Assembly (NCBI RefSeq): GCF_003334305.1
Contig: NZ_QOWS01000017.1
Direction: 5' to 3' (one strand)
From: Escherichia coli
GTDB lineage: Bacteria > Pseudomonadota > Gammaproteobacteria > Enterobacterales > Enterobacteriaceae
Length of the DNA: 64,000 nucleotides
Shown here: piece by piece, positions 1 to 64,000 of the stretch
Layout of the letters: each line of letters begins with the position of its first letter
Position numbering within the stretch: the first letter of the stretch is position 1
The notes under the pieces: model-generated
Told to the model about the DNA's origin: nothing
The model's input: the letters and a program-made list of their open reading frames with translations, nothing else
Databases searched by the model: none
Position numbers and translations under genes: made by a program

Positions 1-1104
1 GCCCCATACCTGCCACGCCAGTGGTGCACCGACGCCGCGCCCCCGGCTAAACAGCTTATTGACCCGCTGGGGGCGTTTGCTGATCACGCGACCGTTAACG
101 ATCACCTCAACTTCCACATCGTAAATCCCGTACGGTAGACCCCGGGTATCCACTTCATGATTGCCCATAGTGAAGTTCTGAACGCTTAGTAGCCGCCCAT
201 CACGGGTGAGATGTACTTCGCCCGCCGCCGGTAAAAAGGCGATCACTGGCGTGGCTGACTGGCTGCTGTCGAAGATGGTGGAGCTGGCCTGGTTTCCCCA
301 GGAAAGGCCGTAAATCTTCCCTGCTGAAATGGCGGTCATCGGCCCTAAGGACTGCAAGTTCCAGGTGTCGAGCATTCCACCGGCAAATCGGTGACCGGCA
401 AAATCGCGTTCATACATCGCTTTATATAATTCACTGTCCTGTTGACCGCTACCGATCCCGTACAGCGAGCCGTCGAGCACCACATGATGTTCGCGCAGCG
501 CAGTAACGTTATTCAGCGACAGATAGCTGGATGTGTTGCTCCCGCCGTTACGCAACTGGTTGTTATAGACGCCCAAGTTATAGCTCAGATTACTGCTGAG
601 GGTGTTAACACTGGACTGCCCGATGTCTTCGCTACGTGAGCGTAGTACGGTGCCCAGCGCTTCGCGCTTGACCACCAGCTGCAGCAGCAGTTGGCGCAAG
701 CTGAGATCCAGCTGCGCGTTGTCAGTCAGGGGGATGGTAAGGGCCTCATTGAACGGGGCGTTGGCCAGAGCCATCAGCTGCTGTCGAGTTTGTTCGCTGA
801 CACTGGCGTTATCTTCACTCTCTTCCAGCTGTATTTTCCGGATGCGTAGCTGTCCATCATCCAGCCAGATAAAAGCGCTGCCGATTCGCTGATCGTCCTG
901 GCGACCCTGGCTACCGGCGAGATGAATATAGAGCGGGACGCTCATGCCGTCCTGAAGCGCCTGACTGAAGGCCTGCGGAATAATCACCCCACCTATTTGC
1001 TGCGCACTTATGTCAGCAGCGCTGGCATCGGGTTGAACGAACAAAAAGACCATGCCGAAGGCAAACTGGGCTTTCAGTCCTGGGGAGAACCGTCGTAAAG
1101 GCAT
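1..1104 (-). CDS. ecpC: EcpC (MatD) fimbrial outer-membrane usher, N-terminal part; gene continues beyond the window edge
   Basis: Minus-strand frame open from an ATG at 1104..1102 to the window edge; sits immediately downstream of the ecpB chaperone gene in the ecpRABCDE order. Start found by hand translation; not in the ORF track because it runs off the window. Confidence 0.8.
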
Positions 1105-1129
1105 TGTCGTTATCCATCTGCACAGCTAT

Positions 1130-1798
1130 CTATTTCACGGGAATGAACTTATCACCCTGCCAAAGTGCAACCCGTCCTTTGTTATCCGCAGTGTCCACAC
1201 GGGTAAAACGACGCGACTTGCCCGGCATCAGGTAGTAATTCTCTTTACACTCCTTACCGTTGGCGGCTTTCAGGCAAGGGCCGTAGGCGAGGATCCGCAG
1301 CGTCGCATTTCCTGTATTTGTCAGGGAGCCGTTGGCGTACTGAAAGTGGTAGTTCGCCTGGCGAGGGGCGACGACCAGAATGGTGCCGATGCGGGCGGAA
1401 GCAGTGGCCACAGCGCTGCGGTTGGCATTATCGCGCTGCGCATCACTGAGGGCCTGATCAAACCAGACAATGCGGTAGTAGCGCTCTTTTTCATCTGCGG
1501 GTCCCTTATAGAAGAAGCGGATCACTTCGCTGGCTTGGGCGGGTAGCAGCAAGCTGGCGGGAGTGAGTAGCAACTCATCCGGCTTGTCCATTGAGATAAC
1601 CTGCCCGTCGTCAAGCGGTGAAGAGAGCCGTTCGAGACGGATATTGATAAGGCGACCACTGTCGGTACTGTTTTTGATCGTTTTGCTCAGCGTGCTGCTG
1701 TCACTGTTCATAAACGATGATATATCGCCGACATCCAGCGCCTGGGCCGGAGGTATTCCGGAAAACAGCAGAGCGAGAGGCAGAAGGTGCTTTTTCAT
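1130..1798 (-). CDS. ecpB: EcpB (MatC) periplasmic fimbrial chaperone, 222 aa
   Basis: 222-aa ORF with a signal peptide ([20 protein letters not shown]); position between ecpA and ecpC matches the E. coli common pilus operon. Confidence 0.85.
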
Positions 1799-1812
1799 AA
1801 CAATTCCGTCCA

Positions 1813-1841
1813 GGAATAAAGCAGGGGGGCTACCCCTGCTG
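1813..1841 (-). terminator. Hairpin plus T-run between ecpA and ecpB; likely partial (attenuating) intrinsic terminator after the major pilin gene
   Basis: Stem agcagggg (1820-1827) / cccctgct (1833-1840) with a 5-nt loop; on the minus-strand transcript it is followed by UUUAUUCC. Confidence 0.5.
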
Positions 1842-1855
1842 GTACATCAGAGAGA

Positions 1856-2443
1856 TTAACTGGTCCAGGTCGCGTCGAACTGTACGCTAACGTCGCCGCT
1901 CCAGATGCCTTCCGGTAGAGTGCTGTAATCGGTTACTGCGGTGGTACCATTGGTGGTGCCGCTGATGATGGTGAAGGTGAAACCATCCTGTGCGGTGGTA
2001 CGATTGCTGGCATTGTAACCGTTAGCCAGCGGGCTAAGGTTGCCGCCCAGTACGCCGTTGGCGGTATCGATCATCACGGTATCGCCAGTTTTTTCGACTG
2101 CCGCGCCGTTATAATCCACGCCCACATTCAGTGTGGAACCTGAGGTATCCAACTGGGTTAATGTGTTGGTGATAAGACGTGAGGTCAGTTTAAAGGCGGT
2201 AGCCGTTGAGTCACCCTCGATAGCCACGTCAAATAGACCTTTCTGTGAGTTAAAACCTTTAATGCCTTCGGCATACTGGAACGCCAGGCTACCGAGTGGC
2301 GTCACAACCAGCTTACTGGTGGTGTCTTTTTTGGCTGTTGCCGACCAGGTCGCTACAGCCTGAGCTGTTACGTCAGCAGCCTGCGCCACACCCATGCCGG
2401 TAAACACCGTTACCAGAGCTATTGCCAGAACCTTTTTTTTCAT
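1856..2443 (-). CDS. ecpA: EcpA (MatB) major subunit of the E. coli common pilus, 195 aa
   Basis: 195-aa ORF with signal peptide ([22 protein letters not shown]) and Thr/Ser-rich pilin-like body; operon position. Confidence 0.85.
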
Positions 2444-2517
2444 TGCATTTCTTCCCGAGTTGAATTGAGGACGTGATGTCCCAGTGAGTCATTTTTTAAA
2501 ACTAACTTGCCTGGAGT

Positions 2518-3129
<612 letters not shown>

Positions 3130-3878
3130 TTACAGGTGCATTCAGTTTCCTTAGTAAACCGGAAGTAAATAAGATACGTAGTACATATCAATAAAGGTTA
3201 AACGAGATTAAGTTTAATTATTTTCGATTGGGCTTAAATTTATGTTTTTTTCCCGATGAGTGTCAATATGTGAACGGAAAAGGAATTCAATGGTTAAGTC
3301 AATATTTAGAAAAACTGAAAATATTGCTTTTTTGATAAGAAGAAAAAGACATTTGGTTTCATAAGGTTATTGGCAATATAACGTTCAATTCTTACTTGCA
3401 TTTTATATTGGTCAGGAACTTTGCCCTGAAGTGTTAGGAATAGTCTTAATGCGCTGTGTGATGGACTAGTAAAAAAAACAAGTTTTAAGGGTAAGGGATA
3501 GAATATAAAACTATAATGAGCTGTCATTGAAGATGATTTGCCAATCAGTAAGAAATTTTAATGGATTAACATGCCGCACAAAATGGTTATAGGTGTTCAT
3601 TACAATAAGTGATGGAAAATTGAACGGGCGTATGTACGTCATCTGTTCGGTAAGACCCCCAAGAGCCAGATTAAGTGAAGTTAAACGAAGGCTGCCAGCT
3701 GTCACAGGAACGATGGCCTCTTTGTCAGGGCACTGAGTGCAGTTATCTGTGCGCGTTACTCTAACTGGCACTCGAACGTCGGCGATGGGCTTACCGGTGG
3801 ATCAAACTGTTCCTGTGGCGTAAACGTTTTTATGTTAGTACCAACAGATTTACCACATTTATCATCTTAACAGTTTGA

Positions 3879-4112
3879 GTGAAAACGCAGGCTGCGCCGC
3901 AAAGGGAGGAGACTGAGTGGCGTGTTCAGTCTAAAAGAGGGTTGATGCCAGCATACAGGGGCGAAGCTGGTCAACAAGTCAACATTAAGATAATGGAATA
4001 TTCGGAGAGAAACGTCAGGCAGTTGGCCTCAAATGAACAGGAAGAATATATCCCCAGGAAAATTAATGTTGGTGTTATAAACACACCAACATTAATCCGA
4101 TCTGATTATTAA
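3879..4112 (+). CDS. Small hypothetical protein (77 aa), possibly the K-12 ykgL equivalent
   Basis: ORF in the ecpR–ykgO intergenic region; no recognisable domain. Position is the only support. Confidence 0.25.
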   Translation: MKTQAAPQREETEWRVQSKRGLMPAYRGEAGQQVNIKIMEYSERNVRQLASNEQEEYIPRKINVGVINTPTLIRSDY

Positions 4113-4146
4113 TCAGACAAATATCGTTAATTCGTCGAATTTTGAA

Positions 4147-4287
4147 TCAACGTTTTTTCTTACGACCCTGAACGGCCTTAAAACGTGGATTAGATTTACA
4201 AATCACATACAACCGTCCTTTTCGCTTCACAATCTGACAGTCTTGATGGCGTTCTTTTGCGGTACGCAGAGAGTTAAGAACTTTCAT
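4147..4287 (-). CDS. ykgO: Ribosomal protein L36 paralogue (zinc-independent type), 46 aa
   Basis: Hand translation of the minus strand gives [46 protein letters not shown]; its ATG overlaps the ykgM stop (TAATG). Confidence 0.9.
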
Positions 4288-4550
4288 TACGCCCCCTTTT
4301 TCGTGCTAACAAAACGACCAAAACGTTGGGTGAACCGTGCAACATTTCCTTCTGATGCCACTGTTCTCAGCTTCCCTGTATAGAACGGGTGCGATTTCGA
4401 AGAGACATCAATTGTTACGTACGGATACGTTACGCCATCCAGCTCAATCTCACGGTCTGTTTTGATAGTCGAGCCGATTTTAAAGTACTCATCAACACTG
4501 GTGTCGTGGAACACCACAGTACGATACTCAGGATGGATATTGGGCTTCAT
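4287..4550 (-). CDS. ykgM: Ribosomal protein L31 paralogue (type B, zinc-independent), 87 aa
   Basis: [30 protein letters not shown]...; start taken at the second Met of the track ORF to give 87 aa. Confidence 0.9.
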
Positions 4551-4561
4551 CATTTTTACCT

Positions 4562-4579
4562 GTTATGTTATAACATAAC
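4562..4579. promoter_or_regulatory. Zur box (zinc uptake regulator operator) in the ykgM-ykgO promoter
   Basis: Palindrome GTTATGTTATAACATAAC starts 12 bp upstream of the ykgM start codon; matches the Zur consensus core (ATGTTATAACAT). Confidence 0.75.
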
Positions 4580-4912
4580 CATAAAGATACATGCTCATCC
4601 GGATCATTTCAACACCCAATCCCTGTGACTCTTTGTGGATGTGGAATTTTCGCAACGGGGAACTCTGGCATTGTTAGCAGCCATTGGTGACGCTCCCATA
4701 AACGCCTGGATGAGTGATTGATGATGGTTTTGCTGAGAGTATGGATTTTTCGACAATGGAGGTTATCTCCACTTTACTGGCCGATGATTTATCGCAGTAT
4801 GATTGATTACCTGACAGCGTGTATTCCTCTCCCACGGATATAATAATTACTTACAAAAAGGGAGAGGATGCATATTTTAAATATCACTGAAGTGAACAGT
4901 TTATTGCCGTTA

Positions 4913-5014
4913 TTAATAGAAATGGAGAAATAAATAGGCGTATTCTACAATTGCGACAAAAACAACGATATTAATCAGTTTATGACTGATTTGTTGTACT
5001 TTATTCTCTTTCAT
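4913..5014 (-). CDS. ykgR: YkgR small membrane protein, 33 aa
   Basis: Hand translation of the minus strand: MKENKVQQISHKLINIVVFVAIVEYAYLFLHFY followed by a stop; hydrophobic C-terminal half. Confidence 0.7.
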   Translation of the reverse strand: MKENKVQQISHKLINIVVFVAIVEYAYLFLHFY

Positions 5015-6129
5015 TGGTACTTCCTCGCTTTAAAAAAGAGCGCACTTCGTAAGTGCCCTTATATAAATAACGAGTTTGGTCAACCAATTTTTTGACATGT
5101 ATCACAAATTTGAATAGATGTATTACATCGGCTATCTTTTATTGCACCAACGTCATTGATATATGTCGCCTGAAGTCAGTTCCGGGAATGAGTCTGATCT
5201 CAAGACTGGCCCAGTCCGGGCGTTGATTGGCGCTGAGGAGCATATCGCATCTCATCATAATGTCGTATCTCCTGGGGTGTTATACAAGATATCGTTGTTG
5301 GTGACCTGGGAGAGGAATTGAGTTCTATTAAACCGTCAACTATGCCGGATACATACTGGATTACACTGCAGGCACGCCTTACGAGAGAACGTGCCGCAGT
5401 GACGGGTTAATTATCTGAAAGAATTTGTGAGGCTGTATCGGTTACTCATTGATTTGATAGTTTTACTCTCGGGAGAGTAATAGATATTTAATCTATTAAC
5501 GGAAACCAGCCAGTTCCTTTCGATGCCTGAATTTGATTCCATAGTTTATCCGGAATGGTTAATTCATGAATAAGTTGTGTTCTCGTTCATGAGAAGCATA
5601 ACGTAAAGGGAAAAGCTCGATTAGACGGCAGGATTTGTCAGGGGTTATGAACGAAATTCATAAATCTGTTTGAGTGTTGCGATGGGTAGTGCAAGTTCGA
5701 AATCTCCGCAATTTACAGTCCGATGAAGGAAAATGAATATCCATAAAAAATATATCGATTTATTCTGGCGTATATACCTACTTCGACGTATTTCCAATAG
5801 TTGTTAATTAAAGGCAGGCCATTATTATTCACTCTGAATAATGAATTATTCACTGTCCGCAGAGTAAAAAATATAACTTAGGTGTCTATTTAATGACTTG
5901 CACAAAAAGCTAAATTTTCACCCATAAATAAAAATATAATCCCGCGCCCAACCACCTGATGAGTGGCTACAGACACTGGATATATTAGGTGGCGGTGCAC
6001 TTTCTTACATAAAGGTATTTCCTTTTCTGCGGAAAAGGAAATCGGGAAATCCCCGGTTTTTCTGACAAGCAGACGCCATTATTTGTGTCTGCCTATGTTC
6101 GTTAATTCGTTCATCAGGAAATTATCTCA

Positions 6130-9100
6130 ATGTCGCGTTATAAAACAGGTCATAAACAACCACGATTTCGTTATTCAGTTCTGGCCCGCTGCGTGGCGTG
6201 GGCAAATATCTCTGTTCAGGTTCTTTTTCCACTCGCTGTCACCTTTACCCCAGTAATGGCGGCACGTGCGCAGCATGCGGTTCAGCCACGGTTGAGCATG
6301 GGAAATACTACGGTAACTGCTGATAATAACGTGGAGAAAAATGTCGCGTCGTTTGCCGCAAATGCCGGGACATTTTTAAGCAGTCAGCCAGATAGCGATG
6401 CGACACGTAACTTTATTACCGGAATGGCCACAGCTAAAGCTAACCAGGAAATACAGGAGTGGCTCGGGAAATATGGTACTGCGCGCGTCAAACTGAATGT
6501 CGATAAAGATTTCTCGCTGAAGGATTCTTCGCTGGAAATGCTTTATCCGATTTATGATACGCCAACAAATATGTTGTTCACTCAGGGAGCAATACATCGT
6601 ACCGACGATCGTACTCAGTCAAATATTGGTTTTGGCTGGCGTCATTTTTCAGGAAATGACTGGATGGCGGGGGTGAACACCTTTATCGACCATGATTTAT
6701 CCCGTAGTCATACCCGCATTGGTGTTGGTGCGGAATACTGGCGCGATTATCTGAAACTGAGCGCCAATGGTTATATTCGGGCTTCTGGCTGGAAAAAATC
6801 GCCGGATATTGAGGATTATCAGGAACGCCCGGCGAATGGTTGGGATATCCGCGCAGAGGGCTATTTACCTGCCTGGCCGCAGCTTGGCGCAAGCCTGATG
6901 TATGAACAGTATTATGGCGATGAAGTCGGGCTGTTTGGTAAAGATAAGCGCCAGAAAGACCCGCATGCTATTTCTGCCGAGGTGACCTATACGCCAGTGC
7001 CTCTTCTGACACTGAGCGCCGGGCATAAGCAGGGCAAGAGCGGTGAGAATGACACTCGCTTTGGCCTGGAAGTTAATTATCGGATTGGCGAACCTCTGGA
7101 GAAACAACTCGATACAGACAGCATTCGCGAGCGTCGAATGCTGGCAGGCAGCCGCTATGACCTGGTTGAGCGTAATAACAACATCGTTCTTGAGTACCGC
7201 AAATCTGAAGTGATCCGTATTGCTCTGCCTGAGCGTATTGAAGGTAAGGGCGGTCAGACACTTTCCCTGGGGCTTGTGGTCAGCAAAGCAACTCACGGAC
7301 TGAAAAATGTGCAGTGGGAAGCGCCGTCATTACTGGCTGAAGGTGGCAAAATTACCGGTCAGGGTAGTCAGTGGCAAGTAACGCTCCCGGCTTATCGTCC
7401 AGGCAAAGACAATTATTATGCGATTTCTGCGGTTGCCTACGATAACAAAGGCAATGCCTCAAAACGCGTGCAGACAGAGGTGGTCATTACCGGAGCAGGT
7501 ATGAGTGCCGATCGCACGGCGTTAACGCTTGACGGTCAGAGCCGTATTCAAATGCTTGCTAACGGTAATGAGCAAAGACCGCTGGTGCTGTCTCTGCGCG
7601 ACGCCGAGGGCCAGCCAGTCACGGGCATGAAAGATCAGATCAAGACTGAACTAACTTTCAAACCGGCTGGAAATATTGTGACTCGTACCCTGAAGGCCAC
7701 TAAATCACAGGCAAAGCCAACACTGGGTGAGTTCACCGAAACTGAAGCCGGGGTGTATCAGTCTGTCTTTACTACCGGAACGCAGTCAGGTGAGGCAACG
7801 ATTACTGTTAGCGTTGATGGCATGAGCAAAACCGTCACTGCAGAACTGCGGGCCACGATGATGGATGTGGCAAACTCCACCCTGAGCGCTAACGAGCCGT
7901 CAGGTGACGTGGTTGCTGATGGTCAGCAAGCCTATACGTTGACGTTGACTGCGGTGGACTCCGAGGGTAATCCGGTGACGGGAGAAGCCAGCCGCTTGCG
8001 ATTTGTTCCGCAAGACACTAATGGTGTAACCGTTGGTGCCATTTCGGAAATAAAACCAGGCGTTTACAGCGCCACGGTTTCTTCGACCCGTGCCGGAAAC
8101 GTTGTTGTGCGTGCTTTCAGCGAGCAGTATCAGCTGGGCACATTACAACAAACGCTGAAGTTTGTTGCCGGGCCGCTTGATGCAGCACATTCGTCCATCA
8201 CCCTGAATCCTGATAAACCGGTGGTTGGCGGTACAGTTACGGCAATCTGGACGGCAAAAGATGCTAATGACAACCCTGTAACTGGTCTCAATCCGGATGC
8301 ACCGTCATTATCGGGCGCAGCTGCTGTAGGTTCTACGGCATCAGGCTGGACGGATAATGGCGACGGGACCTGGACTGCGCAGATTTCTCTCGGCACTACG
8401 GCGGGTGAATTAGAGGTTATGCCGAAGCTAAATGGACAGGATGCGGCAGCGAATGCGGCTAAAGTAACCGTGGTGGCTGATGCGTTATCTTCAGGCCAGT
8501 CGACAGTGTCTGTAGCCGCAGATCGCGTAAAAGCAGGCGAAAGCACAACCGTGACGCTTATTGCAAAAGATGCACATGGCAACGCTATCAGTGGTCTTTC
8601 CCTGTCGGCAAGCCTGACGGGTGCTGCGTCTGAAGGGGCGACTGTTTCTGGTTGGACCGAAAAAGGTGATGGTTCCTATGTCGCTACGCTGACAACAGGT
8701 GGAAAGACGGGTGAGCTTCTCGTCATGCCGCTATTCAACGGCCAGCCAGCAGCCACCGAAGCCGCGCAGTTGACTGTCATTGCGGGGGAGATGTCATCAG
8801 CGAACTCTACGCTTGTTGCTGACAATAAGGCTCCGACCGTCAAAACGACGACGAAACTCACCTTCACCGTGAAGGATGCGTACGGGAACCTTGTCACCGG
8901 GCTGAAGCCAGATGCACCGCAGTTTAGTGGTGCCGCCAGCACGGGGACAGAGCGACCTTCAACAGGAGACTGGACAGAAACAAGTAATGGGGTCTACGTG
9001 GCGACCTTGACTCTGGGATCTGCCGCGGGCCAGTTGTCTGTGATGCCGCGAGTGAACGGCCAAAATGCCGTTGCTCAGCCACTGGTGCTGAATGTTGCTG

Positions 9101-10383
9101 GTGACGCATCTAAGGCTGAGATTCGTGATATGACGGTGAAGGTTGATAACCAGCTGGCTAATGGACAATCGACTAACCAGGTAACCCTGACCGTTGTGGA
9201 CACCTATGGTAACCCGTTGCAGGGACAAAATGTGACGCTGACTCTGCCGAAAGGTGTGACCAGCAAGACGGGGAATACGGTAACAACCGATGCGGCAGGT
9301 AAAGCCGACATTGAGCTGATGTCAACGGTTGCCGGGGAACACAGCATCACGGCCTCAGTGAATAATGCTCAGAAGACGGTTACGGTGAAATTCAAGGCGG
9401 ATTTCAGTACCGGTCAGGCGAGTCTGGAGGTTGATAGCGCCGCGCCAAAAGTAGCAAACGGCAAAGATGCCTTTACGCTGACGGCGACCGTTGAGGATAA
9501 AAATGGTAACCCTGTTCCAGGGAGCCTGGTGACCTTTAATCTGCCCCGGGGTGTCAAGCCGCTTACAGGCGATAATGTCTGGGTGAAAGCCAACGATGAG
9601 GGGACAGCAGAGTTGCAGGTGGTTTCAGTGACTGCCGGAACGTATGAGATCACGGCATCGGCGGGGAATAGCCAGCCTTCGGATACGCAGACTATAACGT
9701 TTGTAGCCGATAAGGCTACCGCAACCGTCTCCGGTATTGAGGTGATTGGCAACTATGCGCTGGCGGACGGCAAAGCCAAACAAACGTATAAAGTTACGGT
9801 GACTGATGCCAATAACAATTTGGTGAAAGATAGCGACGTGACGCTGACTGCCAGCCCGGCTTCGTTAAACCTGGAACCGAATGGCACTGCGACAACGAAT
9901 GAGCAAGGGCAGGCTATTTTCACCGCTACCACTACTGTTGCGGCGACATACACACTCAAGGCGCAAGTGAGTCAGACCAACGGTCAGGTATCAACGAAAA
10001 CTGCCGAATCTAAATTCGTTGCGGATGATAAAAACGCGGTACTCACCGCATCATCTGATATGCAATCTCTGGTGGCGGATGGGAAATCGACTGCGAAGCT
10101 GGAGGTGACACTGATGTCGGCAAACAACCCCGTTGGCGGGAATATGTGGGTCGACATTCAGACGCCGGAAGGGGTGACGGAGAAGGATTATCAGTTCCTG
10201 CCGTCGAAAAATGACCATTTCGTGAGCGGAAAAATCACGCGTAAATTTAGTACCAGCAAGCCTGGTGTCTATACGTTCACATTTAACGCCCTGACCTATG
10301 GCGGGTACGAAATGAAGCCAGTGACGGTGACCATTACCGCGGTGGATGCCGATACGGCAAAGGACGAGGAGGCGATGAAATAA
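6130..10383 (+). CDS. eaeH: Intimin/invasin-family outer-membrane adhesin EaeH (FdeC), intact 1417-aa form
   Basis: 1417-aa ORF: N-terminal region and beta-barrel segment followed by many Ig-like (Big) repeats with recurring ...TVTAxDAxGNPV... units; lies next to ykgA. Confidence 0.85.
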   Translation: MSRYKTGHKQPRFRYSVLARCVAWANISVQVLFPLAVTFTPVMAARAQHAVQPRLSMGNTTVTADNNVEKNVASFAANAGTFLSSQPDSDATRNFITGMATAKANQEIQEWLGKYGTARVKLNVDKDFSLKDSSLEMLYPIYDTPTNMLFTQGAIHRTDDRTQSNIGFGWRHFSGNDWMAGVNTFIDHDLSRSHTRIGVGAEYWRDYLKLSANGYIRASGWKKSPDIEDYQERPANGWDIRAEGYLPAWPQLGASLMYEQYYGDEVGLFGKDKRQKDPHAISAEVTYTPVPLLTLSAGHKQGKSGENDTRFGLEVNYRIGEPLEKQLDTDSIRERRMLAGSRYDLVERNNNIVLEYRKSEVIRIALPERIEGKGGQTLSLGLVVSKATHGLKNVQWEAPSLLAEGGKITGQGSQWQVTLPAYRPGKDNYYAISAVAYDNKGNASKRVQTEVVITGAGMSADRTALTLDGQSRIQMLANGNEQRPLVLSLRDAEGQPVTGMKDQIKTELTFKPAGNIVTRTLKATKSQAKPTLGEFTETEAGVYQSVFTTGTQSGEATITVSVDGMSKTVTAELRATMMDVANSTLSANEPSGDVVADGQQAYTLTLTAVDSEGNPVTGEASRLRFVPQDTNGVTVGAISEIKPGVYSATVSSTRAGNVVVRAFSEQYQLGTLQQTLKFVAGPLDAAHSSITLNPDKPVVGGTVTAIWTAKDANDNPVTGLNPDAPSLSGAAAVGSTASGWTDNGDGTWTAQISLGTTAGELEVMPKLNGQDAAANAAKVTVVADALSSGQSTVSVAADRVKAGESTTVTLIAKDAHGNAISGLSLSASLTGAASEGATVSGWTEKGDGSYVATLTTGGKTGELLVMPLFNGQPAATEAAQLTVIAGEMSSANSTLVADNKAPTVKTTTKLTFTVKDAYGNLVTGLKPDAPQFSGAASTGTERPSTGDWTETSNGVYVATLTLGSAAGQLSVMPRVNGQNAVAQPLVLNVAGDASKAEIRDMTVKVDNQLANGQSTNQVTLTVVDTYGNPLQGQNVTLTLPKGVTSKTGNTVTTDAAGKADIELMSTVAGEHSITASVNNAQKTVTVKFKADFSTGQASLEVDSAAPKVANGKDAFTLTATVEDKNGNPVPGSLVTFNLPRGVKPLTGDNVWVKANDEGTAELQVVSVTAGTYEITASAGNSQPSDTQTITFVADKATATVSGIEVIGNYALADGKAKQTYKVTVTDANNNLVKDSDVTLTASPASLNLEPNGTATTNEQGQAIFTATTTVAATYTLKAQVSQTNGQVSTKTAESKFVADDKNAVLTASSDMQSLVADGKSTAKLEVTLMSANNPVGGNMWVDIQTPEGVTEKDYQFLPSKNDHFVSGKITRKFSTSKPGVYTFTFNALTYGGYEMKPVTVTITAVDADTAKDEEAMK

Positions 10384-10419
10384 TTTTAAGAATATGAAAG
10401 TAACATTCTAATAAACAAT

Positions 10420-10454
10420 AATGGCGTTGACATCTTCAACGCCATTATTTATTG
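10420..10454. terminator. Bidirectional intrinsic terminator between convergent eaeH and ykgA
   Basis: Stem aatggcgttga (10420-10430) / tcaacgccatt (10436-10446) with loop catct, flanked by A/T-rich runs on both sides. Confidence 0.6.
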
Positions 10455-10503
10455 AATTTCCTGACAGTAGTCTCGTTATAAATTCATTTAGATATAGCGA
10501 AAA

Positions 10504-11394
10504 CTAAACCGGACGAACGGGGATAAAAATTTCGCAAACAACATCATTGCTATCCTTTTCTACGAAATCTTCATTGTAATAAAACCGCTCAATATCACTG
10601 CCGTTCACTCTGGCTAACCCCCTGGCGGGTAATTCCATCAGATAGAGGTTTCGCGCCCATTCAGGGTAGTGCTCCCACTCACCTTCATAGCGGAAAGAGG
10701 CATACAGTCCTCGGTTAATTGTCCACTCTTTCGGCATCTCTGAATCGGTTTGTTTGCATACCGTACCGGCAAAAGTTTCAACCGTGAGCAAATCGACCGA
10801 TTTTGTTGACGGTTCAAACGTGGAGACGAAATAGATATCCGTCTTAAAATTATTCATACATCTGGCTAAATGATGACGTCGCAGTTTGACTTCTTCATCC
10901 GGTGATTTATTCGACACTTCAATGTCATATTTAAATGAGTTGCCAAAAATAGGTGTCTCAGGAAAATTGACTAATCTACACTCCGTCTTTTGCTGTTGAC
11001 GTATTAAAAAAGAAGGGAAGATATTTGCGAGATCCCAATAATCACGGTGGCGGTATTCACGGGGAGAGCAGCCGAATAACTTTTTAAATTCGCGGCTGAA
11101 TGACTGCTGTGAATCAAAATGCAAAGAGAGTGCAATATCAAGCATAGATTTCGCGGTGAGCCGGACAAGAATGGCGGCACGACAAAGCCTTCGTTTGCGA
11201 ATGTATTCTCCCAAAGGCACATGCATGAAATTTCGGAACAGAAGCTGGATGTTGCGTCTGCTGTAGCCAGATTTCTGTGCGATATCTTCGATTGAAATAG
11301 GGTGCTCAAGATTGCACTCAATCCACTTCAGGAGCTGCTGTAGAATCTTCTGCCTGATCATCACATTCTCCATTGATTCTTCGTCATATCGCAC
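10504..11394 (-). CDS. ykgA: AraC-family transcriptional regulator with GyrI-like effector domain (YkgA); intact here
   Basis: N-terminal AraC helix-turn-helix (ISIEDIAQKSGYSRRNIQLLFRNF...FKKLFGCSPREYR) and a C-terminal GyrI-like domain; the start could instead be the Met 7 codons downstream (11373). Confidence 0.75.
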   Translation of the reverse strand: MRYDEESMENVMIRQKILQQLLKWIECNLEHPISIEDIAQKSGYSRRNIQLLFRNFMHVPLGEYIRKRRLCRAAILVRLTAKSMLDIALSLHFDSQQSFSREFKKLFGCSPREYRHRDYWDLANIFPSFLIRQQQKTECRLVNFPETPIFGNSFKYDIEVSNKSPDEEVKLRRHHLARCMNNFKTDIYFVSTFEPSTKSVDLLTVETFAGTVCKQTDSEMPKEWTINRGLYASFRYEGEWEHYPEWARNLYLMELPARGLARVNGSDIERFYYNEDFVEKDSNDVVCEIFIPVRPV

Positions 11395-11594
11395 ATTTTC
11401 GTTATGCCCTGGGCCCTAAGTGTATCAAAAACAGCAAGGGCGAAGGCAAAAGCACTGGTAGCGTCTGCTTCGTTGTCCCCGAAAATAGAGAGGTTTCAGT
11501 CCTGCATTATTAATGAATTTTTTGCATAAGTGATATCAAAATCCACGTACTAATTTGAGGTTACGTTTTAACGTAGACTCATTGTTCATGCCTA

Positions 11595-12479
11595 ATGGAG
11601 GGACTGACAGTGGAATTTTCCGTATTAAGTAACAATCTGAAAATGTCGATGATGGGATTTGGTGTTTTTCAGGTTACCGATAAAAACGTGTGCAAACAGT
11701 CAGTGTTGAACGCTATCCGCACAGGTTATCGACTCATCGACACTGCAGCGGTATACGGTAATGAAGATGCCGTCGGTGAAGCCGTTCGTGAAGCTATATC
11801 TGAAGGTTTATGTACCCGAGATGAGTTATTTATAACGTCTAAATTGTGGGTGCAGGATATGTTGAATCAGGATACGGCAGCAGCAGGTATTGAAGCATCA
11901 TTAAAAAAATCGGGACTAGAGTACTTCGACCTCTATTTATTGCACCAGGCTATGCGCGATTATTTCAGTGCGTGGCGTGCACTCGAAGATGCCTATGAAG
12001 AGGGCAAATTAAAAGCAATTGGGGTTTCCAATTTCTATCCTCATGTTCTGGCGAACTTTTGTGAAACGGTAAGAGTTAAACCGATGGTCAACCAGGTCGA
12101 GTTGCATCCCTATTTTGCCCAACCAGAGGCGCTGGCAACCATGAAGTATTATAACGTGCAGCCTGAAGCATGGGCTCCGTTAGGTGGTGGACGACATAAA
12201 CCCTTTGAAAATAATCTGCTTCAGAGTATTGCAGATGCCCATCAAAAATCGATTTCTCAAGTCATTCTGCGTTGGAATATTCAACGGGGAGTGGTCGTTA
12301 TTCCGAAATCGACACATCAACAGCGTATCGAAGAAAATTTTGCTATCTGGGATTTCTCACTGACAGAGAAAGAAATGGCACAAATTAGTTCGCTTGATTT
12401 GGGTTATGTTGGGGAGTCGGTAAAACATTTTAATCCTGAATTTGTTCGTGGTTGTCTTGCTGTAAAAATACATGATTGA
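11595..12479 (+). CDS. Aldo-keto reductase family oxidoreductase
   Basis: Aldo-keto reductase motifs (GFGVFQV, IDTAAVYGNE, LWVQD, IPKSTHQQRIEENF); the true start may be the internal Met at 11643 (MSMMGFG...). Confidence 0.7.
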   Translation: MEGLTVEFSVLSNNLKMSMMGFGVFQVTDKNVCKQSVLNAIRTGYRLIDTAAVYGNEDAVGEAVREAISEGLCTRDELFITSKLWVQDMLNQDTAAAGIEASLKKSGLEYFDLYLLHQAMRDYFSAWRALEDAYEEGKLKAIGVSNFYPHVLANFCETVRVKPMVNQVELHPYFAQPEALATMKYYNVQPEAWAPLGGGRHKPFENNLLQSIADAHQKSISQVILRWNIQRGVVVIPKSTHQQRIEENFAIWDFSLTEKEMAQISSLDLGYVGESVKHFNPEFVRGCLAVKIHD

Positions 12480-12638
12480 TATTAATCATATATTTTACCT
12501 GAGACGACAAGAATCTTTTAACAGGGGAGTGATATTGATCTTCACTCTGTCATATCTCCGGTAATATGGCGTCAGGCTTCATCATCAGAAAGGGGGCCTG
12601 ACGCCTGAAAAAGTGAACAACAGACAGTGTTCGGATTA

Positions 12639-13232
12639 TCAATATTCAGTTTTTAACGTTGAACTGGATTCATTACTGCGTTGTTTAAGAATTTCCCGCG
12701 CCGAATCTGCCATTATCATGACAGCACCTGCCAGCATCAGAGTATCTTTCAATACCAGGCGACCAGCACCGGATAAATAAGGGAAACCATGATGAGCGTC
12801 ACCCAATGCGGGTACCCATGCCTCCGGGGTGGTGATTAAAAATGAGAGTGTTACCAGCGGCGTGGTAAATGCCATCAGTCCTCCCAATAAACCTAACCAG
12901 CGATTGACAGGATTAGCCAAAACCAGCAGAGCAATAATCACCTCCACGACGCCAAGACCGTTGGAAAAACCATAGGTATTATTGGCCGTTTGCCATGCCC
13001 TTGCTTCTGGTTTGTATTCGCCTTCGTGAGTCAGATACTGTTTATAGTCTTCCGGGTGTTCATAAAAGAACGACATTAGTGGACTGTTTGCGACGAATGG
13101 TGTAATGCTGTCTGCCTCGTAAGGGACAAACTTTAATAACCCAATCCACATAAAAACAATTGCAATACTCAGACGAATCAATGTCAGGCCAATTTTATCT
13201 CCCCGACTTAACAGGTGCAGGTATTTTTCCAT
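12639..13232 (-). CDS. rclC: RclC (YkgB) inner-membrane protein, DUF417 family, reactive-chlorine resistance
   Basis: Hydrophobic 197-aa protein (start taken at MEKYL); in the rclABC operon context. Confidence 0.85.
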   Translation of the reverse strand: MEKYLHLLSRGDKIGLTLIRLSIAIVFMWIGLLKFVPYEADSITPFVANSPLMSFFYEHPEDYKQYLTHEGEYKPEARAWQTANNTYGFSNGLGVVEVIIALLVLANPVNRWLGLLGGLMAFTTPLVTLSFLITTPEAWVPALGDAHHGFPYLSGAGRLVLKDTLMLAGAVMIMADSAREILKQRSNESSSTLKTEY

Positions 13233-13243
13233 TGTGAACATCC

Positions 13244-13480
13244 TTATTTATACAATACTGCTGTTGCGGTTGAATTATTATCAATTCGCATCGATGTGAC
13301 TTTCCAGGATGAAGCATTATATTTTCTGGCTATATCAGCAATGGTATCCTCCAGAACTGTCGGTGATGCTGATACTGACGAGACGCTGATATGTTTCAGA
13401 ATTATTTTATCATCTGCATTGGTGGAAAATGCCATAACGCCAGATAATAGTGTTGCAAATAAAACAGATTTTTTAAACAT
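13244..13480 (-). CDS. rclB: RclB (YkgI) small periplasmic protein, 78 aa
   Basis: Signal peptide MFKKSVLFATLLSGVMAFSTNA; lies between rclA and rclC. Confidence 0.8.
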   Translation of the reverse strand: MFKKSVLFATLLSGVMAFSTNADDKIILKHISVSSVSASPTVLEDTIADIARKYNASSWKVTSMRIDNNSTATAVLYK

Positions 13481-13588
13481 ATAAAATACCATCAATGAAG
13501 TGATTAAGAAGTTATAGAGTAACAGGGAATTAATAAGATTCTTTTCTCTGAGACGCCAGAATATTTGTTCTTGCGTCTGATTTTGAGT

Positions 13589-14914
13589 TTATTTGACTAA
13601 TGAAAATAGATCATTGAGTGATTCGCTCATCGACGGATGAGTAAATATCTGATCGCGTAATATGCTATAAGGCAGCCCGGCATCCATCACCATTTTCACT
13701 ATATTGATCATCTCGTGGGAGTCAACACACAGCAGTGATGCCCCTAATATACGTTGGGTTTTATTATCAACAATCGCTTTTAATACCCCACGAGTATCAT
13801 TCATCACTCTGGCACGCGGAATTGCAGCTACAGGCAATGTCACCACCTGAATATCAGCACCACTCTCTCTGGCCTGTTCTTCTGTCATACCAACCCTGGA
13901 CAGTGGCGGTGTCATGAATACGGAATAAGGCACATTTTTCCGATCATCAGTACTACGTCTGCCTTCTCCCAGCAACTCATCACGCACAATGCGGTAATCA
14001 TCCAGTGAAATATAAGTAAATTGCAGCCCGCCGGTAACATCTCCCATCGCCCAAATATTGTCTGCGGTGGTATGTAATTGCTTGTCAACGACAATTGCCC
14101 CGCGCTCGTTTACTGCGATACCGGCATTTTCTGGATGTAACGAAGCGGTAGCCGGTTGACGACCGGAAGCTATTAACAGTGCATCCACCGCCAGTTGGGC
14201 GTGCTCGCTATGCACTTGCACTTGATTTTCATTGTGACTGATTCGCTCCACATGGGCATTGAGGATAATATCGACGCCCTGATCGCGTAAAATCGTCGCG
14301 ATATTATCAGCAATATCCCGATCTTCCCGAGGCAAAAACAGCGAAGCTGCTTCTAAAATGGTTACCTTGCTGCCAAAATTAGCGAACATAGAGGCGAACT
14401 CAACGCCAATATATCCGCCGCCCAAAATACCTAAATGCCCAGGCAATTCTTTTAGATTAAGTAATCCGGTGCTGTCATATACACCAGGCGTGGTGGTAAT
14501 TCCAGGAATTGGCGGAACCACGGTTTGTGCACCGGTATTAATAAAAATTTTCTCGCCATGAATTTCCAGATTTCCCTCAGGCCGATGAACACGCAGGCTA
14601 TGATTATTGATAAACTCCGCCTGGCCGTCGATCACGTCGATATTGGGCATATCCGCAAGATTATGAAAATTCTTATTACGTAAAAAATTAACCACTTCAT
14701 TTTTACGCTGTATGGCACGGACAAAATCTGTGTGCTGCTGTGCGTCATGAACCAATGTTTTGGTTGGGATGCAGCCGATATTAATACAGGTCCCGCCATA
14801 CATTGCATTTGATTGTTCGATGAGAGCCACTCGCCAACCTGCTTTTGCCAGCGTGACGGCTAATGTTTTTCCAGCCTTGCCAAAACCAATAATCACTGCC
14901 TGATATTTATTCAT
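13589..14914 (-). CDS. rclA: RclA (YkgC) pyridine nucleotide-disulfide oxidoreductase, 441 aa
   Basis: FAD-binding GxGxxG motif (VIIGFGKAGKT) and redox-active CxxxxC (GGTCINIGCIPTK); start at MNKYQ with an AGGAAA ribosome-binding site. Confidence 0.9.
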   Translation of the reverse strand: MNKYQAVIIGFGKAGKTLAVTLAKAGWRVALIEQSNAMYGGTCINIGCIPTKTLVHDAQQHTDFVRAIQRKNEVVNFLRNKNFHNLADMPNIDVIDGQAEFINNHSLRVHRPEGNLEIHGEKIFINTGAQTVVPPIPGITTTPGVYDSTGLLNLKELPGHLGILGGGYIGVEFASMFANFGSKVTILEAASLFLPREDRDIADNIATILRDQGVDIILNAHVERISHNENQVQVHSEHAQLAVDALLIASGRQPATASLHPENAGIAVNERGAIVVDKQLHTTADNIWAMGDVTGGLQFTYISLDDYRIVRDELLGEGRRSTDDRKNVPYSVFMTPPLSRVGMTEEQARESGADIQVVTLPVAAIPRARVMNDTRGVLKAIVDNKTQRILGASLLCVDSHEMINIVKMVMDAGLPYSILRDQIFTHPSMSESLNDLFSLVK

Positions 14915-15139
14915 GATGATTTCCTGTCGAAACGCGTTCATTTGACATCATGACTATAGACGCAAAAGAGCAAATACCATTTCTTCACAACGCTTGATAT
15001 TTTGTCTTATCGTCTGGTATTTTCTTTTTCTTAATCAGAATCACAAAACAAAAATCATGATTAACCATTTGATGGTATTAGATTAGTTATTTACTAAGAT
15101 TGTTGGTGTTTGTAATCAAAAACCACTCAGGAGTCTGAT

Positions 15140-15994
15140 ATGGATGCCCTTAGCCGTTTGTTGATGCTTAACGCTCCACAAGGAACGATCGATAAGAATT
15201 GCGTGTTAGGAAGTGACTGGCAGCTTCCACATGGTGCCGGGGAATTATCGGTTATTCGTTGGCATGCGTTAACGCAAGGAGCGGCGAAGCTGGAAATGCC
15301 GACGGGAGAGATTTTTACATTACGCCCGGGAAATGTGGTCCTGCTACCACAAAATTCAGCTCATCGCCTGAGTCATGTCGATAATGAATCGACCTGTATT
15401 GTCTGCGGCACTCTTCGGTTGCAACATTCGGCGCGTTATTTTTTAACGTCTTTGCCGGAAACGCTGTTTTTAGCACCGGTTAACCACAGCGTGGAATATA
15501 ACTGGCTGAGGGAGGCGATCCCGTTTTTACAACAGGAATCCAGATCGGCGATGCCGGGAGTGGATGCACTGTGTAGCCAGATCTGCGCTACATTCTTTAC
15601 CCTCGCGGTGCGTGAGTGGATTGCACAGGTTAATACTGAGAAAAACATTCTCAGTTTGCTTCTGCATCCACGTCTTGGTGCGGTAATACAGCAAATGCTG
15701 GAAATGCCAGGACACGCCTGGACCGTCGAATCGCTGGCCAGCATCGCTCACATGTCCCGGGCAAGTTTTGCCCAGCTTTTCCGTGATGTTTCCGGAACCA
15801 CGCCGCTGGCTGTATTAACAAAGTTGCGTCTACAAATAGCGGCCCAGATGTTTTCCCGGGAAATGCTCCCTGTTGTGGTGATCGCTGAGTCAGTAGGCTA
15901 TGCCAGTGAATCATCTTTTCACAAGGCGTTTGTCCGCGAGTTTGGTTGTACTCCGGGAGAATATCGGGAAAGGGTCAGACAGCTTGCACCCTGA
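15140..15994 (+). CDS. rclR: RclR (YkgD) AraC-family redox-sensing activator of rclABC
   Basis: 284-aa ORF with a C-terminal AraC helix-turn-helix; divergent from rclA. Confidence 0.9.
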   Translation: MDALSRLLMLNAPQGTIDKNCVLGSDWQLPHGAGELSVIRWHALTQGAAKLEMPTGEIFTLRPGNVVLLPQNSAHRLSHVDNESTCIVCGTLRLQHSARYFLTSLPETLFLAPVNHSVEYNWLREAIPFLQQESRSAMPGVDALCSQICATFFTLAVREWIAQVNTEKNILSLLLHPRLGAVIQQMLEMPGHAWTVESLASIAHMSRASFAQLFRDVSGTTPLAVLTKLRLQIAAQMFSREMLPVVVIAESVGYASESSFHKAFVREFGCTPGEYRERVRQLAP

Positions 15995-16521
15995 ATAAAA
16001 CCGCCAGAAATCAGGGCAAAGATAATCCGCATTCCGGGAGTTGTGAGCCTTTCAACTATTTCTATTTCCAACGGTGGTTTGGGCTTTATATATTTTTTTT
16101 CTGATGGACTCTAGCTCAGTTTTTAAATAAAAATGCAAACTAAATTGCTTCAATTAAATAAAACCCCGACTATTACTTGATACGTGATTATTGTCGGTGA
16201 TTTTTTTGTACACCATCAGTGTATATCTCAATAACCCCTGAATAAGTAGCTCTGAATAGGTATAAGGGATGTAGCCTTTTTAAATGGATTTCTTATGCCA
16301 AAAATGAACGTCGATTTCCCCATAAAATGTGAGCGATGCCGAAAGAAATAAAATTAGTTATTGCATTTGAAGTTTGGATGAAAGATCATCATTTGTCATA
16401 CAAATGAGGGGTGGTATGTTGCTAGCCAATTAAAAAAGAACGCCATATTTATTGATGATTGATCCCCCGGTGGGGGGGAAACATCGGGCATAAATGGGCA
16501 TGAAGTAATGGAGTATTAGTT

Positions 16522-17241
16522 GTGAATGTCAATTTCTTTGTCACCTGTATTGGTGACGCCCTGAAATCAAGAATGGCACGAGACTCCGTGCTGCTACTGG
16601 AAAAACTCGGCTGTCGCGTAAATTTCCCGGAGAAACAGGGATGCTGCGGTCAGCCTGCGATCAATAGCGGTTATATCAAAGAAGCGATTCCAGGGATGAA
16701 AAATCTGATCGCCGCACTGGAGGATAACGACGATCCCATTATTTCACCGGCTGGCTCTTGCACCTATGCCGTAAAAAGTTACCCGACGTATCTGGCGGAT
16801 GAACCTGAATGGGCATCACGTGCCGAAAAGGTTGCCGCGCGTATGCAGGATCTCACCTCTTTTATTGTTAATAAATTAGGGGTAGTCGATGTAGGTGCCA
16901 GTTTGCAAGGGAGAGCTGTGTATCACCCATCTTGTAGCCTGGCCCGTAAGCTGGGAGTGAAGGACGAGCCACTTACGCTGCTGAAAAATGTGCGTGGACT
17001 GGAGCTGTTGACCTTTGCTGAACAGGATACCTGCTGCGGATTTGGCGGCACGTTCTCGGTCAAAATGGCCGAAATATCCGGCGAGATGGTGAAAGAAAAG
17101 GTTGTGCACCTGATGGAAGTCCGCCCTGAGTATTTAATTGGTGCTGACGTGAGTTGCCTGCTGAACATCAGTGGGCGATTACAACGGGAAGGGCAGAAAG
17201 TCAAAGTGATGCATATTGCTGAAGTGTTGATGAGCCGCTGA
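16522..17241 (+). CDS. ykgE: YkgE (LutA-like) cysteine-rich Fe-S oxidoreductase subunit
   Basis: Two CCG motifs (QGCCGQP, DTCCGFGG); GTG start with a GGAG ribosome-binding site 7 nt upstream; first gene of ykgEFG. Confidence 0.85.
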   Translation: MNVNFFVTCIGDALKSRMARDSVLLLEKLGCRVNFPEKQGCCGQPAINSGYIKEAIPGMKNLIAALEDNDDPIISPAGSCTYAVKSYPTYLADEPEWASRAEKVAARMQDLTSFIVNKLGVVDVGASLQGRAVYHPSCSLARKLGVKDEPLTLLKNVRGLELLTFAEQDTCCGFGGTFSVKMAEISGEMVKEKVVHLMEVRPEYLIGADVSCLLNISGRLQREGQKVKVMHIAEVLMSR

Positions 17242-17251
17242 GGATATAAAG

Positions 17252-18679
17252 ATGTCGATCAAAACCAGTAATACAGATTTTAAGACACGCATCCGTCAGC
17301 AAATTGAAGATCCGATCATGCGCAAAGCGGTGGCAAACGCGCAGCAGCGTATTGGGGCAAATCGGCAAAAAATGGTCGATGAATTGGGGCACTGGGAGGA
17401 GTGGCGCGATCGGGCCGCCCAGATACGTGATCATGTTCTGAGTAATCTCGACGCTTATCTGTACCAGCTCTCAGAAAAAGTGACGCAAAACGGCGGTCAC
17501 GTCTGGTTTGCAAAAACCAAAGAAGACGCTACCCGCTACATTTTACAGGTTGCCCAACGCAAAAATGCCCGGAAGGTGGTGAAATCTAAATCGATGGTGA
17601 CCGAAGAGATTGGTGTCAATCATGTGTTGCAGGATGCTGGCATTCAGGTGATTGAAACCGATCTGGGTGAATATATTCTCCAGCTGGATCAAGATCCGCC
17701 ATCTCATGTTGTGGTCCCGGCAATTCATAAAGATCGCCATCAGATCCGTCGAGTGCTACACGAACGTCTGGGCTATGAGGGGCCGGAAACGCCTGAAGCG
17801 ATGACCTTATTCATCCGGCAAAAAATCCGCGAAGATTTCCTCAGTGCTGAAATAGGTATTACCGGCTGTAATTTCGCGGTGGCAGAGACAGGTTCGGTAT
17901 GCCTGGTGACCAATGAAGGTAATGCGCGAATGTGTACCACGCTGCCTAAAACGCATATTGCAGTGATGGGAATGGAGCGTATTGCCCCCACGTTTGCCGA
18001 GGTAGATGTATTGATCACCATGCTGGCGCGCAGTGCCGTTGGTGCACGTTTGACGGGATACAACACCTGGCTGACAGGACCGCGCGAAGCGGGGCACGTT
18101 GATGGTCCTGAAGAGTTTCATCTGGTTATTGTCGATAACGGGCGTTCTGAGGTGCTGGCCTCTGAATTTCGGGATGTGCTGCGCTGTATTCGCTGCGGGG
18201 CTTGTATGAATACTTGTCCGGCATATCGCCATATTGGCGGTCATGGATATGGCTCTATTTATCCAGGGCCAATTGGTGCGGTGATTTCTCCGCTACTTGG
18301 CGGCTATAAAGATTTTAAAGATTTACCCTACGCCTGCTCTTTATGCACTGCTTGTGACAGCGTGTGTCCGGTGCGTATTCCGCTGTCAAAACTGATTTTG
18401 CGTCATCGTCGGGTGATGGCTGAAAAAGGGATCACCGCAAAAGCAGAGCAACGGGCGATAAAAATGTTCGCTTATGCCAATAGTCATCCAGGATTGTGGA
18501 AAGTCGGGATGATGGCCGGTGCTCATGCGGCAAGCTGGTTTATCAATGGCGGCAAAACACCACTCAAATTTGGCGCAATTAGCGACTGGATGGAAGCACG
18601 CGATCTTCCTGAAGCTGACGGAGAGAGTTTCCGTAGTTGGTTTAAGAAACATCAGGCGCAGGAGAAAAAGAATGGATAA
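17252..18679 (+). CDS. ykgF: YkgF (LutB-like) 4Fe-4S ferredoxin-type protein
   Basis: Ferredoxin cysteine clusters CIRCGACMNTCP and CSLCTACDSVCP; 475 aa. Confidence 0.85.
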   Translation: MSIKTSNTDFKTRIRQQIEDPIMRKAVANAQQRIGANRQKMVDELGHWEEWRDRAAQIRDHVLSNLDAYLYQLSEKVTQNGGHVWFAKTKEDATRYILQVAQRKNARKVVKSKSMVTEEIGVNHVLQDAGIQVIETDLGEYILQLDQDPPSHVVVPAIHKDRHQIRRVLHERLGYEGPETPEAMTLFIRQKIREDFLSAEIGITGCNFAVAETGSVCLVTNEGNARMCTTLPKTHIAVMGMERIAPTFAEVDVLITMLARSAVGARLTGYNTWLTGPREAGHVDGPEEFHLVIVDNGRSEVLASEFRDVLRCIRCGACMNTCPAYRHIGGHGYGSIYPGPIGAVISPLLGGYKDFKDLPYACSLCTACDSVCPVRIPLSKLILRHRRVMAEKGITAKAEQRAIKMFAYANSHPGLWKVGMMAGAHAASWFINGGKTPLKFGAISDWMEARDLPEADGESFRSWFKKHQAQEKKNG

Positions 18680-19367
18680 TCGGAGCGAATTTTTGAATAA
18701 CGTTGCTCAGGCACTGGGTCGCCCGCTGCGACTTGAACCGCAAGCAGAAGATGCGCCGCTTAACAACTATGCTAACGAGCGGCTTACCCAACTTAACCAA
18801 CAGCAGCGCTGTGACGCGTTTATTCAGTTTGCCAGCGATGTTATGTTGACGCGCTGTGAGCTGACCAGCGAGGCGAAGGCGGCAGAAGCTGCAATACGTC
18901 TGTGTAAAGAGCTGGGAGATCAGTCGGTCATGATTAGCGGTGACACGAGGCTGGAGGAATTGGGGATTAGCGAACGTTTGCAGCAGGAATGCAATGCCGT
19001 TGTTTGGGATCCGGCGAAAGGTGCCGAGAATATCTCGCAGGCAGAGCAGGCTAAAGTGGGTGTCGTGTATGCTGAATATGGTTTAACCGAATCGGGAGGC
19101 GTGGTTCTTTTTTCCGCCGCCGAGCGCGGGCGTTCATTGAGCCTGCTCCCGGAATCTTCTCTTTTTATCCTGCGTAAAAGCACAATCCTGCCGCGTGTAG
19201 CGCAACTCGCAGAAAAATTGCATCAGAAAGCGCAGGCCGGTGAACGAATGCCGTCCTGCATTAACATCATTAGCGGCCCTAGTTCAACGGCGGATATTGA
19301 GCTTATCAAAGTCGTCGGGGTTCATGGCCCGGTGAAAGCGGTGTATCTGATTATTGAGGATTGCTGA
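18672..19367 (+). CDS. ykgG: YkgG (LutC-like) protein, 231 aa
   Basis: Starts MDNRSEFLNNVAQALGR, overlapping the end of ykgF by 8 nt (translational coupling). Confidence 0.85.
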   Translation: MDNRSEFLNNVAQALGRPLRLEPQAEDAPLNNYANERLTQLNQQQRCDAFIQFASDVMLTRCELTSEAKAAEAAIRLCKELGDQSVMISGDTRLEELGISERLQQECNAVVWDPAKGAENISQAEQAKVGVVYAEYGLTESGGVVLFSAAERGRSLSLLPESSLFILRKSTILPRVAQLAEKLHQKAQAGERMPSCINIISGPSSTADIELIKVVGVHGPVKAVYLIIEDC

Positions 19368-19473
19368 GAGAGATATGAGATCTGAACATAAACCTGAAGA
19401 AGGCATACGAGGTTGAAAATAGCGTTAAGGACAACCTGACTTAACCCCGTTCCGTCATGGTTATGCTGCTCTT

Positions 19474-19514
19474 CTGTAAATATCCTGGCATTAGTAATGC
19501 CAGGATATTTACAG
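19474..19514. repeat. 41-bp perfect palindrome between convergent ykgG and ykgH
   Basis: ctgtaaatatcctggcatta-g-taatgccaggatatttacag: two 20-nt arms that are exact reverse complements around a single central base. Confidence 0.6.
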
Positions 19515-19609
19515 TGAAAAAGACAGGCATCCATTCCTGAAAACGGGTTCCCTTCCCGGTCATTGTCACTTCAGCTTTATACAGGCACTCTCTATCAGAA
19601 TGTTGTTTA

Positions 19610-20278
19610 TTACTGCCCAGAGTTTTGTTGGTATTCATCTACCATTTTTTTGACAAGGCAAAACATTACAGAAATTACAATGCTTAGAAAAAATCCCAGA
19701 GCCAGGCAAATGGCAGCAGGGTATTTATTTTTTATTTCTGGTGAGCTTATAGTTACACAGCCATCACCGTTCGGATACAATGACCAGTTCCTGGTCAGGT
19801 ATATCATTTTTGTATAAAGCTCACTGTTAATTGCTGAAGGCGTTTGTATCTCATCGAGAACTTGCCTGCCATTATGATATTCTGACGCATACCATTTGAT
19901 AATAGAGGCCTGCACGCGAGATATTTCCTCTTCAGCAGTTGGTAAAGCTCTCTTATCTCCTGACCATTCCAGCCTTATTTCTCTGTTCTTGACATCTGGG
20001 CTGGTCTGAAAAAATGTAGTAATTCGCTGAATAACATCTTCAGTCATTGTGGTCTGACAGGCAAAATTATTATTGCTATCACAGCTAACAAGTATACCTG
20101 GCGTTGTCTGGTTTATTTTTAGGCTGTAAATCACTTTTATATTGTCTTTATTGATAAACAGAAACAACAGCACCATAGCCATACATATAGCCATAATAAA
20201 AAGGATAACACGAATCTTTTTCTTCAGATAAAATAAAATCTCAATCAGATCGATATCCTGTTTGATTTGTTCACGCAT
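19610..20278 (-). CDS. ykgH: YkgH inner-membrane protein, 222 aa
   Basis: Transmembrane segments near both the N- and C-termini; conserved position between ykgG and the bet region. Confidence 0.8.
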   Translation of the reverse strand: MREQIKQDIDLIEILFYLKKKIRVILFIMAICMAMVLLFLFINKDNIKVIYSLKINQTTPGILVSCDSNNNFACQTTMTEDVIQRITTFFQTSPDVKNREIRLEWSGDKRALPTAEEEISRVQASIIKWYASEYHNGRQVLDEIQTPSAINSELYTKMIYLTRNWSLYPNGDGCVTISSPEIKNKYPAAICLALGFFLSIVISVMFCLVKKMVDEYQQNSGQ

Positions 20279-20461
20279 AATATATCCAGAAAATAAAATC
20301 TGCCGCAGATAAGGTTGTATTAATAGCCTGTATCAGGAATGTTCGGGGTAAATATCAGCAAAAAACCAGCATCATGAATACTGGATGTTTATAGCCTGCA
20401 GGCAGCAGTATGCTGCCTGCAGGGGGTATAACAGTCGACAGGGGAACCGACTGCTTTATTC

Positions 20462-30361: not shown

Positions 30362-32395
30362 ATGACAGACCTTTCACACAGCAGGGAAAAGGACAAAATC
30401 AATCCGGTGGTGTTTTACACCTCCGCCGGACTGATTTTGTTGTTTTCCCTGACAACGATCCTGTTTCGCGACTTCTCGGCCCTGTGGATTGGCCGCACGC
30501 TGGACTGGGTTTCTAAAACCTTCGGTTGGTACTATCTACTGGCGGCAACGCTCTATATTGTCTTTGTGGTCTGTATCGCTTGTTCGCGTTTTGGTTCGGT
30601 GAAGCTCGGGCCAGAACAATCCAAACCGGAATTCAGCCTGCTGAGTTGGGCGGCGATGCTGTTTGCTGCCGGGATCGGTATCGACCTGATGTTCTTCTCC
30701 GTAGCCGAACCGGTAACGCAGTATATGCAGCCGCCGGAAGGCGCGGGACAGACGATTGAGGCCGCGCGTCAGGCGATGGTCTGGACGCTGTTTCACTACG
30801 GCTTAACCGGCTGGTCGATGTATGCGCTGATGGGCATGGCGCTCGGATACTTTAGCTATCGTTATAATTTGCCGCTCACCATCCGCTCGGCGCTGTACCC
30901 GATCTTCGGTAAACGGATTAACGGGCCGATAGGGCACTCAGTGGATATTGCAGCGGTGATCGGCACCATCTTCGGTATTGCCACTACGCTCGGTATCGGT
31001 GTGGTGCAGCTTAACTATGGCTTGAGCGTACTGTTTGATATTCCCGATTCGATGGCGGCAAAAGCGGCACTGATCGCCTTGTCGGTGATAATCGCCACGA
31101 TCTCTGTCACCTCCGGTGTCGATAAGGGGATTCGTGTGTTATCGGAACTTAACGTTGCGCTGGCGCTGGGATTGATCCTGTTCGTATTGTTTATGGGCGA
31201 CACCTCGTTCCTGCTTAATGCGCTGGTGCTGAATGTTGGCGACTATGTGAATCGCTTTATGGGCATGACGCTCAACAGTTTTGCCTTCGACCGTCCAGTT
31301 GAGTGGATGAATAACTGGACGCTCTTCTTCTGGGCATGGTGGGTGGCATGGTCGCCGTTTGTCGGCTTGTTCCTGGCGCGTATCTCGCGTGGGCGTACCA
31401 TTCGCCAGTTCGTGCTGGGCACGTTGATTATTCCGTTTACCTTCACGCTGTTATGGCTCTCGGTGTTCGGCAATAGCGCGCTGTATGAAATCATCCACGG
31501 CGGCGCGGCATTTGCCGAGGAAGCGATGGTCCATCCGGAGCGCGGCTTCTACAGCCTGCTGGCGCAGTATCCGGCGTTTACCTTTAGCGCCTCCGTCGCC
31601 ACCATTACTGGCCTGCTGTTTTATGTGACCTCGGCGGACTCCGGTGCGCTGGTGCTGGGGAATTTCACCTCGCAGCTTAAAGATATCAACAGCGACGCCC
31701 CCGGCTGGCTGCGCGTCTTCTGGTCGGTGGCGATTGGCCTGCTGACGCTCGGCATGCTGATGACCAACGGGATATCCGCGCTGCAAAACACCACGGTGAT
31801 TATGGGGCTGCCGTTCAGCTTTGTGATCTTCTTCGTGATGGCGGGGTTGTATAAATCTCTGAAGGTAGAAGATTACCGCCGTGAAAGTGCCAACCGCGAT
31901 ACCGCGCCGCGACCGCTGGGGCTTCAGGATCGCCTGAGCTGGAAAAAACGTCTCTCGCGCCTGATGAATTATCCGGGCACGCGTTACACTAAACAGATGA
32001 TGGAGACGGTCTGTTACCCGGCAATGGAAGAAGTGGCGCAGGAGCTGCGGTTGCGCGGCGCGTACGTGGAGCTAAAAAGCCTGCCGCCGGAAGAGGGACA
32101 ACAGTTGGGGCATCTGGATTTGTTGGTGCATATGGGCGAAGAACAAAACTTTGTCTATCAGATTTGGCCGCAGCAATATTCGGTGCCGGGCTTTACCTAC
32201 CGCGCACGTAGCGGTAAATCGACCTACTACCGGCTGGAAACCTTCCTATTAGAAGGCAGCCAGGGCAACGACCTGATGGACTACAGCAAAGAGCAGGTGA
32301 TCACCGATATTCTTGACCAGTACGAGCGGCACCTTAACTTTATTCATCTCCATCGTGAAGCGCCGGGCCATAGCGTGATGTTCCCGGACGCGTGA
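30362..32395 (+). CDS. betT: BetT high-affinity choline transporter (BCCT family), 677 aa
   Basis: Twelve-transmembrane BCCT-type protein with a long cytoplasmic C-terminal tail; divergent from betI. Confidence 0.9.
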   Translation: MTDLSHSREKDKINPVVFYTSAGLILLFSLTTILFRDFSALWIGRTLDWVSKTFGWYYLLAATLYIVFVVCIACSRFGSVKLGPEQSKPEFSLLSWAAMLFAAGIGIDLMFFSVAEPVTQYMQPPEGAGQTIEAARQAMVWTLFHYGLTGWSMYALMGMALGYFSYRYNLPLTIRSALYPIFGKRINGPIGHSVDIAAVIGTIFGIATTLGIGVVQLNYGLSVLFDIPDSMAAKAALIALSVIIATISVTSGVDKGIRVLSELNVALALGLILFVLFMGDTSFLLNALVLNVGDYVNRFMGMTLNSFAFDRPVEWMNNWTLFFWAWWVAWSPFVGLFLARISRGRTIRQFVLGTLIIPFTFTLLWLSVFGNSALYEIIHGGAAFAEEAMVHPERGFYSLLAQYPAFTFSASVATITGLLFYVTSADSGALVLGNFTSQLKDINSDAPGWLRVFWSVAIGLLTLGMLMTNGISALQNTTVIMGLPFSFVIFFVMAGLYKSLKVEDYRRESANRDTAPRPLGLQDRLSWKKRLSRLMNYPGTRYTKQMMETVCYPAMEEVAQELRLRGAYVELKSLPPEEGQQLGHLDLLVHMGEEQNFVYQIWPQQYSVPGFTYRARSGKSTYYRLETFLLEGSQGNDLMDYSKEQVITDILDQYERHLNFIHLHREAPGHSVMFPDA

Positions 32396-32967
32396 TTGTT
32401 TTTGCATAAAACCGCGCCATGTCTGCATATGGCGCGGGAATCATTGACTCGCTGTAAAAAATTATGCATATATTATATATGATTGTCATGTCATATCCTG
32501 AAATTCCTCTTGTATCACTTCATGACTTTATATTTTATTAATTAACGATTTTATTTTGTATTAGCTGAATGGATTCAGCCCTATAGAGTCATATATTTAT
32601 TAATAAGACGATTCTTATATTTGGATACCTAATAAGAGTTACCACTTTTACCGTCTGTATATTAAATGTATTCCTCCTGTTTTTGTTTATATTTTGAGTT
32701 GATTTGAGTTCCTGGATACATATAATGCGCAGGTATTAGAGACTGGGAGGAATGTAATGATAAAGTTAAGAGTGTTAACTTAAAATAAGTTTTCAGTAGT
32801 AACTTGCTATTTTATTACCCTCTGAACTACATACTCAGATATGTGGTTGCCAATGCTATGCAAAATTTTTGAATTTTTATATGCGATGAACAGTAACCAG
32901 AATGGCATTTAATGCGTTGCTGTTTATGCAATCTTGGTTTTATTTGGATGTATTGCTGGAGATTGTG

Positions 32968-35900
32968 ATGAATAAAATATATCGGCTAAAGTGGAACAGG
33001 TCCCGTAACTGTTGGAGCGTCTGCTCGGAGCTGGGGAGCAGAGTAAAAGGAAAAAAGTCCCGGGCTGTTTTAATTAGCGCGATAAGTTTATATTCATCTC
33101 TGGTATTCGCCGATGATGTCATCGTAAACCAGGATAAAGCTATTGATTTTGGCAAAGAGAACCAGAGCATCGATTACCGTATTACGGTGACTGACAATGC
33201 CAATCTGGTAATCAATACGACAGATACTTCCCGTCCGCGTCTGACTCTCGCTTCTGGTGGTGGGTTGGATATTACCGGAGGAAAGGTAACAATCAATGGC
33301 CCGCTTAACTTTTTGCTGAAAGGTACGGGGTTCCTGAATGTCTCCAATGCTGGCAGCGAGTTATATGCTGATGATTTGTATGAGTCAAACTCAGGCATGA
33401 GACATGATCAAGGCTATTTTAATGTCTCCAATGGCGGCAAAATTCATGTTAAGGGCACCAGTCGTCTGACTTATACGCAGGGGAATGTAAGCGGCGAAGG
33501 TAGTCAGGTAAATGCAGGGACCTTCTTTATGGGCGTTTACGGCGGATATGGCGGTAATCAGTTCCTGTCGGTTAATAACGGTGGTGAAGTTAATGCTCGT
33601 GAACATATTAGCCTGGGTTATTACGACCAACGTTCTGATACAACATTAGTCGTATCAGATGGAGGTAAAATATCCGCACCGAAAATTAGTTTAAGCACCA
33701 ACTCTGAGTTAGCGTTAGGTGCACAGGAAGGAAGTGCTGCGAAGGCTGCAGGGATTATTGATGCCGAAAAAATTGAGTTTGTGTGGGCAAAGACATCCGA
33801 TAAGAAAATCACCTTAAACCACACGGATAAAAACGCGACTATTTCCGCGGATATTGTCAGTGGCAGCGAGGGCCTGGGCTATATCAATGCGCTCAATGGC
33901 ACGACTTACTTAACCGGTGATAACTCTGCCTTTAGTGGTAAAGTCAAAATTGAGCAAAATGGCGCTTTAGGGATCACCAAAAATATAGGTACAGCAGAGA
34001 TCAACAACCGCGGGAAATTACACCTGAAGGCTGACGATAGCATGACCTTTGCCAATAAGATTTCCGGCAATGGTACAATAAGTATCGACAGTGGGACAGT
34101 GGCACTGACCGGCAATAACTATGCATTCAGCGGATATATTGATGTCGCTTCTGGTGCTGTCGCGGTTATTTCTGAAGACAAGAACATCGGCCGTGCGGAC
34201 CTGGATGTTGATGGCAAACTGCAAATCAATGCCAATAAAGATTGGGTATTTGATAACGATCTTCAAGGTAGAGGTATTGTTGAAATAAACATGGGGAATC
34301 ACGAATTCTCCTTCGATGAGTTTGCTTATACAGACTGGTTCCAGGGTTCACTGGCGTTCCAGAACACGACATTTAACCTGGAAAAGAATGCTGAGTTTCT
34401 GCAGAGAGGCGGGATCACTGCGGGTCAGGGAAGCCTGGTAACAGTGGGTAAGGGCGCTCACTCCATTAGCACTTTGGGATTCTCCGGCGGAACCGTTGAT
34501 TTTGGTGCCCTGACAGCAGGTGCACAGATGACAGAAGGGACGGTCAACGTTAGTAAAACGCTGGATTTGCGCGGCGAGGGTGTGATTCAGGTTTCTGACA
34601 GTGACGTTGTAAGCTCAGTATCTCGTGATATTGACTCTGCGTTATCGCTCACTGAAGTCGATGATGGTAACAGCACCATTAAGTTGGTTGATGCGCAAGG
34701 TGCGGAAGTTCTGGGCGATGCGGGCAATCTGCAATTGCAGGATAAAAATGGGCAAATCCTCTCCAGCAGTGCCCAACGTGATATTCAGCAGAATGGGCAA
34801 AAAGCGGCCGTCGGCACTTACGACTATCGTCTGACGAGTGGGGTAAACAATGACGGTCTGTATATCGGTTACGGCCTGACCCAGCTTGATTTACACGCTA
34901 CCGACAGCGATGCTCTGGTGCTGAGCTCTAACGGTAAAAGCGAGAATGCCGCCGATCTCAGCGCAAAGATTACCGGCAGTGGTGACCTGGCATTCAGCAG
35001 CCAGAAGGGTCAGACCGTATCGCTTTCTAACAAAGACAACGACTATACCGGTGTTACCGATCTGCGCAGTGGGACGCTTTTGTTGAATAACGATAACGTG
35101 TTGGGTAATACCCATGAACTGCGTCTGGCGGCAGAGACTGAACTGGATATGAATGGTCACAGCCAGACCGTGGGCACGCTCAATGGCAGCGCCGATTCAC
35201 TGCTGAGCTTAAATGGCGGCAGTCTGACGGTTACCAACGGGGGCACTTCAACCGGTTCGTTAACGGGGAGCGGAGAGCTGAATATTCAGGGCGGCACGCT
35301 GGACATCGCGGGCGATAACAGCAACCTGACAGCGAATGTGAACATTGCTAATTCGGCTAATGTCCTGGTAAGTCATGCGCAGGGATTGGGTAGCGCAAAC
35401 GTTGAGAACAACGGTACCCTGGCGTTGAATAATAGCGCTGAAAAAAGAGCGGCTGCGTCTGTGAATTACACCCTGGGCGGCAATCTGACCAACAACGGTA
35501 CGCTGATGACCGGAATGTCAGGACAGCAAGCTGGCAATGTGTTAGTGGTGAAGGGGAACTACCACGGTAATAACGGTCAACTAGTAATGAATACGGTACT
35601 GAATGGCGATGACTCAGTAACCGATAAATTGGTTGTCGAGGGCGATACTAGCGGCACGACTGCCGTTACGGTGAATAACGCTGGCGGTACAGGTGCGAAA
35701 ACCCTTAACGGTATCGAACTTATCCATGTAGACGGTAAGTCTGAGGGCGAATTTGTTCAGGCTGGTCGTATCGTTGCGGGGGCGTATGACTACACTCTCG
35801 CGCGTGGACAAGGGGCAAATAGTGGTAACTGGTATCTGACCAGCGGCAGTGATTCTCCTGAACTGCAGCCGGAGCCAGACCCGATGCCGAATCCGGAGCC

Positions 35901-36951
35901 AAACCCGAATCCAGAGCCGAACCCTAACCCGACACCTACGCCGGGTCCGGATCTGAATGTGGATAATGACCTGCGACCGGAGGCGGGTAGCTACATTGCG
36001 AACCTTGCAGCAGCGAATACAATGTTCACCACGCGTCTGCATGAGCGTCTGGGTAATACGTACTATACCGACATGGTGACGGGTGAGCAGAAACAAACCA
36101 CTATGTGGATGCGCCATGAAGGTGGTCATAATAAATGGCGTGATGGCAGCGGCCAGCTGAAAACCCAAAGCAATCGCTATGTTCTGCAACTGGGAGGCGA
36201 TGTCGCGCAGTGGAGCCAAAACGGCAGCGACAGCTGGCATGTTGGGGTCATGGCGGGATATGGCAACAGCGACAGCAAAACCATTTCCTCGCGAACCGGT
36301 TATCGTGCAAAAGCGAGTGTGAACGGATATAGCACCGGCCTCTATGCCACCTGGTATGCCGATGACGAGTCGCGTAATGGCGCGTATCTCGACAGTTGGG
36401 CGCAGTACAGCTGGTTTGATAACACAGTGAAAGGGGATGACTTACAAAGTGAATCCTATAAATCAAAAGGATTTACCGCTTCACTGGAAGCTGGATACAA
36501 ACACAAATTAGCTGAATTTAATGGCAGCCAGGGAACGCGTAATGAATGGTATGTTCAGCCGCAAGCACAGGTTACCTGGATGGGAGTCAAAGCCGATAAG
36601 CACCGCGAAAGCAACGGAACCCTCGTTCATAGCAACGGTGATGGCAATGTTCAAACCCGACTTGGCGTAAAAACCTGGCTGAAGAGCCACCATAAAATGG
36701 ATGACGGTAAATCCCGCGAGTTCCAGCCGTTTGTAGAAGTGAACTGGCTGCATAACAGTAAGGATTTCAGCACCAGTATGGATGGCGTGTCCGTCACTCA
36801 GGATGGAGCCCGAAATATTGCTGAGATAAAAACCGGGGTGGAAGGACAGCTAAATGCCAACCTGAATGTCTGGGGGAATGTGGGCGTTCAGGTTGCCGAT
36901 AGGGGATATAATGACACCTCTGCAATGGTTGGCATTAAGTGGCAATTCTGA
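32968..36951 (+). CDS. ehaA: AIDA-I-type autotransporter adhesin EhaA, 1327 aa
   Basis: Extended signal peptide region (MNKIYRLKWNRSRNCWSVCSELGSR...), long repetitive passenger, Pro-rich linker (PEPDPMPNPEPNPNPEPNPNPTPTPGP) and C-terminal beta-barrel ending ...MVGIKWQF; locus directly after betT. Start placed at the Met 22 codons into the track ORF. Confidence 0.75.
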   Translation: MNKIYRLKWNRSRNCWSVCSELGSRVKGKKSRAVLISAISLYSSLVFADDVIVNQDKAIDFGKENQSIDYRITVTDNANLVINTTDTSRPRLTLASGGGLDITGGKVTINGPLNFLLKGTGFLNVSNAGSELYADDLYESNSGMRHDQGYFNVSNGGKIHVKGTSRLTYTQGNVSGEGSQVNAGTFFMGVYGGYGGNQFLSVNNGGEVNAREHISLGYYDQRSDTTLVVSDGGKISAPKISLSTNSELALGAQEGSAAKAAGIIDAEKIEFVWAKTSDKKITLNHTDKNATISADIVSGSEGLGYINALNGTTYLTGDNSAFSGKVKIEQNGALGITKNIGTAEINNRGKLHLKADDSMTFANKISGNGTISIDSGTVALTGNNYAFSGYIDVASGAVAVISEDKNIGRADLDVDGKLQINANKDWVFDNDLQGRGIVEINMGNHEFSFDEFAYTDWFQGSLAFQNTTFNLEKNAEFLQRGGITAGQGSLVTVGKGAHSISTLGFSGGTVDFGALTAGAQMTEGTVNVSKTLDLRGEGVIQVSDSDVVSSVSRDIDSALSLTEVDDGNSTIKLVDAQGAEVLGDAGNLQLQDKNGQILSSSAQRDIQQNGQKAAVGTYDYRLTSGVNNDGLYIGYGLTQLDLHATDSDALVLSSNGKSENAADLSAKITGSGDLAFSSQKGQTVSLSNKDNDYTGVTDLRSGTLLLNNDNVLGNTHELRLAAETELDMNGHSQTVGTLNGSADSLLSLNGGSLTVTNGGTSTGSLTGSGELNIQGGTLDIAGDNSNLTANVNIANSANVLVSHAQGLGSANVENNGTLALNNSAEKRAAASVNYTLGGNLTNNGTLMTGMSGQQAGNVLVVKGNYHGNNGQLVMNTVLNGDDSVTDKLVVEGDTSGTTAVTVNNAGGTGAKTLNGIELIHVDGKSEGEFVQAGRIVAGAYDYTLARGQGANSGNWYLTSGSDSPELQPEPDPMPNPEPNPNPEPNPNPTPTPGPDLNVDNDLRPEAGSYIANLAAANTMFTTRLHERLGNTYYTDMVTGEQKQTTMWMRHEGGHNKWRDGSGQLKTQSNRYVLQLGGDVAQWSQNGSDSWHVGVMAGYGNSDSKTISSRTGYRAKASVNGYSTGLYATWYADDESRNGAYLDSWAQYSWFDNTVKGDDLQSESYKSKGFTASLEAGYKHKLAEFNGSQGTRNEWYVQPQAQVTWMGVKADKHRESNGTLVHSNGDGNVQTRLGVKTWLKSHHKMDDGKSREFQPFVEVNWLHNSKDFSTSMDGVSVTQDGARNIAEIKTGVEGQLNANLNVWGNVGVQVADRGYNDTSAMVGIKWQF

Positions 36952-36973
36952 TCTGAATAATGAGTAAAAGGAG

Positions 36974-37018
36974 AGAGAGCCGAACGGGAGATAATTCGGC
37001 TCTCTGTGTCATTTTCTT
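36974..37018 (+). terminator. Intrinsic terminator downstream of ehaA
   Basis: Stem agagagccgaa (36974-36984) / ttcggctctct (36995-37005) followed by a T-rich run (gtgtcattttcttg). Confidence 0.6.
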
Positions 37019-37092
37019 GCAGCCAGCTTTATCAGTCAGAGTGAAGACTCGCAGATTTAGCTGGCGCACAAGATTTAATCAAGGTGTGTTCA

Positions 37093-38181
37093 ATGGCTTC
37101 GCATGATTTGAGTGTTTTTTTGGAAGAGTTCGGGGCAACGGTGAATTTGACGTTGCCTGGTATCGTGTCCGAAAAAGAACGGCTTTTACTCAAGCTGCTA
37201 ATGGAGGGAATGTCGGTTACAGAAATCTCACAGTACAGAAATCGCAGTGCAAAGACAATTTCACATCAAAAGAAGCAGCTGTATGAAAAACTAGGCATCC
37301 AGAGTGATATTACCTTCTGGCGGGATATCTTTTTTCAATATCATCCGCAAGTCATCAGTGGCACGGGAAATAAAAATAATTTTTATATCCCTGATAACCG
37401 TTGTCACCATATCGTCACGCCTGAAGCCATCAGTCTGGCGTTGGAAAACCACGAATTCAAACCGTGGATCCAACCGGTTTTCTGCGCGCAGACTGGGGTA
37501 CTGACGGGCTGTGAGGTACTTGTCCGCTGGGAACATCCACAAACGGGAATTATCCCACCGGATCAGTTTATTCCTCTGGCGGAGTCATCCGGTCTTATTG
37601 TCATAATGACCCGCCAACTGATGAAACAGACTGCGGATATTCTGATGCCGGTAAAACATTTGCTGCCGGACAATTTCCATATTGGCATCAACGTCTCGGC
37701 GGGTTGTTTTTTGGCAGCGGGATTTGAAAAAGAGTGTCTGAACCTGGTTAAGAAATTAGGTAACGATAAAATCAAGCTGGTTCTCGAGCTAACGGAACGT
37801 AATCCTATTCCGGTAACGCCAGAAGCCAGAGCGATATTTGACAGCCTTCATCAGCACAACATTACCTTTGCGCTGGATGACTTTGGTACGGGTTATGCGA
37901 CCTATCGTTACTTGCAGGCGTTCCCGGTCGATTTTATTAAGATCGATAAGTCATTTGTGCAAATGGCGAGTGTCGACGAAATCTCCGGTCATATTGTGGA
38001 CAATATTGTCGAACTAGCGCGTAAGCCTGGTCTGAGTATCGTGGCGGAAGGGGTAGAAACCCAGGAGCAGGCGGATTTAATGATCGGTAAAGGCGTTCAC
38101 TTTTTGCAGGGCTATTTGTACTCTCCGCCAGTACCGGGTAATAAATTTATCTCTGAATGGGTAATGAAAGCAGGTGGTTGA
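37093..38181 (+). CDS. pdeL: PdeL (YahA) c-di-GMP phosphodiesterase with LuxR-type HTH and EAL domain, 362 aa
   Basis: N-terminal LuxR helix-turn-helix (LLMEGMSVTEISQYRNRSAKTISHQKKQLYEKLGI) and C-terminal EAL domain (ELTERNP, DDFGTGYATYRYL); start taken at the ATG at 37093. Confidence 0.9.
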   Translation: MASHDLSVFLEEFGATVNLTLPGIVSEKERLLLKLLMEGMSVTEISQYRNRSAKTISHQKKQLYEKLGIQSDITFWRDIFFQYHPQVISGTGNKNNFYIPDNRCHHIVTPEAISLALENHEFKPWIQPVFCAQTGVLTGCEVLVRWEHPQTGIIPPDQFIPLAESSGLIVIMTRQLMKQTADILMPVKHLLPDNFHIGINVSAGCFLAAGFEKECLNLVKKLGNDKIKLVLELTERNPIPVTPEARAIFDSLHQHNITFALDDFGTGYATYRYLQAFPVDFIKIDKSFVQMASVDEISGHIVDNIVELARKPGLSIVAEGVETQEQADLMIGKGVHFLQGYLYSPPVPGNKFISEWVMKAGG

Positions 38182-38222
38182 TGTAAACCGCTATTCACAG
38201 CGCATCGGGAGGTTGGCAGCGA

Positions 38223-39155
38223 TTAATTCTCCCGATGCAGTAAATCCTGATAGATCCCCGTTAATATGCCATTTGGCGCAAATTGTTTTTTAATCCACTG
38301 CGTCACCTGACCCGTAGCAGAATGCTGAGTCGCCAGTAACATGCGCGAATCCTGGCGCGGATTATGGATTTGTCGGGTAACCAGCAGGGATTGCGTCATC
38401 GCCTCACGGACCATGTAATCCGGCAAAAAACCAATTCCTTCACCTAAAATCTGGCACTGACATTTGGTGTTGAAATCTGGCACCAGAATTGACTCCTGCC
38501 CGTGCAGCAACCAGCCCACTTTTTTATTAATCGTATGCGCGGTGTCCTCCACCATAATATTAGGGTAGAGACGCAGTTGGCTTTCGGCGATGGGTTCCGG
38601 CACAAAGGCTAACGGGTGATCCGGGGCGATAGCAAAAGCCCAGCGAATCGCGCCAATTTCAGTGTAATCAATACCGCCGCCGTCCAGTAGTGTATCGGGT
38701 GCGCCGATGGCGATATTGGCCTGATTATTAATAATCGCATCCCAGACGCCGTTATACACTTCGGTGGTGACGGTAATCTGGCAGGTAGGAAACTGCTTTT
38801 TCAGCACCTGTAACAAGCGTGCGGTGTGTTTGGGCGTATAAAGCAGCTGATTAATACAAATGCGCACACGTGCTTCTATGCCCTGCGAAATAGTATCGAT
38901 ACTGCGTTTGATGGCGTGAAAATCATTCAGCAGGTCGGTAGCTTTGCGGAAAAAATAACGCCCGGACTCCGTTAACTCAATGCTGCGGGTACTGCGAGTG
39001 AACAGCACCACATCCAGCCCCGTCTCCATACGCTTGATGGTGTAGCTAATGGCGGAAGTGGTTAAACCCAACTCTTCTGCGGCTTTACTGAAGCTGCCAA
39101 AACGCGCAGCGGTAGTAAATGCCAACAGATTCTCTTCGGTAAAAATTGAGTTCAT
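38223..39155 (-). CDS. yahB: YahB LysR-family transcriptional regulator, 310 aa
   Basis: LysR N-terminal helix-turn-helix (FTTAARFGSFSKAAEELGLTTSAISYTIKRME); divergent from the yahD operon. Confidence 0.85.
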   Translation of the reverse strand: MNSIFTEENLLAFTTAARFGSFSKAAEELGLTTSAISYTIKRMETGLDVVLFTRSTRSIELTESGRYFFRKATDLLNDFHAIKRSIDTISQGIEARVRICINQLLYTPKHTARLLQVLKKQFPTCQITVTTEVYNGVWDAIINNQANIAIGAPDTLLDGGGIDYTEIGAIRWAFAIAPDHPLAFVPEPIAESQLRLYPNIMVEDTAHTINKKVGWLLHGQESILVPDFNTKCQCQILGEGIGFLPDYMVREAMTQSLLVTRQIHNPRQDSRMLLATQHSATGQVTQWIKKQFAPNGILTGIYQDLLHREN

Positions 39156-39246
39156 TAAACCATTCTCGCCATTATCTACTATGAATTTCTCCAGCTATGA
39201 CTGTAGAGGTATCGGTTAAAGATAGATAATCATTTTTGAATAACTT

Positions 39247-39744
39247 TTAATACCCGTCGCGTTTAGTCGTCGCTTCGCTTAATTTTTGTCCACCATATTC
39301 TGAAATTATCCCCACGCAGTTACCCGCCAGAAAACCCAGTAACGTCACCGTCCAGTTCATCCCGCTGGCAAAAAACAGCGTCATGCCGAGAAAGCCACCG
39401 GGAATAAAGGACAGTAACCAGAAACGCCCTTGCCAGACCACTACCGCCGAGAAGGGTACGGTAGTAATTACGCTCGCCCAGAACGCGGACAGTCCACTTA
39501 CAGAGGCCAGCCAACCGGCAGCCAGCGCGGCGAAAAATGCCCACACCATCCCGGAATAATTAACCGCCAGACTTCTGATAAACCCCGATTTACCGCCGCC
39601 TGCGGCATAAAAACTGCAAAAGGCGACGAAGCCAATGGTTCCTAATAATTCCCATCCCTGAGAGAGCCCGACATGTGAAGACACTAACTGCCAAAGCCCT
39701 GCACAAATACCGACGGTGACACCCGTTGCCGTGAGTCCGTTCAT
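39247..39744 (-). CDS. yahC: YahC membrane protein, 165 aa
   Basis: Polytopic hydrophobic protein; K-12 order yahB-yahC. Confidence 0.8.
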   Translation of the reverse strand: MNGLTATGVTVGICAGLWQLVSSHVGLSQGWELLGTIGFVAFCSFYAAGGGKSGFIRSLAVNYSGMVWAFFAALAAGWLASVSGLSAFWASVITTVPFSAVVVWQGRFWLLSFIPGGFLGMTLFFASGMNWTVTLLGFLAGNCVGIISEYGGQKLSEATTKRDGY

Positions 39745-40001
39745 CTTGTTCCCCTCTGGTTAGACATGGACGAAAGCTACTCTTACATGTGCAGACTATA
39801 GAGAAATAAAACCTGATTGAGTGAAAGGGTATCGGGTCAAAGAAACAAATATTGCACTACCGCACACTGCGAAAAGATTGTTGAACATCATTCAACAAAA
39901 AGGCGAAATACAGCGAATTAAATTTAAGCGGGTTCTTTTATCAGATTATCGTTGCTATTCTCAATTCATCGAAAACAGCCACAAAAACCAGGGGAATGTG
40001 A

Positions 40002-40607
40002 ATGAGTATAAAAAATCTACCTGCCGACTATTTATTGGCTGCACAACAGGGTGATATCGATAAAGTAAAAACCTGCCTTGCGCTGGGTGTCGATATTAAT
40101 ACCTGCGATCGTCAGGGGAAAACGGCAATTACGCTGGCAAGTTTATATCAGCAATATGCTTGCGTTCAGGCATTAATTGATGCCGGAGCGGATATTAATA
40201 AGCAAGATCATACCTGTTTAAATCCTTTTTTAATTAGCTGTCTGAACGATGATTTAACGCTACTACGAATTATTTTACCGGCTAAACCCGATCTTAATTG
40301 CGTAACCCGTTTTGGCGGTGTCGGCCTGACGCCTGCCTGTGAAAAAGGCCATTTAAGTATTGTAAAAGAGCTTTTGGCGCATACGGAGATTAACGTTAAC
40401 CAGACCAACCATGTAGGCTGGACGCCGCTACTGGAAGCGATTGTGCTTAATGATGGTGGTATTAAACAGCAGGCGATTGTGCAGTTATTGCTGGAACACG
40501 GTGCCAGCCCGCATCTGACCGATAAATATGGCAAAACGCCACTGGAACTGGCGCGGGAACGGGGCTTTGAAGAGATTGCGCAGTTACTGATTGCCGCAGG
40601 TGCATAA
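40002..40607 (+). CDS. yahD: YahD ankyrin-repeat protein, 201 aa
   Basis: Ankyrin repeats (GKTAITLASLYQQYACVQALIDAGADIN...; GWTPLLEAIV...LLLEHGASP). Confidence 0.85.
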   Translation: MSIKNLPADYLLAAQQGDIDKVKTCLALGVDINTCDRQGKTAITLASLYQQYACVQALIDAGADINKQDHTCLNPFLISCLNDDLTLLRIILPAKPDLNCVTRFGGVGLTPACEKGHLSIVKELLAHTEINVNQTNHVGWTPLLEAIVLNDGGIKQQAIVQLLLEHGASPHLTDKYGKTPLELARERGFEEIAQLLIAAGA

Positions 40608-40646
40608 ACCGGGAGGCTTGCTATCAACACACCAGAAAGACGGTGT

Positions 40647-41510
40647 GTGTGGGCGCTAACTGCGGATGCGGATTTTCTGGCGCAGCGGGGGCAAGGACAG
40701 GTTGAACAGGTCTTTGCCAGAGCGGTAAATATCGCACTCCCGGCTCGCCAGCAGTTGCTGACGCTGCTTTGTGAAGAGTACGACAATGCGCCAAACAGTT
40801 GTCGGTTGGCACTCACTCACTTTGATGATCTGTTCCGGCATGGTGATAAGGTTCAGTTTGACGATCAAGGTATTACGGTTGGTCAACATCTTCATATAGA
40901 GATGAGTCGTTGTCGGCGTTGGCTGTCCCCAACCTTGCAAATGACCGCTGTGAATTTTCACCTTATCGCCTGGCTACAGTGGCACGACATTATTCATCAG
41001 CACCTGGGGGAAAATGAAACCCTGTTTAATTATCGCGGCGATAATCCGTTTTATCAGGCGTTAAATAAAGAACTACATATTAAACGACGGGCAGTTATTC
41101 AGGCAGTAAACGAAAAACAAAATATCGCCGCAGCGGTCGCCAGTATGATTGGGTTAGGGATTGGCCTTACGCCATCAGCCGACGATTATTTAACAGGTCT
41201 GGCGCTTATTTTATTTATTCCCGGGCATCCGTCGGAAAAATACAAAGAGGAATTTTATCTCGGTATGCAGCGCGGCAGAAATAACACCACATTATTAAGT
41301 GCTATAACGCTGGAAGCCGCATTACAACAACGTTGCCGGGAAAATATTCATCGTTTTATTCACAACATTATTTATGACATCCCTGGGAACGCAACTCAGG
41401 CAATAGAAAAAATTAAACATATTGGCTCCAGTTCCGGCTGCGACATGCTGTATGGCATGGCCGATGGTTGTGCGCTGAGCCAAACCTACGGAGGGAATTA
41501 TGTCAGTTAA
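40647..41510 (+). CDS. yahE: YahE (DUF2877-type) protein, 287 aa
   Basis: 287-aa ORF whose end overlaps the yahF start by 11 nt; family assignment from recalled annotation. Confidence 0.8.
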   Translation: MWALTADADFLAQRGQGQVEQVFARAVNIALPARQQLLTLLCEEYDNAPNSCRLALTHFDDLFRHGDKVQFDDQGITVGQHLHIEMSRCRRWLSPTLQMTAVNFHLIAWLQWHDIIHQHLGENETLFNYRGDNPFYQALNKELHIKRRAVIQAVNEKQNIAAAVASMIGLGIGLTPSADDYLTGLALILFIPGHPSEKYKEEFYLGMQRGRNNTTLLSAITLEAALQQRCRENIHRFIHNIIYDIPGNATQAIEKIKHIGSSSGCDMLYGMADGCALSQTYGGNYVS

Positions 41511-43047
41511 AATAGTCATTAAACCGAATACCTATTTTGATTCTGTCTCGCTGATGTCTATCTCCACGCGTGCAAATAAACTCGACGGCGTCGAGCAGGC
41601 ATTTGTGGCGATGGCGACCGAAATGAACAAAGGTGTACTGAAAAATTTAGGACTGCTGACGCCGGAGCTGGAACAGGCGAAAAACGGCGACCTGATGATT
41701 GTCATCAACGGCAAAGCGGGCGCGGACAACGAACAGTTGCTGGTGGAGATTGAAGAACTGTTCAACACCAAAGCGCAAAGCGGCTCGCATGAGGCGCGTT
41801 ACGCCACTATTGCCAGCGCCAAAAAGCATATCCCGGAAAGTAACCTGGCGGTGATTTCGGTCAACGGTCTGTTTGCCGCTCGCGAAGCGCGTCAGGCGCT
41901 GCAAAACGATCTCAACGTGATGCTGTTTTCCGATAACGTCTCAGTTGAAGATGAATTGGCGCTCAAGCAACTGGCCCACGAAAAAGGGCTGCTGATGATG
42001 GGGCCAGACTGTGGCACGGCGATTATTAACGGCGCGGCGCTCTGTTTTGGTAACGCCGTGCGTCGCGGCAACATCGGTATTGTTGGCGCATCCGGCACCG
42101 GCAGCCAGGAGCTGAGCGTCCGCATTCATGAATTTGGCGGCGGCGTTTCGCAACTGATTGGCACCGGCGGGCGCGACCTGAGCGAGAAAATCGGCGGCCT
42201 GATGATGCTCGACGCCATCGGCATGCTGGAAAACGATCCGCAAACTGAAATCATTGTGCTTATCTCCAAACCGCCCGCGCCTGCGGTGGCCCGCAAAGTG
42301 CTGGAACGCGCGCGCGCCTGCCGCAAGCCGGTGGTGGTCTGTTTCCTCGGTCGTGGCGAAACGCCAGTGGATGAGCAGGGGCTACAGTTTGCCCGCGGCA
42401 GCAAAGAGGCGGCATTGAAAGCGGTGATGCTCTCCGGCGTGAAACAGGAACATCTCGACCTGCATACGCTGAACCAGCCGTTGATTGCTGACGTACGTGC
42501 TCGCCTGCAACCGCAGCAGAAGTACATTCGTGGCCTGTTCTGTGGCGGCACGCTGTGTGACGAAACCATGTTCGCGGTGATGGAAAAACACGGCGATGTC
42601 TACAGCAACATTCAGCCCGATCCGGAATTCCGCCTGCAAGATATCAACCGTAGCATCAAACACACCTTCCTCGACTTTGGCGATGACGACTTCACCAACG
42701 GCAAGCCGCATCCAATGATTGACCCCACCAACCGCATCAGTCGCTTGATCGAAGAGGCGCGCGATCCAGAAGTGGCGGTGATCGTGATGGATTTTGTGCT
42801 CGGATTTGGATCGCATGAAGATCCGGTCGGCTCCACCATTGAGGCGATCAAAGAAGCGAAAGCGATCGCCGCTGCCGAAGGCCGTGAGTTGATCATTCTC
42901 GCCTATGTGCTGGGCACCGATCTTGATACGCCATCATTAGAACAACAAAGCCAGATGCTGCTTGATGCCGGAGTGATTCTGGCGAGCAGCAGCACCAATA
43001 CCGGATTGCTGGCGCGTGAATTTATCTGCAAAGGGGAGGAAGCCTGA
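41500..43047 (+). CDS. yahF: YahF, FdrA-like protein with succinyl-CoA-synthetase-alpha-like CoA-binding fold, 515 aa
   Basis: 515-aa ORF with Gly-rich nucleotide/CoA-binding segments (GIVGASGTGSQE, MMGPDCGT); family assignment from recalled annotation. Confidence 0.85.
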   Translation: MSVKIVIKPNTYFDSVSLMSISTRANKLDGVEQAFVAMATEMNKGVLKNLGLLTPELEQAKNGDLMIVINGKAGADNEQLLVEIEELFNTKAQSGSHEARYATIASAKKHIPESNLAVISVNGLFAAREARQALQNDLNVMLFSDNVSVEDELALKQLAHEKGLLMMGPDCGTAIINGAALCFGNAVRRGNIGIVGASGTGSQELSVRIHEFGGGVSQLIGTGGRDLSEKIGGLMMLDAIGMLENDPQTEIIVLISKPPAPAVARKVLERARACRKPVVVCFLGRGETPVDEQGLQFARGSKEAALKAVMLSGVKQEHLDLHTLNQPLIADVRARLQPQQKYIRGLFCGGTLCDETMFAVMEKHGDVYSNIQPDPEFRLQDINRSIKHTFLDFGDDDFTNGKPHPMIDPTNRISRLIEEARDPEVAVIVMDFVLGFGSHEDPVGSTIEAIKEAKAIAAAEGRELIILAYVLGTDLDTPSLEQQSQMLLDAGVILASSSTNTGLLAREFICKGEEA

Positions 43048-44465
43048 TGAGCCAGTCACTGTTTAGCCAACCATTGAACGTTATTAACGTCGGCATCGCC
43101 ATGTTTAGCGATGATCTGAAAAAGCAGCATGTAGAAGTGACTCAACTCGACTGGACGCCGCCGGGGCAGGGCAATATGCAGGTGGTGCAGGCGCTGGATA
43201 ACATTGCCGATTCGCCGCTGGCAGACAAAATCGCCGCCGCTAACCAGCAGGCGCTGGAGCGCATTATCCAGTCGCATCCGGTGCTGATTGGTTTTGATCA
43301 GGCGATTAACGTGGTGCCGGGCATGACGCCGAAAACCATTCTTCACGCCGGGCCGCCGATCACCTGGGAAAAAATGTGCGGCGCGATGAAAGGCGCGGTC
43401 ACCGGGGCGTTGGTGTTCGAAGGGCTGGCGAAAGATCTCGATGAGGCGACTGAACTGGCGGCCTCCGGGGAGATCACCTTCTCGCCGTGCCACGAACACG
43501 ACTGCGTGGGATCGATGGCGGGCGTTACCTCGGCCTCGATGTTTATGCACATCGTGAAAAACAAAACCTACGGCAACATCGCTTATACCAATATGAGCGA
43601 GCAGATGGCGAAGATTTTGCGTATGGGTGCCAACGATCAGAGCGTGATCGACCGCCTCAACTGGATGCGCGATGTGCAGGGGCCAATGCTGCGCGACGCG
43701 ATGAAAATTATCGGTGAGATCGATCTGCGCTTAATGCTGGCGCAGGCGCTGCATATGGGCGATGAGTGCCATAACCGCAATAACGCCGGGACGACGCTGC
43801 TGATTCAGGCACTGACGCCGGGGATCATTCAGGCAGGCTATTCCGTCGAGCAACAGCGCGAAGTGTTCGAGTTTGTCGCCAGCAGCGACTACTTCTCCGG
43901 CCCGACGTGGATGGCGATGTGTAAAGCGGCGATGGATGCGGCGCACGGCATCGAATACAGCACCGTGGTCACCACCATGGCGCGTAACGGCGTCGAGTTC
44001 GGCCTGCGGGTCAGCGGCCTGCCGGGGCAGTGGTTTACCGGCCCAGCGCAGCAGGTCATCGGCCCGATGTTTGCTGGTTATAAGCCGGAAGATTCGGGGC
44101 TGGATATCGGCGACAGCGCCATCACAGAAACCTACGGTATTGGCGGGTTTGCCATGGCGACCGCGCCTGCAATCGTCGCACTGGTGGGCGGCACGGTGGA
44201 AGAGGCTATCGATTTCTCCCGTCAGATGCGCGAAATCACCCTTGGCGAAAACCCCAACGTCACCATTCCGCTGCTCGGTTTTATGGGCGTGCCGTCGGCA
44301 ATCGACATCACCCGCGTGGGTAGCAGCGGCATTCTGCCGGTGATCAACACCGCCATCGCCCATAAAGATGCGGGCGTCGGCATGATTGGCGCGGGCATTG
44401 TGCATCCACCATTCGCCTGCTTCGAGAAAGCCATTCTCGGCTGGTGCGAACGTTACGGCGTCTGA
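43047..44465 (+). CDS. yahG: YahG (DUF1116-type) protein, 472 aa
   Basis: Start ATG overlaps the yahF stop (ATGA); 472-aa soluble protein; family assignment from recalled annotation. Confidence 0.85.
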   Translation: MSQSLFSQPLNVINVGIAMFSDDLKKQHVEVTQLDWTPPGQGNMQVVQALDNIADSPLADKIAAANQQALERIIQSHPVLIGFDQAINVVPGMTPKTILHAGPPITWEKMCGAMKGAVTGALVFEGLAKDLDEATELAASGEITFSPCHEHDCVGSMAGVTSASMFMHIVKNKTYGNIAYTNMSEQMAKILRMGANDQSVIDRLNWMRDVQGPMLRDAMKIIGEIDLRLMLAQALHMGDECHNRNNAGTTLLIQALTPGIIQAGYSVEQQREVFEFVASSDYFSGPTWMAMCKAAMDAAHGIEYSTVVTTMARNGVEFGLRVSGLPGQWFTGPAQQVIGPMFAGYKPEDSGLDIGDSAITETYGIGGFAMATAPAIVALVGGTVEEAIDFSRQMREITLGENPNVTIPLLGFMGVPSAIDITRVGSSGILPVINTAIAHKDAGVGMIGAGIVHPPFACFEKAILGWCERYGV

Positions 44466-44469
44466 CTTA

Positions 44470-44585
44470 CATGTTTATGCCGGATGCGGTGTGAACGCCT
44501 TATCCGGCCTACGGATGGCCCGAGAATTGTAGGCCTGATAAGCGTAGCGCATCAGGCAGTCTGGCGTTGGTCATAACCTAATCAC
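44470..44585. repeat. REP elements between yahG and yahI
   Basis: Imperfect palindromic units gccggatgcggtg...cttatccggcctac and gtaggcctgataagcgtagcgcatcaggc typical of E. coli REP sequences. Confidence 0.75.
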
Positions 44586-44607
44586 CCTCTGTAGCGGACA
44601 TAACAAC

Positions 44608-45558
44608 ATGAAAGAGCTTGTGGTCGTTGCCATTGGTGGCAACAGCATTATCAAAGATAACGCCAGCCAGTCGATTGAGCATCAGGCGGAGGCGGTGAAA
44701 GCCGTGGCCGATACGGTGCTGGAAATGCTGGCTTCCGATTACGACATTGTGCTGACCCACGGTAACGGGCCGCAGGTCGGGCTGGATTTACGCCGTGCGG
44801 AGATTGCCCACGAGCGCGAAGGGCTGCCCTTAACGCCGCTGGCGAACTGTGTGGCAGATACGCAGGGCGGCATCGGCTATCTGATCCAACAGGCGCTGAA
44901 TAACCGGCTGGCGCGTCACGGCGAGAAAAAAGCCGTCACCGTGGTAACTCAGGTGGAAGTGGATAAAAACGATCCAGGTTTTGCCCATCCCACCAAGCCC
45001 ATTGGTGCATTCTTCAGTGAAAGCCAGCGTGACAAACTACAAAAGGCAAACCCTGACTGGTGTTTTGTTGAAGATGCCGGACGGGGCTATCGCCGCGTGG
45101 TCGCCTCGCCGGAACCGAAACGTATTGTCGAAGCACCCGCCATTAAGGCGCTGATCCAACAAGGTTTTGTCGTAATTGGCGCGGGCGGCGGTGGAATTCC
45201 GGTAGTGCGTACTGAAGCGGGGGATTACCAAAGCGTGGACGCGGTTATTGACAAAGATCTCTCTACCGCGCTGCTGGCCCGTGAAATTCACGCCGACATT
45301 CTGGTGATCACCACCGGCGTCGAAAAAGTCTGTATCCACTTTGGTAAACCGCAGCAGCAGGCGCTGGATCGGGTGGATATTGCCACCATGACTCGCTATA
45401 TGCAGGAAGGGCATTTTCCGCCCGGCAGCATGTTGCCAAAAATCATCGCCAGCCTGACGTTCCTGGAGCAGGGCGGCAAAGAAGTGATTATCACCACGCC
45501 GGAATGCCTGCCTGCGGCGCTGCGCGGTGAAACGGGCACCCATATTATTAAAACGTAA
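44608..45558 (+). CDS. yahI: YahI carbamate kinase-like protein, 316 aa
   Basis: Amino-acid kinase family motifs (VVAIGGNSI, THGNGPQVG, FVVIGAGGGGIPV). Confidence 0.85.
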   Translation: MKELVVVAIGGNSIIKDNASQSIEHQAEAVKAVADTVLEMLASDYDIVLTHGNGPQVGLDLRRAEIAHEREGLPLTPLANCVADTQGGIGYLIQQALNNRLARHGEKKAVTVVTQVEVDKNDPGFAHPTKPIGAFFSESQRDKLQKANPDWCFVEDAGRGYRRVVASPEPKRIVEAPAIKALIQQGFVVIGAGGGGIPVVRTEAGDYQSVDAVIDKDLSTALLAREIHADILVITTGVEKVCIHFGKPQQQALDRVDIATMTRYMQEGHFPPGSMLPKIIASLTFLEQGGKEVIITTPECLPAALRGETGTHIIKT

Positions 45559-45567
45559 GGACGTAGG

Positions 45568-46950
45568 ATGAAAGAAAGCAATAGCCGCCGTGAATTTCTG
45601 AGCCAGAGCGGTAAGATGGTCACCGCCGCCGCGCTGTTTGGTACCTCTGTGCCGCTCGCCCATGCGGCGGTAGCTGGCACCCTAAACTGCGAAGCGAACA
45701 ACACCATGAAAATCACTGACCCGCATTACTATCTCGATAACGTGCTGCTGGAAACCGGTTTTGACTACGAAAACGGTGTGGCGGTGCAGACCCGCACGGC
45801 GCGCCAGACCGTGGAGATTCAGGACGGCAAAATTGTCGCCCTGCGCGAGAACAAGCAGCATCCGGACGCCACGCTGCCGCACTATGACGCTGGCGGTAAG
45901 TTGATGCTACCCACCACTCGCGACATGCATATTCATCTCGACAAAACCTTCTACGGCGGGCCGTGGCGCTCGCTCAATCGTCCGGCAGGCACCACTATCC
46001 AGGACATGATCAAACTCGAGCAGAAAATGCTGCCGGAGTTACAACCGTATACGCAGGAGCGGGCGGAAAAACTGATCGATCTATTGCAGTCGAAAGGCAC
46101 CACCATTGCCCGCAGCCACTGCAATATCGAACCGGTTTCCGGCCTAAAAAATCTGCAAAATTTGCAGGCGGTGCTGGCGCGGCGTCAGGCGGGCTTCGAG
46201 TGTGAAATCGTCGCCTTCCCGCAGCACGGTTTGCTGCTGTCGAAATCGGAACCCTTAATGCGCGAAGCGATGCAGGCGGGTGCGCATTACGTCGGCGGGC
46301 TGGACCCGACCAGTGTTGATGGCGCGATGGAAAAATCCCTCGACACCATGTTTCAGATTGCGCTGGACTACGACAAAGGTGTCGATATTCACCTGCACGA
46401 AACCACTCCGTCGGGCGTGGCAGCCATCAATTATATGGTTGAAACGGTAGAGAAAACGCCGCAACTGAAAGGTAAGTTGACCATCAGCCACGCCTTTGCG
46501 CTGGCTACGCTCAACGAACAACAGGTCGATGCGCTGGCGAATCGGATGGCGGCGCAGCGAATTTCTATCGCCTCGACGGTGCCGATTGGCACGCTGCATA
46601 TGCCGCTCAAACAGTTGCACGACAAAGGCGTAAAAGTGATGACTGGCACTGACAGCGTTATCGACCACTGGTCGCCTTATGGTCTGGGCGACATGCTGGA
46701 AAAAGCCAATCTCTACGCGCAGCTCTATATTCGTCCTAACGAACAGAACCTCTCCCGTTCGCTGTTTCTAGCCACTGGCGATGTATTGCCGCTGAATGAA
46801 AAAGGCGAGCGTGTATGGCCAAAAGCGCAGGATGATGCCAGCTTTGTGCTGGTGGACGCCTCCTGTTCCGCCGAGGCGGTGGCGCGTATCTCGCCGAGAA
46901 CCGCAACGTTCCATAAAGGGCAACTGGTGTGGGGGAGTGTGGCAGGTTGA
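45568..46950 (+). CDS. yahJ: YahJ amidohydrolase-superfamily deaminase with twin-arginine (Tat) signal peptide, 460 aa
   Basis: N-terminal SRREFLSQSGKMVTAAALFGTSVPLAHA Tat-type signal; metal-dependent amidohydrolase motifs (HIHLDKT, DIHLHET). Confidence 0.85.
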   Translation: MKESNSRREFLSQSGKMVTAAALFGTSVPLAHAAVAGTLNCEANNTMKITDPHYYLDNVLLETGFDYENGVAVQTRTARQTVEIQDGKIVALRENKQHPDATLPHYDAGGKLMLPTTRDMHIHLDKTFYGGPWRSLNRPAGTTIQDMIKLEQKMLPELQPYTQERAEKLIDLLQSKGTTIARSHCNIEPVSGLKNLQNLQAVLARRQAGFECEIVAFPQHGLLLSKSEPLMREAMQAGAHYVGGLDPTSVDGAMEKSLDTMFQIALDYDKGVDIHLHETTPSGVAAINYMVETVEKTPQLKGKLTISHAFALATLNEQQVDALANRMAAQRISIASTVPIGTLHMPLKQLHDKGVKVMTGTDSVIDHWSPYGLGDMLEKANLYAQLYIRPNEQNLSRSLFLATGDVLPLNEKGERVWPKAQDDASFVLVDASCSAEAVARISPRTATFHKGQLVWGSVAG

Positions 46951-47248
46951 TGCGCATTTGAAACGCCTGCAACGGTGAATTGTAAGAGATTTAAGCCCCA
47001 GGGAGTGGGGCGGGAATGGTTTGCTAATGAATGATCCTGAACTTTATAATCTCGCGGCATAATTTCCAGGGGATTATTTGAGAGAAATACACAAAAGTGA
47101 GTTTTAACAAAGGTATTTATCAGGCCATAAATGTGACCTGCTTCGGATAAAAAAGATTCAGTATCGAAAAACCAATGATACTCTTGCTGATGGTTACCAA
47201 CAGTAATTAAGATGTGATTTGTTTTTCCGTAATCGCAAAAATATTGCC

Positions 47249-47659
47249 ATGACCATAAAAGAAAAATTCTCACAAAAATATCCCCATGCTTCCTTTTGTA
47301 CTTTTGGCGATTCAGCAGCGTTGGCCGATCACCTCGCAACGTTGATTGCGACTGGTGTTAAAACAGCTTCCTGTGGTTCGCTGGCGGGATGTATTGAAGA
47401 CAACGCATTTCCGATGATTGGTGAGTATAAGATTGTAGAAAATAGCCGTGGTGAGCCTGTATGTGTTATCAGAGTGATTGGCCTGCATTTACTGCGCTTT
47501 TCTGATGTCACCGTGGAGCTTGCCCGTAAGGAAGGTGAAGGTGACCTCAGTCTTGAATATTGGCGTAATGAACACCGTCGTTTTTTCCAGGCAGAAGGAA
47601 GCTATTCACCAGAAATGGACGTTATATTTGAAGAATATGCCCTTATTGACGTTGTGTAG
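47249..47659 (+). CDS. ASCH-domain protein (about 136 aa)
   Basis: Small beta-barrel ASCH-like protein; start chosen at MTIKEKF, though the track ORF begins 10 codons earlier. Confidence 0.55.
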   Translation: MTIKEKFSQKYPHASFCTFGDSAALADHLATLIATGVKTASCGSLAGCIEDNAFPMIGEYKIVENSRGEPVCVIRVIGLHLLRFSDVTVELARKEGEGDLSLEYWRNEHRRFFQAEGSYSPEMDVIFEEYALIDVV

Positions 47660-47909
47660 ATAACTATTTATCTACGCGAAATAAACTCACACACATAAAA
47701 TATCGCTAATTTTGTTTATTTTGCTATTTTTTACGTGATGAATGTCACACTTATTGTTGCTGCCCGTTTTGTCCATATTTATAACCATATTTTTAATAGC
47801 TGCCTGAAATAGGGCTGTTTATTCTGCATAAAAATATTCGAAAATTCTTATTCTCTCCAGCGCGCTAATTTGGGCGAACACTTCCTGACTACCCTGCAAT
47901 GAGGCTGAA

Positions 47910-48896
47910 ATGATGAATAAACGTTTTGTTATCAATATGGTGTCTTCGCTGTTATTAGGCGCTGCGCTAATTTCTGCGCCGCTCCAGGCAGCGGAAAAAG
48001 TCGTGGTGAATATCTCTAAAGTCGATGGTATGCCGTGGTTTAATCGCATGGGCGAAGGTGTGGTTGAGGCGGGTAACGCCTTTGGTGTTAATGCGTCACA
48101 GGTGGGGCCTTCAAGTACTGATGCTCCGCAACAAGTTAAAATTATTGAGGATTTAATCGCCCGTAAGGTTAATGCAATTACTATCGTGCCAAACGATGCC
48201 AACGTGCTGGAACCGGTATTCAAAAAAGCGCGAGATGCCGGAATTGTGGTTCTGACCAACGAATCCCCCGGTCAGCCAAGTGCTAACTGGGATATCGAAA
48301 TCATTGATAACGAAAAATTTGCCGCTGAATATGTTGAGCATATGGCGAAACGCATGGGGGGCAAGGGCGGCTATGTGATTTACGTGGGTAGTTTGACCGT
48401 GCCGCAGCATAACTTATGGGCTGACTTGCTGGTGAAATACCAGAAAGAGCATTACCCGGATATGCATGAAGTTACCCGCCGCATGCCGGTTGCCGAGAGT
48501 GTGGATGACTCACGTCGTACCACACTGGACCTGATGAAAACCTATCCTGACTTGAAAGCGGTTGTCTCCTTTGGTTCAAACGGTCCGATTGGCGCGGGAC
48601 GTGCGGTGAAAGAGAAACGGGCGAAAAATAAAGTCGCAGTCTATGGCATGATGATCCCTTCACAGGCGGCATCACTGATTAAAAGTGGTGATATCACCGA
48701 AGGGATTACTTACGATCCGGCCTCTGCAGGTTACGCACTCGCAGCCGTCGCCAGCACGTTGCTGAAGGGTGAAGAGATCAAACCTGGATTAGAAATGCAG
48801 AATCTGGGTAAGGCCGACGTAGATATGGATAAGCGAATTATCCGTTTCCATAAGGTATTACTGGTCAACAAAGACAATATCGACTCACTTTATTAA
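47910..48896 (+). CDS. ABC transporter periplasmic substrate-binding protein, LsrB/RbsB-like
   Basis: Signal peptide (…LLLGAALISAPLQA) and periplasmic binding protein type I features (NAITIVPND, DAGIVVLTNESP, VVSFGSNGPIGAGRAV). Confidence 0.75.
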   Translation: MMNKRFVINMVSSLLLGAALISAPLQAAEKVVVNISKVDGMPWFNRMGEGVVEAGNAFGVNASQVGPSSTDAPQQVKIIEDLIARKVNAITIVPNDANVLEPVFKKARDAGIVVLTNESPGQPSANWDIEIIDNEKFAAEYVEHMAKRMGGKGGYVIYVGSLTVPQHNLWADLLVKYQKEHYPDMHEVTRRMPVAESVDDSRRTTLDLMKTYPDLKAVVSFGSNGPIGAGRAVKEKRAKNKVAVYGMMIPSQAASLIKSGDITEGITYDPASAGYALAAVASTLLKGEEIKPGLEMQNLGKADVDMDKRIIRFHKVLLVNKDNIDSLY

Positions 48897-48929
48897 TCCA
48901 TTTCTTCGGGGCGAAAGCCCCGATTCTTA

Positions 48930-50429
48930 TTGCCAGGGGATGTTATGGAAACTTTCCTTTCCCTTCGTCATATCAACAAAACGTTTCATGCCACGCGAGC
49001 GCTGCGCGATGTTTCTCTCGACTTTATGTCGGGTGAAGTGCACTGCCTTGCCGGGCAAAACGGCTGTGGTAAATCGACGTTGATTAAAATTATGTCCGGT
49101 GTTTATCGCCCGGATGAGGGAGCGGAAATTACGCTTGGTGGGAAAAACTGGTCAAAGCTGACACCCGCCGCTTCGGTGGCGCAGGGGATTCAGGTGATTT
49201 ATCAGGACCTCTCTTTATTTCCTAACCTGAGTGTCTGGGAGAATATCGCCGTGAATCACTATCACCACGGTCTGTTTGTTAACCGCCGTCGTCTGCGTGA
49301 GGTGGCGCAGGCGGCAATGACCAGTATTAACGTCACATTGCCACTGGATACACTCGTTTCTGAGCTTTCAATTGCCCGCTGTCAGCTGGTAGCAATTTGC
49401 CGTGCACTGGCGCAGGACGCACGGTTGATCGTGATGGATGAACCAACCGCTTCGCTGACCCATCAGGAAGTGCAAGGGTTATTACAGGTGGTGCATCAAT
49501 TGCGGGAACGCGGGATCTGCGTGGTCTTCGTCAGTCATCGTCTGGAAGAAGTGATGGAAGTTTCCGACCGTATTTCAGTGCTGAAAGATGGTGAGCTGGT
49601 CGGGACTTTTCCGGCTGCAGAGATGACCACAAAACAACTCGGTTTCCTGATGACCGGCCAGGAGTTCGAATATCAGGTGCGAGAGTTGTGGCAGGGAAAA
49701 TCCAGCACCCCGGTGCTTGAGGTGCGTAATTTAAGTCGTCATGGGGAATATCTAAATATTAACTTGCGGGTGGAAGCGGGCGAAGTGGTATCGATTGTTG
49801 GCCTGCTTGGTGCGGGGCGCACGGAATTATGTCTGAGTCTGTTTGGTATGACCCGACCGGATGCTGGCGAGATCCTCATCAACGGCCAGCCGGTTACACT
49901 GCATAGTAACCAGGACGCTATCCGCCACGGTATTGGTTATGTTTCGGAAGATCGCATGTCGCGCGGTTTGGTGATGGCGCAATCTATTGAAGACAACATC
50001 ATTAGCACTGTTTTTCACAAGGTAAAAGATCGCTTCGGCTTTCTGAGTGAAACTAAAGTTCGTGACCTGGTGGACAGGCTAATCAAGGCATTGACCATCA
50101 AAGTCTCTGATCCTCATCTTCCGGTGAATACGCTTTCTGGTGGTAACGCGCAGCGAGTATCGATCGCCAAATGGCTGGCGATTGGGCCACGACTGTTGAT
50201 TCTCGATAGCCCGACAGTCGGTGTTGATATCGCCAACAAAGCAGGAATATACGGCATTATCAGCGATCTGGCGGCTCATGGCATTGCGGTATTGATGATC
50301 TGCGATGAAATTGAAGAAGCGTGGTATCAAAGCCACCGGATTTTGGTAATGCAAAAAGGTCAGATCACCCATAGCTTCCTGCCTGACAGCAGTTCTCAGG
50401 CCAGGATTGCGGAGGTGGTAAATGGCTGA
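48930..50429 (+). CDS. ABC transporter ATP-binding protein with two fused ATPase domains (LsrA/RbsA-like)
   Basis: Walker A GQNGCGKST, ABC signature LSGGNAQRV, and a second degenerate nucleotide-binding domain; start may be the Met at 48945. Confidence 0.8.
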   Translation: MPGDVMETFLSLRHINKTFHATRALRDVSLDFMSGEVHCLAGQNGCGKSTLIKIMSGVYRPDEGAEITLGGKNWSKLTPAASVAQGIQVIYQDLSLFPNLSVWENIAVNHYHHGLFVNRRRLREVAQAAMTSINVTLPLDTLVSELSIARCQLVAICRALAQDARLIVMDEPTASLTHQEVQGLLQVVHQLRERGICVVFVSHRLEEVMEVSDRISVLKDGELVGTFPAAEMTTKQLGFLMTGQEFEYQVRELWQGKSSTPVLEVRNLSRHGEYLNINLRVEAGEVVSIVGLLGAGRTELCLSLFGMTRPDAGEILINGQPVTLHSNQDAIRHGIGYVSEDRMSRGLVMAQSIEDNIISTVFHKVKDRFGFLSETKVRDLVDRLIKALTIKVSDPHLPVNTLSGGNAQRVSIAKWLAIGPRLLILDSPTVGVDIANKAGIYGIISDLAAHGIAVLMICDEIEEAWYQSHRILVMQKGQITHSFLPDSSSQARIAEVVNG

Positions 50430-51393
50430 ACTGAAAAAACGCCATGAATTCTGGCTGGCATTACTGATTGTGGTGCTGTTTGTTGGCCTTGCCTGGCGCA
50501 GCGACGAGTTTCTGACATTCGGTAATTTGTACGATCTCGCCAATAACTATGCCATGTTGACTATTCTCGCCTGTGGTTTGTTTGTGGTGTTGATTTCCGG
50601 TGGAATTGATATTTCGTTTCCAGCAATGACCATCATTGCGCAATACGGCATGGTGCTGTTGCTGCAAAAAATTGGTGGCAACTTCGCTGTCGCGTTTGCA
50701 CTGGCGGGCTGCATCGGCATTTTACTTGGCTTAATTAACGCCTTACTGGTTAATCGCCTACGGGTGCCTTCTATCATCATCACTATCTCGACGCTGAATA
50801 TTTTCTATGGCCTGCTGTTATGGTTGAGTAAAGGTGTGTGGCTGTACGACTTTCCGCCGTGGTTTGAGCAGGGGGTTATGTTGTTCAAGTACACCGATGC
50901 TGATGGCTATGACTATGGCCTTGGTCTGCCGCTGATCGCCATGATTACGGTGGTGCTGCTAACAGCGTTTATCATGAATTTCACCAGTGTAGGGCGCAAA
51001 ATTTATGCCCTTGGCGGGAACCGCGAATCAGCCAGTCGCATCGGCTTTAGCGTGCTGAAACTGCAACTTTTCGTCTATGGCTATATGGGATTGATGTCTG
51101 GCGCTGCGGGTGTAGTGCAGTCGTGGACGGTGATGACTGTCGCCCCCGATTCTCTTCTGGGTTATGAGCTGACAGTACTGGCTGCGGTGGTGCTTGGCGG
51201 CACTAGTTTGCTCGGCGGGCGCGGCACGTTAACCGGTACTTTGCTCGGCGTGGTGTTGTTGGCAGTGATGCAAAACGGGCTAAATTTATTGGGAGTCTCG
51301 TCTTACTGGCAAACATTGATCACCGGCATCATCATCGTTGCCAGCATTAGTGCCACGGCGTGGAGTCAGCATCAGAACCGGAGTCTGCTATGA
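50422..51393 (+). CDS. ABC transporter permease 1 (LsrC/RbsC-like)
   Basis: Polytopic membrane protein; overlaps the end of the ATPase gene. Confidence 0.8.
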   Translation: MAELKKRHEFWLALLIVVLFVGLAWRSDEFLTFGNLYDLANNYAMLTILACGLFVVLISGGIDISFPAMTIIAQYGMVLLLQKIGGNFAVAFALAGCIGILLGLINALLVNRLRVPSIIITISTLNIFYGLLLWLSKGVWLYDFPPWFEQGVMLFKYTDADGYDYGLGLPLIAMITVVLLTAFIMNFTSVGRKIYALGGNRESASRIGFSVLKLQLFVYGYMGLMSGAAGVVQSWTVMTVAPDSLLGYELTVLAAVVLGGTSLLGGRGTLTGTLLGVVLLAVMQNGLNLLGVSSYWQTLITGIIIVASISATAWSQHQNRSLL

Positions 51394-52346
51394 AAAAATC
51401 GTGGCGTAATAACGTTGAGTTTTACTTGATCGGCCTGCTGGTGCTAACTGTTGCCGCGTTCAGCATTACTATGCCGGAGATTTTCTGGTCGATAAGTAAT
51501 TTCCAGTCCGTCGCTTCGCAAATGCCCGTGCTGGGCATTCTGGCGTTGGCTATGGCGGTGACCATGCTTTGCGGTGGCATTAACTTGTCAATTATAGCCA
51601 CTGCTAACGCCTGTTCACTGGTGATGGCGTGGGTGGCGACTCAGTATCCACCGGGTATTGCTACGGTTGTCGCTACGTTACTGGCGGGCGCTGGCGCGGC
51701 GGTGATAATCGGTTTATGTAACGGCGTATTGATTGCTGGTATTCGAGTGTCGCCAATTCTTGCAACGCTTGGGATGATGACGTTGCTCAAAGGGATAAAT
51801 ATTCTGGTGACAGGTGGTAGCGCCATTGCCAATTATCCCTCATGGGTGCTGTGGTTGAATCATGCGCAATGGTTCGGTATTCCGCTACCGATGTGGTTGT
51901 TTGCCGCAGTGGCACTGGGGCTATGGATATTGCTGGAGAAAACGCCGCTCGGTAAAGCCATTTACCTGATTGGGTCTAACGAACGAGCAACACTTTACTC
52001 CGGCATTAACACTCGTCGGGTGCTGATTTGGGTTTATGTCATTTCCGCCTTGCTTTGTGCGGTAGCGGCATTTTTGATGATGTCGAAACTCAACTCGGCT
52101 AAGGCCTCTTATGGCGAATCGTACTTGCTGGTGTCAATCCTCGCGGCAGTACTCGGTGGGGTTAATCCGGACGGCGGCAGCGGGCGGATAATTGGTATGG
52201 TGCTGGCGCTGTTTCTTCTGCAAATTATTGAAAGCGGCTTCAATATTCTCGGTATAAGCCCCTACCTGACGATGGCCTTATGGGGAACGTTGCTGCTCTG
52301 TTTCATTCAGGTTCGCGGCATGTTGGGGCTGGATCGGGTGGTTTAA
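51390..52346 (+). CDS. ABC transporter permease 2 (LsrD/RbsC-like)
   Basis: Polytopic membrane protein; ATGA start/stop overlap with permease 1 (start taken at MKKSWRNN). Confidence 0.75.
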   Translation: MKKSWRNNVEFYLIGLLVLTVAAFSITMPEIFWSISNFQSVASQMPVLGILALAMAVTMLCGGINLSIIATANACSLVMAWVATQYPPGIATVVATLLAGAGAAVIIGLCNGVLIAGIRVSPILATLGMMTLLKGINILVTGGSAIANYPSWVLWLNHAQWFGIPLPMWLFAAVALGLWILLEKTPLGKAIYLIGSNERATLYSGINTRRVLIWVYVISALLCAVAAFLMMSKLNSAKASYGESYLLVSILAAVLGGVNPDGGSGRIIGMVLALFLLQIIESGFNILGISPYLTMALWGTLLLCFIQVRGMLGLDRVV

Positions 52347-52432
52347 ATATTGGCTATATTCAATGGACGCGTTTTGCCGCGATGACATATCAGGCGTCGC
52401 CAAATACACATAGCTAATCAGGAGTAAACACA

Positions 52433-53482
52433 ATGAAGATCAAAGCTGTTGGTGCATATTCCGCTAAACAACCACTTGAACCGATGGATATCACACGGCG
52501 TGAACCGGGACCGAATGATGTCAAAATCGAAATCGCTTACTGTGGCGTCTGCCATTCCGATCTCCACCAGGTCCGTTCCGAGTGGGCGGGGACGGTTTAC
52601 CCCTGCGTACCGGGTCATGAAATTGTGGGGCGTGTGGTAGCCGTTGGTGATCAGGTAGAAAAACATGCGCCGGGCGATCTGGTCGGTGTCGGCTGCATTG
52701 TCGACAGTTGTAAACATTGCGAAGAGTGTGAAGACGGGCTGGAAAACTACTGTGATCACATGACCGGCACCTATAACTCGCCGACGCCGGACGAACCGGG
52801 CCATACTCTGGGCGGCTACTCACAACAGATCGTCGTTCATGAGCGATATGTTCTGCGTATTCGTCACCCGCAAGAGCAGCTGGCGGCGGTGGCTCCTTTG
52901 TTGTGTGCAGGGATCACCACGTATTCGCCGCTACGTCACTGGCAGGCCGGGCCGGGTAAAAAAGTGGGCGTGGTCGGCATCGGCGGTCTGGGACATATGG
53001 GGATCAAGCTGGCCCACGCGATGGGGGCGCATGTGGTGGCATTTACCACTTCTGAGGCAAAACGCGAAGCGGCAAAAGCCCTGGGGGCCGATGAAGTTGT
53101 TAACTCACGCAATGCCGATGAGATGGCGGCTCATCTGAAGAGTTTCGATTTCATTTTGAATACAGTAGCTGCGCCACATAATCTCGACGATTTTACCACC
53201 TTGCTGAAGCGTGATGGCACCATGACGCTGGTTGGTGCGCCTGCGACACCGCATAAATCGCCGGAAGTTTTCAACCTGATCATGAAACGCCGTGCGATAG
53301 CCGGTTCTATGATTGGCGGCATTCCAGAAACTCAGGAGATGCTCGATTTTTGCGCCGAACATGGCATCGTGGCTGATATAGAGATGATTCGGGCCGATCA
53401 AATTAATGAAGCCTATGAGCGAATGCTGCGTGGTGATGTGAAATATCGTTTTGTTATCGATAATCGCACACTAACAGACTGA
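52433..53482 (+). CDS. yahK: YahK NADPH-dependent aldehyde reductase (zinc-dependent alcohol dehydrogenase family), 349 aa
   Basis: Zinc alcohol dehydrogenase motifs (GVCHSDLH, GHEIVGRVVAVG, GVVGIGGLGHMG). Confidence 0.9.
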   Translation: MKIKAVGAYSAKQPLEPMDITRREPGPNDVKIEIAYCGVCHSDLHQVRSEWAGTVYPCVPGHEIVGRVVAVGDQVEKHAPGDLVGVGCIVDSCKHCEECEDGLENYCDHMTGTYNSPTPDEPGHTLGGYSQQIVVHERYVLRIRHPQEQLAAVAPLLCAGITTYSPLRHWQAGPGKKVGVVGIGGLGHMGIKLAHAMGAHVVAFTTSEAKREAAKALGADEVVNSRNADEMAAHLKSFDFILNTVAAPHNLDDFTTLLKRDGTMTLVGAPATPHKSPEVFNLIMKRRAIAGSMIGGIPETQEMLDFCAEHGIVADIEMIRADQINEAYERMLRGDVKYRFVIDNRTLTD

Positions 53483-53724
53483 AAAAATTAATAAATACCC
53501 TGTGGTTTAACATATTAACTTCGCTCTCCACTTAACTTTTTAGTTAAGGAGAGCGAAATAATATCAAAGTAGCAGTAAAACCTATAACGTAAATTCAAAT
53601 TGTTAAATTAACTCCCTCCAGTACACAATACTTCTCACGTTAGTTATGAGCGATTTCTGATAGTGCCTGGTTTAATGAGAGCTTTATTATCTGCGACGTT
53701 TATTTTTATTTAAGAGAGATCGCG

Positions 53725-54540
53725 ATGATATCATTAAAAGCTCCGCACAATAATTTGATGCCATATACGCAACAAAGCATACTTAATACGGTTAAAAACA
53801 ATCAGTTACCAGAGGATATCAAAAGCTCCCTGGTTTCCTGTGTCGATATATTCAAGGTTTTGATTAAACAATATTATGATTATCCTTATGATTGTCGTGA
53901 TGATTTAGTCGATGACGACAAACTCATTCATCTCATGGCTGCCGTACGAGACTGTGAGTGGTTAGACGATAACGCACTCACCATAAATGTGCAGTTTAAT
54001 GATTTCCCTGGATTTTATGACTGGATGGATTACCCTGATCACCCGGTTAAGTTTGTTTTTCGCATACTTGAAAATCAAAAAGGGACAGTTTGGGTATATG
54101 ACCAGGATGATGCGTTTCTTGATATTAAAGCAAATGTGCAGGCTGGACGCTTTACCGGGCTTAAGAAATTAGTGCAGTTTATCGATTCAGTGCGAACAGA
54201 TTGCAAATGTATTCTTCTTGAACACCATATGCCTTTGCTGAGAATTTTCCCTAAAGGGAAAGAGTGTATGCGTGTGGAAAAATGGCTTCGCGAAATGTCG
54301 TCTATTCCGGAGACAGACGCGCCCATTAAGCAGGCGCTTGCGCATGGATTATTATTACACTTAAAAAATATCCACCCTGTTTTTCCTGAATCACTGGTGA
54401 TGTTATTGCTCTCTGTTCTGGACGTAAAAACATACAGAGATGACGCACGATTAAATGAATGGATATCGAATAGAGTGCAGGAATTAGGTGACAGATATTA
54501 TCCTGTAAATAAGCACGTTAAAATCCGCTACACTCTTTAG
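53725..54540 (+). CDS. yahL: YahL uncharacterised protein, 271 aa
   Basis: ORF of the expected size and position; no recognisable domain. Confidence 0.75.
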   Translation: MISLKAPHNNLMPYTQQSILNTVKNNQLPEDIKSSLVSCVDIFKVLIKQYYDYPYDCRDDLVDDDKLIHLMAAVRDCEWLDDNALTINVQFNDFPGFYDWMDYPDHPVKFVFRILENQKGTVWVYDQDDAFLDIKANVQAGRFTGLKKLVQFIDSVRTDCKCILLEHHMPLLRIFPKGKECMRVEKWLREMSSIPETDAPIKQALAHGLLLHLKNIHPVFPESLVMLLLSVLDVKTYRDDARLNEWISNRVQELGDRYYPVNKHVKIRYTL

Positions 54541-54952
54541 TTCAGAAAGGGTTCCACCTGCAAGTTGTTATTCCACCAGAGAGTGAATCGCAAAGCAGGT
54601 AATCATTTCATCTGTATATCCGTATGCCAAATGGCATTCCACCGCCTTTTTCGCCGATATTTTGTTGTGATCGGCGACGCTTCGCTTAAAAAAGCACCAG
54701 CAGTGGTTTCGCAGCTATGCGGTGTATAAAAAATGATCTCATGCAGATGTTTTGTGAATGTGTGGGTTGACATTCATATGAAAAAAATCATAATTCCATC
54801 ATGTTTGTGTGGGGTCTTTTCTGTACCTTACGCATCGCACTCAAGCCTGACAGAAAATATGCTGTAAGGCTCATATCAAAAACCGCCATTAGCTCATCAG
54901 GAAGAGCAGACGACAACCAGGATTGTTGTATGGTACGGGGTTCGAGGCCTCG

Positions 54953-55198
54953 ATGGCGGTCCAACTTTTCAAAACTCTTCTGAATCAGATCCCCTTATTA
55001 TCATCCCTGCAAAGTGGAACATTGCCATTGTTTGGCTATTCAGGACGGGGCAGACCAATGAAAAAAGCCCACACAGGGGAGAGTGGGCTGAAATGGGAAG
55101 CTAAAGACTCAAGTAAACTTATCGGAAATAAGGACCACGCATTACGGGGGCTATCATCGCCGATGGCCGGGATTCGGCAAATCAGGTTGATTACGTAG
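54953..55198 (+). CDS. Possible YahM small protein (81 aa)
   Basis: ORF in the expected position between yahL and yahN; start chosen at the internal Met to give 81 aa. Weak support. Confidence 0.3.
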   Translation: MAVQLFKTLLNQIPLLSSLQSGTLPLFGYSGRGRPMKKAHTGESGLKWEAKDSSKLIGNKDHALRGLSSPMAGIRQIRLIT

Positions 55199-55214
55199 AG
55201 AGTAAATTATCTGC

Positions 55215-55886
55215 TCACCGCTGCGTCACCCCTTCGTAAATCAGGCGTAGCGCGAATACACCAATAATTGCACCAATAACCCGACTGGCAACGCGTTGCA
55301 TACGCCCATAAGCACGACGCACAGCGGGCAAAGAAAACGCCTGACTAAGAAAAACTCGCCAGATAATTGATGCGAGCACAATCCCCGCCCAGGCCATTAA
55401 ACGTGCCCATGTTGGTGTTTCGGCATTTAATGTTACTGAGAAAATACTAATAAAAAATAAAACGGTTTGCGGGTTAGAGAGATCGGTAATTAATCCGCGG
55501 CGAAAAAAGACATACCAGGGGGCGCTAATCGGTTGTTGTAGTGTGCTCATTTGCGGTGTTGACTGGCGGCGCATGCTGCACCACGCAAACCATAAGAGAT
55601 AAGCGCCGCCGACGATTCTGATAAGCGAAAAAATCTCCTCACACTGCGTAATTAGTGTTGCAAGACCAAACAAACCCAACCCGGAATAAAATGCATCGCC
55701 CAGCGCCACCCCCAGCCCGGTCAGCACACCTGCGCGTCGACCGGAAGCCAGGCTGGTTTGTACTACCACAAAGAGATTGGCTCCCGGATTAAAAAAAGTA
55801 ATCACGAACAGTCCTACGGTCAGGTAAACGGCGTGCAAAGGATCCATAGTGATTTCATCCATAAATAAGTGAAGTAACTTCATCAT
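55215..55886 (-). CDS. yahN: YahN LysE/RhtB-family amino-acid exporter, 223 aa
   Basis: Six-transmembrane LysE-type protein (MMKLLHLFMDEITMDPLHAVYLTVGLF...). Confidence 0.85.
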   Translation of the reverse strand: MMKLLHLFMDEITMDPLHAVYLTVGLFVITFFNPGANLFVVVQTSLASGRRAGVLTGLGVALGDAFYSGLGLFGLATLITQCEEIFSLIRIVGGAYLLWFAWCSMRRQSTPQMSTLQQPISAPWYVFFRRGLITDLSNPQTVLFFISIFSVTLNAETPTWARLMAWAGIVLASIIWRVFLSQAFSLPAVRRAYGRMQRVASRVIGAIIGVFALRLIYEGVTQR

Positions 55887-56032
55887 ATTTCTACCAAAAA
55901 TAATCGGGTGCGAAAGAGATCACAAAGTGTCTTATTTCCGGTTACTGGCGTTTATGCCCTGACTGAACTAATTATTAATCAACCCAATAATGTGGGTGGG
56001 TGATAGTGTGATAACAACTCTGGAGCCGTAAT

Positions 56033-56308
56033 ATGAAAATAATCTCTAAAATGTTAGTCGGTGCGTTAGCGTTTGCCGTTACCAATGTCTATGCCGCTGA
56101 ATTGATGACCAAAGCGGAATTTGAAAAAGTTGAATCGCAGTATGAAAAAATAGGTGATATTTCAACCAGTAATGAAATGTCGACCGCAGATGCGAAAGAG
56201 GATTTGATCAAAAAAGCGGATGAAAAAGGGGCTGATGTGTTGGTACTGACCTCTGGTCAAACTGACAATAAGATCCACGGCACGGCAAATATTTATAAGA
56301 AGAAGTAA
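56033..56308 (+). CDS. yahO: YahO periplasmic DUF1471-family protein, 91 aa
   Basis: Signal peptide [21 protein letters not shown] plus a small YdgH/BhsA-like domain. Confidence 0.85.
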
Positions 56309-56408
56309 TTCTGAAACCTATGTAAACATCCCCGATGCGTAAATTTATCGGTGATCATCATCTATTGAAATTTATGCCGGATAAAGCGTTCGCGCTGCAT
56401 TCGGCAGT

Positions 56409-57995
56409 TCAGTTTTTCAGCCGCCGCCAGAACGTCGTCCGGCTTATGCCTAAATAATTCGCCGCTGCTGTTTTATCGCCTTTAAATTTCTCCAGTGCCT
56501 GTTGTGGTGTCAGTAAGCGTGGAGCGGGAATTTTCGCCGACTCGCGCGCCAGCTCCGGCAGTAGCAGTTGCATAAACTGCGGCGTTAAATCCGGCGTCGG
56601 TTCCACACTTAAAAACAGCGCCAGTCGTTCCATCATATTGCGCAGTTCACGAATATTGCCTGGCCAGTCGTAGTGCACCAGCACGGTTTCGCTTGCCTGT
56701 AATCCCTGGCGTAATGCGGCAGAAAACGGGGCGGAGAGCGCCGCCAGAGACACTTTCAAAAAGCTTTCCGCCAGCGGAAGAATATCCGCCACCCGCTCGC
56801 GCAGTGGTGGCAATTGCAGACGCAAAATACTCAGCCGATAAAACAGATCACGGCGAAACTGCCCTTGCCGCATATCTTCTTCCAGATTGCAGTGAGTGGC
56901 GCTAATGACCCGCACATCCACCGGAACAGGCTGATGCCCGCCGACGCGAGTAACCTCTTTTTCTTCCAGCACCCGTAACAGGCGAGTCTGCAAAGGTAGC
57001 GGCATTTCGCCAATCTCATCCAGAAACAGCGTACCGCCGTGGGCAATTTCGAACAGCCCGGCGCGACCTCCGCGTCGCGAGCCGGTAAACGCCCCTTCCT
57101 CATAGCCAAACAGCTCCGCTTCCAGCAGCGATTCGGCTATCGCCCCGCAGTTGACGGCAACAAACGGATGCGACTTTTTGCCCTGTCGCGCATCGTGGCG
57201 GGCAAAATATTCCCGATGAATCGCCTGGGCCGCCAGCTCTTTGCCCGTCCCCGTTTCCCCTTCAATCAACACCGCCGCACTGGAGCGGGCATACAGCAAA
57301 ATAGTCTGCCGTACTTGTTCCATCTGTGGTGATTGACCGAGCATATCGCCCAGCACGTAACGAGTTCTCAGGGCGTTGCGGGTGGCATCGTGAGTGTTAT
57401 GGCGTAACGACATGCGCGTCATATCCAGCGCATCGCTGAACGCCTGGCGCACGGTGACGGCGGAATAGATAAAAATTCCGGTCATTCCGGCTTCTTCTGC
57501 CAGATCGGTAATCAGCCCCGCACCGACCACCGCTTCGGTGCCGTTAGCTTTCAGCTCATTAATCTGCCCGCGCGCGTCTTCTTCGGTAATGTAGCTACGT
57601 TGATCGAGGCGCAGATTAAAGGTTTTTTGAAACGCCACCAGTGCCGGAATAGTTTCCTGATAAGTGACAACGCCGATAGAAGAGGTGAGCTTTCCGGCTT
57701 TTGCCAGTGCCTGTAACACATCGTAGCCGCTCGGTTTAATCAAAATAACTGGCACTGACAGGCGGCTTTTCAGGTACGCGCCGTTAGAGCCAGCGGCGAT
57801 GACGGCGTCGCAGCGTTCGTTTGCCAGTTTCTTGCGGATATAGGTCACTGCTTTTTCAAAGCCAAGCTGGATAGGGGTAATGTTCGCCAGGTGATCAAAC
57901 TCGAGGCTGATATCGCGAAACAGCTCGAACAGGCGCGTTACAGATACCGTCCAGATAACCGGTTTGTCGTCATTAAGCCGTGGTGGATGTGCCAT
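56409..57995 (-). CDS. prpR: PrpR sigma-54-dependent activator of the propionate operon, 528 aa
   Basis: AAA+ sigma-54 activator core ([21 protein letters not shown]-like) and C-terminal helix-turn-helix; start at [10 protein letters not shown]. Confidence 0.9.
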
Positions 57996-58171
57996 AGCGC
58001 ACCGCAAAGTTAAGAAACCGAATATTGGGTTTAGTCTTGTTTCATAATTGTTGCAATGAAACGCGGTGAAACATTGCCTGAAACGTTAACTGAAACGCAT
58101 ATTTGCGGATTAGTTCATGACTTTATTTATAACAAATTGAAATTAAACATTTAATTTTATTCAGTTAATTG

Positions 58172-58187
58172 TGGCACACCCCTTGCT
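58172..58187 (+). promoter_or_regulatory. Sigma-54 (-24/-12) promoter of prpBCDE
   Basis: TGGCAC-acccc-TTGCT, matching the TGGCAC-N5-TTGCW consensus, 47 bp upstream of the prpB start. Confidence 0.75.
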
Positions 58188-58233
58188 TTGTCTTTATCAA
58201 CGCAAGTAACAAGTTGATAACAAAGGATGGGCT

Positions 58234-59124
58234 ATGTCTCTACACTCTCCAGGTAAAGCGTTTCGCGCTGCACTGTCTAAAGAAAATCCATTGCAGATTG
58301 TTGGCACCATCAACGCTAATCATGCGCTGTTGGCGCAGCGTGCCGGATATCAGGCAATTTATCTCTCCGGCGGTGGCGTGGCGGCAGGTTCGCTGGGGCT
58401 GCCCGATCTCGGTATTTCTACCCTTGATGATGTGCTGACCGACATTCGCCGTATCACCGACGTTTGTTCGCTGCCGCTGCTGGTGGATGCGGATATCGGT
58501 TTTGGTTCTTCGGCCTTTAACGTGGCGCGTACGGTGAAATCGATGATTAAAGCCGGTGCGGCAGGATTGCATATTGAAGATCAGGTTGGTACGAAACGCT
58601 GCGGTCATCGCCCGAACAAAGCGATCGTCTCGAAAGAGGAGATGGTGGATCGGATCCGCGCGGCGGTGGATGCGAAAACCGATCCTGATTTTGTGATCAT
58701 GGCGCGCACCGATGCGCTGGCGGTAGAGGGGCTGGATGCGGCGATCGAGCGTGCACAGGCCTATGTTGAAGCGGGTGCCGAGATGTTGTTCCCGGAGGCG
58801 ATTACCGAACTCGCCATGTACCGCCAGTTTGCCGATGCGGTTCAGGTGCCAATCCTCGCCAACATTACCGAATTTGGTGCCACGCCGCTGTTTACCACCG
58901 ACGAATTACGCAGCGCCCATGTCGCAATGGCGCTGTACCCGCTTTCAGCGTTCCGCGCCATGAACCGCGCCGCTGAACATGTCTACAACGTCCTGCGCCA
59001 GGAAGGCACGCAGAAAAGCGTCATCGACACCATGCAGACCCGCAACGAACTGTACGAAAGCATCAACTACTACCAGTACGAAGAGAAGCTCGACGACCTG
59101 TTTGCCCGTAGCCAGGTGAAATAA
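58234..59124 (+). CDS. prpB: PrpB 2-methylisocitrate lyase, 296 aa
   Basis: Isocitrate lyase/PEP mutase family (KRCGHRP motif); first gene after the sigma-54 promoter. Confidence 0.9.
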
Positions 59125-59168
59125 AACACAACGAAAAATATCTCGACCCTACAAATGACGAGGACAAT

Positions 59169-60338
59169 ATGAGCGACACAACGATCCTGCAAAACAGTAC
59201 CCATGTCATTAAACCGAAAAAATCGGTGGCACTTTCCGGCTTTCCGGCGGGCAATACGGCGCTCTGCACCGTGGGTAAAAGTGGCAATGACCTGCATTAC
59301 CGTGGCTACGATATTCTTGATCTGGCGGAACATTGCGAATTTGAAGAAGTGGCTCATCTGCTGATCCACGGCAAACTGCCGACCCGTGACGAACTCGCCG
59401 CTTACAAAACGAAACTGAAAGCCCTGCGTGGTTTACCGGCTAACGTGCGTACCGTGCTGGAAGCCTTACCGGCGGCGTCACACCCGATGGATGTTATGCG
59501 CACCGGTGTTTCCGCGCTCGGCTGCACGCTGCCAGAAAAAGAGGGGCATACCGTCTCTGGCGCGCGGGATATTGCCGACAAACTGCTGGCGTCGCTTAGC
59601 TCGATTCTCCTTTATTGGTATCACTACAGCCACAACGGCGAACGCATCCAACCGGAAACCGATGACGACTCCATCGGCGGTCACTTCCTGCATCTGCTGC
59701 ACGGCGAAAAGCCATCGCAAAGCTGGGAAAAGGCGATGCATATCTCGCTGGTGCTGTACGCCGAACACGAGTTTAACGCCTCCACCTTTACCAGTCGGGT
59801 GATTGCGGGCACCGGCTCTGATATGTATTCCGCGATTATTGGCGCGATTGGCGCACTGCGCGGGCCAAAACACGGCGGGGCGAATGAAGTGTCGCTGGAG
59901 ATCCAGCAACGCTACGAAACGCCGGACGAAGCCGAAGCAGATATCCGCAAGCGCGTGGAAAACAAAGAAGTGGTCATTGGTTTTGGTCATCCGGTTTACA
60001 CCATCGCTGACCCGCGCCACCAGGTGATTAAACGTGTGGCGAAGCAGCTCTCGCAGGAAGGCGGCTCGCTGAAGATGTACAACATCGCCGATCGCCTGGA
60101 AACGGTGATGTGGGAGAGCAAAAAGATGTTCCCCAATCTCGACTGGTTCTCTGCTGTTTCCTACAACATGATGGGCGTTCCCACCGAGATGTTCACACCA
60201 CTGTTTGTTATCGCCCGCGTCACCGGCTGGGCGGCGCACATTATCGAACAACGTCAGGACAACAAAATTATCCGTCCTTCCGCCAATTATGTTGGACCGG
60301 AAGACCGCCCGTTTGTCGCGCTGGATAAGCGCCAGTAA
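59169..60338 (+). CDS. prpC: PrpC 2-methylcitrate synthase, 389 aa
   Basis: Citrate synthase family; second gene of the prp operon. Confidence 0.9.
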
Positions 60339-60371
60339 ACCTCTACGAATAACAATAAGGAAACGTACCCA

Positions 60372-61823
60372 ATGTCAGCTCAAATCAACAACATCCGCCC
60401 GGAATTTGATCGTGAAATCGTTGATATCGTCGATTACGTGATGAACTACGAAATCAGCTCTAAAGTGGCCTACGACACCGCACATTACTGCCTGCTCGAC
60501 ACGCTCGGCTGCGGTCTGGAAGCTCTCGAATACCCGGCCTGTAAAAAACTGCTGGGGCCAATTGTTCCCGGCACCGTCGTACCCAACGGCGTGCGCGTCC
60601 CCGGAACTCAGTTCCAGCTCGACCCCGTCCAGGCGGCATTTAACATCGGCGCGATGATCCGCTGGCTCGATTTCAACGATACCTGGCTGGCGGCGGAGTG
60701 GGGCCATCCTTCCGACAACCTCGGCGGCATTCTGGCAACGGCGGACTGGCTTTCGCGCAACGCGGTCGCCAGCGGCAAAGCGCCGTTGACCATGAAACAG
60801 GTGCTGACCGCAATGATCAAAGCCCATGAAATTCAGGGCTGCATCGCGCTGGAAAACTCCTTTAACCGCGTCGGCCTCGACCACGTTCTGTTAGTGAAAG
60901 TGGCTTCCACCGCCGTGGTCGCCGAAATGCTCGGCCTGACCCGCGAGGAAATTCTCAACGCCGTTTCGCTGGCGTGGGTGGACGGTCAGTCGCTGCGCAC
61001 CTATCGCCATGCGCCGAACACCGGCACGCGTAAATCCTGGGCGGCGGGCGATGCCACTTCCCGCGCGGTACGTCTGGCACTGATGGCGAAAACGGGCGAA
61101 ATGGGTTACCCGTCAGCCCTGACTGCGCCGGTGTGGGGCTTCTACGACGTCTCCTTTAAAGGTGAATCGTTCCGCTTCCAGCGCCCGTACGGTTCCTACG
61201 TTATGGAAAATGTGCTGTTCAAAATCTCCTTCCCGGCGGAGTTCCACTCCCAGACGGCAGTTGAAGCAGCGATGACGCTCTATGAACAGATGCAGGCAGC
61301 AGGCAAAACGGCGGCGGATATCGAAAAAGTGACCATTCGCACCCACGAAGCCTGTATTCGCATCATCGACAAAAAAGGACCGCTCAATAACCCGGCAGAC
61401 CGCGATCACTGCATTCAGTACATGGTGGCGATCCCGCTGCTGTTCGGGCGCTTAACGGCGGCAGATTACGAGGACAACGTGGCGCAAGATAAACGTATCG
61501 ACGCCCTGCGCGAGAAGATCAATTGCTTTGAAGATCCGGCGTTTACCGCTGACTACCACGACCCGGAAAAACGCGCCATCGCCAATGCCATTACCCTTGA
61601 GTTCACCGACGGCACACGATTTGAAGAAGTGGTGGTGGAGTACCCCATTGGTCATGCTCGCCGCCGTCAGGATGGTATTCCGAAACTGGTCGATAAATTC
61701 AAAATCAATCTCGCGCGCCAGTTCCCGACTCGCCAACAGCAGCGCATTCTGGAGGTTTCTCTCGACAGAACTCGCCTGGAACAGATGCCGGTCAATGAGT
61801 ATCTCGACCTGTACGTCATTTAA
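60372..61823 (+). CDS. prpD: PrpD 2-methylcitrate dehydratase, 483 aa
   Basis: MmgE/PrpD family protein of expected length in operon position. Confidence 0.9.
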
Positions 61824-61862
61824 GCAAACAGCGGTAAGGCGTAAGTTCAACAGGAGAGCATT

Positions 61863-63749
61863 ATGTCTTTTAGCGAATTTTATCAGCGTTCGATTAACGA
61901 ACCGGAGCAGTTCTGGGCCGAGCAGGCCCGGCGTATTGACTGGCAGACGCCCTTTACGCAAACGCTCGATCACAGCAATCCGCCGTTTGCCCGTTGGTTT
62001 TGTGAAGGCCGAACCAACTTGTGCCACAACGCTATCGACCGCTGGCTGGAGAAACAACCAGAGGCGCTGGCGCTGATTGCCGTCTCTTCGGAAACAGAAG
62101 AAGAGCGCACCTTTACCTTTCGTCAGCTTCATGACGAAGTAAACGCGGTGGCGTCAATGCTGCGCTCGCTGGGCGTGCAGCGTGGCGATCGGGTGCTGGT
62201 GTATATGCCGATGATTGCCGAAGCGCATATTACTCTGCTGGCCTGCGCGCGCATTGGCGCTATTCATTCGGTGGTGTTTGGGGGATTTGCCTCGCACAGC
62301 GTGGCGGCGCGAATTGATGATGCTAAACCGGTGCTGATTGTCTCGGCTGATGCCGGAGCGCGCGGTGGCAAAATCATTCCCTATAAAAAATTGCTCGACG
62401 ATGCGATAAGTCAGGCGCAGCACCAGCCACGCCATGTTTTGCTGGTGGATCGCGGGCTGGCGAAAATGGCACGCGTCAGCGGGCGGGATGTCGATTTCGC
62501 GTCGTTGCGCCATCAACACATCGGCGCGCGGGTACCGGTGGCGTGGCTGGAATCCAACGAAACCTCCTGCATTCTCTACACCTCCGGCACGACCGGCAAA
62601 CCTAAAGGCGTGCAGCGTGACGTCGGCGGATATGCGGTGGCGCTGGCGACCTCGATGGACACCATTTTTGGCGGCAAAGCGGGCGGTGTGTTCTTTTGTG
62701 CTTCGGATATCGGCTGGGTGGTGGGGCATTCGTATATCGTCTACGCGCCGCTGCTGGCGGGGATGGCGACTATCGTTTACGAAGGATTACCGACCTGGCC
62801 GGACTGCGGCGTGTGGTGGAAAATCGTCGAGAAATATCAGGTGAGCCGGATGTTCTCAGCGCCGACCGCCATTCGCGTGCTGAAAAAATTCCCTACCGCT
62901 GAAATTCGCAAACACGATCTCTCGTCGCTGGAAGTGCTCTATCTGGCTGGAGAACCGCTGGACGAGCCGACCGCCAGTTGGGTGAGCAATACGCTGGATG
63001 TGCCGGTCATCGACAACTACTGGCAGACCGAATCCGGCTGGCCGATTATGGCGATTGCTCGCGGTCTGGACGACAGGCCGACGCGTCTGGGAAGCCCCGG
63101 CGTGCCGATGTATGGCTATAACGTGCAGTTGCTTAATGAAGTCACCGGCGAACCGTGTGGCGTCAACGAGAAAGGGATGCTGGTGGTGGAAGGGCCGCTG
63201 CCGCCGGGGTGTATTCAGACCATCTGGGGCGATGACGACCGCTTTGTGAAGACGTACTGGTCGCTGTTTTCCCGTCCGGTGTACGCCACCTTTGACTGGG
63301 GCATCCGCGATGCTGACGGTTATCACTTTATTCTCGGGCGCACTGACGATGTGATTAACGTTGCCGGGCATCGGCTGGGCACGCGCGAGATTGAAGAGAG
63401 TATTTCCAGTCATCCGGGCGTTGCCGAAGTGGCGGTGGTTGGGGTGAAAGATGCGCTGAAAGGGCAGGTGGCGGTAGCGTTTGTCATTCCGAAAGAGAGC
63501 GACAGTCTGGAAGATCGTGATGTGGCGCATTCGCAAGAGAAGGCGATTATGGCGCTGGTGGACAGCCAGATTGGCAACTTTGGCCGCCCGGCGCACGTCT
63601 GGTTTGTCTCGCAATTGCCAAAAACGCGATCCGGAAAAATGCTGCGCCGCACGATCCAGGCGATTTGCGAAGGACGCGATCCTGGAGATCTGACGACCAT
63701 TGATGATCCAGCGTCGTTGGATCAGATCCGCCAGGCGATGGAAGAGTAA
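61863..63749 (+). CDS. prpE: PrpE propionyl-CoA synthetase, 628 aa
   Basis: Acyl-CoA synthetase AMP-binding motif (YTSGTTGKPKG); last gene of prpBCDE. Confidence 0.9.
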   Translation: MSFSEFYQRSINEPEQFWAEQARRIDWQTPFTQTLDHSNPPFARWFCEGRTNLCHNAIDRWLEKQPEALALIAVSSETEEERTFTFRQLHDEVNAVASMLRSLGVQRGDRVLVYMPMIAEAHITLLACARIGAIHSVVFGGFASHSVAARIDDAKPVLIVSADAGARGGKIIPYKKLLDDAISQAQHQPRHVLLVDRGLAKMARVSGRDVDFASLRHQHIGARVPVAWLESNETSCILYTSGTTGKPKGVQRDVGGYAVALATSMDTIFGGKAGGVFFCASDIGWVVGHSYIVYAPLLAGMATIVYEGLPTWPDCGVWWKIVEKYQVSRMFSAPTAIRVLKKFPTAEIRKHDLSSLEVLYLAGEPLDEPTASWVSNTLDVPVIDNYWQTESGWPIMAIARGLDDRPTRLGSPGVPMYGYNVQLLNEVTGEPCGVNEKGMLVVEGPLPPGCIQTIWGDDDRFVKTYWSLFSRPVYATFDWGIRDADGYHFILGRTDDVINVAGHRLGTREIEESISSHPGVAEVAVVGVKDALKGQVAVAFVIPKESDSLEDRDVAHSQEKAIMALVDSQIGNFGRPAHVWFVSQLPKTRSGKMLRRTIQAICEGRDPGDLTTIDDPASLDQIRQAMEE

Positions 63750-63759
63750 GGTATTGTCG

Positions 63760-64000
<241 letters not shown>

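Follow-up and report, generated by a model that had tools for sequence, protein, structure and literature searches.

The Escherichia coli common pilus (ECP), which belongs to the alternate chaperone-usher class, is produced from the ecpRABCDE operon with far more pilin than chaperone, usher or adhesin, and from one promoter. The question raised by this locus is how a single transcription unit can deliver its products in such unequal amounts. The short spacer separating the major pilin gene, ecpA, from the chaperone gene, ecpB, contains a hairpin that would provide a simple and testable account of this imbalance.

A hairpin between the pilin and chaperone genes

The window, by which we mean the whole 64-kb (64,000 nt) stretch of E. 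coli DNA that was analyzed, carries the ecp genes on its minus strand. Gene names follow from the open reading frames (ORFs) and from the RefSeq annotation of the E. coli locus, which is identical over the 501 nt compared and holds no feature at the ecpA-ecpB hairpin; relatives of EcpB bear Pfam PF18649. The elements of the locus, in the order of the coding strand, are as follows.

3060..2518, minus strand: ecpR (matA), regulator gene and first gene of the operon (ORF; RefSeq annotation, 543 nt)
2443..1856, minus strand: ecpA (matB/yagZ), major pilin gene (ORF and RefSeq annotation of the identical locus)
1858..1856, minus strand: ecpA stop codon TAA (ORF)
1841..1855, minus strand: 15 nt separating the hairpin from the ecpA stop codon, UCUCUCUGAUGUACC, poorly conserved
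1840..1833, minus strand: hairpin 5' arm, AGCAGGGG (direct reading, scan and fold)
1832..1828, minus strand: hairpin loop UAGCC, 5 nt (direct reading)
1827..1820, minus strand: hairpin 3' arm, CCCCUGCU (direct reading, scan and fold)
1819..1813, minus strand: interrupted U-rich tract UUAUUCC, presumed transcript-release site (direct reading)
1799..1812, minus strand: ecpB translation-initiation region, UGGACGGAAUUGUU (ortholog motif; putative Shine-Dalgarno assignment)
1798..1130, minus strand: ecpB (matC/yagY), chaperone gene (ORF; Pfam PF18649, EcpB family; RefSeq)
1104 to beyond the window edge, minus strand: ecpC (ORF and RefSeq)

In the E. coli operon, the ecpA-ecpB spacer of 57 nt (1855..1799, minus strand) contains, on the coding strand, a hairpin of 8 perfect pairs, 6 of them G-C, with a folding energy of -14.4 kcal/mol in isolation. 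This hairpin is present in both the minimum free energy (MFE) and the centroid structures, whether the 57-nt spacer or a 131-nt context is folded. It lies 15 nt downstream of the ecpA stop codon, with 21 nt left before the ecpB ATG, making ecpB, according to the gene order given by the ORFs and RefSeq, the first gene that would require read-through past the hairpin. Counted from the G+C core, and so including U1820, the tract behind the stem reads UUUAUUCC, with 5 U in 8 positions and a longest run of 3. A preliminary description of this locus had the coordinates, strand, gene names and 57-nt spacer length all correct when compared with direct reading, the ORFs and RefSeq, and the G+C-rich coding-strand hairpin that it placed in the spacer is recovered by direct reading, by scan, by folding and in ortholog conservation. 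The U-run that it described behind the hairpin holds in part: a U-rich tract does adjoin the stem, but it is interrupted rather than continuous.

A G+C-rich hairpin with an immediate U-rich tract, on the sense strand past a stop codon, has the anatomy of a Rho-independent terminator, and an interrupted U tract is the look of a weak one. The ecp element combines a G+C-rich, short-loop stem-loop with an immediately following U-rich tract, though in sub-optimal form. Judged from these features and from their conservation, the hairpin and tract are in our view probably a sub-optimal (leaky) Rho-independent terminator located inside ecpRABCDE.

Rarity and copy number

The fold of the whole spacer is not significant by shuffling (z = -1.46, with 17 of 200 shuffled sequences folding as well), and a loose terminator pattern is not enriched over 6 kb (7 found versus 5.5 expected from shuffles). 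Under a strict definition, requiring a perfect stem of at least 8 bp with at least 6 G-C pairs, a loop of 3-8 nt and 5 or more T among the 8 positions that follow, both strands of the window together contain 2 sites, versus 0.1 (sd 0.4) in 100 dinucleotide shuffles. The sole such site besides the ecpA-ecpB hairpin is the following.

32412-32437, minus strand: CCGCGCCAU-AUGCAGAC-AUGGCGCGG, then UUUUAUGC (strict scan)

On these counts we regard the hairpin, judged alone, as weakly unusual, and its conservation across genera as decisive.

The hairpin is single-copy. The 101-nt region containing it occurs at a median of 1 place per E. coli genome, a covariance model of the hairpin yields one match in the window, and Rfam returns no match around the hairpin at E <= 1. 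Identity with a REP/BIME-type repeat was rejected on these three grounds. Over the whole window, Rfam returned a single family reaching its gathering score, the unrelated nucleoid-associated noncoding RNA 4 (naRNA4, RF02564; 63848-63924, plus strand, 70.9 bits versus a gathering score of 59.5).

In a simple scan, the ecpA-ecpB hairpin is the sole strong terminator-like hairpin on the coding strand of the ecp operon, and the same kind of scan turned up nothing terminator-like on that strand past ecpE, the last gene, in E. coli 503025 (locus L001, 11834-12147). A scan for terminator-like sites also returned an imperfect 13-pair hairpin followed by TTTTTT on the plus strand at 2057-2089, antisense within ecpA, which may be a chance occurrence.

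Conservation and covariation of the hairpin across enterobacterial genera

Ortholog retrieval by EcpB alignment, in a collection of one genome per species, identified 28 loci, and the analyzed set comprises 24 non-redundant ecpA-ecpB spacers: the window's own and 23 usable orthologs. These spacers come from Escherichia, Klebsiella, Raoultella, Enterobacter, Phytobacter, Pluralibacter, Cedecea, Citrobacter, Pantoea and Kosakonia. All 24 contain a single G+C-rich hairpin of 8-11 bp with folding energies of -14 to -22 kcal/mol, located at the same site between ecpA and ecpB in every ortholog. The distance from the ecpA stop codon to the hairpin is 10-16 nt in all species but one, and that from the end of the hairpin to the ecpB ATG is 16-28 nt, mostly 20-22 nt, over the 24 spacers.

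When stems are anchored on sequence (GCAG...CUGC), the core pairs p1-p7 are standard in 24 of 24 sequences, a count to be read with the proviso that the structure taken for each sequence is its own MFE hairpin, which makes 100% pairing at slide 0 true by construction. The sequence changes within these pairs are informative in several lineages. Double changes replace G-C with A-U at pair 5 in Phytobacter b, at pair 7 in Pluralibacter and at pair 6 in Kosakonia sacchari, where the inner stem also differs, and pair 7 is flipped to C-G in Kosakonia oryzendophytica. One Enterobacteriaceae metagenome-assembled genome (MAG) retains the same hairpin shape with a largely different stem sequence, again through double changes. 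Immediately below the core, pair p0 is A-U in 13 sequences, G-C in 6 and G-U in 5. The loops, of 3-6 nt, have unrelated sequences (UAGCC, GCCA, UUCU, GAAA, AUAU and others) that vary both between and within species.

Column conservation averages 0.956 over the 14 positions of the core stem (0.96 for the 5'-arm core GCAGGGG); among invariant ecpB codons of the same genomes, 32 four-fold degenerate sites average 0.577, and only 3% of these sites reach 0.9. This difference indicates that the stem is under purifying selection as a structure. The stretch leading from the ecpA stop codon to the hairpin shows column conservation of 0.3-0.6 in the 24 orthologs.

The sequence-anchored pair table was used in place of two automatic alignments. 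In the covariance-model alignment, 86.8% of cells are paired, versus 48-69% in slid controls, and 3 pairs show double changes, a count that is an underestimate because the alignment mis-registers the E. coli rows. MAFFT followed by RNAalifold on the raw spacers recovered 3 pairs, with the 5' arm displaced by a single column in many of MAFFT's rows.

These comparisons bear directly on the proposition that the element is a chance palindrome, a REP/MITE remnant or a binding site for a protein at the DNA level. Its palindromic character as DNA, the single TTCCT in its tail and the non-significant shuffling result would all suit such an origin. Against this stand the recurrence of the hairpin at the same place in about ten genera, with loops that vary and stems that compensate, its single-copy status and lack of an Rfam match, and the plus strand, where no T run follows the hairpin. 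The combination of loop variation with compensatory stem changes argues for an RNA structure rather than a sequence-specific DNA site, and we give this origin almost no credence.

Of 5,426 complete E. coli genomes, 4,953 carry the 101-nt region, with identities of 95-100%. Most differences among the alleles inspected are single-base insertions or deletions, located in the loop or in G/C runs, and one allele carries a single stem mismatch.

Three loci outside this pattern were noted. In Klebsiella indica (locus L004, ~2745-3000) the ecpA-ecpB spacer measures 256 nt versus ~59 nt, owing to an insert of ~190 nt with REP-like content that has a diverged copy of the hairpin on either side; of these, the first has a stem extended to ~15 bp without a U tract, and the second is degraded, yet keeps the U tract and the ecpB leader. 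In E. coli OkiPb01676 (locus L030, 3001-4300) an IS421 element (IS4-like) interrupts the hairpin in its 3' arm, after ...UAGCCCCC, which corresponds to window position 1825; ecpB and the genes beyond it are absent, and the next genes are rayT and yafL. In Enterobacter sp. EA-1 (locus L029, ~2400-3560) the ecp locus appears decayed, with a frame-split match to ecpA and a partial, weak match to ecpB, and the hairpin at the homologous place is degraded too.

The U-rich tract and the stability of the pilin transcript

In the 24 orthologs, U makes up 68% and G 1% of the 8 nt following the G+C core, versus 32% U in the upstream spacer and 28% U in the remaining spacer. The frequency of U at successive positions after the core is 0.76, 0.95, 0.81, 0.33, 0.95, 0.95 and 0.52, corresponding to a conserved UUUnUUy. 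The tract is thus kept in imperfect form, with a longest U run of 3 or fewer in 17 of 24 sequences, as a leaky terminator would lead one to expect, and it is weak in 2-3 species. In one MAG, which has a longer spacer (28 nt to the ATG), the U-rich stretch remains attached to the hairpin. The U-rich stretch lies 12-20 nt before the ecpB start, and its conservation could partly reflect translation initiation.

A poor tract follows a strong hairpin in two orthologs, K. spallanzanii (CUGCUUUC) and Phytobacter b (CUGCUUCC), and for this reason the hairpin appears more constrained than the tract, an order of constraint that a pure stability element would also fit. Such an element is the main rival to a leaky terminator, one that we consider unlikely while taking it seriously. 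It would cause no useful termination: an endonuclease would cut downstream and the hairpin would stop 3'-to-5' exonucleases, after the model of malE-malF, with the consequence that ecpA mRNA outlives ecpB-E mRNA. Besides the two orthologs with poor tracts, the first hairpin copy of K. indica, with its ~15 bp and no U tract behind, would suit this role, as would the description of ecpA mRNA as processed and of regulated stability, in the form in which PMC5962669 relays it from Lehti 2013; protective 3' structures within operons are, moreover, common in E. coli (PMC5927463). What a stability element has no need of is a U tract, and the tract is nonetheless maintained across the 24 orthologs, nearly free of G and attached to the hairpin. 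The two roles can coexist, and the leaky terminator that we favor already includes protection: from its structure and position, the hairpin probably also shields ecpA mRNA from 3' exonucleases.

Candidate partial termination within the ecp operon

The ecp operon is reported to have one promoter, 121 bp upstream of ecpR (PMC10038029, as cited there from Martinez-Santos 2012), and all six genes from ecpR to ecpE are transcribed in ECP-expressing strains (PMC5962669). A crude scan of the coding strand from the start of ecpA to ecpB found no promoter-like (sigma-70-like) site. Since, by these reports, the promoter ahead of ecpR also serves the downstream genes, any termination at the hairpin would have to be partial; with ecpB starting 21 nt further on and six genes transcribed from one reported promoter, it is not expected to be complete.

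The proposed sequence of events starts with RNA polymerase initiating upstream of ecpR and transcribing ecpR and ecpA. About 15 nt beyond the ecpA stop codon, a distance that should be enough for a terminating ribosome to leave the structure unmelted, the nascent RNA would form the 8-bp G+C-rich hairpin. At UUUAUUCC some polymerases would release the transcript while others continue into ecpB-ecpC-ecpD-ecpE, so that ecpR-ecpA transcripts would be in excess over ecpB-E transcripts and pilin mRNA would exceed that for chaperone, usher and adhesin. The hairpin would then remain 3'-terminal both on terminated RNAs and on read-through RNAs cut downstream, where it would block 3'-to-5' exonucleases and so contribute to a long-lived, processed ecpA mRNA. 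The proposal in the preliminary description, that partial termination enriches pilin transcripts, is consistent with the points that sequence can address, namely the covarying hairpin, the adjoining interrupted U tract and the lack of a promoter-like site in the crude scan, and also with the reported single promoter, six-gene transcription and processed ecpA mRNA.

Expression data from strain CFT073 show the six ecp genes responding jointly to temperature, with log2 ratios (37/23 C) from ecpR to ecpE of -3.07, -4.78, -4.07, -3.15, -2.82 and -2.79, the response of ecpA being the strongest (PMC12890032 supplement). According to PMC5962669, citing Lehti 2013, the processed ecpA mRNA's stability is modulated, being altered by MatA/EcpR, low temperature, low pH and acetate. 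Both reports would suit a regulated attenuator, in which read-through is switched by EcpR/MatA, by temperature, by a small RNA or by a ribosome at the ecpA stop codon, and in which the pilin-to-assembly ratio shifts with conditions. The graded fold changes, in which ecpA exceeds ecpB-E, fit differential decay equally well, and the structure of the spacer speaks against a switch. The hairpin is present in the MFE and centroid folds in both the 57-nt and 131-nt contexts with no competing antiterminator fold, the 15-nt upstream spacer is poorly conserved, and a hairpin of -14 kcal/mol should stay unmelted at 20-37 C. A weak G-U-rich pairing seen by eye as a candidate antiterminator was rejected, being absent from the computed folds. 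As no alternative antiterminator was found, a passive leaky terminator is indicated rather than a regulated attenuator, for which we see a slim chance. The term "attenuator-like" used in the preliminary description is therefore apt if taken loosely, for a leaky terminator within an operon, and not in the sense of an antiterminator fold or leader-type control, neither of which was found in the spacer.

A related and speculative idea, for which the chances are small, is that the interrupted UUUnUUy represents a tuned ratio of pilin to assembly proteins, and that read-through or 3'-end stability at this point is where EcpR/MatA or low temperature act post-transcriptionally. If true, it would account for the reports that ecpA mRNA stability depends on conditions.

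The leaky terminator would mark the expected 3' end of the reported stable ecpA mRNA, with uses in transcription-unit annotation, in the design of ecp expression constructs and in interpreting polar effects of ecpA mutations. A literature search for ecpA with terminator or term-seq found nothing relevant, and the primary ecp/mat papers may already describe the element; the one use of "terminator" that came up, in PMC3960871, refers to the PapH subunit.

The ecpB leader and the upstream region of ecpA

In the translation-initiation region of ecpB, UGGACGGAAUUGUU, GGA occupies positions -13..-11 and GGAA positions -9..-6, counted from the ATG, within a leader conserved in orthologs as UUyACGGAyUGAA at -18..-6. 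This conservation, together with the tightly kept distance between hairpin and ATG, would be expected if the structure controlled ecpB translation, setting the level of chaperone synthesis through its spacing from the ribosome-binding region or through pairing with the Shine-Dalgarno sequence. A weak outer helix, in which the 5' spacer pairs with the ACGG/GGA region, does occur in the MFE folds of many orthologs. Its putative 5' strand, however, is not conserved and shows no covariation, the main hairpin excludes the Shine-Dalgarno-like GGA, and the 4-bp mini-hairpin that can form around GGA is disrupted in several species; a short spacer alone suffices to explain the constant distance to the ATG. 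We accordingly think translational control of this kind very improbable. The outer helix itself, formed by the pyrimidine-rich post-ecpA spacer and the ecpB Shine-Dalgarno region, would imply translational coupling and was rejected because its 5' strand is unconserved.

The mini-hairpin in the ecpB leader (1799-1819, minus strand) has 4-5 bp and can put GGA in its loop (AUUCC/GGAAU in E. coli, UUCA/UGAA in Klebsiella). One C-G to A-U exchange is seen at its inner pair, alongside the species in which pairing is lost.

At the other end of ecpA, a second small structure can be drawn in the spacer between ecpR and ecpA.

2468..2482, minus strand: tentative small stem-loop GGGAC-AUCAC-GUCCU in the ecpR-ecpA spacer, ~25 nt upstream of the ecpA ATG

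A hairpin of 3-6 bp ending at -21..-27 is found in 18 of 22 ecpA upstream regions (the window's own included), with energies of -2.6 to -7.0 kcal/mol and differing stem sequences (GGGAC/GUCCC, GGGC/GCCU, GGGCG/CGCCU and CGGUC/GGCCG). The E. coli stem-loop is absent from the MFE fold of the ecpR-ecpA spacer. On this weak evidence, it may be the 5' boundary of the stable ecpA mRNA and a counterpart of the papA 5' stem-loop.

Comparison with known systems

The leaky terminator proposed here is ordinary and changes no concept, the solution having long been known from pap and CFA/I fimbriae. The likeness to papBA lies in the gene order, in which a regulator (papB or ecpR) is followed by the major pilin gene (papA or ecpA), a stem-loop and the assembly genes; as in pap, the ecp hairpin sits between the major pilin gene, which it directly follows, and the genes for chaperone and usher. 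The papA mRNA is processed and long-lived, bounded by a 5' stem-loop and an RNase-resistant 3' terminator (PMC5927463), and the pap-like traits of ecp are its 3' hairpin, the reported processed ecpA mRNA and, possibly, the small conserved 5' stem-loop. The two systems differ in that their hairpins have no sequence similarity, the pilus families are unrelated, and the ecp 5' stem-loop is weak and a candidate only.

The resemblance to cfaAB, drawn from its description in the literature, is that of a fimbrial operon in which the mRNA of the major subunit outlasts the rest. In the CFA/I operon the chaperone gene precedes the pilin gene, whereas in ecp the pilin gene precedes the chaperone gene. 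The cfaAB transcript is counted among the classic examples of differential operon decay in pathogenic E. coli (PMC5927463).

With malE-malF, where an intergenic hairpin behind the operon's first, highly expressed gene stabilizes the upstream mRNA segment against 3' exonucleases (PMC5927463), ecp shares an intergenic hairpin behind a highly expressed operon gene; the REP hairpins of malE-malF differ from the ecp hairpin, which is single-copy, has no Rfam match and carries a conserved U tract. Compared with E. coli intrinsic terminators, finally, the ecp element has the same 8-bp G+C-rich stem, short loop and immediate U-rich tract on the sense strand past a stop codon, and differs in the interruption of that tract. 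Lying within an operon, with the next start codon 21 nt away, it would not be expected to act as a full stop.

Follow-up and report, generated by a model that had tools for sequence, protein, structure and literature searches.

The ykgM-ykgO operon of an Escherichia coli strain, a known zinc-sparing ribosomal protein switch with a predicted Zur operator

The ykgM and ykgO genes in the 64-kb stretch of Escherichia coli DNA analyzed here (the window) almost certainly form the operon that acts as a zinc-sparing ribosomal protein switch under the control of Zur. Both strands of the window were read and their ORFs listed; the two genes, the Zur box and the promoter lie on the minus strand. This is an ordinary, well-studied and experimentally characterized system, so that nothing at the locus is new and it matters only as a correct annotation. 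The anatomy of the locus, the family membership of its proteins, the identity of its operator to that of K-12 and the cross-species association of the operator sequence with Zur-regulon genes come from the present analysis.

The two proteins were classified using NCBIfam profiles. The ykgM gene (4287..4550, minus strand) encodes 87 amino acids of a type B, zinc-free L31 protein (bL31B) that scores 122.8 bits against NF002462 (type B L31; cutoff 86) over profile positions 1-79 of 80. In the ORF list, ykgO (4147..4287, minus strand) encodes a 46-aa type B L36 protein (bL36B), which scores 89.7 bits against NF002021 (type B L36; cutoff 70) over the full length of the profile (1-41 of 41). None of the 87 residues of YkgM is a cysteine, and the CxxC zinc ligands of type A L31 are lost; the cysteine count is independent of the comparison with RpmE. 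YkgO retains two cysteines (C17 and C30) and one histidine (H14). Type A L36 proteins carry the zinc-ribbon ligand set C-x2-C...C-x5-H. In an alignment with RpmJ, C17 and C30 align with the second and third RpmJ ligands, and the first cysteine ligand and the histidine ligand presumably correspond to YkgO K11 and F36, respectively. H14 precedes C17 by three residues, which is the spacing of the C-x2-C pair in RpmJ.

YkgM is identical to its K-12 counterpart, and YkgO differs from the K-12 protein by a single substitution, P15Q (codon 4243-4245, minus strand). A solved ribosome structure, PDB 6i7v, includes both E. coli paralogues as chains and names them 50S ribosomal proteins. YkgM matches all 68 residues of chain D7 ("50S ribosomal protein L31 type B"), and YkgO matches "L36 2" at 44 of 45 aligned residues, the one difference again being P15Q. 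Judged by this structure, YkgM and YkgO of the window are probably components of the 70S ribosome.

The genes overlap by one base at TAATG (4285..4289, minus strand), as the original prediction had it: the ykgM stop codon TAA occupies 4289-4287, the ykgO ATG occupies 4287-4285, and base 4287 belongs to both codons. The pair had also been called intact, which agrees with the full length of both ORFs. This one-base overlap is the classical layout for translational coupling, and YkgO synthesis may well be coupled to that of YkgM. No notable RNA structure was found at the junction (4270-4310; z = +0.68). Because of the overlap, there is no room for an internal ykgO promoter. The pair thus shows the features of a bicistronic operon, namely a stop/start overlap, a single promoter and a strong hairpin after ykgO.

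Two adjacent in-frame ATG codons (ATGATG at 4548-4553, minus strand) are found at the beginning of ykgM. Counted from the first, the ORF spans 4287..4553 and encodes 88 amino acids. The second (4550; 87 amino acids) is the start assigned by PGAP to an identical sequence and favored by the NCBIfam profile, and a single ykgM ATG is present in E. albertii and in a divergent Escherichia genome. A putative Shine-Dalgarno-like AGGT (4558..4561, minus strand), recognized by reading the sequence, directly follows the operator. Its spacing decides for neither ATG: between G4559 of the AGG and the codon there are 5 nt for the first ATG (4553) and 8 nt for the second (4550).

Downstream of ykgO is a candidate intrinsic terminator (4059..4096, minus strand) with a perfect 14-bp stem (4062-4075 paired with 4083-4096), a 7-nt loop and then UUUUCCU. 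The folded RNA of this region (4050-4150, minus strand, 101 nt) has a free energy of -30.7 kcal/mol (z = -4.55), and none of 200 shuffled sequences was as stable. This hairpin, which has a short U-tract, is a plausible terminator of the operon. A terminator is also drawn after ykgO in Fig. 2A of PMC7297116. The candidate terminator sits within the 3' end of ykgL (3879-4112, plus strand), a convergent 77-aa ORF that points toward ykgO and belongs to no NCBIfam family. In two strains its annotation records a frameshift, and in a third it is listed as a shorter hypothetical protein. These annotations, and the terminator-like hairpin in its 3' end, cast doubt on ykgL as a real protein-coding gene.

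Upstream of ykgM we identified GTTATGTTATAACATAAC (4562..4579), a Zur operator that is unique in the window and invariant in five E. coli. A near-perfect Zur palindrome had been predicted here; the Zur palindrome stands, but "near-perfect" does not, as the sequence is self-complementary at 18 of 18 positions. Relative to the A of the annotated start codon (4550), its near edge (4562) is at -12, consistent with the predicted distance of 12 bp; relative to the in-frame ATG farther upstream (4553), it is at -9. Even when up to three mismatches are allowed, the 18-mer occurs once in the window, and 100 shuffled sequences gave no match.

Zur assignment draws on published descriptions of the motif. 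The structure-based 18-bp inverted repeat is RxxxYRxxR*YxxYRxxxY, and the corresponding 20-mer is TGWNAYRWTATAWYRTNWCA (PMC4219657). Positions 4562-4579 fit the repeat at all eight constrained purine/pyrimidine positions. A motif scan, which had been proposed as a check, returned 4561-4580 as a match to TGWNAYRWTATAWYRTNWCA at 19 of 20 positions and as the sole match in the 64 kb with fewer than three mismatches. The skeletal motif RNNNYRNNRYNNYRNNNY was rejected as a detector, as it gave 223 matches in the window versus 278 expected. Since the skeleton alone is uninformative, support for Zur comes from the specific sequence. The 23-bp gamma-proteobacterial consensus GAAATGTTATANTATAACATTTC (Panina 2003) has no match within three mismatches because the operator is an even 9+9 palindrome. 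It is closer to the 18-bp consensus of the Rhodobacter group, GATATGTTATAACATATC, which it matches at 16 of 18 positions by eye. The mismatch to GAAATGTTATANTATAACATTTC leaves the assignment unweakened, as this operator, PL31p, is treated as a known Zur operator in PMC4219657. In that study (Gilston 2014), Zur protects about 30 bp of PL31p, the affinity for PL31p was measured, and two Zur dimers bind cooperatively at E. coli Zur operators. Of the four Zur operators of E. coli, that of L31p is the most palindromic and among the two most tightly bound (PMC4219657).

We also searched for the exact 18-mer in one genome per species (298 Gb), where about four occurrences are expected by chance according to our own estimate, which assumes uniform base composition. 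At least 120 sites were found. All but two of the 120 listed are in named Proteobacteria, the exceptions being a Brevinema MAG and an unclassified MAG. ORFs reading away from each site were clustered, and the cluster representatives were named with NCBIfam. Among the sites listed, 85 of 120 have at least one Zur-regulon gene as a direct neighbor. These neighbors encode ZigA (30 sites) and FolE2 (6), whose representatives score above the curated cutoffs; ZnuC (14), Zur (14), ZnuD (9), ZnuA (8) and ZinT (4), which are named by best-scoring family below the cutoff, ZnuD from the first 400 residues of its representative only; and L31B (6), plus L36B. According to tblastn, genes for L31B and/or L36B lie behind nine of the listed sites, including those in E. 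albertii, the divergent Escherichia genome, two species of Moritella, Acinetobacter, Aliivibrio, Enterovibrio and Morganella. At these sites, the 18-mer ends 2-36 nt before the L31B/L36B start codon, based on ORF calls and tblastn offsets.

Thus, as a by-product of this analysis, we find that the exact 18-mer recurs before Zur-regulon genes in alpha-, beta- and gamma-proteobacteria. This recurrence as a Zur-regulon operator rules out chance and supports the Zur assignment independently of the E. coli literature. It is also in line with the published ranking, in which PL31p is the most palindromic operator and one of the two most tightly bound. Several single genomes carry the identical 18-mer at two to four separate loci: Moritella (sites L026-L028 and L121-L124), a Burkholderiaceae MAG (L040-L042) and Nitrosomonas halophila (L113-L114). 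Given these two to four loci per genome, one exact operator is reused across the Zur regulon of those organisms.

A consensus scan for promoter elements returned a candidate -35 element, TTGAAA (4607..4612, minus strand), and, after a 17-nt spacer, a candidate -10 element, TATCTT (4584..4589, minus strand), which lies 4 nt before the Zur box. By sequence reading, there is an alternative extended -10-like element, TGtTATAAC, within the box (4567..4575, minus strand), so that the E. coli -10 may be either of two candidates. The TTGnnA of the -35 element is kept as TTGTAA in E. albertii and TTGATA in the divergent Escherichia genome. The -10 element is conserved in the Escherichia relatives as TATCTT/TATTCT, and in Moritella a -10-like TAGACT likewise lies 4 nt from the box. 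Transcription from the TATCTT promoter would start about 2-3 nt inside the box. The text of PMC4219657, PMC12279244 and PMC10410751, figures aside, gives neither a mapped E. coli transcription start nor the operator sequence. Repression by promoter occlusion would follow in both cases, as the footprint of about 30 bp covers either -10 and the start.

The position of the box relative to the transcription start bears on another role for the palindrome, which might also, or mainly, act in RNA, as a hairpin in the 5'-UTR that modulates translation or mRNA stability near the Shine-Dalgarno sequence. A transcript that began upstream of the box would include the palindrome and could form a 7-bp stem directly before the AGG. 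However, the predicted hairpin is weak (-6.4 kcal/mol, z = -0.85, with 35 of 200 shuffled sequences as stable), and the start predicted from TATCTT, inside the box, would remove its 5' arm. No Rfam match was found on either strand of 3400-5700 at E<=1. In other genomes, the 18-mer is also found between divergent genes, before unrelated genes and in both orientations, as expected of a DNA site. We therefore consider it very improbable that the palindrome has such a function in RNA.

Operators of the Fur family are all AT-rich inverted repeats of similar size, so that the palindrome might instead be bound by another member of this family (e.g., Fur) and the operon might answer to iron or another metal. 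Within 4540-4610, however, even the closest match to the 19-bp Fur consensus has mismatches at 9 of 19 positions, and the genes beside the identical 18-mer elsewhere are zinc-specific (ZnuABC, ZinT, ZigA, ZnuD and Zur). In K-12, derepression is reported in a zur deletion and not in a fur deletion. Regulation in K-12 has further been shown to depend on zur and to respond to zinc chelation (PMC4219657, PMC7297116). We regard control by such a regulator as extremely unlikely.

That the palindrome is a chance repeat and both genes are silent relics in the window's strain, for which nothing speaks beyond the AT-rich intergenic region, has a negligible probability: 100 shuffled sequences held no match, the palindrome stays constant next to 5' flanking bases that vary (TATGG, TATAG, TACGG), both ORFs are intact, and YkgM is identical across five strains in which the DNA of the region is 95-98.7% identical to the window.

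The reading of the locus as a Zur-controlled zinc-sparing switch can be set against published measurements. For K-12, Zur binding, the size of the repression, incorporation into the ribosome and the repression of rpmE are all taken from the literature. Zur represses zinT and L31p 560-980-fold in vivo in K-12 (PMC4219657), and a ykgM-lacZ fusion in K-12 is induced about 1000-fold by TPEN or in zur::kan (Aseev et al., 2020, PMC7297116). In E. coli Nissle, calprotectin induces ykgM about 2,500-fold and ykgO 1,000-fold (Xu et al., 2023, PMC10410751). In addition, L31p (L31B) represses translation of the rpmE (L31A) mRNA through the rpmE 5'-UTR (PMC9825181). The window and K-12 share the same operator and the same 65 nt next to the start codon, and by extension from K-12, zinc-loaded Zur would bind this operator and repress the pair in a zinc-dependent manner in the window's strain. 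The window contains no zur gene. The original prediction of a zinc-sparing ribosomal switch is borne out by the type B families above cutoff, the fit to the Zur motif and the K-12-identical operator. It was to fall if the pair showed no zinc-dependent regulation; this test has already been run in K-12 on an identical regulatory sequence, and the interpretation passed. No result of the analysis contradicts it.

Carried over from K-12 to this strain, the switch would work as follows. When zinc is sufficient, two zinc-loaded Zur dimers would bind cooperatively at 4562-4579. Their footprint of about 30 bp would extend over roughly 4556-4585, cover the two -10 candidates as well as the predicted start of transcription, and exclude RNA polymerase, leaving the operon silent. 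When zinc is limiting, Zur would lose its zinc and leave the DNA, and the operon would be derepressed about 1000-fold. A single mRNA would then yield YkgM (bL31B, which has no cysteines) followed by YkgO (bL36B) via the one-base stop/start overlap. The two proteins would take the places of the zinc-binding bL31A and bL36A in ribosomes, so that the zinc demand of the cell falls, and L31B would additionally repress translation of the rpmE (L31A) mRNA. Possession of an intact ribosome switch for zinc starvation is relevant to survival when the host sequesters zinc with calprotectin, and the same promoter has already been used in engineered calprotectin biosensors (PMC10410751).

The locus is widespread in the species. 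A 1.1-kb query matches 5,085 of 5,426 complete E. coli genomes (~94%), in which the genes are annotated as ykgM/ykgO. Neither the 18-mer nor its -12 spacing changes in K-12 or three divergent E. coli strains, among which the two bases 5' of the 18-mer vary. Matches in a plasmid collection comprise 16 records, which are megabase-sized sequences filed as plasmids and plasmids of roughly 213-233 kb. The latter, some of them from K-12 laboratory strains, we take to be F-primes carrying the chromosomal lac-proximal region. Mobile spread of ykgM-ykgO was rejected, the plasmid records being megabase-sized or presumed F-primes. A 30-kb plasmid record, NZ_CP104634.1, also carries ykgM-ykgO.

Two features of the pair are particular to this strain. 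The ykgM stop codon is TAA in the window and TGA in K-12 and the three other strains, where TGATG also gives a one-base overlap; on these sequences, TAATG is specific to the lineage of the window's strain. The YkgO version with Q15 is WP_000866441.1, and the common version with P15 is WP_000866436.1. Only about 45 of 5,062 E. coli records (~1% of complete genomes) are at least 99% identical over 4147-4300, which makes the TAA plus P15Q haplotype rare. TAA sits at the coupling junction, and P15Q falls between the vestigial ligand-like H14 and C17. If it were functionally meaningful, the haplotype could shift the YkgM:YkgO translation ratio, the residual metal binding of YkgO or its fit to the ribosome. 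Comparison with K-12 and the three strains revealed nothing pointing to a non-neutral haplotype, and we think it most doubtful that it is anything other than neutral.

Over 1-26500, the window is 100% identical to strain A7 (NZ_CP028767.1). Relative to strain 2012EL-2448, it is 98.6-99.6% identical with indels, and 100% identical over 3800-4900. The neighbors of the pair are the usual ones, with ecpR-ecpA-ecpB-ecpC on one side and ykgL, ykgR and fdeC on the other. The predicted proximity to adhesin loci is correct, as ecpR/ecpA/ecpB/ecpC lie at ~1-3100 and fdeC at ~6130-10380. The latter (plus strand), which encodes an inverse autotransporter adhesin, seems full length, as in 2012EL-2448.

Elsewhere in the window, a 6-kb segment (~20387-26369) is absent from 2012EL-2448. 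At least 80% of the length of a 6.3-kb query (20200-26500) is present in about 1,830 of 5,426 genomes. Genes annotated elsewhere for this segment are hyxR (a LuxR-family regulator), hyxA, hyxB (an autotransporter) and ipbA (a tyrosine DNA invertase). Inverted AAACTGACATTTTGATTC-like copies at ~24538-24568 and 24809-24826 may be the arms of an invertible switch. At ~49094-49102, the window is without an IS1A insertion found in 2012EL-2448. There, IS1A splits the ATP-binding gene of a sugar ABC transporter beside a gene for an autoinducer-2-type substrate-binding protein; this ATP-binding gene is presumably intact in the window.

The closest known system is the K-12 ykgM-ykgO pair (b0296-b4506) with its operator PL31p, which occupies the same locus and has the same neighbors (ecpR/matA, ykgL and ykgR). 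YkgM, the 18-bp palindrome, its -12 spacing and the proximal 65 nt are identical, and the one-base overlap is present in both. The K-12 pair differs in its TGA stop (TAA in the window), in P15 rather than Q15 of YkgO, and by one substitution about 66 nt upstream of the ykgM start. Farther along, fdeC is intact in the window, whereas its K-12 counterpart, eaeH, is a pseudogene disrupted by IS3.

The ykgM-rpmJ2 genes of Y. pestis are likewise an L31B-L36B pair, for which Zur repression was shown (PMC2706843). Primer extension and footprinting placed the Zur site of Y. pestis ykgM over the -10 element (PMC2706843). The box lies about 16-34 nt before the start codon in Y. pestis (PMC2706843), compared with 12-29 nt in the window. 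The boxes differ in type: that of Y. pestis, GATGTTACATTATAACATA, is an odd (9-1-9), imperfect 19-mer, and that of E. coli is an even (9+9), perfect palindrome.

Zur-regulated paralogues that lack the zinc-binding cysteines (C-) are also found in Gram-positive bacteria, such as YtiA/RpmEB of B. subtilis and the alternative ribosomal protein operons of mycobacteria and Streptomyces. These systems follow the same logic (see also the introduction of PMC9825181), with zinc-free paralogues of zinc-ribbon proteins that are repressed by Zur and induced by zinc starvation. They differ from the E. coli system in the operator, for which the Bacillus group consensus is TAAATCGTAATNATTACGATTTA (quoted in PMC2706843), in their gene sets and in operon organization.

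Follow-up and report, generated by a model that had tools for sequence, protein, structure and literature searches.

The closest described system to the gene analysed here is FdeC, an inverse autotransporter adhesin of E. coli. FdeC binds collagen and cells and confers protection in UTI; it shows more than 91% identity among E. coli, and an intact fdeC gene occurs also in commensals (Nesta et al. 2012; PMC3324786). The protein has been reported to comprise 10 Big domains with a mass of 150 kDa, and its assembly is assisted by TAM (PMC4943183). Adhesion to epithelial cells and collagens, and surface display on host contact, are known from experiments on IHE3034, 536, EHEC and APEC. The gene is described in the literature as silent in standard culture, repressed by H-NS and induced by higher temperature and host-cell contact. 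The work of Easton et al. in 2014 is reportedly concerned with the control of fdeC by H-NS and temperature in EHEC O157:H7.

In the current analysis we have considered a stretch of 64 kb of E. coli DNA, referred to as the window. The region 6130-10383 is almost certainly an intact chromosomal fdeC (eaeH) allele encoding a prototypical FdeC-type adhesin of the type Ve secretion class, for which the mechanism of its orthologues may be proposed. The features of the gene and of the region following it are given below.

6130..10383, + strand: fdeC (eaeH) coding sequence (open reading frame list and translation; PGAP; collinear with the FdeC of IHE3034 and O157:H7)
6130..6264, + strand: probable long signal peptide (about aa 1-45), a basic n-region then the hydrophobic core VAWANISVQVLFPLAVTFTPVMA (sequence reading and hydropathy scan; end point inferred)
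6355..7179, + strand: inverse-autotransporter beta-barrel, aa 76-350 (Pfam IAT_beta, PF11924)
7201..7539, + strand: first Ig-like domain, D00-like, adjoining the barrel, aa 358-470 (match to intimin fragment 6tqd)
7549..10341, + strand: nine Ig-like domains in tandem, of Invasin_D3/Big_1 type (Pfam, with the protein scanned as two overlapping halves)
10417..10449, no strand: palindrome with a 14-bp stem and T-runs on both strands (terminator scan of both strands)
10504..11361, - strand: intact convergent gene of a Rob-like AraC/XylS-family regulator, in the ykgA position (PGAP annotation)

The reading frame extends from ATG to stop over exactly these coordinates and comprises 1417 codons and the stop, with a computed precursor mass of about 149.7 kDa. 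In the genome of E. coli H15 (NZ_CP010178.1), which is 100% identical to the window over 4500-11500 and about 99.97% identical over the full window, PGAP assigns fdeC, "inverse autotransporter adhesin FdeC" (WP_000092602.1), to identical coordinates. It places the gene between ykgM/ykgR and the Rob-like regulator followed by rclCBA. An intact 1417-codon gene had been claimed in a first-pass annotation of this DNA; the reading frame, the PGAP annotation and the end-to-end alignments described below agree with that claim.

The N-terminus of the protein has a basic n-region followed by a hydrophobic segment near aa 20-44, as seen by reading of the sequence and by the hydropathy scan. The IAT_beta family (PF11924) matches aa 76-350 over the full length of the model (positions 3-279 of 279; E=4e-109), and aa 113-357 match the barrels of known structure of invasin (4e1t, E=1e-82) and intimin (4e1s, E=1e-70). 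The D00-like domain has no Pfam match at E<=0.001 and is recognised through the intimin fragment 6tqd, which matches aa 358-474 (E=3e-12). The Invasin_D3/Big_1 domains span aa 474-573, 579-680, 684-783, 788-885, 891-986, 1000-1090, 1095-1193, 1199-1298 and 1308-1404. Together with the D00-like domain these nine bring the Ig-like total to ten, which supplies the count of Big repeats that the first-pass annotation had left to domain prediction. The crystallised fragment of FdeC (4e9l) aligns to aa 595-1008 free of gaps (E=1e-242). No LysM or C-type lectin domain is found in the protein by Pfam scans even at E<=10. An N-terminal IAT_beta barrel thus precedes a C-terminal passenger of IgSF (Big) domains, which is the type Ve arrangement, and the ten Big domains, the mass of 149.7 kDa and the lack of LysM and of a C-type lectin cap are those of the FdeC type. 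The number of domains and the mass agree with the published figures (PMC4943183). Intimin (NCBIfam NF033627) and IatC (NCBIfam NF040978) were considered as candidates and rejected: the former scores 379.5 bits (cut-off 1400), with the barrel region alone aligning and with no LysM or lectin domain present, and the latter 652 bits (cut-off 2400).

Alignment to FdeC of pathogenic strains, suggested in the first-pass annotation as a check for an internal frameshift or deletion relative to functional FdeC, reveals neither frameshift nor internal stop. The protein is collinear from end to end with the FdeC of O157:H7 (1417 aa; 94.8% identity, 0 gaps) and of IHE3034 (1416 aa; 91.4% identity, 3 gap columns, indels of 1-2 aa only), the latter value fitting the reported range among E. 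coli (PMC3324786). Full-length identity and collinearity with ECOK1_0290, and the chromosomal position, identify the gene as the orthologue of FdeC/EaeH. The order ecp operon, ykgMO, ykgR, fdeC, convergent AraC-type gene and rclCBA is identical in H15, K-12, O157:H7 and IHE3034. The gene is under purifying selection, with dN/dS of 0.05-0.25 in every segment. Positive selection as the main cause of the divergence of the distal domains has been rejected, as dS climbs along with dN and dN/dS is at most 0.25.

Downstream of fdeC, the palindrome at 10417-10449 is likely to be a bidirectional terminator common to fdeC and the convergent regulator gene. The product of the latter scores 195 bits with NCBIfam RobA_TF, below the cut-off of 380, and it is therefore a paralogue and not Rob itself.

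The upstream region comprises the following features.

5488..5579, - strand: deletion scar with the 3' tail of an NADH-dependent flavin oxidoreductase gene, cut off at the junction 5579 (PGAP pseudogene fragment 5488-5577)
5580..6129, + strand: conserved fdeC control region and leader (5-strain alignment)
6017-6042, 6043-6056 and 6069-6092, + strand: three consecutive conserved hairpin-forming palindromes, in leader or promoter-proximal DNA (scan and fold, z=-2.9)
6116..6119, + strand: Shine-Dalgarno AGGA, 10 nt before the ATG (sequence reading)

A 1.1-kb AT-rich upstream region had been put forward as a likely site of complex regulation. The low GC content is real: the 1115 bp of 5015-6129 have 39.6% GC against 49.3% for the window, which is in the lowest 6% among windows of the same size. 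The tract is however composite, being split by a deletion junction at 5579. At this point an additional 4,724 bp are present in O157:H7, and some 6.3 kb in IHE3034. The block that is absent, 4.7-6.3 kb in these two strains, encodes reductase, hydrolase and LysR proteins (one or two LysR), and the gene remnant at 5488-5577 is 90 bp long. Of the whole tract only 5580-6129 accompanies fdeC, in every lineage examined. These 550 bp have a GC content of 37.6% (31.6% in the core, 5720-5950) and are 94.0% identical to IHE3034 and 97.5% identical to O157. When the regulation of fdeC is compared between strains, what looks like a 1.1-kb intergenic region should be read as a deletion scar joined to a conserved control region of 550 bp. 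The window lineage is without the upstream regulator genes that are found in the ExPEC and EHEC strains in which regulation was studied, so that its regulation could differ from theirs.

The deletion gives rise to the foremost alternative, which we regard as improbable: the reading frame is intact and yet cryptic in this lineage, permanently silenced or misregulated because the neighbouring LysR regulators were lost with the deletion at 5579, and is a relic that has not yet decayed and not a working adhesin. Such a reading would agree with the absence of the 4.7-6.3-kb block with its one or two LysR genes, an absence shared by K-12 and B, and with the reports that FdeC is not expressed in standard culture. 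The dN/dS of 0.05-0.25 and the full collinearity with functional alleles argue against it, as do the retention and high conservation of the 550-bp control region. Moreover, many natural isolates have the same upstream arrangement together with an intact fdeC (the matches H1-H13 span the whole 7-kb query), and no evidence ties the LysR genes to the control of fdeC.

A second possibility, more doubtful still, concerns the leader. The hairpins and a U-rich tract pairing with the Shine-Dalgarno could constitute an undescribed post-transcriptional element, an attenuator or RNA thermometer, adding to the published temperature induction alongside H-NS. Separately, the loss of the LysR/reductase block might rewire the control of fdeC. 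The leader is indeed highly conserved. In 5,034 E. coli records its identity is 95% or higher, and the leader of the single further Escherichia species recovered is almost the same; the last 190 bp or so before the ATG have 3 differences from IHE3034 (B2) while dS is 0.17 in the adjoining codons. The Shine-Dalgarno shows no change across 5 strains or in Escherichia sp. E1V33. The region 5990-6150 folds with z=-2.9, and UUUUCUGA (6058-6065) pairs with the Shine-Dalgarno in a fourU-like manner. The stems of the palindromes of 6017-6092 are invariant across the aligned strains, and hence provide no evidence of covariation. In a control with 49 genes of the window the accessibility of the fdeC Shine-Dalgarno is unremarkable (P(unpaired) 0.49, 32nd of 49), and its P(unpaired) shifts by just 0.03 between 30 and 42 °C. 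No known RNA family of Rfam was matched in 3000-12000 at E<=0.1. An RNA thermometer or attenuator in the fdeC leader is not supported. Sigma-70-like promoter sites are not enriched over shuffled sequence (8 found, 8.2 expected), and a degenerate N-terminal coding pattern recovered one locus only in the species-representative genomes.

That the gene is another inverse autotransporter (of the intimin, invasin, YeeJ, IatC, SinH or YchO type) mislabelled as FdeC can be practically dismissed, for although the NCBIfam models of IatC, Ilp, intimin, SinH and YchO match the beta-barrel region with strong E-values, all these scores are far under the curated cut-offs, and the gap-free match to 4e9l, the missing LysM and C-type lectin domains and the fdeC chromosomal position oppose it.

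For the intact FdeC allele, the export, adhesion and regulation may be proposed by analogy with the orthologues. The precursor would be exported by means of its N-terminal signal peptide, and the domain of aa 76-350 would insert into the outer membrane as a beta-barrel, assisted by BAM and TAM. The passenger, made up of the ten Ig-like domains on the C-terminal side, would be threaded outward to form a long rod, which probably mediates binding to host cells and collagens and favours biofilm formation. Transcription is expected to start somewhere within the conserved AT-rich 550 bp upstream. Going by published work on other strains, H-NS would keep the gene silent, and a higher temperature or contact with the host would lift this silencing.

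Of 5426 complete E. coli genomes, 4571 (84%) carry 80% or more of the fdeC coding sequence in one piece. An intact fdeC is the usual state in E. coli and has been lost in laboratory strains such as K-12. The intact gene therefore tells only that the strain is a natural-type E. coli and not a K-12 or B laboratory strain, and nothing on its pathogenic potential. The gene is already known and well studied, and its observation here is correct but ordinary. The finding matters little past correct annotation. FdeC is an adhesin that has already been characterised, is conserved broadly and is a candidate for a vaccine.

The first-pass annotation had also given eaeH of K-12 as a short fragment disrupted by an IS element. 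Alignment to the K-12 region confirms the fragment and the IS element: eaeH (b0297) retains only codons 1-292, an 876-bp 5' fragment adjoining IS3. The lesion is an IS3-associated deletion and no simple insertion, as IS3 stands in place of window positions 7006-10700; 3,695 bp are deleted, including the 3' end of the adjacent Rob-like regulator gene. The B strains have a 3,021-bp deletion without an IS (window 7087-10107). Both lesions are absent from the window, and its assignment to a non-K-12 strain is upheld. The remnants of K-12 and B share with it the upstream region, the deletion scar and the first 292 (K-12) or 319 (B) codons at 98-99% identity. The window was also described earlier as free of transposases and IS elements, which the annotation and a search with four IS types bear out: the 64 kb carry no annotated transposase (PGAP, H15 annotation), blastn with IS3, IS1A, ISEc8 and ISEc35 gives no match within it, and self-comparison of the window finds no dispersed repeats.

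Among the functional alleles, IHE3034 FdeC (ECOK1_0290; PMC3324786; PDB 4E9L) shares the locus and architecture with the window, and its beta-barrel is 98% identical. Its distal Ig domains 6-9 are in contrast just 75-85% identical, with a dS of 0.48, and an indel of 2 aa sets the C-terminal tails apart. IHE3034 also retains immediately upstream of fdeC the reductase, hydrolase and LysR genes (about 6.3 kb) that the window has lost. FdeC/EaeH of EHEC O157:H7 is 87-90% identical to that of the window in Ig3-Ig6 and Ig8; unlike the window, O157:H7 has kept the 4.7-kb upstream block and has ISEc8 between ykgM and ykgR. Intimin (EaeA) and Yersinia invasin have the type Ve layout in common with FdeC, namely an N-terminal 12-stranded barrel followed by Ig-like domains. 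They have four or five such domains, whereas the FdeC of the window, which is without LysM or a C-type-lectin receptor-binding cap, has ten.

The fdeC gene (also eaeH) lies at 6130-10383 on the plus strand as a single open frame of 1417 codons that begins with ATG, and it translates over its full length without meeting a stop. E. coli strain H15 (NZ_CP010178.1) is 100% identical to a 7-kb query with the gene at its centre, and its PGAP annotation lists this interval as fdeC, 'inverse autotransporter adhesin FdeC' (WP_000092602.1). The frame, the stop-free translation and the matching interval bear out the intact gene proposed in the first-pass annotation. Over its whole length the window is about 99.97% identical to H15, apart from a few single-base changes and indels. 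The first 50 kb contain 13 mismatches and 4 single-base indels relative to the deposited H15 sequence, and these indels displace some gene coordinates by one base.

Domain prediction, which had been proposed for counting the Big repeats, has revealed ten Ig-like domains, nine from Pfam and one D00-like:

aa 76-350, inverse-autotransporter beta-barrel PF11924, full length (E=4e-109, Pfam)
aa 358-470, D00-like Ig domain matching intimin 6tqd (PDB sequence search)
aa 474-573, 579-680 and 684-783, Invasin_D3/Big_1 domains 1-3 of nine (Pfam)
aa 788-885, 891-986 and 1000-1090, Invasin_D3/Big_1 domains 4-6 of nine (Pfam)
aa 1095-1193, 1199-1298 and 1308-1404, Invasin_D3/Big_1 domains 7-9 of nine (Pfam)

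The crystallised FdeC fragment 4e9l aligns without gaps to aa 595-1008 (E=1e-242, PDB sequence search). The calculated mass is 149.7 kDa; FdeC has been described as having '10 Big domains' and 150 kDa (Heinz et al. 2016, PMC4943183). Neither a LysM nor a C-type lectin domain is found in the protein even at E<=10. The NCBIfam models of IatC, Ilp, intimin, SinH and YchO match the barrel only, far under their curated cut-offs, and were rejected.

For comparison, fdeC was extracted from IHE3034 (ECOK1_0290, 1416 aa), the ExPEC strain where FdeC was defined, and from O157:H7 TR01. Both proteins are collinear with that of the window, at 91.4% identity with three gap columns (indels of 1 and 2 aa) for IHE3034 and 94.8% with no gap column for TR01, so that the comparison with functional FdeC shows neither a frameshift nor a deletion of the kind that would have spoken against an intact gene. 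Identity is graded along the protein, from 98-99% in the barrel to 75-85% to IHE3034 in the distal Ig6-Ig9. By the Nei-Gojobori method dN/dS is 0.05-0.25 in each segment, and dS, about 0.17 in the 5' half, climbs to 0.35-0.48 in the distal part. fdeC is under purifying selection along its full length; the divergence of the distal domains reflects old or imported alleles and not positive selection alone.

The upstream region 5015-6129 has a GC content of 39.6% vs 49.3% for the whole window, and is composite. Its distal half belongs to ykgR and a deletion scar. Between positions 5579 and 5580 O157:H7 carries 4,724 bp more, encoding a flavin oxidoreductase, an alpha/beta hydrolase, a LysR regulator, a hypothetical protein and an aldo/keto reductase fragment, and IHE3034 carries about 6.3 kb including two LysR and two aldo/keto reductase genes. 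The window retains just the 3' tail of the NADH-dependent flavin oxidoreductase gene at the scar (5488-5579), of which 90 bp (5488-5577) are annotated by PGAP as a pseudogene fragment. K-12 and B share the same scar. From 5580 to the ATG the sequence aligns well in all five strains compared, with 94.0% identity to IHE3034 and 97.5% to O157:H7; its GC content is 37.6% and drops to 31.6% at 5720-5950. In the final 190 bp just three positions separate the window from IHE3034; this stretch is nearly unchanged in Escherichia sp. E1V33, and has diverged roughly ten-fold less than the synonymous sites of the adjacent codons. The proximal 550 bp is a constrained control region, in keeping with the regulation that the first-pass annotation considered likely for the AT-rich region.

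Published work attributes the control of fdeC to H-NS repression, temperature and host-cell contact, the inducing temperature being 39 °C or above in EHEC and 42 °C in APEC. A consensus promoter scan upstream of fdeC performed no better than on shuffled sequence. Three adjacent hairpin-forming palindromes are located 40-110 nt upstream of the ATG:

6017-6042, first palindrome
6043-6056, second palindrome
6069-6092, third palindrome

Their stems are invariant across strains. In the minimum-energy and centroid folds (z=-2.9) the Shine-Dalgarno (SD) region is paired to a U-rich tract at 6058-6065, a predicted pairing that resembles a fourU thermometer. The predicted SD accessibility is unremarkable among 49 window genes and barely shifts from 30 to 42 °C, and Rfam identifies no known RNA family in the leader. 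The thermometer lead did not hold and is kept only as an improbable reading of the fold.

No transposase is annotated across the 64 kb, blastn of IS3, IS1A, ISEc8 and ISEc35 from the comparison loci gives no match, and self-comparison yields just one palindrome of 41 bp and a single short tandem repeat; by these checks no IS element is detectable in the window, in agreement with the first-pass annotation. The near-perfect palindrome (19474-19514) is found between ykgG and ykgH, and O157:H7 has it too. The tandem pair of about 80 bp (63756-63925, 85% identity), downstream of prpE, is possibly of REP/BIME type. The sole recombinase-like gene is the tyrosine DNA invertase ipbA (fimX/hbiF; 24839-25402, minus strand), a pseudogene here and intact in IHE3034. 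PGAP reports an internal stop in H15, and the longest ORF that the window has at this place spans only 24917-25402; the adjoining hyxR-hyxA-hyxB appear intact. Adhesin loci are dense here, with further intact autotransporter genes ehaA (32969-36952, plus strand) and hyxB (20461-22758, minus strand), and the pilus genes ecpRAB with part of ecpC.

In K-12 (AB1157) homology ends at 7005 (codon 292) and restarts at 10701, with IS3 between. The K-12 gene is short and IS-linked, as stated in the first-pass annotation; the lesion itself is a 3,695-bp deletion associated with IS3, which also takes the 3' end of the convergent gene for a Rob-like AraC-family regulator. B strains, represented by C43(DE3), have an independent IS-less deletion of 3,021 bp (7087-10107). 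As this is exactly 1,007 codons, the frame is kept through the junction (4587/4588 of the C43(DE3) locus, L006), yet PGAP labels it a truncated pseudogene. Strain L37 illustrates another route of damage, an IS1 at the 3' end of fdeC. Past the Rob-like regulator an aldo/keto reductase gene is intact in the window (11610-12479); K-12 and B lack about 0.7 kb of it (11626-12350).

Some match to the coding sequence occurs in 5073 of 5426 complete E. coli genomes, and in 4571 (84%) a single place holds 80% or more of it. Published surveys report fdeC in 92-100% across pathotypes and at full length in the commensals HS and SE11 (Nesta et al., PMC3324786), and a complete gene in 67% of 126 genomes and 83% of the ECOR collection (Goh et al.). 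An intact fdeC is the norm in E. coli. The initial observation is confirmed and its interpretation essentially right: the gene is a textbook, previously characterised and already known one in its common intact form.

Follow-up and report, generated by a model that had tools for sequence, protein, structure and literature searches.

Homopolymeric contingency tracts, which cause phase variation by slipped-strand mispairing, include the poly-G and poly-C tracts of Neisseria, Haemophilus and Campylobacter. The DNA upstream of ykgE in Escherichia coli is similar to these systems in that a G:C run lies beside the start of a gene and in that recurrent +1/-1 variants are found on identical haplotypes. 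It differs in several respects: the ykgE run has only seven nucleotides, which is short for a contingency tract; neither the promoter spacer nor an annotated ORF contains it; a single length accounts for 94-99.8% of the genomes, depending on the allele; the length of the tract is without effect on the predicted fold, and much of its variation tracks assembly quality.

The second group of described systems consists of the stabilising or insulating stem-loops in enterobacterial mRNA leaders, among them the RNase III-processed ones of pnp and adhE. Like these, ykgE has a GC-rich stem, a loop that was probably of the GNRA type in its ancestral form and a longer imperfect helix, all predicted to lie within a long leader, just 5' of the ribosome-binding site, which is left free, and conserved within the genus. 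It differs from a 5' protector of the ompA type in its position, at about +50 to +106 and not at the extreme 5' end of the transcript. Any likeness to an RNase III substrate would be one of length only (about 23 bp), and a search for ykgE together with RNase III had no match in the searchable literature. Finally, control of lutABC and ykgEFG operons by GntR-family regulators of the LutR/YieP type is a known regulatory layer, and the YieP operator of ykgE is just 60 nt upstream of the sequence studied here; however, this sequence is separate from the operator, contains no YieP motif and has no tie to lactate or to YieP.

The window, i.e. the whole stretch of 64,000 nucleotides that was analysed, is from a K-12-like E. 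coli, and the 121 bases around the hairpin are 100% identical to MG1655. The gene rclR ends at position 15994 and is followed by an intergenic region of 527 bp with a GC content of 36% (window: 49%), in agreement with the 527-bp AT-rich region described in the initial annotation. The C5/G7 hairpin reported there is present in exactly this sequence, within the stretch tgatCCCCCggtGGGGGGGaaac, and the last G of its run is 44 nt away from the GTG start codon of ykgE at 16522, close to the distance of about 45 bp that had been given:

16464 to 16478, forward strand: reported hairpin, with C5 at 16464-16468, the loop GGT(GG) with GGT at 16469-16471, and G7 at 16472-16478
16472 to 16478, forward strand: G7 homopolymer, two Gs longer than the C5 arm needs; basis of the length census, the error control and the haplotype check
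16522 to 17241, forward strand: ykgE, encoding a LutA-type Fe-S subunit, first gene of ykgEFG (RefSeq WP_001102108.1)

G7 is the longest run of G or C in the 64-kb window, and the only other runs of at least six are two of G6. There is a single occurrence of CCCCC-N3-6-GGGGG in the window (expected: 0.10), and at least one match was found in 9 of 100 shuffled windows. The 21-nt hairpin has a predicted folding energy of -12.6 kcal/mol (z = -1.3), and the 91-nt stretch around it has a z of -1.0. Judged by composition alone, the small hairpin is thus not significant: it is unusual but not extraordinary. A repeat of the REP/BIME type is unsupported, as the C5/G7 sequence is found at a median of one place per genome and as a single copy in the window.

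The ykgE promoter is among those dissected by Reg-Seq (PMC7567609), and the indices of that study can be placed on the window by the YieP logo (indices 80-94; index 80 is 16391), such that index i is position 16311 + i of the window. The resulting elements are:

16361 to 16366, forward strand: -35 element of the ykgE promoter, TTGCAT (Reg-Seq footprint at indices 48-56, strongest in the yieP deletion; PMC7567609 supplementary file 4)
16384 to 16389, forward strand: -10 element, GATCAT in the K-12 type (Reg-Seq footprint at indices 72-78, 'RNAP = 74'; PMC7567609 supplementary file 5)
16391 to 16405, forward strand: YieP operator ATTTGTCATACAAAT (Reg-Seq energy matrix and logo, mass spectrometry and yieP knockout; PMC7567609)
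16396 to 16521, forward strand: putative 5' leader of ykgEFG, about 126 nt with 42% GC, from the promoter position and the ykgE start
16510 to 16513, forward strand: Shine-Dalgarno sequence GGAG of ykgE, 9 nt past the end of the stem-loop described below and unpaired by it

The -35 and -10 elements are separated by a spacer of 17 bp, and in most other strains the -10 element is GATTAT, because of a C/T polymorphism at 16387. Since the footprints place these two elements at 16361-16366 and 16384-16389, we infer, from the -10 element and a footprint that is itself reporter-based, that transcription of ykgEFG starts near 16396, within the YieP operator. This position fits the description by the Reg-Seq authors of a repressor site just 3' of the RNA polymerase site. 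With a start near 16396, the hairpin would be located at about +69 to +83 of the leader of about 126 nt. The location in the leader that the initial annotation had suggested is therefore upheld by the footprints of both RNA polymerase and YieP, which would put 16464-16478 inside the transcript. The Reg-Seq zero position 321511 (about 16426 of the window) is a computational prediction only (PMC7567609). The second promoter predicted for this 'presumed TSS' (TTGTCA-16-TATGTT, 16393-16420) was rejected, as it has no footprint in the yieP-deletion data. Likewise rejected was a sigma-54-like GG-N10-GC, spotted by eye at 16476-16489, which is a poor match to TGGCAC-N5-TTGCA, with the Reg-Seq polymerase site being elsewhere.

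The YieP motif obtained by ChIP-exo is atTTGTaTGAcaAAT, and ykgEFG is derepressed about 10-fold in a yieP deletion, as measured by RNA-seq (PMC7642389). Reg-Seq in addition identified a site for the activator FNR at about 16324-16346 (PMC7567609). YkgEFG is a respiratory L-lactate dehydrogenase that is important under anaerobic nitrate conditions (PMC9701030), and activation by FNR fits this phenotype. On the hairpin, Reg-Seq is uninformative: the construct ends at 16470 (+75), which leaves the C5 arm in and the G7 arm out, and the positions of the C5 arm carry no information in a library (PMC7567609) that lacks its pairing partner.

When the leader is folded, the C5/G7 hairpin becomes the apical stem of a larger predicted structure with three tiers:

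16445 to 16501, forward strand: imperfect leader stem-loop of about 57 nt, with an outer helix (16445-16453 with 16493-16501), a middle helix (16455-16463 with 16483-16491) and an apical helix (16464-16468 with the G run)

For the K-12 sequence, the fold of the 67 nt from 16440 to 16506 has an energy of -24.2 kcal/mol (z = -2.1), and it is this larger context alone, not the small hairpin, that stands out from its composition. In the fold of the full leader the main register of the hairpin has a pairing probability of about 0.6. The reverse strand of the stem-loop folds about equally (-22.3 kcal/mol, z = -3.1); with both strands folding alike, that the structure belongs to the RNA, and to this strand, is predicted and not proven. 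A search of Rfam 15 (E ≤ 10) returned four matches at chance level (E = 1.4 to 4.6), none of them over 16440-16510.

Our preferred reading, to which we give about an even chance, is that C5/G7 forms the apex of this stem-loop of about 57 nt and that the stem-loop is a passive structural element of the ykgEFG leader RNA and not a genetic switch. The structure would lie within the leader of about 126 nt of an mRNA for an L-lactate dehydrogenase of the lutABC type, 3' of a promoter that is repressed by YieP and activated by FNR, and it would end 9 nt before the ribosome-binding site. Its most likely role would be to keep the AU-rich leader folded on itself while leaving the Shine-Dalgarno sequence free; it may also retard decay in the 5'-to-3' direction or act as a processing site. 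The gain or loss of one or two Gs would alter only the size of the loop or the register of the stem, and ykgEFG expression is expected to be affected modestly and constitutively.

Other lineages of the genus provide a comparison. A YkgE-based scan of the genome collection identified three further Escherichia lineages, L010 (Escherichia sp. E1V33), L011 (E. whittamii) and L012. They are about 79% identical to E. coli over 150 bp that span the leader, yet all three helices are kept, and their 60-nt leaders have z values of -4.0 to -4.3. The apical helix at this site has the forms ACCCC-GGAA-GGGG, AACCC-GGAA-GGGG or AACCC-AGAA-GGGGG, with arms of C3-5 and G4-6 across the three lineages; the loop is GGAA in L010 and L011 and AGAA in L012 (CCC-AGAA-GGG). 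It is flanked by the arms ATG(T/C)CTGAT...ATC(A/G)GGCAT and an outer AU helix. Within E. coli, the second widespread allele (allele B) is CCCCC-GGAA-GGGGGG. Together, the sequences of allele B, L010 and L011 point to CCCCC-GGAA-GGGGG with a GNRA-type tetraloop as the probable ancestral form. The K-12 allele with GGT and G7 differs from the GGAA form by a change of AA to TG, which extends G6 to G7. A search for more divergent Escherichia leaders in the E. coli genome collection and among exact YkgE protein matches yielded no further hairpin variants.

Outside Escherichia, the sequence of the stem-loop is not conserved. Most Citrobacter leaders have an unrelated perfect palindrome instead, GCTTGATATCGCGATATCAAGC, which ends at the homologous position and of which the stem is kept while the loop is variable; at this position, genomes of the C. 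gillenii type have a GC hairpin with TTTT directly after it. As far as these sequences indicate, a GC-rich palindrome about 30-55 nt 5' of the start codon recurs, while its sequence turns over.

An alignment of nine distinct Escherichia sequences was analysed with RNAalifold, which independently recovered the same three helices. With the structure as specified above, 89% of the alignment cells pair, in comparison to 39-50% after shifting the 3' partners by one to three columns. Substitutions within the stem-loop are mostly one-sided, via G-U, and there are seven extra pair types. In one or two pairs both partners are altered, with C-G replaced by A-U at the foot of the apical stem and A-U replaced by G-C outside this stem. 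The shuffle control for covariation is weak, with 280 of 500 shuffles reaching the observed number of double changes, and the alignment effectively represents four lineages; from these sequences, covariation support for the stem-loop is suggestive, not decisive.

These same data have to be weighed against the possibility that the palindrome has no function at all, being a neutral GC palindrome in a poorly constrained intergenic region with a fold that is kept merely through the close kinship of the Escherichia lineages. We regard this as a real but less likely alternative. It would account for the modest z values of the K-12 sequence (-1.0 to -2.1), for the C5-N-G5 pattern turning up in the shuffled windows as reported above and for covariation that does not reach significance. 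Alleles that break pairs are also common (the O157 type, L006 and L007), with two of the changes being located in the middle helix (C16489A in O157, A16462C in L006); one strain has an IS1 insertion that cuts the structure, and in Citrobacter the sequence is replaced outright. What neutrality explains less readily is the retention of all three helices at z values of about -4 in sister lineages as diverged as L010 to L012, the drop in pairing in the slid registers, and the presence of a different GC palindrome at an equal distance from the start codon in different genera. On balance, the stem-loop is most plausibly an ordinary leader structure with a stabilising or insulating role, or else functionless; it is undescribed, but an example of a familiar kind of feature.

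The initial annotation had also proposed that the G tract may vary in length by slipped-strand mispairing, and had suggested comparing it between strains. If so, the tract would be a phase-variable contingency tract, with slippage in G7 reversibly altering ykgEFG expression. Using exact 60-nt probes that included a 36-nt flank, we counted tract lengths across 5,426 complete genomes of E. coli:

K-12 type (CCCCCGGT-Gn-AAAC), G7: 2,597 genomes, 94.0% of 2,763 K-12-type alleles
K-12 type, G6: 141 genomes (133 exact), 5.1% of 2,763
K-12 type, G5: 19 genomes, 0.7% of 2,763
K-12 type, G8: 5-6 genomes, 0.2% of 2,763
Allele B (CCCCCGGAA-Gn-AACC), G6: 1,070 genomes, 99.8%
Allele B, G5: 2 genomes
Allele B, G7: 0 genomes

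The O157 lineage is fixed for CCCCGGGT-G6. A pattern scan of metagenomes found the standard length in 12 of 12 contigs, a sample too small for rare lengths.

Some of these data speak for slippage. Four lengths exist, from G5 to G8, and an inspection of the flanking sequences showed that G6, G7 and G8 share one identical haplotype and G6 and G7 share a second; the changes in length are therefore recurrent and not inherited. The share of artefacts was gauged with a control tract: a C7 run within the essential gene tsaC, in which C6 is a frameshift. C6 was present in 68 of 5,424 genomes (1.25%). The 60 tsaC-frameshift assemblies that were listed included 9 of the 19 G5 genomes (about 0.2 expected by chance) and 3 of the 60 G6 genomes listed (about 0.7 expected by chance). 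Because nearly half of the G5 genomes carry this 'shortened' C7 tract as well, part of the variation in tract length is assembly error, and the G5 class appears to consist mostly of homopolymer compression in error-prone long-read assemblies. The G6 class of the K-12 type is about four times as frequent as the control frameshift, which suggests that some of the -1 alleles are real; the class probably includes errors as well as genuine -1 mutations that are tolerated. The G6 assembly NZ_CP025268.1, labelled K-12 MG1655, was rejected as a test of sequencing error, as it is 1-2% divergent from the window and not K-12 at this locus.

A broad spectrum of lengths, in any case, is absent: within each of the two alleles the tract is nearly fixed, and its rare lengths are enriched in assemblies with the tsaC frameshift. 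The tract at 16472-16478 is also in no position to act on the spacing of the promoter elements or on an annotated reading frame. Moreover, G5, G6, G7 and G8, allele B and the O157 allele are all predicted to fold into one architecture, with energies between -22.1 and -25.2 kcal/mol; the fold is insensitive to the length of the tract because the G run exceeds the C run by two bases. Thus, of the initial reading of the hairpin, its existence stands and so, by way of the Reg-Seq footprints, does its place in the transcribed leader, while the proposed variation by slippage fell to the tract census and the tsaC control, with a near-invariant length and no contingency pattern. A slippage switch at the G tract is not supported and largely refuted, and we consider phase variation of ykgEFG by this route most unlikely.

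Tract length could matter if the stem-loop contained a translated reading frame. A speculative candidate was found:

16455 to 16493, forward strand: candidate leader ORF of 12 codons, ATG to TAA, MIDPPVGGKHRA; the ATG is kept and the frame depends on the tract length

In this ORF, the C5 run encodes Pro-Pro and the G7 run Gly-Gly. If the ORF were translated from the ATG at 16455 to the TAA at 16493, tract length would set both frame and stop and would alter translational coupling to ykgE: the stop codon would be 28 nt upstream of the ykgE GTG with G7, 18 nt with G6 and 2 nt with either G5 or G8. Rare slippage would then turn translation through the hairpin into a heritable dial on the translational coupling of ykgEFG. 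There are several observations in line with this: every Escherichia sequence has the ATG; the N-terminal motif M-x-D-x-P-(E/V)-G is shared by the nine, except that L006 has Ala in place of Asp and O157 has Arg in place of the Pro; two changes at third codon positions are silent; L007 has a pair of +1 and -1 indels that restores both the frame and the TAA; and the A-G7 and B-G6 alleles have the same frame and stop. Against this, no Shine-Dalgarno sequence precedes the ATG, which is moreover predicted to be paired within the middle helix; conservation does not extend to the C-terminal half, and L010, L011, O157 and the G6 alleles are in a different frame. Such ORFs are expected by chance from a GC-rich stretch flanked by AT-rich DNA; this one has no RefSeq annotation, and the peptide is absent from the searchable literature. 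We consider translation of the ORF with a frame set by the tract very unlikely, and the heritable dial equally so. In a tamer version of this idea, the 57-nt stem-loop could serve the lutABC leaders of Escherichia as a cis-regulatory RNA of an undescribed kind.

The G run might also pair with itself rather than with the C run, as the sequence of K-12 contains a G-quadruplex motif:

16472 to 16498, forward strand: G-quadruplex motif GGG-G-GGG-N7-GGG-N7-GGG, read from the sequence; needs G7 or longer

G7 and two downstream GGG would here form an RNA quadruplex of three tetrads that modulates translation, and the stretch is indeed an exact fit to G3-N1-G3-N7-G3-N7-G3. However, at least seven Gs are needed, and the 1,070 allele-B genomes, the O157 type and the sister species accordingly lack the motif. 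ViennaRNA predicts -5.2 kcal/mol for the quadruplex, compared to -12.6 for the hairpin and -24.2 for the stem-loop, and no link between ykgE and a quadruplex was found in the searchable literature; the probability of a functional quadruplex appears to be close to nil.

Intrinsic terminators and attenuators are, like the ykgE structure, short GC-rich stem-loops in leaders, and the C. gillenii-type leader has its hairpin with TTTT at this site. In E. coli, however, the ykgE stem is followed by AAACAUCGGG and there is no U-tract; a terminator or attenuator was rejected on the grounds that the stem has no U-tract on either strand (the tail after the stem is AAACAUCG on the forward and AUCAAUCA on the reverse strand) and that it was not flagged by a terminator scan.

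The equal folding of the reverse strand implies that the symmetry is present in the DNA and raises the question of whether the palindrome is a protein binding site at the DNA level, for example a second operator 3' of the transcription start, or the remnant of one. The outer arms ATGATTGAT and ATCGGGCAT are like the arms of the Citrobacter palindrome and have the same end position, and the C5/G7 repeat could accordingly be an insertion into an older palindrome of the TTGAT...ATCAA type that is still seen in Citrobacter. Several data disagree with such a site. Reg-Seq is flat at indices 115-159 (16426-16470), with arabinose or in the yieP deletion (PMC7567609), and YieP ChIP-exo returned the upstream palindrome only (PMC7642389). 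In E. coli the arms are 19 bp apart, too far for the usual dimer site, and the many G-U pairs of the stem are C-A on the other strand, which does not make a DNA palindrome. A DNA-level site or its remnant is hence unlikely in our view, and a stem-loop of the leader RNA is the reading we retain.

The hairpin by itself is of little importance. The operon that it precedes is a poorly understood and tightly repressed L-lactate dehydrogenase operon that is relevant in anaerobic nitrate respiration, and through Reg-Seq its promoter now serves as a model of quantitative promoter dissection. Two practical points can be made. About 1% of 'complete' E. coli assemblies compress G:C runs of 7 nt, so that a polymorphism of tract length in public assemblies should be checked against a coding tract before phase variation is concluded from it. 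Furthermore, Reg-Seq and the reporters derived from it truncate the leader at +75, halfway through a conserved stem-loop, which is useful to know for the modelling of ykgE expression and for comparisons between strains.

A perfect 22-nt palindrome, GCTTGATATCGCGATATCAAGC, is found in the ykgE leaders of six Citrobacter loci (L013, L014, L018, L019, L049 and L069; L-numbers denote loci fetched from other genomes), at roughly -55 to -33 relative to the start of ykgE, in the exact place of the E. coli C5/G7 stem-loop. The stem of this palindrome is constant and its loop is variable. Genomes of the C. gillenii type (L015, L017) have a terminator-like arrangement, CCGGGCGGC-GATGT-GCCGCCGG followed by TTTT. 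The position of the palindrome is conserved between the Citrobacter and E. coli leaders, but its sequence has been turned over.

In Photobacterium and Vibrio (L050-L063, L070 and L075) a short hairpin stands immediately 5' of the Shine-Dalgarno sequence, approximately 5-20 nt before the start of the ykgE homologue, and its variants show compensating changes (ACGGGTAAACCGT, GCGGTATCCGC, GGCGGTAACCCGCC, GGCGGATCACCGTC). The gene upstream of the lutA homologue in these organisms is apparently a permease, and the hairpin is possibly a conserved intercistronic structure between the two genes.

The E. coli leader has a second tiny ORF, for which no obvious Shine-Dalgarno sequence was found:

16404-16433: second tiny leader ORF, ATGAGGGGTGGTATGTTGCTAGCCAATTAA, encoding MRGGMLLAN*, directly after the YieP operator

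Insertion sequences are present near the leader in two strains. In DX6 (L009, 1-1500), an IS1 element lies immediately 5' of a junction at window position ~16485, and the insertion has cost the leader stem-loop its 5' half, along with the ykgE promoter and the YieP site. Strain 1008S13 (L105, 1-219), which is also among the rare genomes with a G8 tract, has the IS5-like ISKpn26 in place of rclR, on the upstream side of the intergenic region. The leader and the start of ykgE were also found on nine plasmid records, which fits the existence of second ykgEFG copies on plasmids, like that on pFec10 (PMC7984374).

A coding homopolymer served as control for the census of G-tract lengths:

3417311-3417317 of MG1655 NZ_CP169634.1 (17312-17318 of L107): C7 run of tsaC

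This essential gene carries a -1 frameshift in the C7 run in 68 of 5,424 'complete' RefSeq E. coli genomes; these genomes group by sequencing project, which marks them as homopolymer-compressed assemblies. The low-complexity filter of BLAST masked G7 and G8 and left G6 unmasked, and probes with the run in every 28-mer returned 'No match' despite the exact sequence being present in 2,597 genomes. NZ_CP025268.1 (L094), labelled K-12 MG1655, diverges from the window by 1-2% across ~30 kb, with parts of the window missing, indicating that this locus is, contrary to the label, not that of K-12 MG1655.

In the K-12 type, the ykgE promoter has GATCAT as its -10 hexamer (16384-16389), with a Dam GATC site inside. 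A T at position 16387, present in 16 of the 18 other E. coli leaders sampled, gives GATTAT, which is nearer to the consensus; O157 has GACTAT. Expression of ykgEFG is reported to differ among the strains K-12, W and BL21 (PMC7642389), and the polymorphism at 16387 may contribute to between-strain differences of this kind.

What the first reader, a model, noticed from the sequence alone, without database searches (positions are those of the whole stretch)
19474..19514. 41-bp perfect palindrome between convergent ykgG and ykgH
Two 20-nt arms (ctgtaaatatcctggcatta / taatgccaggatatttacag) are exact reverse complements separated by one base. A hairpin with a 1-nt loop is sterically unfavourable and there is no flanking U-run, so this is not a canonical terminator. 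A perfect palindrome of this length is unusual and could be a protein-binding site (dimeric regulator or recombinase), a cruciform-forming element, or a small mobile-element remnant sitting exactly at the boundary of the K-12-like core and the accessory adhesin island.
Basis: seen in the sequence. Interest (0 to 1): 0.4.

Follow-up and report, generated by a model that had tools for sequence, protein, structure and literature searches.

The report
Conserved hairpin palindrome between ykgG and ykgH
The 41-bp perfect palindrome is real and sits as a single copy in about 95% of complete E. coli genomes (exactly perfect in about 38%) between two genes that point at each other; it most likely just encodes a very stable RNA stem-loop at the border of the two transcripts, which makes it a fairly ordinary feature rather than a new kind of element.

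Summary
In detail: 19474-19514 is a perfect 20+1+20 palindrome, with about 6e-8 expected by chance in 64 kb. It is not an artefact, not a repeat family and not at an island edge. It is a single-copy site in 5142 of 5426 complete E. coli genomes. It is perfect in about 38% of them and differs at 2-3 loop-proximal positions in K-12-like and B2-like alleles.

The accessory autotransporter island lies between ykgH and betA, not here. The older boundary between conserved lutABC-type genes and an AT-rich, Escherichia-only segment is the ykgG stop codon, 106 bp to the left.

Either strand folds into a 19-bp stem with a 3-nt loop (about -39 kcal/mol) and no U-run after it, so it is not an intrinsic terminator. 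Published K-12 data place a strong ykgH-strand RNA 3' end on a U5 run 3 nt before the palindrome. They also place Rho-dependent termination of the ykgG strand about 310 nt beyond it.

Best reading (confidence 0.4): a protective or boundary stem-loop for read-through and Rho-terminated transcripts. The main rival (0.3) is a functionless quasi-palindrome kept symmetrical by template switching. Interest is low to moderate.

The parts
19474..19514 (.). 41-bp perfect palindrome (20-nt arms, centre G19494). Either strand folds as RNA into a 19-bp stem with a 3-nt loop.
   Evidence: Single copy in 5142 of 5426 E. coli genomes.
19488..19495 (.). Polymorphic loop-proximal core (palindrome positions 15-22). 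Alleles are GCATTAGT (this window), GCATTACT (O157:H7 type, centre flipped), GTATTACC (K-12) and ACATTAAT (B2-like).
19517..19523 (-). UCUUUUU run on the ykgH strand, directly 5' of the palindrome. Window position 19517 corresponds to MG1655 324603, the mapped Term-seq 3' end.
   Evidence: Adams 2021, supplementary file 1; coordinates transferred through.
19524..19539 (-). Weak 4-bp hairpin CAGG-N8-CCUG (-4 kcal/mol) whose stem ends 7 nt before the mapped 3' end. The geometry is that of a terminator, but the stem is very weak.
   Evidence: The stem bases are conserved in all lineages aligned.
19455..19533 (.). Possible imperfect extension of the inverted repeat: the flanks pair in the minimum-free-energy fold (TCTT with AAGA, ATGC with GCAT, CATGG with CCAT).
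   Evidence: The inverted similarity of the 40-nt flanks is only marginal (z 2.5; 12 of 500 shuffles as good).
19368..19609 (.). 242-bp ykgG-ykgH intergenic region. It is AT-rich (GC about 0.41) and specific to Escherichia. Homology to other enterics stops at the ykgG stop codon.
18672..19367 (+). ykgG (LutC family), last gene of ykgEFG. In E. coli it has no intrinsic terminator downstream.
19610..20278 (-). ykgH, a gene found only in Escherichia that encodes a membrane protein (weak Wzz N-terminal match). Its 3' UTR is a published candidate Hfq-bound sRNA.

Best explanation
The palindrome is the DNA image of a very stable RNA stem-loop in the untranslated gap shared by two convergent transcription units. 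It is not itself a terminator.

In E. coli the ykgEFG (lutABC-type) operon has lost the GC-rich intrinsic terminator that relatives carry after lutC. Its transcription instead runs through the palindrome and is stopped by Rho a few hundred nucleotides further on, antisense to ykgH.

The 19-bp hairpin has no U-run after it. It is the first strong structure that 3'-to-5' exonucleases (PNPase, RNase II) would meet when trimming such transcripts. It would therefore set and protect the mature 3' end of the mRNA. This is the class of element described for Rho-dependent transcripts by Dar and Sorek (2018).

On the other strand most ykgH RNA ends at a U5 run 3 nt before the palindrome. The minority that reads through would fold the same hairpin, because the sequence is a palindrome.

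What is shown: the structure prediction, the single-copy conservation, the missing U-run, the loss of the ancestral terminator, and the published 3' end and Rho regions in K-12. What is inferred: that the hairpin forms in vivo and blocks exonucleases or marks the boundary.
For: Folding: -38.6 kcal/mol on the + strand and -39.0 on the - strand, z -7.7 and -8.7, with 0 of 200 shuffles as stable. The K-12 allele still reaches -36.6 and -32.3.

No T-run follows the stem on either strand, and no terminator-like site was found in the intergenic region.

Relatives with 83-87% identical YkgG carry a GC-rich hairpin (CCGCTCTGGCG...GCCAGAGCGG) right after the stop codon. E. coli lacks it.

Adams 2021 (PMC7815308, supplementary file 2) lists a + strand Rho termination region peaking at 324913, about 310 nt past the palindrome (324560-324600). 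The Rho score is 6.7 and p is 2e-23.

[quoted passage not shown] Stretches with C/G ratios of 2.2-2.7 lie 40-80 nt downstream of the palindrome on both strands.

The outer 14 bp of each arm are kept in all common alleles. The most divergent lineage (intergenic region 86% identical) shows a compensatory change, T13:A29 to A13:T29.
Against: Term-seq of MG1655 in three conditions lists no + strand 3' end anywhere in 3244xx-3247xx, so none at the base of the hairpin. ykgEFG may be poorly expressed in those conditions, and K-12 has the imperfect allele.

Covariation is thin. Only 1 of 19 pairs is compensatory, and 86 of 500 shuffles do as well.

The uncompensated changes do not favour one strand. 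K-12 T16 and LD93-1 T12 keep G-U pairs on the + strand RNA only; B-allele A15 keeps one on the - strand only.

The arms diverge about as fast as the flanks (4 of 40 positions against roughly 14% between the window and L014).

Template switching within palindromes can produce symmetrical changes without any selection.
Confidence: 0.4

Rival explanations
1. Functionless quasi-palindrome. It arrived with, or arose in, the AT-rich ykgH segment and is kept nearly symmetrical by the young age of the lineage and by template-switch (hairpin-templated) mutation, which copies one arm from the other.
For: The arms diverge at about the neutral intergenic rate. The loop-proximal positions 15-22 carry four alleles that differ by clustered changes. 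The perfect form exists with centre G (this window) and with centre C (354 genomes, including O157:H7). That difference is exactly what an inversion of a perfect palindrome would leave. The alleles fit a simple series B to P to P' to K on two flank haplotypes. The covariation count is not significant. No feature is annotated here in MG1655 or in the other RefSeq annotations examined.
Against: The outer 14 bp of both arms are intact in all common alleles. One compensatory pair in the L014 lineage has only a few per cent probability under independent mutation (my own rough estimate). The palindrome directly abuts a strong, conserved RNA 3' end.
Confidence: 0.3
2. RNase III processing site (retroregulation of the lambda sib type). 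Read-through ykgH RNA forms the long duplex, which the U-run and AAGAG flanks extend. RNase III cuts it, exonucleases trim back, and Hfq protects the U-run. This would create the 3' end at the position of 19517 and the Hfq-bound ykgH 3' UTR fragment.
For: The mapped 3' end lies 3 nt before the palindrome, yet the only adjacent hairpin is -4 kcal/mol, and the upstream RNA folds no better than shuffled sequence (z +0.6). The ykgH 3' UTR is found on Hfq in RIL-seq, with targets that share a motif. It was scored as an sRNA candidate whose table row includes the value 5, which I read as a 5-nt U tail although the column headers were not seen. No - strand 3' end is listed just after the hairpin, where a stable exonuclease-blocked species would be expected. 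A perfect 19-20-bp stem that the flanks extend is in the size range of RNase III substrates (established knowledge).
Against: No RNase III data could be obtained; the supplements are not held. The distance from the weak stem to the 3' end (7 nt) also fits a weak intrinsic terminator. Northern blots with two probes failed to detect the 3' UTR RNA.
Confidence: 0.12
3. DNA-level element: the site of a symmetrical DNA-binding protein (a roadblock to RNA polymerase from both sides) or a cruciform.
For: The dyad symmetry is perfect. Genomic SELEX found an RpoE-holoenzyme peak (5.6-fold; coordinate 323832 in the older numbering) in the ykgG/ykgH spacer, one of only 7 peaks located downstream of both flanking transcription units. 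An RNA 3' end 3 nt outside the palindrome could be polymerase stalled by a protein on its central part (inference).
Against: 20-bp half-sites are far longer than known dimer operators. No sigma-E promoter match was found. The sigma-54-like GG-N10-GC match scores only 8 of 12, no better than a random site inside ykgG. The central positions, which would be the contacts, are the polymorphic ones. Convergent transcription is expected to build up positive supercoiling here, which disfavours cruciform extrusion (established twin-domain model; inference).
Confidence: 0.08
4. Scar or recombination site of a mobile element at an island boundary (att-like site, MITE or terminal inverted repeat).
For: The whole intergenic region plus ykgH is AT-rich and found only in Escherichia. 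An accessory island encoding a tyrosine invertase lies nearby. IS1 inserted in or beside the palindrome in two strains.
Against: There is one copy per genome and none in phages, viral contigs or genuine plasmids. The lineage-specific boundary is at the ykgG stop codon, 106 bp away, and the accessory island is on the far side of ykgH. K-12 lacks the island but keeps the palindrome.
Confidence: 0.04
5. Ordinary or bidirectional intrinsic terminator.
For: It is a strong hairpin between convergent genes.
Against: The flanks are the wrong way round: a U/C-rich tract lies before the stem and an A-rich tract after it, on both strands. The scan found nothing here. The + strand is terminated by Rho further on, and the - strand RNA ends before the stem, not after it.
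Confidence: 0.03

Closest known systems
Protective 3' stem-loops of Rho-dependent transcripts (Dar and Sorek 2018, PMC6061677)
   Same: A stable stem-loop with no following U-run, downstream of a gene, with Rho-dependent termination mapped further downstream.
   Different: No + strand 3' end has been mapped at its base in K-12. It is a perfect palindrome shared by two convergent units and is much longer and more AT-rich than usual.
REP/BIME elements
   Same: An imperfect or perfect palindrome of about 35-40 bp in an intergenic region after genes. REP elements are known to stabilise upstream mRNA against exonucleases (established knowledge).
   Different: REP elements are GC-rich, share a consensus and occur in hundreds of copies. 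This element is AT-rich, has a unique sequence and is single copy.
Bidirectional intrinsic terminators between convergent genes
   Same: One hairpin used by both strands between convergent genes.
   Different: Those need an A-tract before the stem and a U-tract after it. Here the tracts are inverted on both strands.
Phage lambda sib / RNase III retroregulation
   Same: A long hairpin beyond a gene's end that only read-through transcripts form completely.
   Different: There is no evidence of RNase III cleavage here. In lambda the terminator hairpin is part of the site, whereas here the mapped RNA end precedes the hairpin.
Quasi-palindrome template-switch mutation hotspots in E. coli (Ripley model; Lovett laboratory work, cited from my own knowledge)
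   Same: Clustered multi-base changes near the centre, a switch between imperfect and perfect forms, and centre G and centre C versions.
   Different: Those are laboratory mutation reporters. This would be a natural polymorphism, and the mechanism is inferred, not shown.
Candidate 3'UTR-derived Hfq sRNA 'ykgH 3' UTR' (Melamed 2016, Bar 2021)
   Same: Same locus and strand. Its U5 tail is the run that abuts the palindrome.
   Different: The mapped RNA ends 3 nt before the palindrome, so the palindrome is not part of that RNA.

Membership tests
Intrinsic (Rho-independent) terminator | GC-rich stem-loop followed within 0-2 nt by a U-rich tract | tested here: not met
   + strand tail is UGAAAAAGAC and - strand tail is AAGAGCAGCA. 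The pattern scan finds no site at the palindrome.
Intrinsic (Rho-independent) terminator | RNA 3' ends 7-9 nt after the stem | tested here: not met
   K-12 Term-seq shows only one 3' end in the region, 3 nt before the stem on the - strand, and none on the + strand.
Protective stem-loop of a Rho-dependent transcript | Energetically stable stem-loop not followed by U-rich sequence | tested here: met
   -38.6 kcal/mol, z -7.7; no U-run.
Protective stem-loop of a Rho-dependent transcript | Rho-dependent termination or rut site just downstream | tested here: met
   + strand Rho region peaks at 324913, about 310 nt downstream, at the resolution of 800-nt windows. C-over-G stretches lie 40-80 nt downstream.
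Protective stem-loop of a Rho-dependent transcript | Steady-state 3' end immediately downstream of the stem, dependent on PNPase or RNase II | tested here: not met
   No + strand 3' end is listed in Adams 2021 in LB at OD 0.4, LB at OD 2.0 or M63. Exonuclease dependence cannot be tested here.
REP/BIME repeat family | Many dispersed copies per genome sharing a GC-rich consensus | tested here: not met
   Two BLAST places per genome, which are the two strands of one site; AT-rich.
Mobile-element end, MITE or att site | Copies at element ends or in other replicons and taxa | tested here: not met
   No matches in phages or viral contigs. The plasmid hits are F-prime plasmids or mislabelled chromosomes. 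The species-genome scan returned only two tiny contaminant contigs. Caveat: that scan did not return an E. coli genome either.
RNase III substrate | About two turns of uninterrupted double-stranded RNA | tested here: met
   19-bp perfect stem that the flanks extend. K-12 has a G-U pair (+ strand) or an A-C mismatch (- strand).
RNase III substrate | Cleavage dependent on rnc in vivo | not testable with these tools
   The supplements of the RNase III target study are not held.
Structured RNA family (Rfam) | Match at or above a family's gathering score | tested here: not met
   Only sub-threshold matches to generic miRNA hairpin models.
Sigma-54 promoter | TGGCACG-N4-TTGCW with GG and GC 10 nt apart | tested here: inconclusive
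   8 of 12 consensus positions on both strands, the same score as a random site inside ykgG. The K-12 allele loses the match on the - strand.

The most novel reading that the evidence does not exclude
The palindrome is needed to create the unusual ykgH-strand RNA 3' end that lies 3 nt before it. That end follows only a -4 kcal/mol hairpin. The palindrome might act through RNase III cleavage of read-through RNA followed by trimming to an Hfq-protected U5 tail, or through a roadblock on the DNA. Either route would be a non-canonical way of making a 3'UTR-derived Hfq-bound sRNA without a real intrinsic terminator.
Probability: 0.12. Interest if true: 0.5.

Novelty: new member of a known kind. Interest (0 to 1): 0.22.

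Why it matters
If the hairpin does fix transcript ends, it would be a clean, naturally polymorphic example of how E. coli defines mRNA 3' ends after Rho-dependent termination. It exists in perfect, G-U and mismatched alleles across thousands of genomes, and it lies next to a candidate Hfq sRNA.

If it has no function, its allele series is a neat natural record of quasi-palindrome mutation: an imperfect form, a perfect form, a perfect form with the centre flipped, and a re-broken form.

Either way it does not reveal a new kind of system. It also corrects the idea that it marks the edge of the adhesin island.

Tried and rejected
Repeat or mobile-element idea. BLAST of the 41-mer and of the intergenic region against 5426 E. 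coli genomes, plasmids and phages, plus pattern scans of viral contigs and of one genome per species, showed a single chromosomal copy only. The only 'foreign' hits were two contigs of about 270 bp in Amycolatopsis assemblies. These are the E. coli K-12 sequence running into an Illumina-adapter-like tail, so they are contamination.

Rfam gave nothing above threshold.

A longer ancient palindrome. The 40-nt flanks show marginal inverted similarity (12 of 500 shuffles as good), and the whole intergenic region is not significant (z 1.4). A first attempt with global alignment was uninformative.

Recurrent P/B switching on different haplotypes. The 'B allele on flank 1' haplotype seen in a metagenome contig (L026) is essentially absent from complete genomes. 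A simple linear allele series is enough to explain the data, and L026 may be a chimera.

A small protein. A 65-codon - strand ORF across the palindrome stays open in all lineages but carries many amino-acid changes (14 of 65 against L014), so it is not convincing as a gene.

Sigma-E and sigma-54 promoter scans gave no sigma-E match and only a weak sigma-54-like match.

L011 and L012, which looked like '80% identical YkgH' loci, are bisulfite-converted reads and were ignored.

The distant YkgH-like locus L013 has no comparable palindrome.

Supplements of Melamed 2016, Altuvia 2018 and Dar and Sorek 2018 are not held. Several literature calls failed because the service was busy.

Full report
OBSERVATION

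The sequence at 19474-19514 is exactly as described. Two 20-nt arms are perfectly complementary around a single G. About 6e-8 such palindromes are expected by chance in a 64-kb window. The only other long short-spacer inverted repeat in the window is a 19-nt, 89% pair at 24534-24572. The palindrome lies 106 bp after the ykgG stop codon (19367, + strand) and 95 bp after the ykgH stop codon (19610, - strand).

DISTRIBUTION

The 242-bp intergenic region is present once in 5144 of 5426 complete E. coli genomes. The 41-mer gives two BLAST places per genome, which are simply the two strands of one site, in 5142 genomes.

No annotation covers the region in any record examined, including the curated MG1655 record. 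In MG1655 the site is at 324560-324600.

There are no matches in phage genomes or viral contigs. The 'plasmid' matches are F-prime plasmids carrying this stretch of chromosome, or mislabelled chromosomes.

A scan of one genome per species returned only two contigs of about 270 bp in Amycolatopsis assemblies. Both carry the K-12 allele running into an Illumina-adapter-like tail, so they are contamination. That scan did not return an E. coli genome either, so its negative result carries a caveat.

The palindrome is therefore a single-copy part of the E. coli core genome. It is not a repeat family and not an artefact.

ALLELES

The common forms are:
- P, the perfect palindrome, in 1957 records. 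This count pools centre G (as in this window) and centre C.
- P', the centre-C form in the ykgG-to-ykgH orientation, in 354 genomes on the window-type flank, including O157:H7.
- K, the K-12 form CCTGGTATTACCAATGCCAGG, in 1875 records.
- B, the B2-like form CCTGACATTAATAATGCCAGG, in 1171 records.

All differences among these alleles fall in palindrome positions 15-22. The outer 14 bp of both arms are identical.

Rare alleles add single uncompensated changes: C12T in LD93-1, and G3T in isolate 362 and GPEC856.

The most divergent lineage found has YkgH 88% identical and the intergenic region 86% identical (L014 and L015). It carries T13A together with A29T, a compensatory pair, plus A15 and T41.

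A formal count gives 19 pairs: 13 invariant, 1 compensatory, 2 that vary on one side only (G-U), and 3 with unpaired cells. The result is not significant, since 86 of 500 shuffles do as well.

Haplotype counts are P on the B-type flank in 226 genomes and B on the window-type flank in essentially none. These fit a simple series B, then P, then P', then K. Under that ordering the perfect palindrome is an intermediate, derived state, although the polarity of the change at position 15 is not settled.

The three K-12-specific bases together create a new 11-bp palindrome, TGGTA-T-TACCA. The G-to-C change at the centre is what an inversion of a perfect palindrome would leave. Both hint at template-switch mutation, but this is inference.

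SURROUNDINGS AND THE 'ISLAND BOUNDARY' CLAIM

K-12 and a strain with a 100% identical intergenic region have ykgH followed directly by betA. In the window, several genes lie between ykgH and betA (26476-28191):
- an autotransporter at 20462-22792, annotated HyxB in other genomes;
- two unnamed ORFs;
- a tyrosine-type DNA invertase fragment at 24917-25402.

The accessory island therefore starts on the far side of ykgH, not at the palindrome.

An older boundary does lie nearby. ykgH has homologues only in Escherichia and matches no established protein family, apart from a weak Wzz N-terminal hit. GC content falls from 0.50-0.54 in ykgEFG to 0.33-0.41 from the intergenic region through ykgH. In enterics with 83-87% identical YkgG, homology to E. 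coli stops exactly at the ykgG stop codon.

Two of those three outgroup lineages (L030 and L031/L032) have a GC-rich terminator hairpin there, and all three have unrelated neighbours (GntP permease, Hcp, IS1). E. coli thus replaced the ancestral lutC terminator with an AT-rich segment that contains the palindrome 106 bp in.

STRUCTURE

As RNA, either strand folds into a 19-bp stem with a 3-nt loop. The energies are -38.6 and -39.0 kcal/mol, with z scores of -7.7 and -8.7. As DNA the energy is -20 kcal/mol.

No U-run follows the stem on either strand. The flanks are in fact the reverse of a bidirectional terminator: CUCUU before the stem and GAAAAAG after it on the + strand. The two flanks pair with each other and extend the helix.

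Rfam gives only sub-threshold matches to generic hairpin models.

PUBLISHED TRANSCRIPT DATA (K-12)

A later study scored it as an sRNA candidate but could not detect it by northern blot. Both probes map between the ykgH stop and the palindrome. RNA-seq reads nevertheless pile up in that region (PMC8175672).

Term-seq of MG1655 lists a - strand 3' end at 324603, with average read counts of 43,492 in LB at OD 0.4 and 126,276 in LB at OD 2.0. The sequence context is ...GGAUGCCUGUCUUUU[U]CACUGUAAAU. The RNA therefore ends on the last U of a U5 run, 3 nt before the palindrome, at window position 19517 (PMC7815308).

The only hairpin next to that end is CAGG-N8-CCUG at -4 kcal/mol. The upstream RNA folds no better than shuffled sequence.

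The same paper's experiment with the Rho inhibitor bicyclomycin lists two Rho termination regions here. One peaks at 324578 on the - strand, inside the palindrome, with a score of 3.5. The other peaks at 324913 on the + strand, about 310 nt past the palindrome and antisense to ykgH, with a score of 6.7. These positions come from 800-nt windows, so their resolution is coarse. No + strand 3' end is listed anywhere in the intergenic region.

Genomic SELEX found an RpoE-holoenzyme peak in this spacer (PMC5493296). I found no sigma-E promoter match, and only a weak sigma-54-like match of 8 of 12 positions.

INTERPRETATION

The palindrome is not a terminator. The geometry is wrong, and the published RNA ends and Rho regions do not fit one.

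The best-supported reading (confidence 0.4) is a stable RNA stem-loop at the border of two convergent units. It matches the class of U-less protective stem-loops that define the steady-state 3' ends of Rho-terminated transcripts (PMC6061677). Three points support this: ykgEFG lost its intrinsic terminator, it is terminated by Rho beyond the hairpin, and C-rich stretches follow the hairpin. The missing piece is an observed + strand 3' end at the base of the hairpin.

The main rival (0.3) is that it is a functionless quasi-palindrome whose symmetry is renewed by template switching. Neutral-rate divergence of the arms, the clustered changes at the centre, the centre flip and the weak covariation all fit this reading.

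A more interesting minority reading (0.12) is that RNase III cleavage of the read-through hairpin, or a roadblock on the DNA, creates the otherwise poorly explained U5 3' end of the Hfq-associated ykgH 3' UTR RNA.

DNA-binding or cruciform roles (0.08), a mobile-element scar (0.04) and a simple terminator (0.03) are less likely.

VERDICT

This is a real, conserved and statistically striking sequence, but in all likelihood it is a new example of a known kind of intergenic RNA hairpin. It is not at an island boundary and not a mobile or recombination element. Interest is 0.22.

Noticed in passing
window 19517 (MG1655 324603, - strand): A strong published Term-seq 3' end sits on a U5 run preceded only by a 4-bp, -4 kcal/mol hairpin, 3 nt before the palindrome. 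A canonical terminator does not explain how this end is made.
   Followed up: partly
window 19486-19496; K-12 locus L001 4113-4123: The three K-12-specific substitutions (C16T, G21C, T22C) together create a new perfect 11-bp palindrome, TGGTA-T-TACCA, shifted 3 nt from the old centre. It resembles a GntR/FadR-type TGGT-N3-ACCA box and lies next to a lactate-utilisation operon.
   Followed up: no
window 19494: The perfect palindrome occurs with centre G (this window) and with centre C (354 genomes, including O157:H7). This is the footprint expected if a perfect palindrome were inverted.
   Followed up: partly
L006 (strain RM9088) 720-1510; L005 (strain JNEC-KY203) 3095-3110: Two independent IS1 insertions: one inside the palindrome with a 9-bp ATATCCTGG target duplication, the other a few bp before it and accompanied by loss of ykgH.
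   Followed up: partly
L009 and L010 (Amycolatopsis orientalis contigs of 272 and 264 bp): These contigs are the E. coli K-12 ykgG-ykgH spacer running into ATCTCGTATGCCGTCTTCTGCTTG, an Illumina adapter (recognised from my own knowledge). The native E. coli sequence CCTCGTATGCCTTCTTCAGG at window 19396-19415 (- strand) closely resembles that adapter, which probably seeded the chimeric contaminant contigs.
   Followed up: partly
window 24534-24572: A second near-palindrome (19-nt arms, 89% complementary, 1-nt spacer) lies in a very AT-rich gap between a 264-aa ORF (23716-24510) and a FimB/FimE-like tyrosine invertase fragment (24917-25402). It may be part of an invertible promoter switch of the hyx/fimX-type island.
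   Followed up: no
window 19368-20278: ykgH plus its whole downstream spacer is an AT-rich segment found only in Escherichia. It begins exactly at the ykgG stop codon and replaces the GC-rich lutC terminator seen in two of the three outgroup lineages examined. YkgH has only a weak Wzz (chain-length determinant) N-terminal match.
   Followed up: partly
MG1655 ykgG/ykgH spacer (coordinate 323832 in the older numbering): Genomic SELEX reported RpoE-holoenzyme binding in this spacer, which lies downstream of both flanking genes, but no sigma-E promoter motif is detectable there.
   Followed up: partly
L019 (strain GPEC856) 380-641: A deletion joins the spacer about 80 bp past the palindrome to a truncated betT, removing ykgH, betA, betB and betI.
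   Followed up: no
L011 and L012: Apparent '80% identical' ykgH loci are C-to-T converted (bisulfite-type) reads assembled in Logan, not real divergent homologues.
   Followed up: yes

Follow-up and report, generated by a model that had tools for sequence, protein, structure and literature searches.

The adhesin gene ehaA lies between betT and pdeL in the stretch of Escherichia coli DNA analysed here (64 kb in length, in the following referred to as the window). It is the known ehaA gene of O-island 15, and both the gene and the features of its protein have been described before. The 572-bp spacer ahead of it is probably the counterpart, in the ehaA haplotype, of the pdeL regulatory region of E. 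coli K-12: judged by sequence, a Cra operator and the core -35 and -10 elements of a pdeL-type promoter are present there. From this resemblance we infer that ehaA may be controlled by Cra and H-NS and that its transcripts may extend into pdeL. Such a link between the DNA upstream of ehaA and the pdeL promoter appears to be unreported in the searchable literature.

The ehaA locus

According to the RefSeq annotation, the gene order is betT, ehaA, pdeL. The main features of the locus are:

32412..32437, no strand assigned: GC-rich hairpin directly past the betT stop (inverted repeat CCGCGCCAT/ATGGCGCGG)
32436..37078, plus strand: haplotype-specific segment, equivalent to O-island 15 of O157:H7, with ehaA as the sole gene inside
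32968..36951, plus strand: ehaA coding sequence (1327 aa, AIDA-I-type monomeric autotransporter adhesin)
37093..38181, plus strand: pdeL, encoding a c-di-GMP phosphodiesterase and transcription factor with LuxR-type HTH and EAL domains (RefSeq; 141 nt downstream of ehaA)

Since betT ends at 32395 and the ATG of ehaA is at 32968, the distance of 572 bp given by an earlier, sequence-only reading of this DNA is exact. The name ehaA is confirmed by DNA matches of 100% identity that RefSeq calls 'autotransporter adhesin EhaA', and near-identity together with synteny identifies the gene as an ehaA orthologue. In enterohaemorrhagic E. coli O157:H7, EhaA (also Z0402 or AIDA-15) is the product of a gene on O-island 15 (PMC8565820, citing Wells et al., 2008). 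There, the same gene occupies the same betT/pdeL locus on an island of ~4643 bp, with the same domain order and with protein clusters that are 99% identical. The allele studied here is a non-O157 one; by comparison, the O157 spacer is longer by 1 nt and 97.7% identical, and identity amounts to 99.3% in the linker region.

Similarity to K-12 ends at 32435 and restarts at 37078, which delimits a segment of the published OI-15 size (~4643 bp; PMC8565820). Its left edge is marked by the hairpin behind betT, up to which ehaA-negative E. coli still have the same sequence; genomes of the latter kind, including K-12 and PMV-1, match only the first 40–42 nt of the spacer. The full spacer was found in 1399 of 5426 complete E. 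coli genomes (~26%). In E. albertii, the locus is collinear from about 32446–32534 through ehaA-pdeL-yahB-yahC.

The open frame of ehaA spans 32902–36951 and thus reaches back to another in-frame ATG at 32902, from which translation would add 22 residues ahead of the signal peptide. We regard the probability of this start as close to negligible: it is without a Shine-Dalgarno sequence, whereas GGAG sits 6 nt ahead of 32968; the Pfam ESPR model begins at the M of MNKIY; E. albertii has ATA at the upstream position and an indel that breaks the frame; and the RefSeq annotation of identical alleles takes the ATG at 32968 (MNKIYRLKW...).

Domain architecture of EhaA

32968..33114, plus strand: extended signal peptide of residues 1–49, made up of the ESPR and a classical signal peptide (Pfam PF13018)
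35482..35799, plus strand: AC_1/pertactin-like autochaperone domain, residues 839–944 (Pfam PF18883)
35866..35949, plus strand: (X-Pro)14 linker QPEPDPMPNPEPNPNPEPNPNPTPTPGP, with an 18-nt tandem repeat at 35887–35924
36103..36882, plus strand: autotransporter beta-barrel domain, residues 1046–1305 (Pfam PF03797, E = 3.7e-47)

The extended signal peptide that had been recognized by eye is borne out by a match of residues 1–38 to the Pfam ESPR model PF13018 (E = 2e-9), in keeping with the Sec signal of a type Va autotransporter, and the N-terminus recurs in E. albertii and in more distant homologues. Cleavage likely occurs after VFA, a site read from the sequence and not from a prediction tool. 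For the passenger, only weak matches to PATR repeats were obtained (E = 0.012–4.9), and the surface location of EhaA is taken from the literature (PMC8565820). The autochaperone, with which the passenger ends C-terminally, is identified by AC_1 (PF18883, E = 3.5e-28 and 1e-28) and Pertactin (E = 2e-7), and it aligns to the IcsA structure 3ML3 (E = 5e-28) as well as to AIDA-I 4MEE. The translocator scores 415 bits on TIGR01414, against a cut-off of 16. An alignment with the AIDA-I transport unit 4MEE (E = 8e-94) spans residues 1001–1327 and includes the helix and the 12-strand barrel. Taken with the IcsA autochaperone structures (3ML3, 5KE1), the β1 autochaperone, the α-helix and the 12-strand barrel all align.

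EhaA belongs to the type Va autotransporters of the AIDA-I family: its extended signal peptide would mediate passage through Sec, a β-helical passenger would be displayed at the cell surface, and the transport unit consists of the autochaperone, a 28-residue X-Pro spacer, the α-helix and the 12-strand barrel.

The proline-rich linker

The linker at the passenger/translocator junction had been described as a run of imperfect proline-rich repeats, and this description holds, with the tract at 35866–35949 consisting in part of an 18-nt tandem repeat. By Tandem Repeats Finder, the repeated unit measures 18 nt at 35887–35924 (2.1 copies, 90% matches) and 12 nt at 35899–35932 (2.8 copies). The tract is located between the autochaperone and the barrel-plugging helix, ahead of the barrel. 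In AIDA-I (4MEE), only 7 residues separate autochaperone and helix, where EhaA has ~40, including (X-Pro)14. Most likely, the X-Pro tract serves as a stiff, extended spacer.

The further suggestion that the repeats could vary in length by slippage is correct, but such variation is rare. A single length is shared by 1381 of the 1393 genomes surveyed; in 11, the linker is altered in frame by 12 or 18 nt, and the remaining genome is a recombinant. The 11 variants differ by whole units (+18, +12, -12 or -18 nt), all inside the coding sequence and in multiples of 6 nt. The linker is thus not invariant across strains, yet its variation is marginal, and its occasional length shifts probably arose by slippage or unequal recombination of the 12- and 18-nt units. 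It could be argued that the repeat is a contingency locus for frequent length or antigenic variation of EhaA, since it is a tandem DNA repeat, since variants of all four kinds occur in unrelated lineages, and since the linker length is 6 to 46 residues in the homologues, with E. albertii-type proteins covering 28 to 46. We consider this highly improbable, because length variation is so rare. In addition, the unit is present in only about two imperfect copies, and related strains carry the same variant, which implies that the changes are inherited rather than frequently arising; as they are always in frame, they do not permit on/off switching. With neither frequent polymorphism nor frameshifts or altered promoter spacing, the allele survey rules out the linker as a high-frequency switch.

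The AT-rich spacer and its promoter elements

The region ahead of ehaA is indeed very AT-rich, as the sequence-only reading had observed: its G+C content is 0.316 (32396–32967), compared with 0.49 for the whole window, and the part at 32438–32967 (0.30) has the second-lowest value among 530-bp stretches in the 64 kb. The following elements were recognized in it and behind ehaA:

32564..32579, no strand assigned: Cra (FruR) box GCTGAATGGATTCAGC, a perfect palindrome with 15 of 16 bases as in the K-12 pdeL Cra box
32602..32619, no strand assigned: PdeL-box-like palindrome AATAAG-N6-CTTATA, one mismatch to the core AATAAGTTTAGTCTTATT of the K-12 Cra-independent PdeL box
32699..32726, plus strand: sigma-70 promoter (-35 TTGATT, 16-nt spacer, -10 TATAAT; 10 of 12 consensus bases)
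32733..32967, plus strand: predicted 5' untranslated leader of ~235 nt, placed from the promoter position, with Shine-Dalgarno GGAG at 32958–32961
36974..37005, plus strand: 12-bp hairpin past the ehaA stop, followed by GTGTCATTTTCTT; stem conserved in E. albertii

The Cra box is the single match to the pattern GCTGAANNNNTTCAG in the 64 kb, where 0.03 would be expected, and E. albertii has it too, as do further ehaA alleles of E. coli. The PdeL-box-like palindrome, 23 nt away, is likewise the only such site in the window, and with two mismatches it is also present in E. albertii; it counts against this match that it was spotted before the comparison with K-12 and that 0.26 such sites would be expected per 64 kb genome-wide. 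As shuffled sequence yields at least as many promoter-like sites as the spacer does, the case for the sigma-70 promoter rests on conservation and not on the scan. Three ehaA alleles of E. coli agree in both hexamers and in the 16-nt spacing, as do E. albertii and a homologue of 68% identity that lies at a different locus; K-12 pdeL provides a sixth sequence, one base off (-35 TTGATC). From this promoter, transcription is predicted to start near 32731–32734, such that ehaA would be transcribed from ~32733 with a 5'UTR of ~235 nt.

For the leader itself, the fold z-score is only -2.2, and Rfam covariance models of riboswitches and other cis-regulatory leader RNAs returned no match with E <= 1 in 32200–37300. 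E. albertii does not share any of the leader ORFs. The reading of the region as a 'long regulated leader or promoter' finds support and can be narrowed down to the conserved Cra box, the PdeL-box-like palindrome and the sigma-70 promoter, 240–400 nt before the ATG, with regulation inferred from homology. In vivo, expression of ehaA varies 9.3-fold with condition.

Comparison with the K-12 pdeL promoter

In K-12, the pdeL (yahA) promoter comprises a Cra box, Cra-dependent and Cra-independent PdeL boxes, and is silenced by H-NS, being derepressed in an hns mutant. These elements have been used experimentally in the form of CB and CDB oligos and of CB- and CDB- reporter strains; the Cra box served as an EMSA oligo and was scrambled in the CB- strain AB2400, and the promoter copy lies within a fragment to which RNA polymerase is recruited together with Cra and PdeL (bioRxiv 10.1101/2021.10.01.462762).

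The K-12 betT-pdeL spacer is otherwise unrelated to that of the window, but aligns exactly at the Cra box and the promoter. Besides the near-identical Cra box, the -35, the -10 and the 16-nt spacer correspond, the distance from Cra box to promoter is similar (119 nt in the ehaA spacer, 122 nt in K-12), both regions are AT-rich (G+C 0.30 and 0.34) and pdeL is found downstream in both. The ehaA haplotype differs in that a 4-kb adhesin gene separates promoter and pdeL. The K-12 pdeL 5'UTR (~330 nt) is unrelated and has no ehaA remnant, and the distal PdeL box of K-12, which has no positional counterpart, and yahV are absent from the ehaA haplotype. Next to the Cra box, the ehaA spacer carries a full PdeL-type palindrome, where K-12 has the Cra-dependent half-site, of which the spacer keeps only 7 of 14 positions; the extent of the K-12 Cra-independent PdeL box was deduced from a figure legend and oligo positions. 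PdeL itself has diverged at its N-terminus (over the first ~300 nt, its gene shares only 71–90% identity with the K-12-type allele) and may therefore differ in DNA specificity.

The spacer would thus hold a module of Cra box, adjacent PdeL-type palindrome and sigma-70 promoter, whose K-12 homologue is activated by Cra and PdeL and silenced by H-NS. By analogy, ehaA may be activated by Cra and silenced by H-NS; the latter dependence is plausible only because the K-12 homologue is derepressed in the hns mutant.

Discussion

Phase-variable autotransporter adhesin genes that likewise have a long stretch of regulatory DNA ahead of them are agn43/flu, with its Dam/OxyR GATC sites, and upaE, with an invertible promoter element (PMC6083910). 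The ehaA spacer shows the hallmark of neither. It contains no GATC site in 32396–32967, which rules out a Dam/OxyR switch of the agn43 type, and its promoter is without long flanking inverted repeats; the repeats present are AT-rich, no longer than 16 nt and due to chance, which speaks against an invertible switch of the fimS/ipuS type. No invertase gene is nearer than the hyx locus at ~7 kb, and the one there is a pseudogene.

Alternatively, the spacer might be no more than horizontally acquired, H-NS-coated filler in which Cra box and promoter persist as inactive relics, with ehaA having a short leader from a promoter near its ATG. Its low G+C of 0.30, which is still reduced in the 5' third of ehaA (0.45), would fit this, as would a weaker promoter-like site at 32757–32786; moreover, the searchable literature yielded neither an experimental start site nor Cra, PdeL or H-NS data for ehaA. 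The pattern of conservation makes this unlikely. The E. albertii upstream DNA is ~62% identical overall, but the Cra box, the block at 32604–32650 and the promoter are conserved. The supposed relics are thus the best-conserved parts of the spacer, whereas the ATG-proximal 32746–32945 is only 47–64% conserved. With the otherwise unrelated K-12 spacer, nothing but these two elements is held in common, and their spacing is preserved. Such confinement of conservation is expected of constrained regulatory sites.

The promoter might drive ehaA alone, with termination at the hairpin (36974–37005) and separate regulation of pdeL from a promoter of its own that escaped recognition, a scenario to which we assign a substantial, if minor, probability. 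The hairpin stands right behind the stop, and E. albertii keeps the stem despite changes in the loop; besides, a 4-kb adhesin gene and a regulator gene would form an unusual operon. On the other hand, the U-tract behind the stem is weak (GUGUCAUUUUCUU), which makes read-through into pdeL plausible, and the hairpin might terminate only weakly or serve to stabilise the 3' end. No sigma-70-like promoter was found on either strand in 36000–37100, the 1.1 kb upstream of pdeL, and the position of a PdeL-type palindrome ahead of ehaA is easiest to understand if the autoregulation of pdeL has been retained. Co-transcription of ehaA and pdeL is therefore possible: some transcripts would read through the hairpin into pdeL and thereby keep the positive feedback loop of PdeL intact.

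On this basis, we tentatively put forward a bolder idea, which we think may well not hold: that the bistable, c-di-GMP-sensing PdeL/Cra switch promoter drives an ehaA-pdeL operon, with EhaA and PdeL being switched on together and bimodally. If so, display of EhaA would depend on Cra, as in gluconeogenic, slow growth, and would be antagonised by H-NS. This would apply to E. albertii and to the approximately one quarter of E. coli that have ehaA, O157:H7 and further Shiga-toxin lineages among them. EhaA would then be the first adhesin target for the transcription factor PdeL, and low c-di-GMP would be linked to the expression of an aggregation and biofilm adhesin.

The ehaA gene and its non-coding upstream region

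The betT gene ends at 32395, and within the long open reading frame at 32902-36951 the EhaA protein starts at the ATG of MNKIYRLKWNRSRNCWSVCSELGSR at 32968. We regard this as the real translation start because it is preceded by GGAG at a distance of 6 nt, because the Pfam model of the extended signal peptide (ESPR) starts at its methionine, because RefSeq also uses it for identical alleles, and because E. albertii lacks the in-frame ATG at 32902, having ATA there and a frame-breaking indel; we rejected this upstream ATG as a start. The non-coding gap is therefore exactly 572 bp, as the sequence-only reading had stated. Its description of this DNA as very AT-rich was borne out as well: the spacer has a G+C content of 31.6% (30% without its first 42 nt), compared with 49% for the whole window, and is the second most AT-rich 530-bp stretch of the 64 kb. 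The most AT-rich one (G+C 0.24, 25648-26177) lies just before betA. It follows a second autotransporter locus about 7 kb upstream of the ehaA locus (~20462-26200 with the AT-rich stretch), which comprises hyxB (20462-22759), hyxA, hyxR (23716-24510) and a tyrosine DNA-invertase pseudogene (24782-25402). The identity of the gene as ehaA is clear from RefSeq, where matches with 100% identity across the linker region carry the name ‘autotransporter adhesin EhaA’.

A Cra box and core promoter shared with pdeL

Identity between E. coli and E. albertii is ~60-65% in the spacer and 80-90% in the coding sequence. Three conserved blocks stand out in the spacer:

Conserved blocks of the betT-ehaA spacer
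32564-32579: block 1, the palindrome GCTGAATGGATTCAGC, a Cra box
32604-32650: block 2
32690-32730: block 3, holding TTGATT-16 nt-TATAAT at 32699-32726

The hexamer pair in block 3 is the best sigma-70 match of the region, but a consensus promoter scan alone is uninformative here (4 sites versus 3.7 expected). More telling is the comparison with the K-12 locus (L005), whose spacer aligns only at blocks 1 and 3, that is, at the Cra box and the promoter, which lie at nearly equal distances from each other (119 nt in the window, 122 nt in K-12). The two Cra boxes are identical at 15 of 16 positions, and the pattern GCTGAANNNNTTCAG matches only once in the 64 kb, at the Cra box, where 0.03 matches are expected. 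In an alignment of six sequences, the hexamers and their spacing are conserved, with TTGATC as the -35 element of K-12, and the palindrome is absent from one distant homologue only. E. coli W carries a promoter identical to that of the window.

In K-12, these elements belong to the regulatory region of pdeL, which encodes a c-di-GMP phosphodiesterase and transcription factor. The oligonucleotide and strain tables of a study of this region (bioRxiv 10.1101/2021.10.01.462762) list a ‘CB CDB’ EMSA oligo, TGCTGAATGGATTCAGTCTTAATGAGTGGG (with small OCR errors), for the Cra box (CB) and the PdeL box that depends on Cra (CDB), together with a CB- reporter in which GCTGAATGGATTCA is scrambled, a CDB- reporter, and a primer for the RNA polymerase recruitment fragment that ends just beyond the same TATAAT. 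The study oligos map to L005:3373-3401 and 3511-3550. Cra binds the K-12 site with a Kd of 49 nM, PdeL binds adjacent to it in a Cra-dependent manner and also to a distal palindromic box, and both Cra and PdeL are required for transcription and RNA polymerase recruitment at pdeL (bioRxiv 10.1101/2021.10.01.462762). The regulatory regions of K-12 pdeL and of ehaA thus have the Cra box and the core promoter in common, and the spacer carries what are, judged by alignment, homologues of the validated pdeL elements. The sequence-only observations hold, and their interpretation, including the ‘long regulated leader or promoter’, is partly borne out and can be stated more specifically.

A counterpart of the PdeL box is less evident. 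The palindrome AATAAGACGATTCTTATA (32602-32619) lies 23 nt away from the Cra box, is kept in E. albertii and has one mismatch to the core of the presumed K-12 distal box, TTCAATAAG-N6-CTTATTTAA, which we deduced from a figure legend and primer positions; no other such site exists in the window. This match is weaker evidence, since the palindrome was spotted before the comparison with K-12, 0.26 matches are expected per 64 kb, the K-12 proximal PdeL half-site is just half conserved in the window, and nothing there corresponds in position to the K-12 distal box.

A 68%-identical EhaA homologue (P0006) on a metagenome contig has the same -35 and -10 elements at a similar distance from its ATG (L016:2647-2775). 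As this gene occupies an unrelated locus and has neither a pdeL behind it nor a Cra box, its promoter suggests that the core promoter travels with the adhesin gene.

Other types of control found little footing in the spacer. Dam/OxyR-type regulation was rejected because there are no GATC sites, and an invertible element or long repeats because only short AT-rich chance matches were seen. An Rfam scan of 32200-37300 (E <= 1) gave no match, the fold of the predicted 5'UTR is unremarkable (z = -2.2), and none of the small spacer ORFs is conserved in E. albertii.

Two haplotypes between betT and pdeL

Among 5426 complete E. coli genomes, the whole 572-bp spacer is present in 1399, at 97.6-100% identity. 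About 3600 genomes that lack ehaA share just the first 40-42 nt downstream of the betT stop codon, a piece that terminates in a hairpin at 32412-32437. Similarity to K-12 ends at 32435 and restarts 14 nt upstream of the pdeL ATG, at 37078, and the non-matching span of ~4643 bp has the size of O-island 15. In its place, K-12 has a betT-pdeL spacer of 874 bp that is otherwise unrelated and holds the small gene yahV; this spacer type is present in 3656 genomes. It falls into two sub-types ~7% apart (compared over L005 3040-3860), one counting ~1700 genomes (>=99% identity to K-12) and the other ~1725 (90-95%). The annotation of yahV is confined to the K-12-like sub-type, and in several genomes IS1 is inserted in the ehaA-negative spacer.

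That K-12 arose from the ehaA arrangement by simple deletion is contradicted by its spacer and 5'UTR, in which neither tblastn nor relaxed blastn detected remnants of ehaA. A recent insertion of O-island 15, in turn, is contradicted by E. albertii. Its EhaA orthologue (86% protein identity) is part of a collinear block, ehaA-pdeL-yahB-yahC, whose left neighbour differs, and DNA similarity covers nearly all of the upstream region, from 32534 with standard BLAST or from about 32446 with relaxed scoring. The collinear block and the upstream similarity show that the ehaA arrangement is older than the split between the two species, and that O-island 15 is an old alternative haplotype which E. coli shares with E. 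albertii. The left neighbours of the E. albertii gene (L012/L013) are an aldo-keto reductase and a LysR regulator rather than the bet operon. EhaA-like proteins at 52-68% identity are found at other loci, without pdeL. In the assembly of strain HH45 (L006, NZ_CP116411.1; window 32396-37189), the ehaA locus is apparently decayed: the first 278 nt of the spacer remain, including the Cra box, the promoter region is gone, and only scattered ehaA fragments precede an intact pdeL.

The ehaA-pdeL junction

pdeL starts at 37093, 141 nt downstream of the ehaA stop codon. Directly behind this stop codon lies a 12-bp hairpin (36974-37005) with poor U-tracts on both strands, whose stem is kept in E. albertii while the loop is changed; it may be a terminator, an RNA 3'-end stabilizer or a processing site. 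A simple scan of both strands of 36000-37100, confined to consensus-type sites, found no sigma-70-like promoter from which pdeL could be transcribed independently.

The ehaA-haplotype pdeL allele, named only ‘EAL domain-containing protein’ in RefSeq, shares 71-90% identity with the K-12-type allele in the first ~300 nt (the 5' third, 37093-37400) and 94-99% thereafter, and this step places the haplotype boundary inside pdeL. The amino acid changes are concentrated in residues 1-24 and 83-103, on either side of the helix-turn-helix region, and the DNA-binding properties of this PdeL may differ.

Domain architecture of EhaA and its Pro-rich linker

EhaA has been described as an adhesin and biofilm factor; ehaA is the only gene of the 4643-bp O-island 15 of O157:H7 (PMC8565820), and the EhaA translocator is in use as a commercial-style surface-display scaffold (PMC6922575). 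Pfam identifies the following regions, including the previously proposed extended signal peptide:

Pfam regions of EhaA
Residues 1-38: ESPR extended signal peptide (E = 2e-9)
Residues 839-944: autochaperone, AC_1/Pertactin
Residues 963-999: Pro-rich low-complexity stretch
Residues 1046-1305: autotransporter beta domain (E = 4e-47)

The solved AIDA-I transport unit (4MEE, E = 8e-94) and the IcsA autochaperone both align with the C-terminal 498 residues of EhaA. In the 4MEE alignment, the autochaperone is separated from the barrel-plugging helix by 7 residues in AIDA-I and by ~40 in EhaA, so the repeats had been placed accurately at the passenger/translocator junction. The gene and the features of its protein are already known and ordinary for the family; as gene, extended signal peptide and Pro-rich linker are all textbook for AIDA-type autotransporters, the sequence-only reading as written adds little.

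The tract QPEPDPMPNPEPNPNPEPNPNPTPTPGP, (X-Pro)14, spans 35866-35949. Tandem Repeats Finder detects an 18-nt unit (x2.1, 35887-35924) and a 12-nt unit (x2.8, 35899-35932). The tract had been proposed to vary in length by slippage. We compared it across the full set of 5426 complete RefSeq genomes of E. coli, of which 1393 carry the region, querying in turn with the window allele, a +18 allele and a -18 allele, so that length variants rank first.

Linker length in 1393 E. coli genomes
Window length: 1381/1393 genomes
+18 nt: 4 genomes (O103, two O111:H11, one bovine isolate)
+12 nt: 1 genome (in a pseudogene, inactivated for an unrelated reason)
-12 nt: 3 genomes (three different sequences)
-18 nt: 3 genomes (two O157:H7, one environmental isolate)
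Recombinant: 1 genome (strain 06-00048)

In the alignments, the variants reflect gain or loss of whole units; slippage or unequal recombination does occur repeatedly, and always in frame, but the linker is nearly fixed in length. With length changes in <1% of genomes, we rejected the tract as a contingency locus. Among more distant sequences, the position is very plastic, with 6 to 46 residues between the conserved WYLTS and LRPE motifs of homologues. E. albertii-type proteins (L012/L013; proteins P0003, P0004 and P0007) have 28, 32 or 46 residues, depending on (Thr-Pro)n copy number, a far greater variation than among E. coli alleles.

The partial match in strain 06-00048 (L011, NZ_CP015229.1 394592-395498; window ~35900-36300) was rejected as a length variant, as it is a mosaic allele. 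It is identical to the window until the middle of the tract, continues with another linker (…PNPEPNPTPNPTPEPTPEPTPVPDQTLDND) and has a translocator ~85% identical to that of the window; the same PEPTPEPTPVPDQTLDND ends the linker of protein cluster P0002 (89% identity overall, 1329 aa). The Pro-rich tract is therefore a junction at which passenger and translocator modules recombine.

A model for ehaA regulation

In the model that we derive from these comparisons, ehaA transcription would begin near 32733 and give a 5'UTR of ~235 nt, with Cra as activator and H-NS as silencer. Some transcripts may extend into pdeL; with such read-through, the autoregulatory loop of PdeL would be retained and EhaA would become an output co-regulated by the c-di-GMP switch. 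That the promoter serves ehaA under Cra/H-NS control seems to us reasonably probable, while the version with an ehaA-pdeL operon and bistability is tentative and rather doubtful. The searchable literature yielded nothing on the start site of ehaA or its regulation by H-NS or Cra, and no paper that links pdeL, Cra or H-NS regulation to ehaA; the only expression datum for ehaA found in it was an in vivo induction of 9.3-fold.

The non-obvious result is thus the shared Cra/pdeL promoter module and the order promoter-ehaA-pdeL, which constitute a testable hypothesis rather than a demonstrated mechanism. With ehaA lying behind the same Cra box and promoter, expression of the adhesin may follow central-carbon flux, H-NS and possibly the c-di-GMP switch. 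The authors of the K-12 study asked whether PdeL has targets other than itself and why it is coupled to Cra (bioRxiv 10.1101/2021.10.01.462762); for pathogenic lineages, the present comparison offers a concrete and cheaply testable answer.
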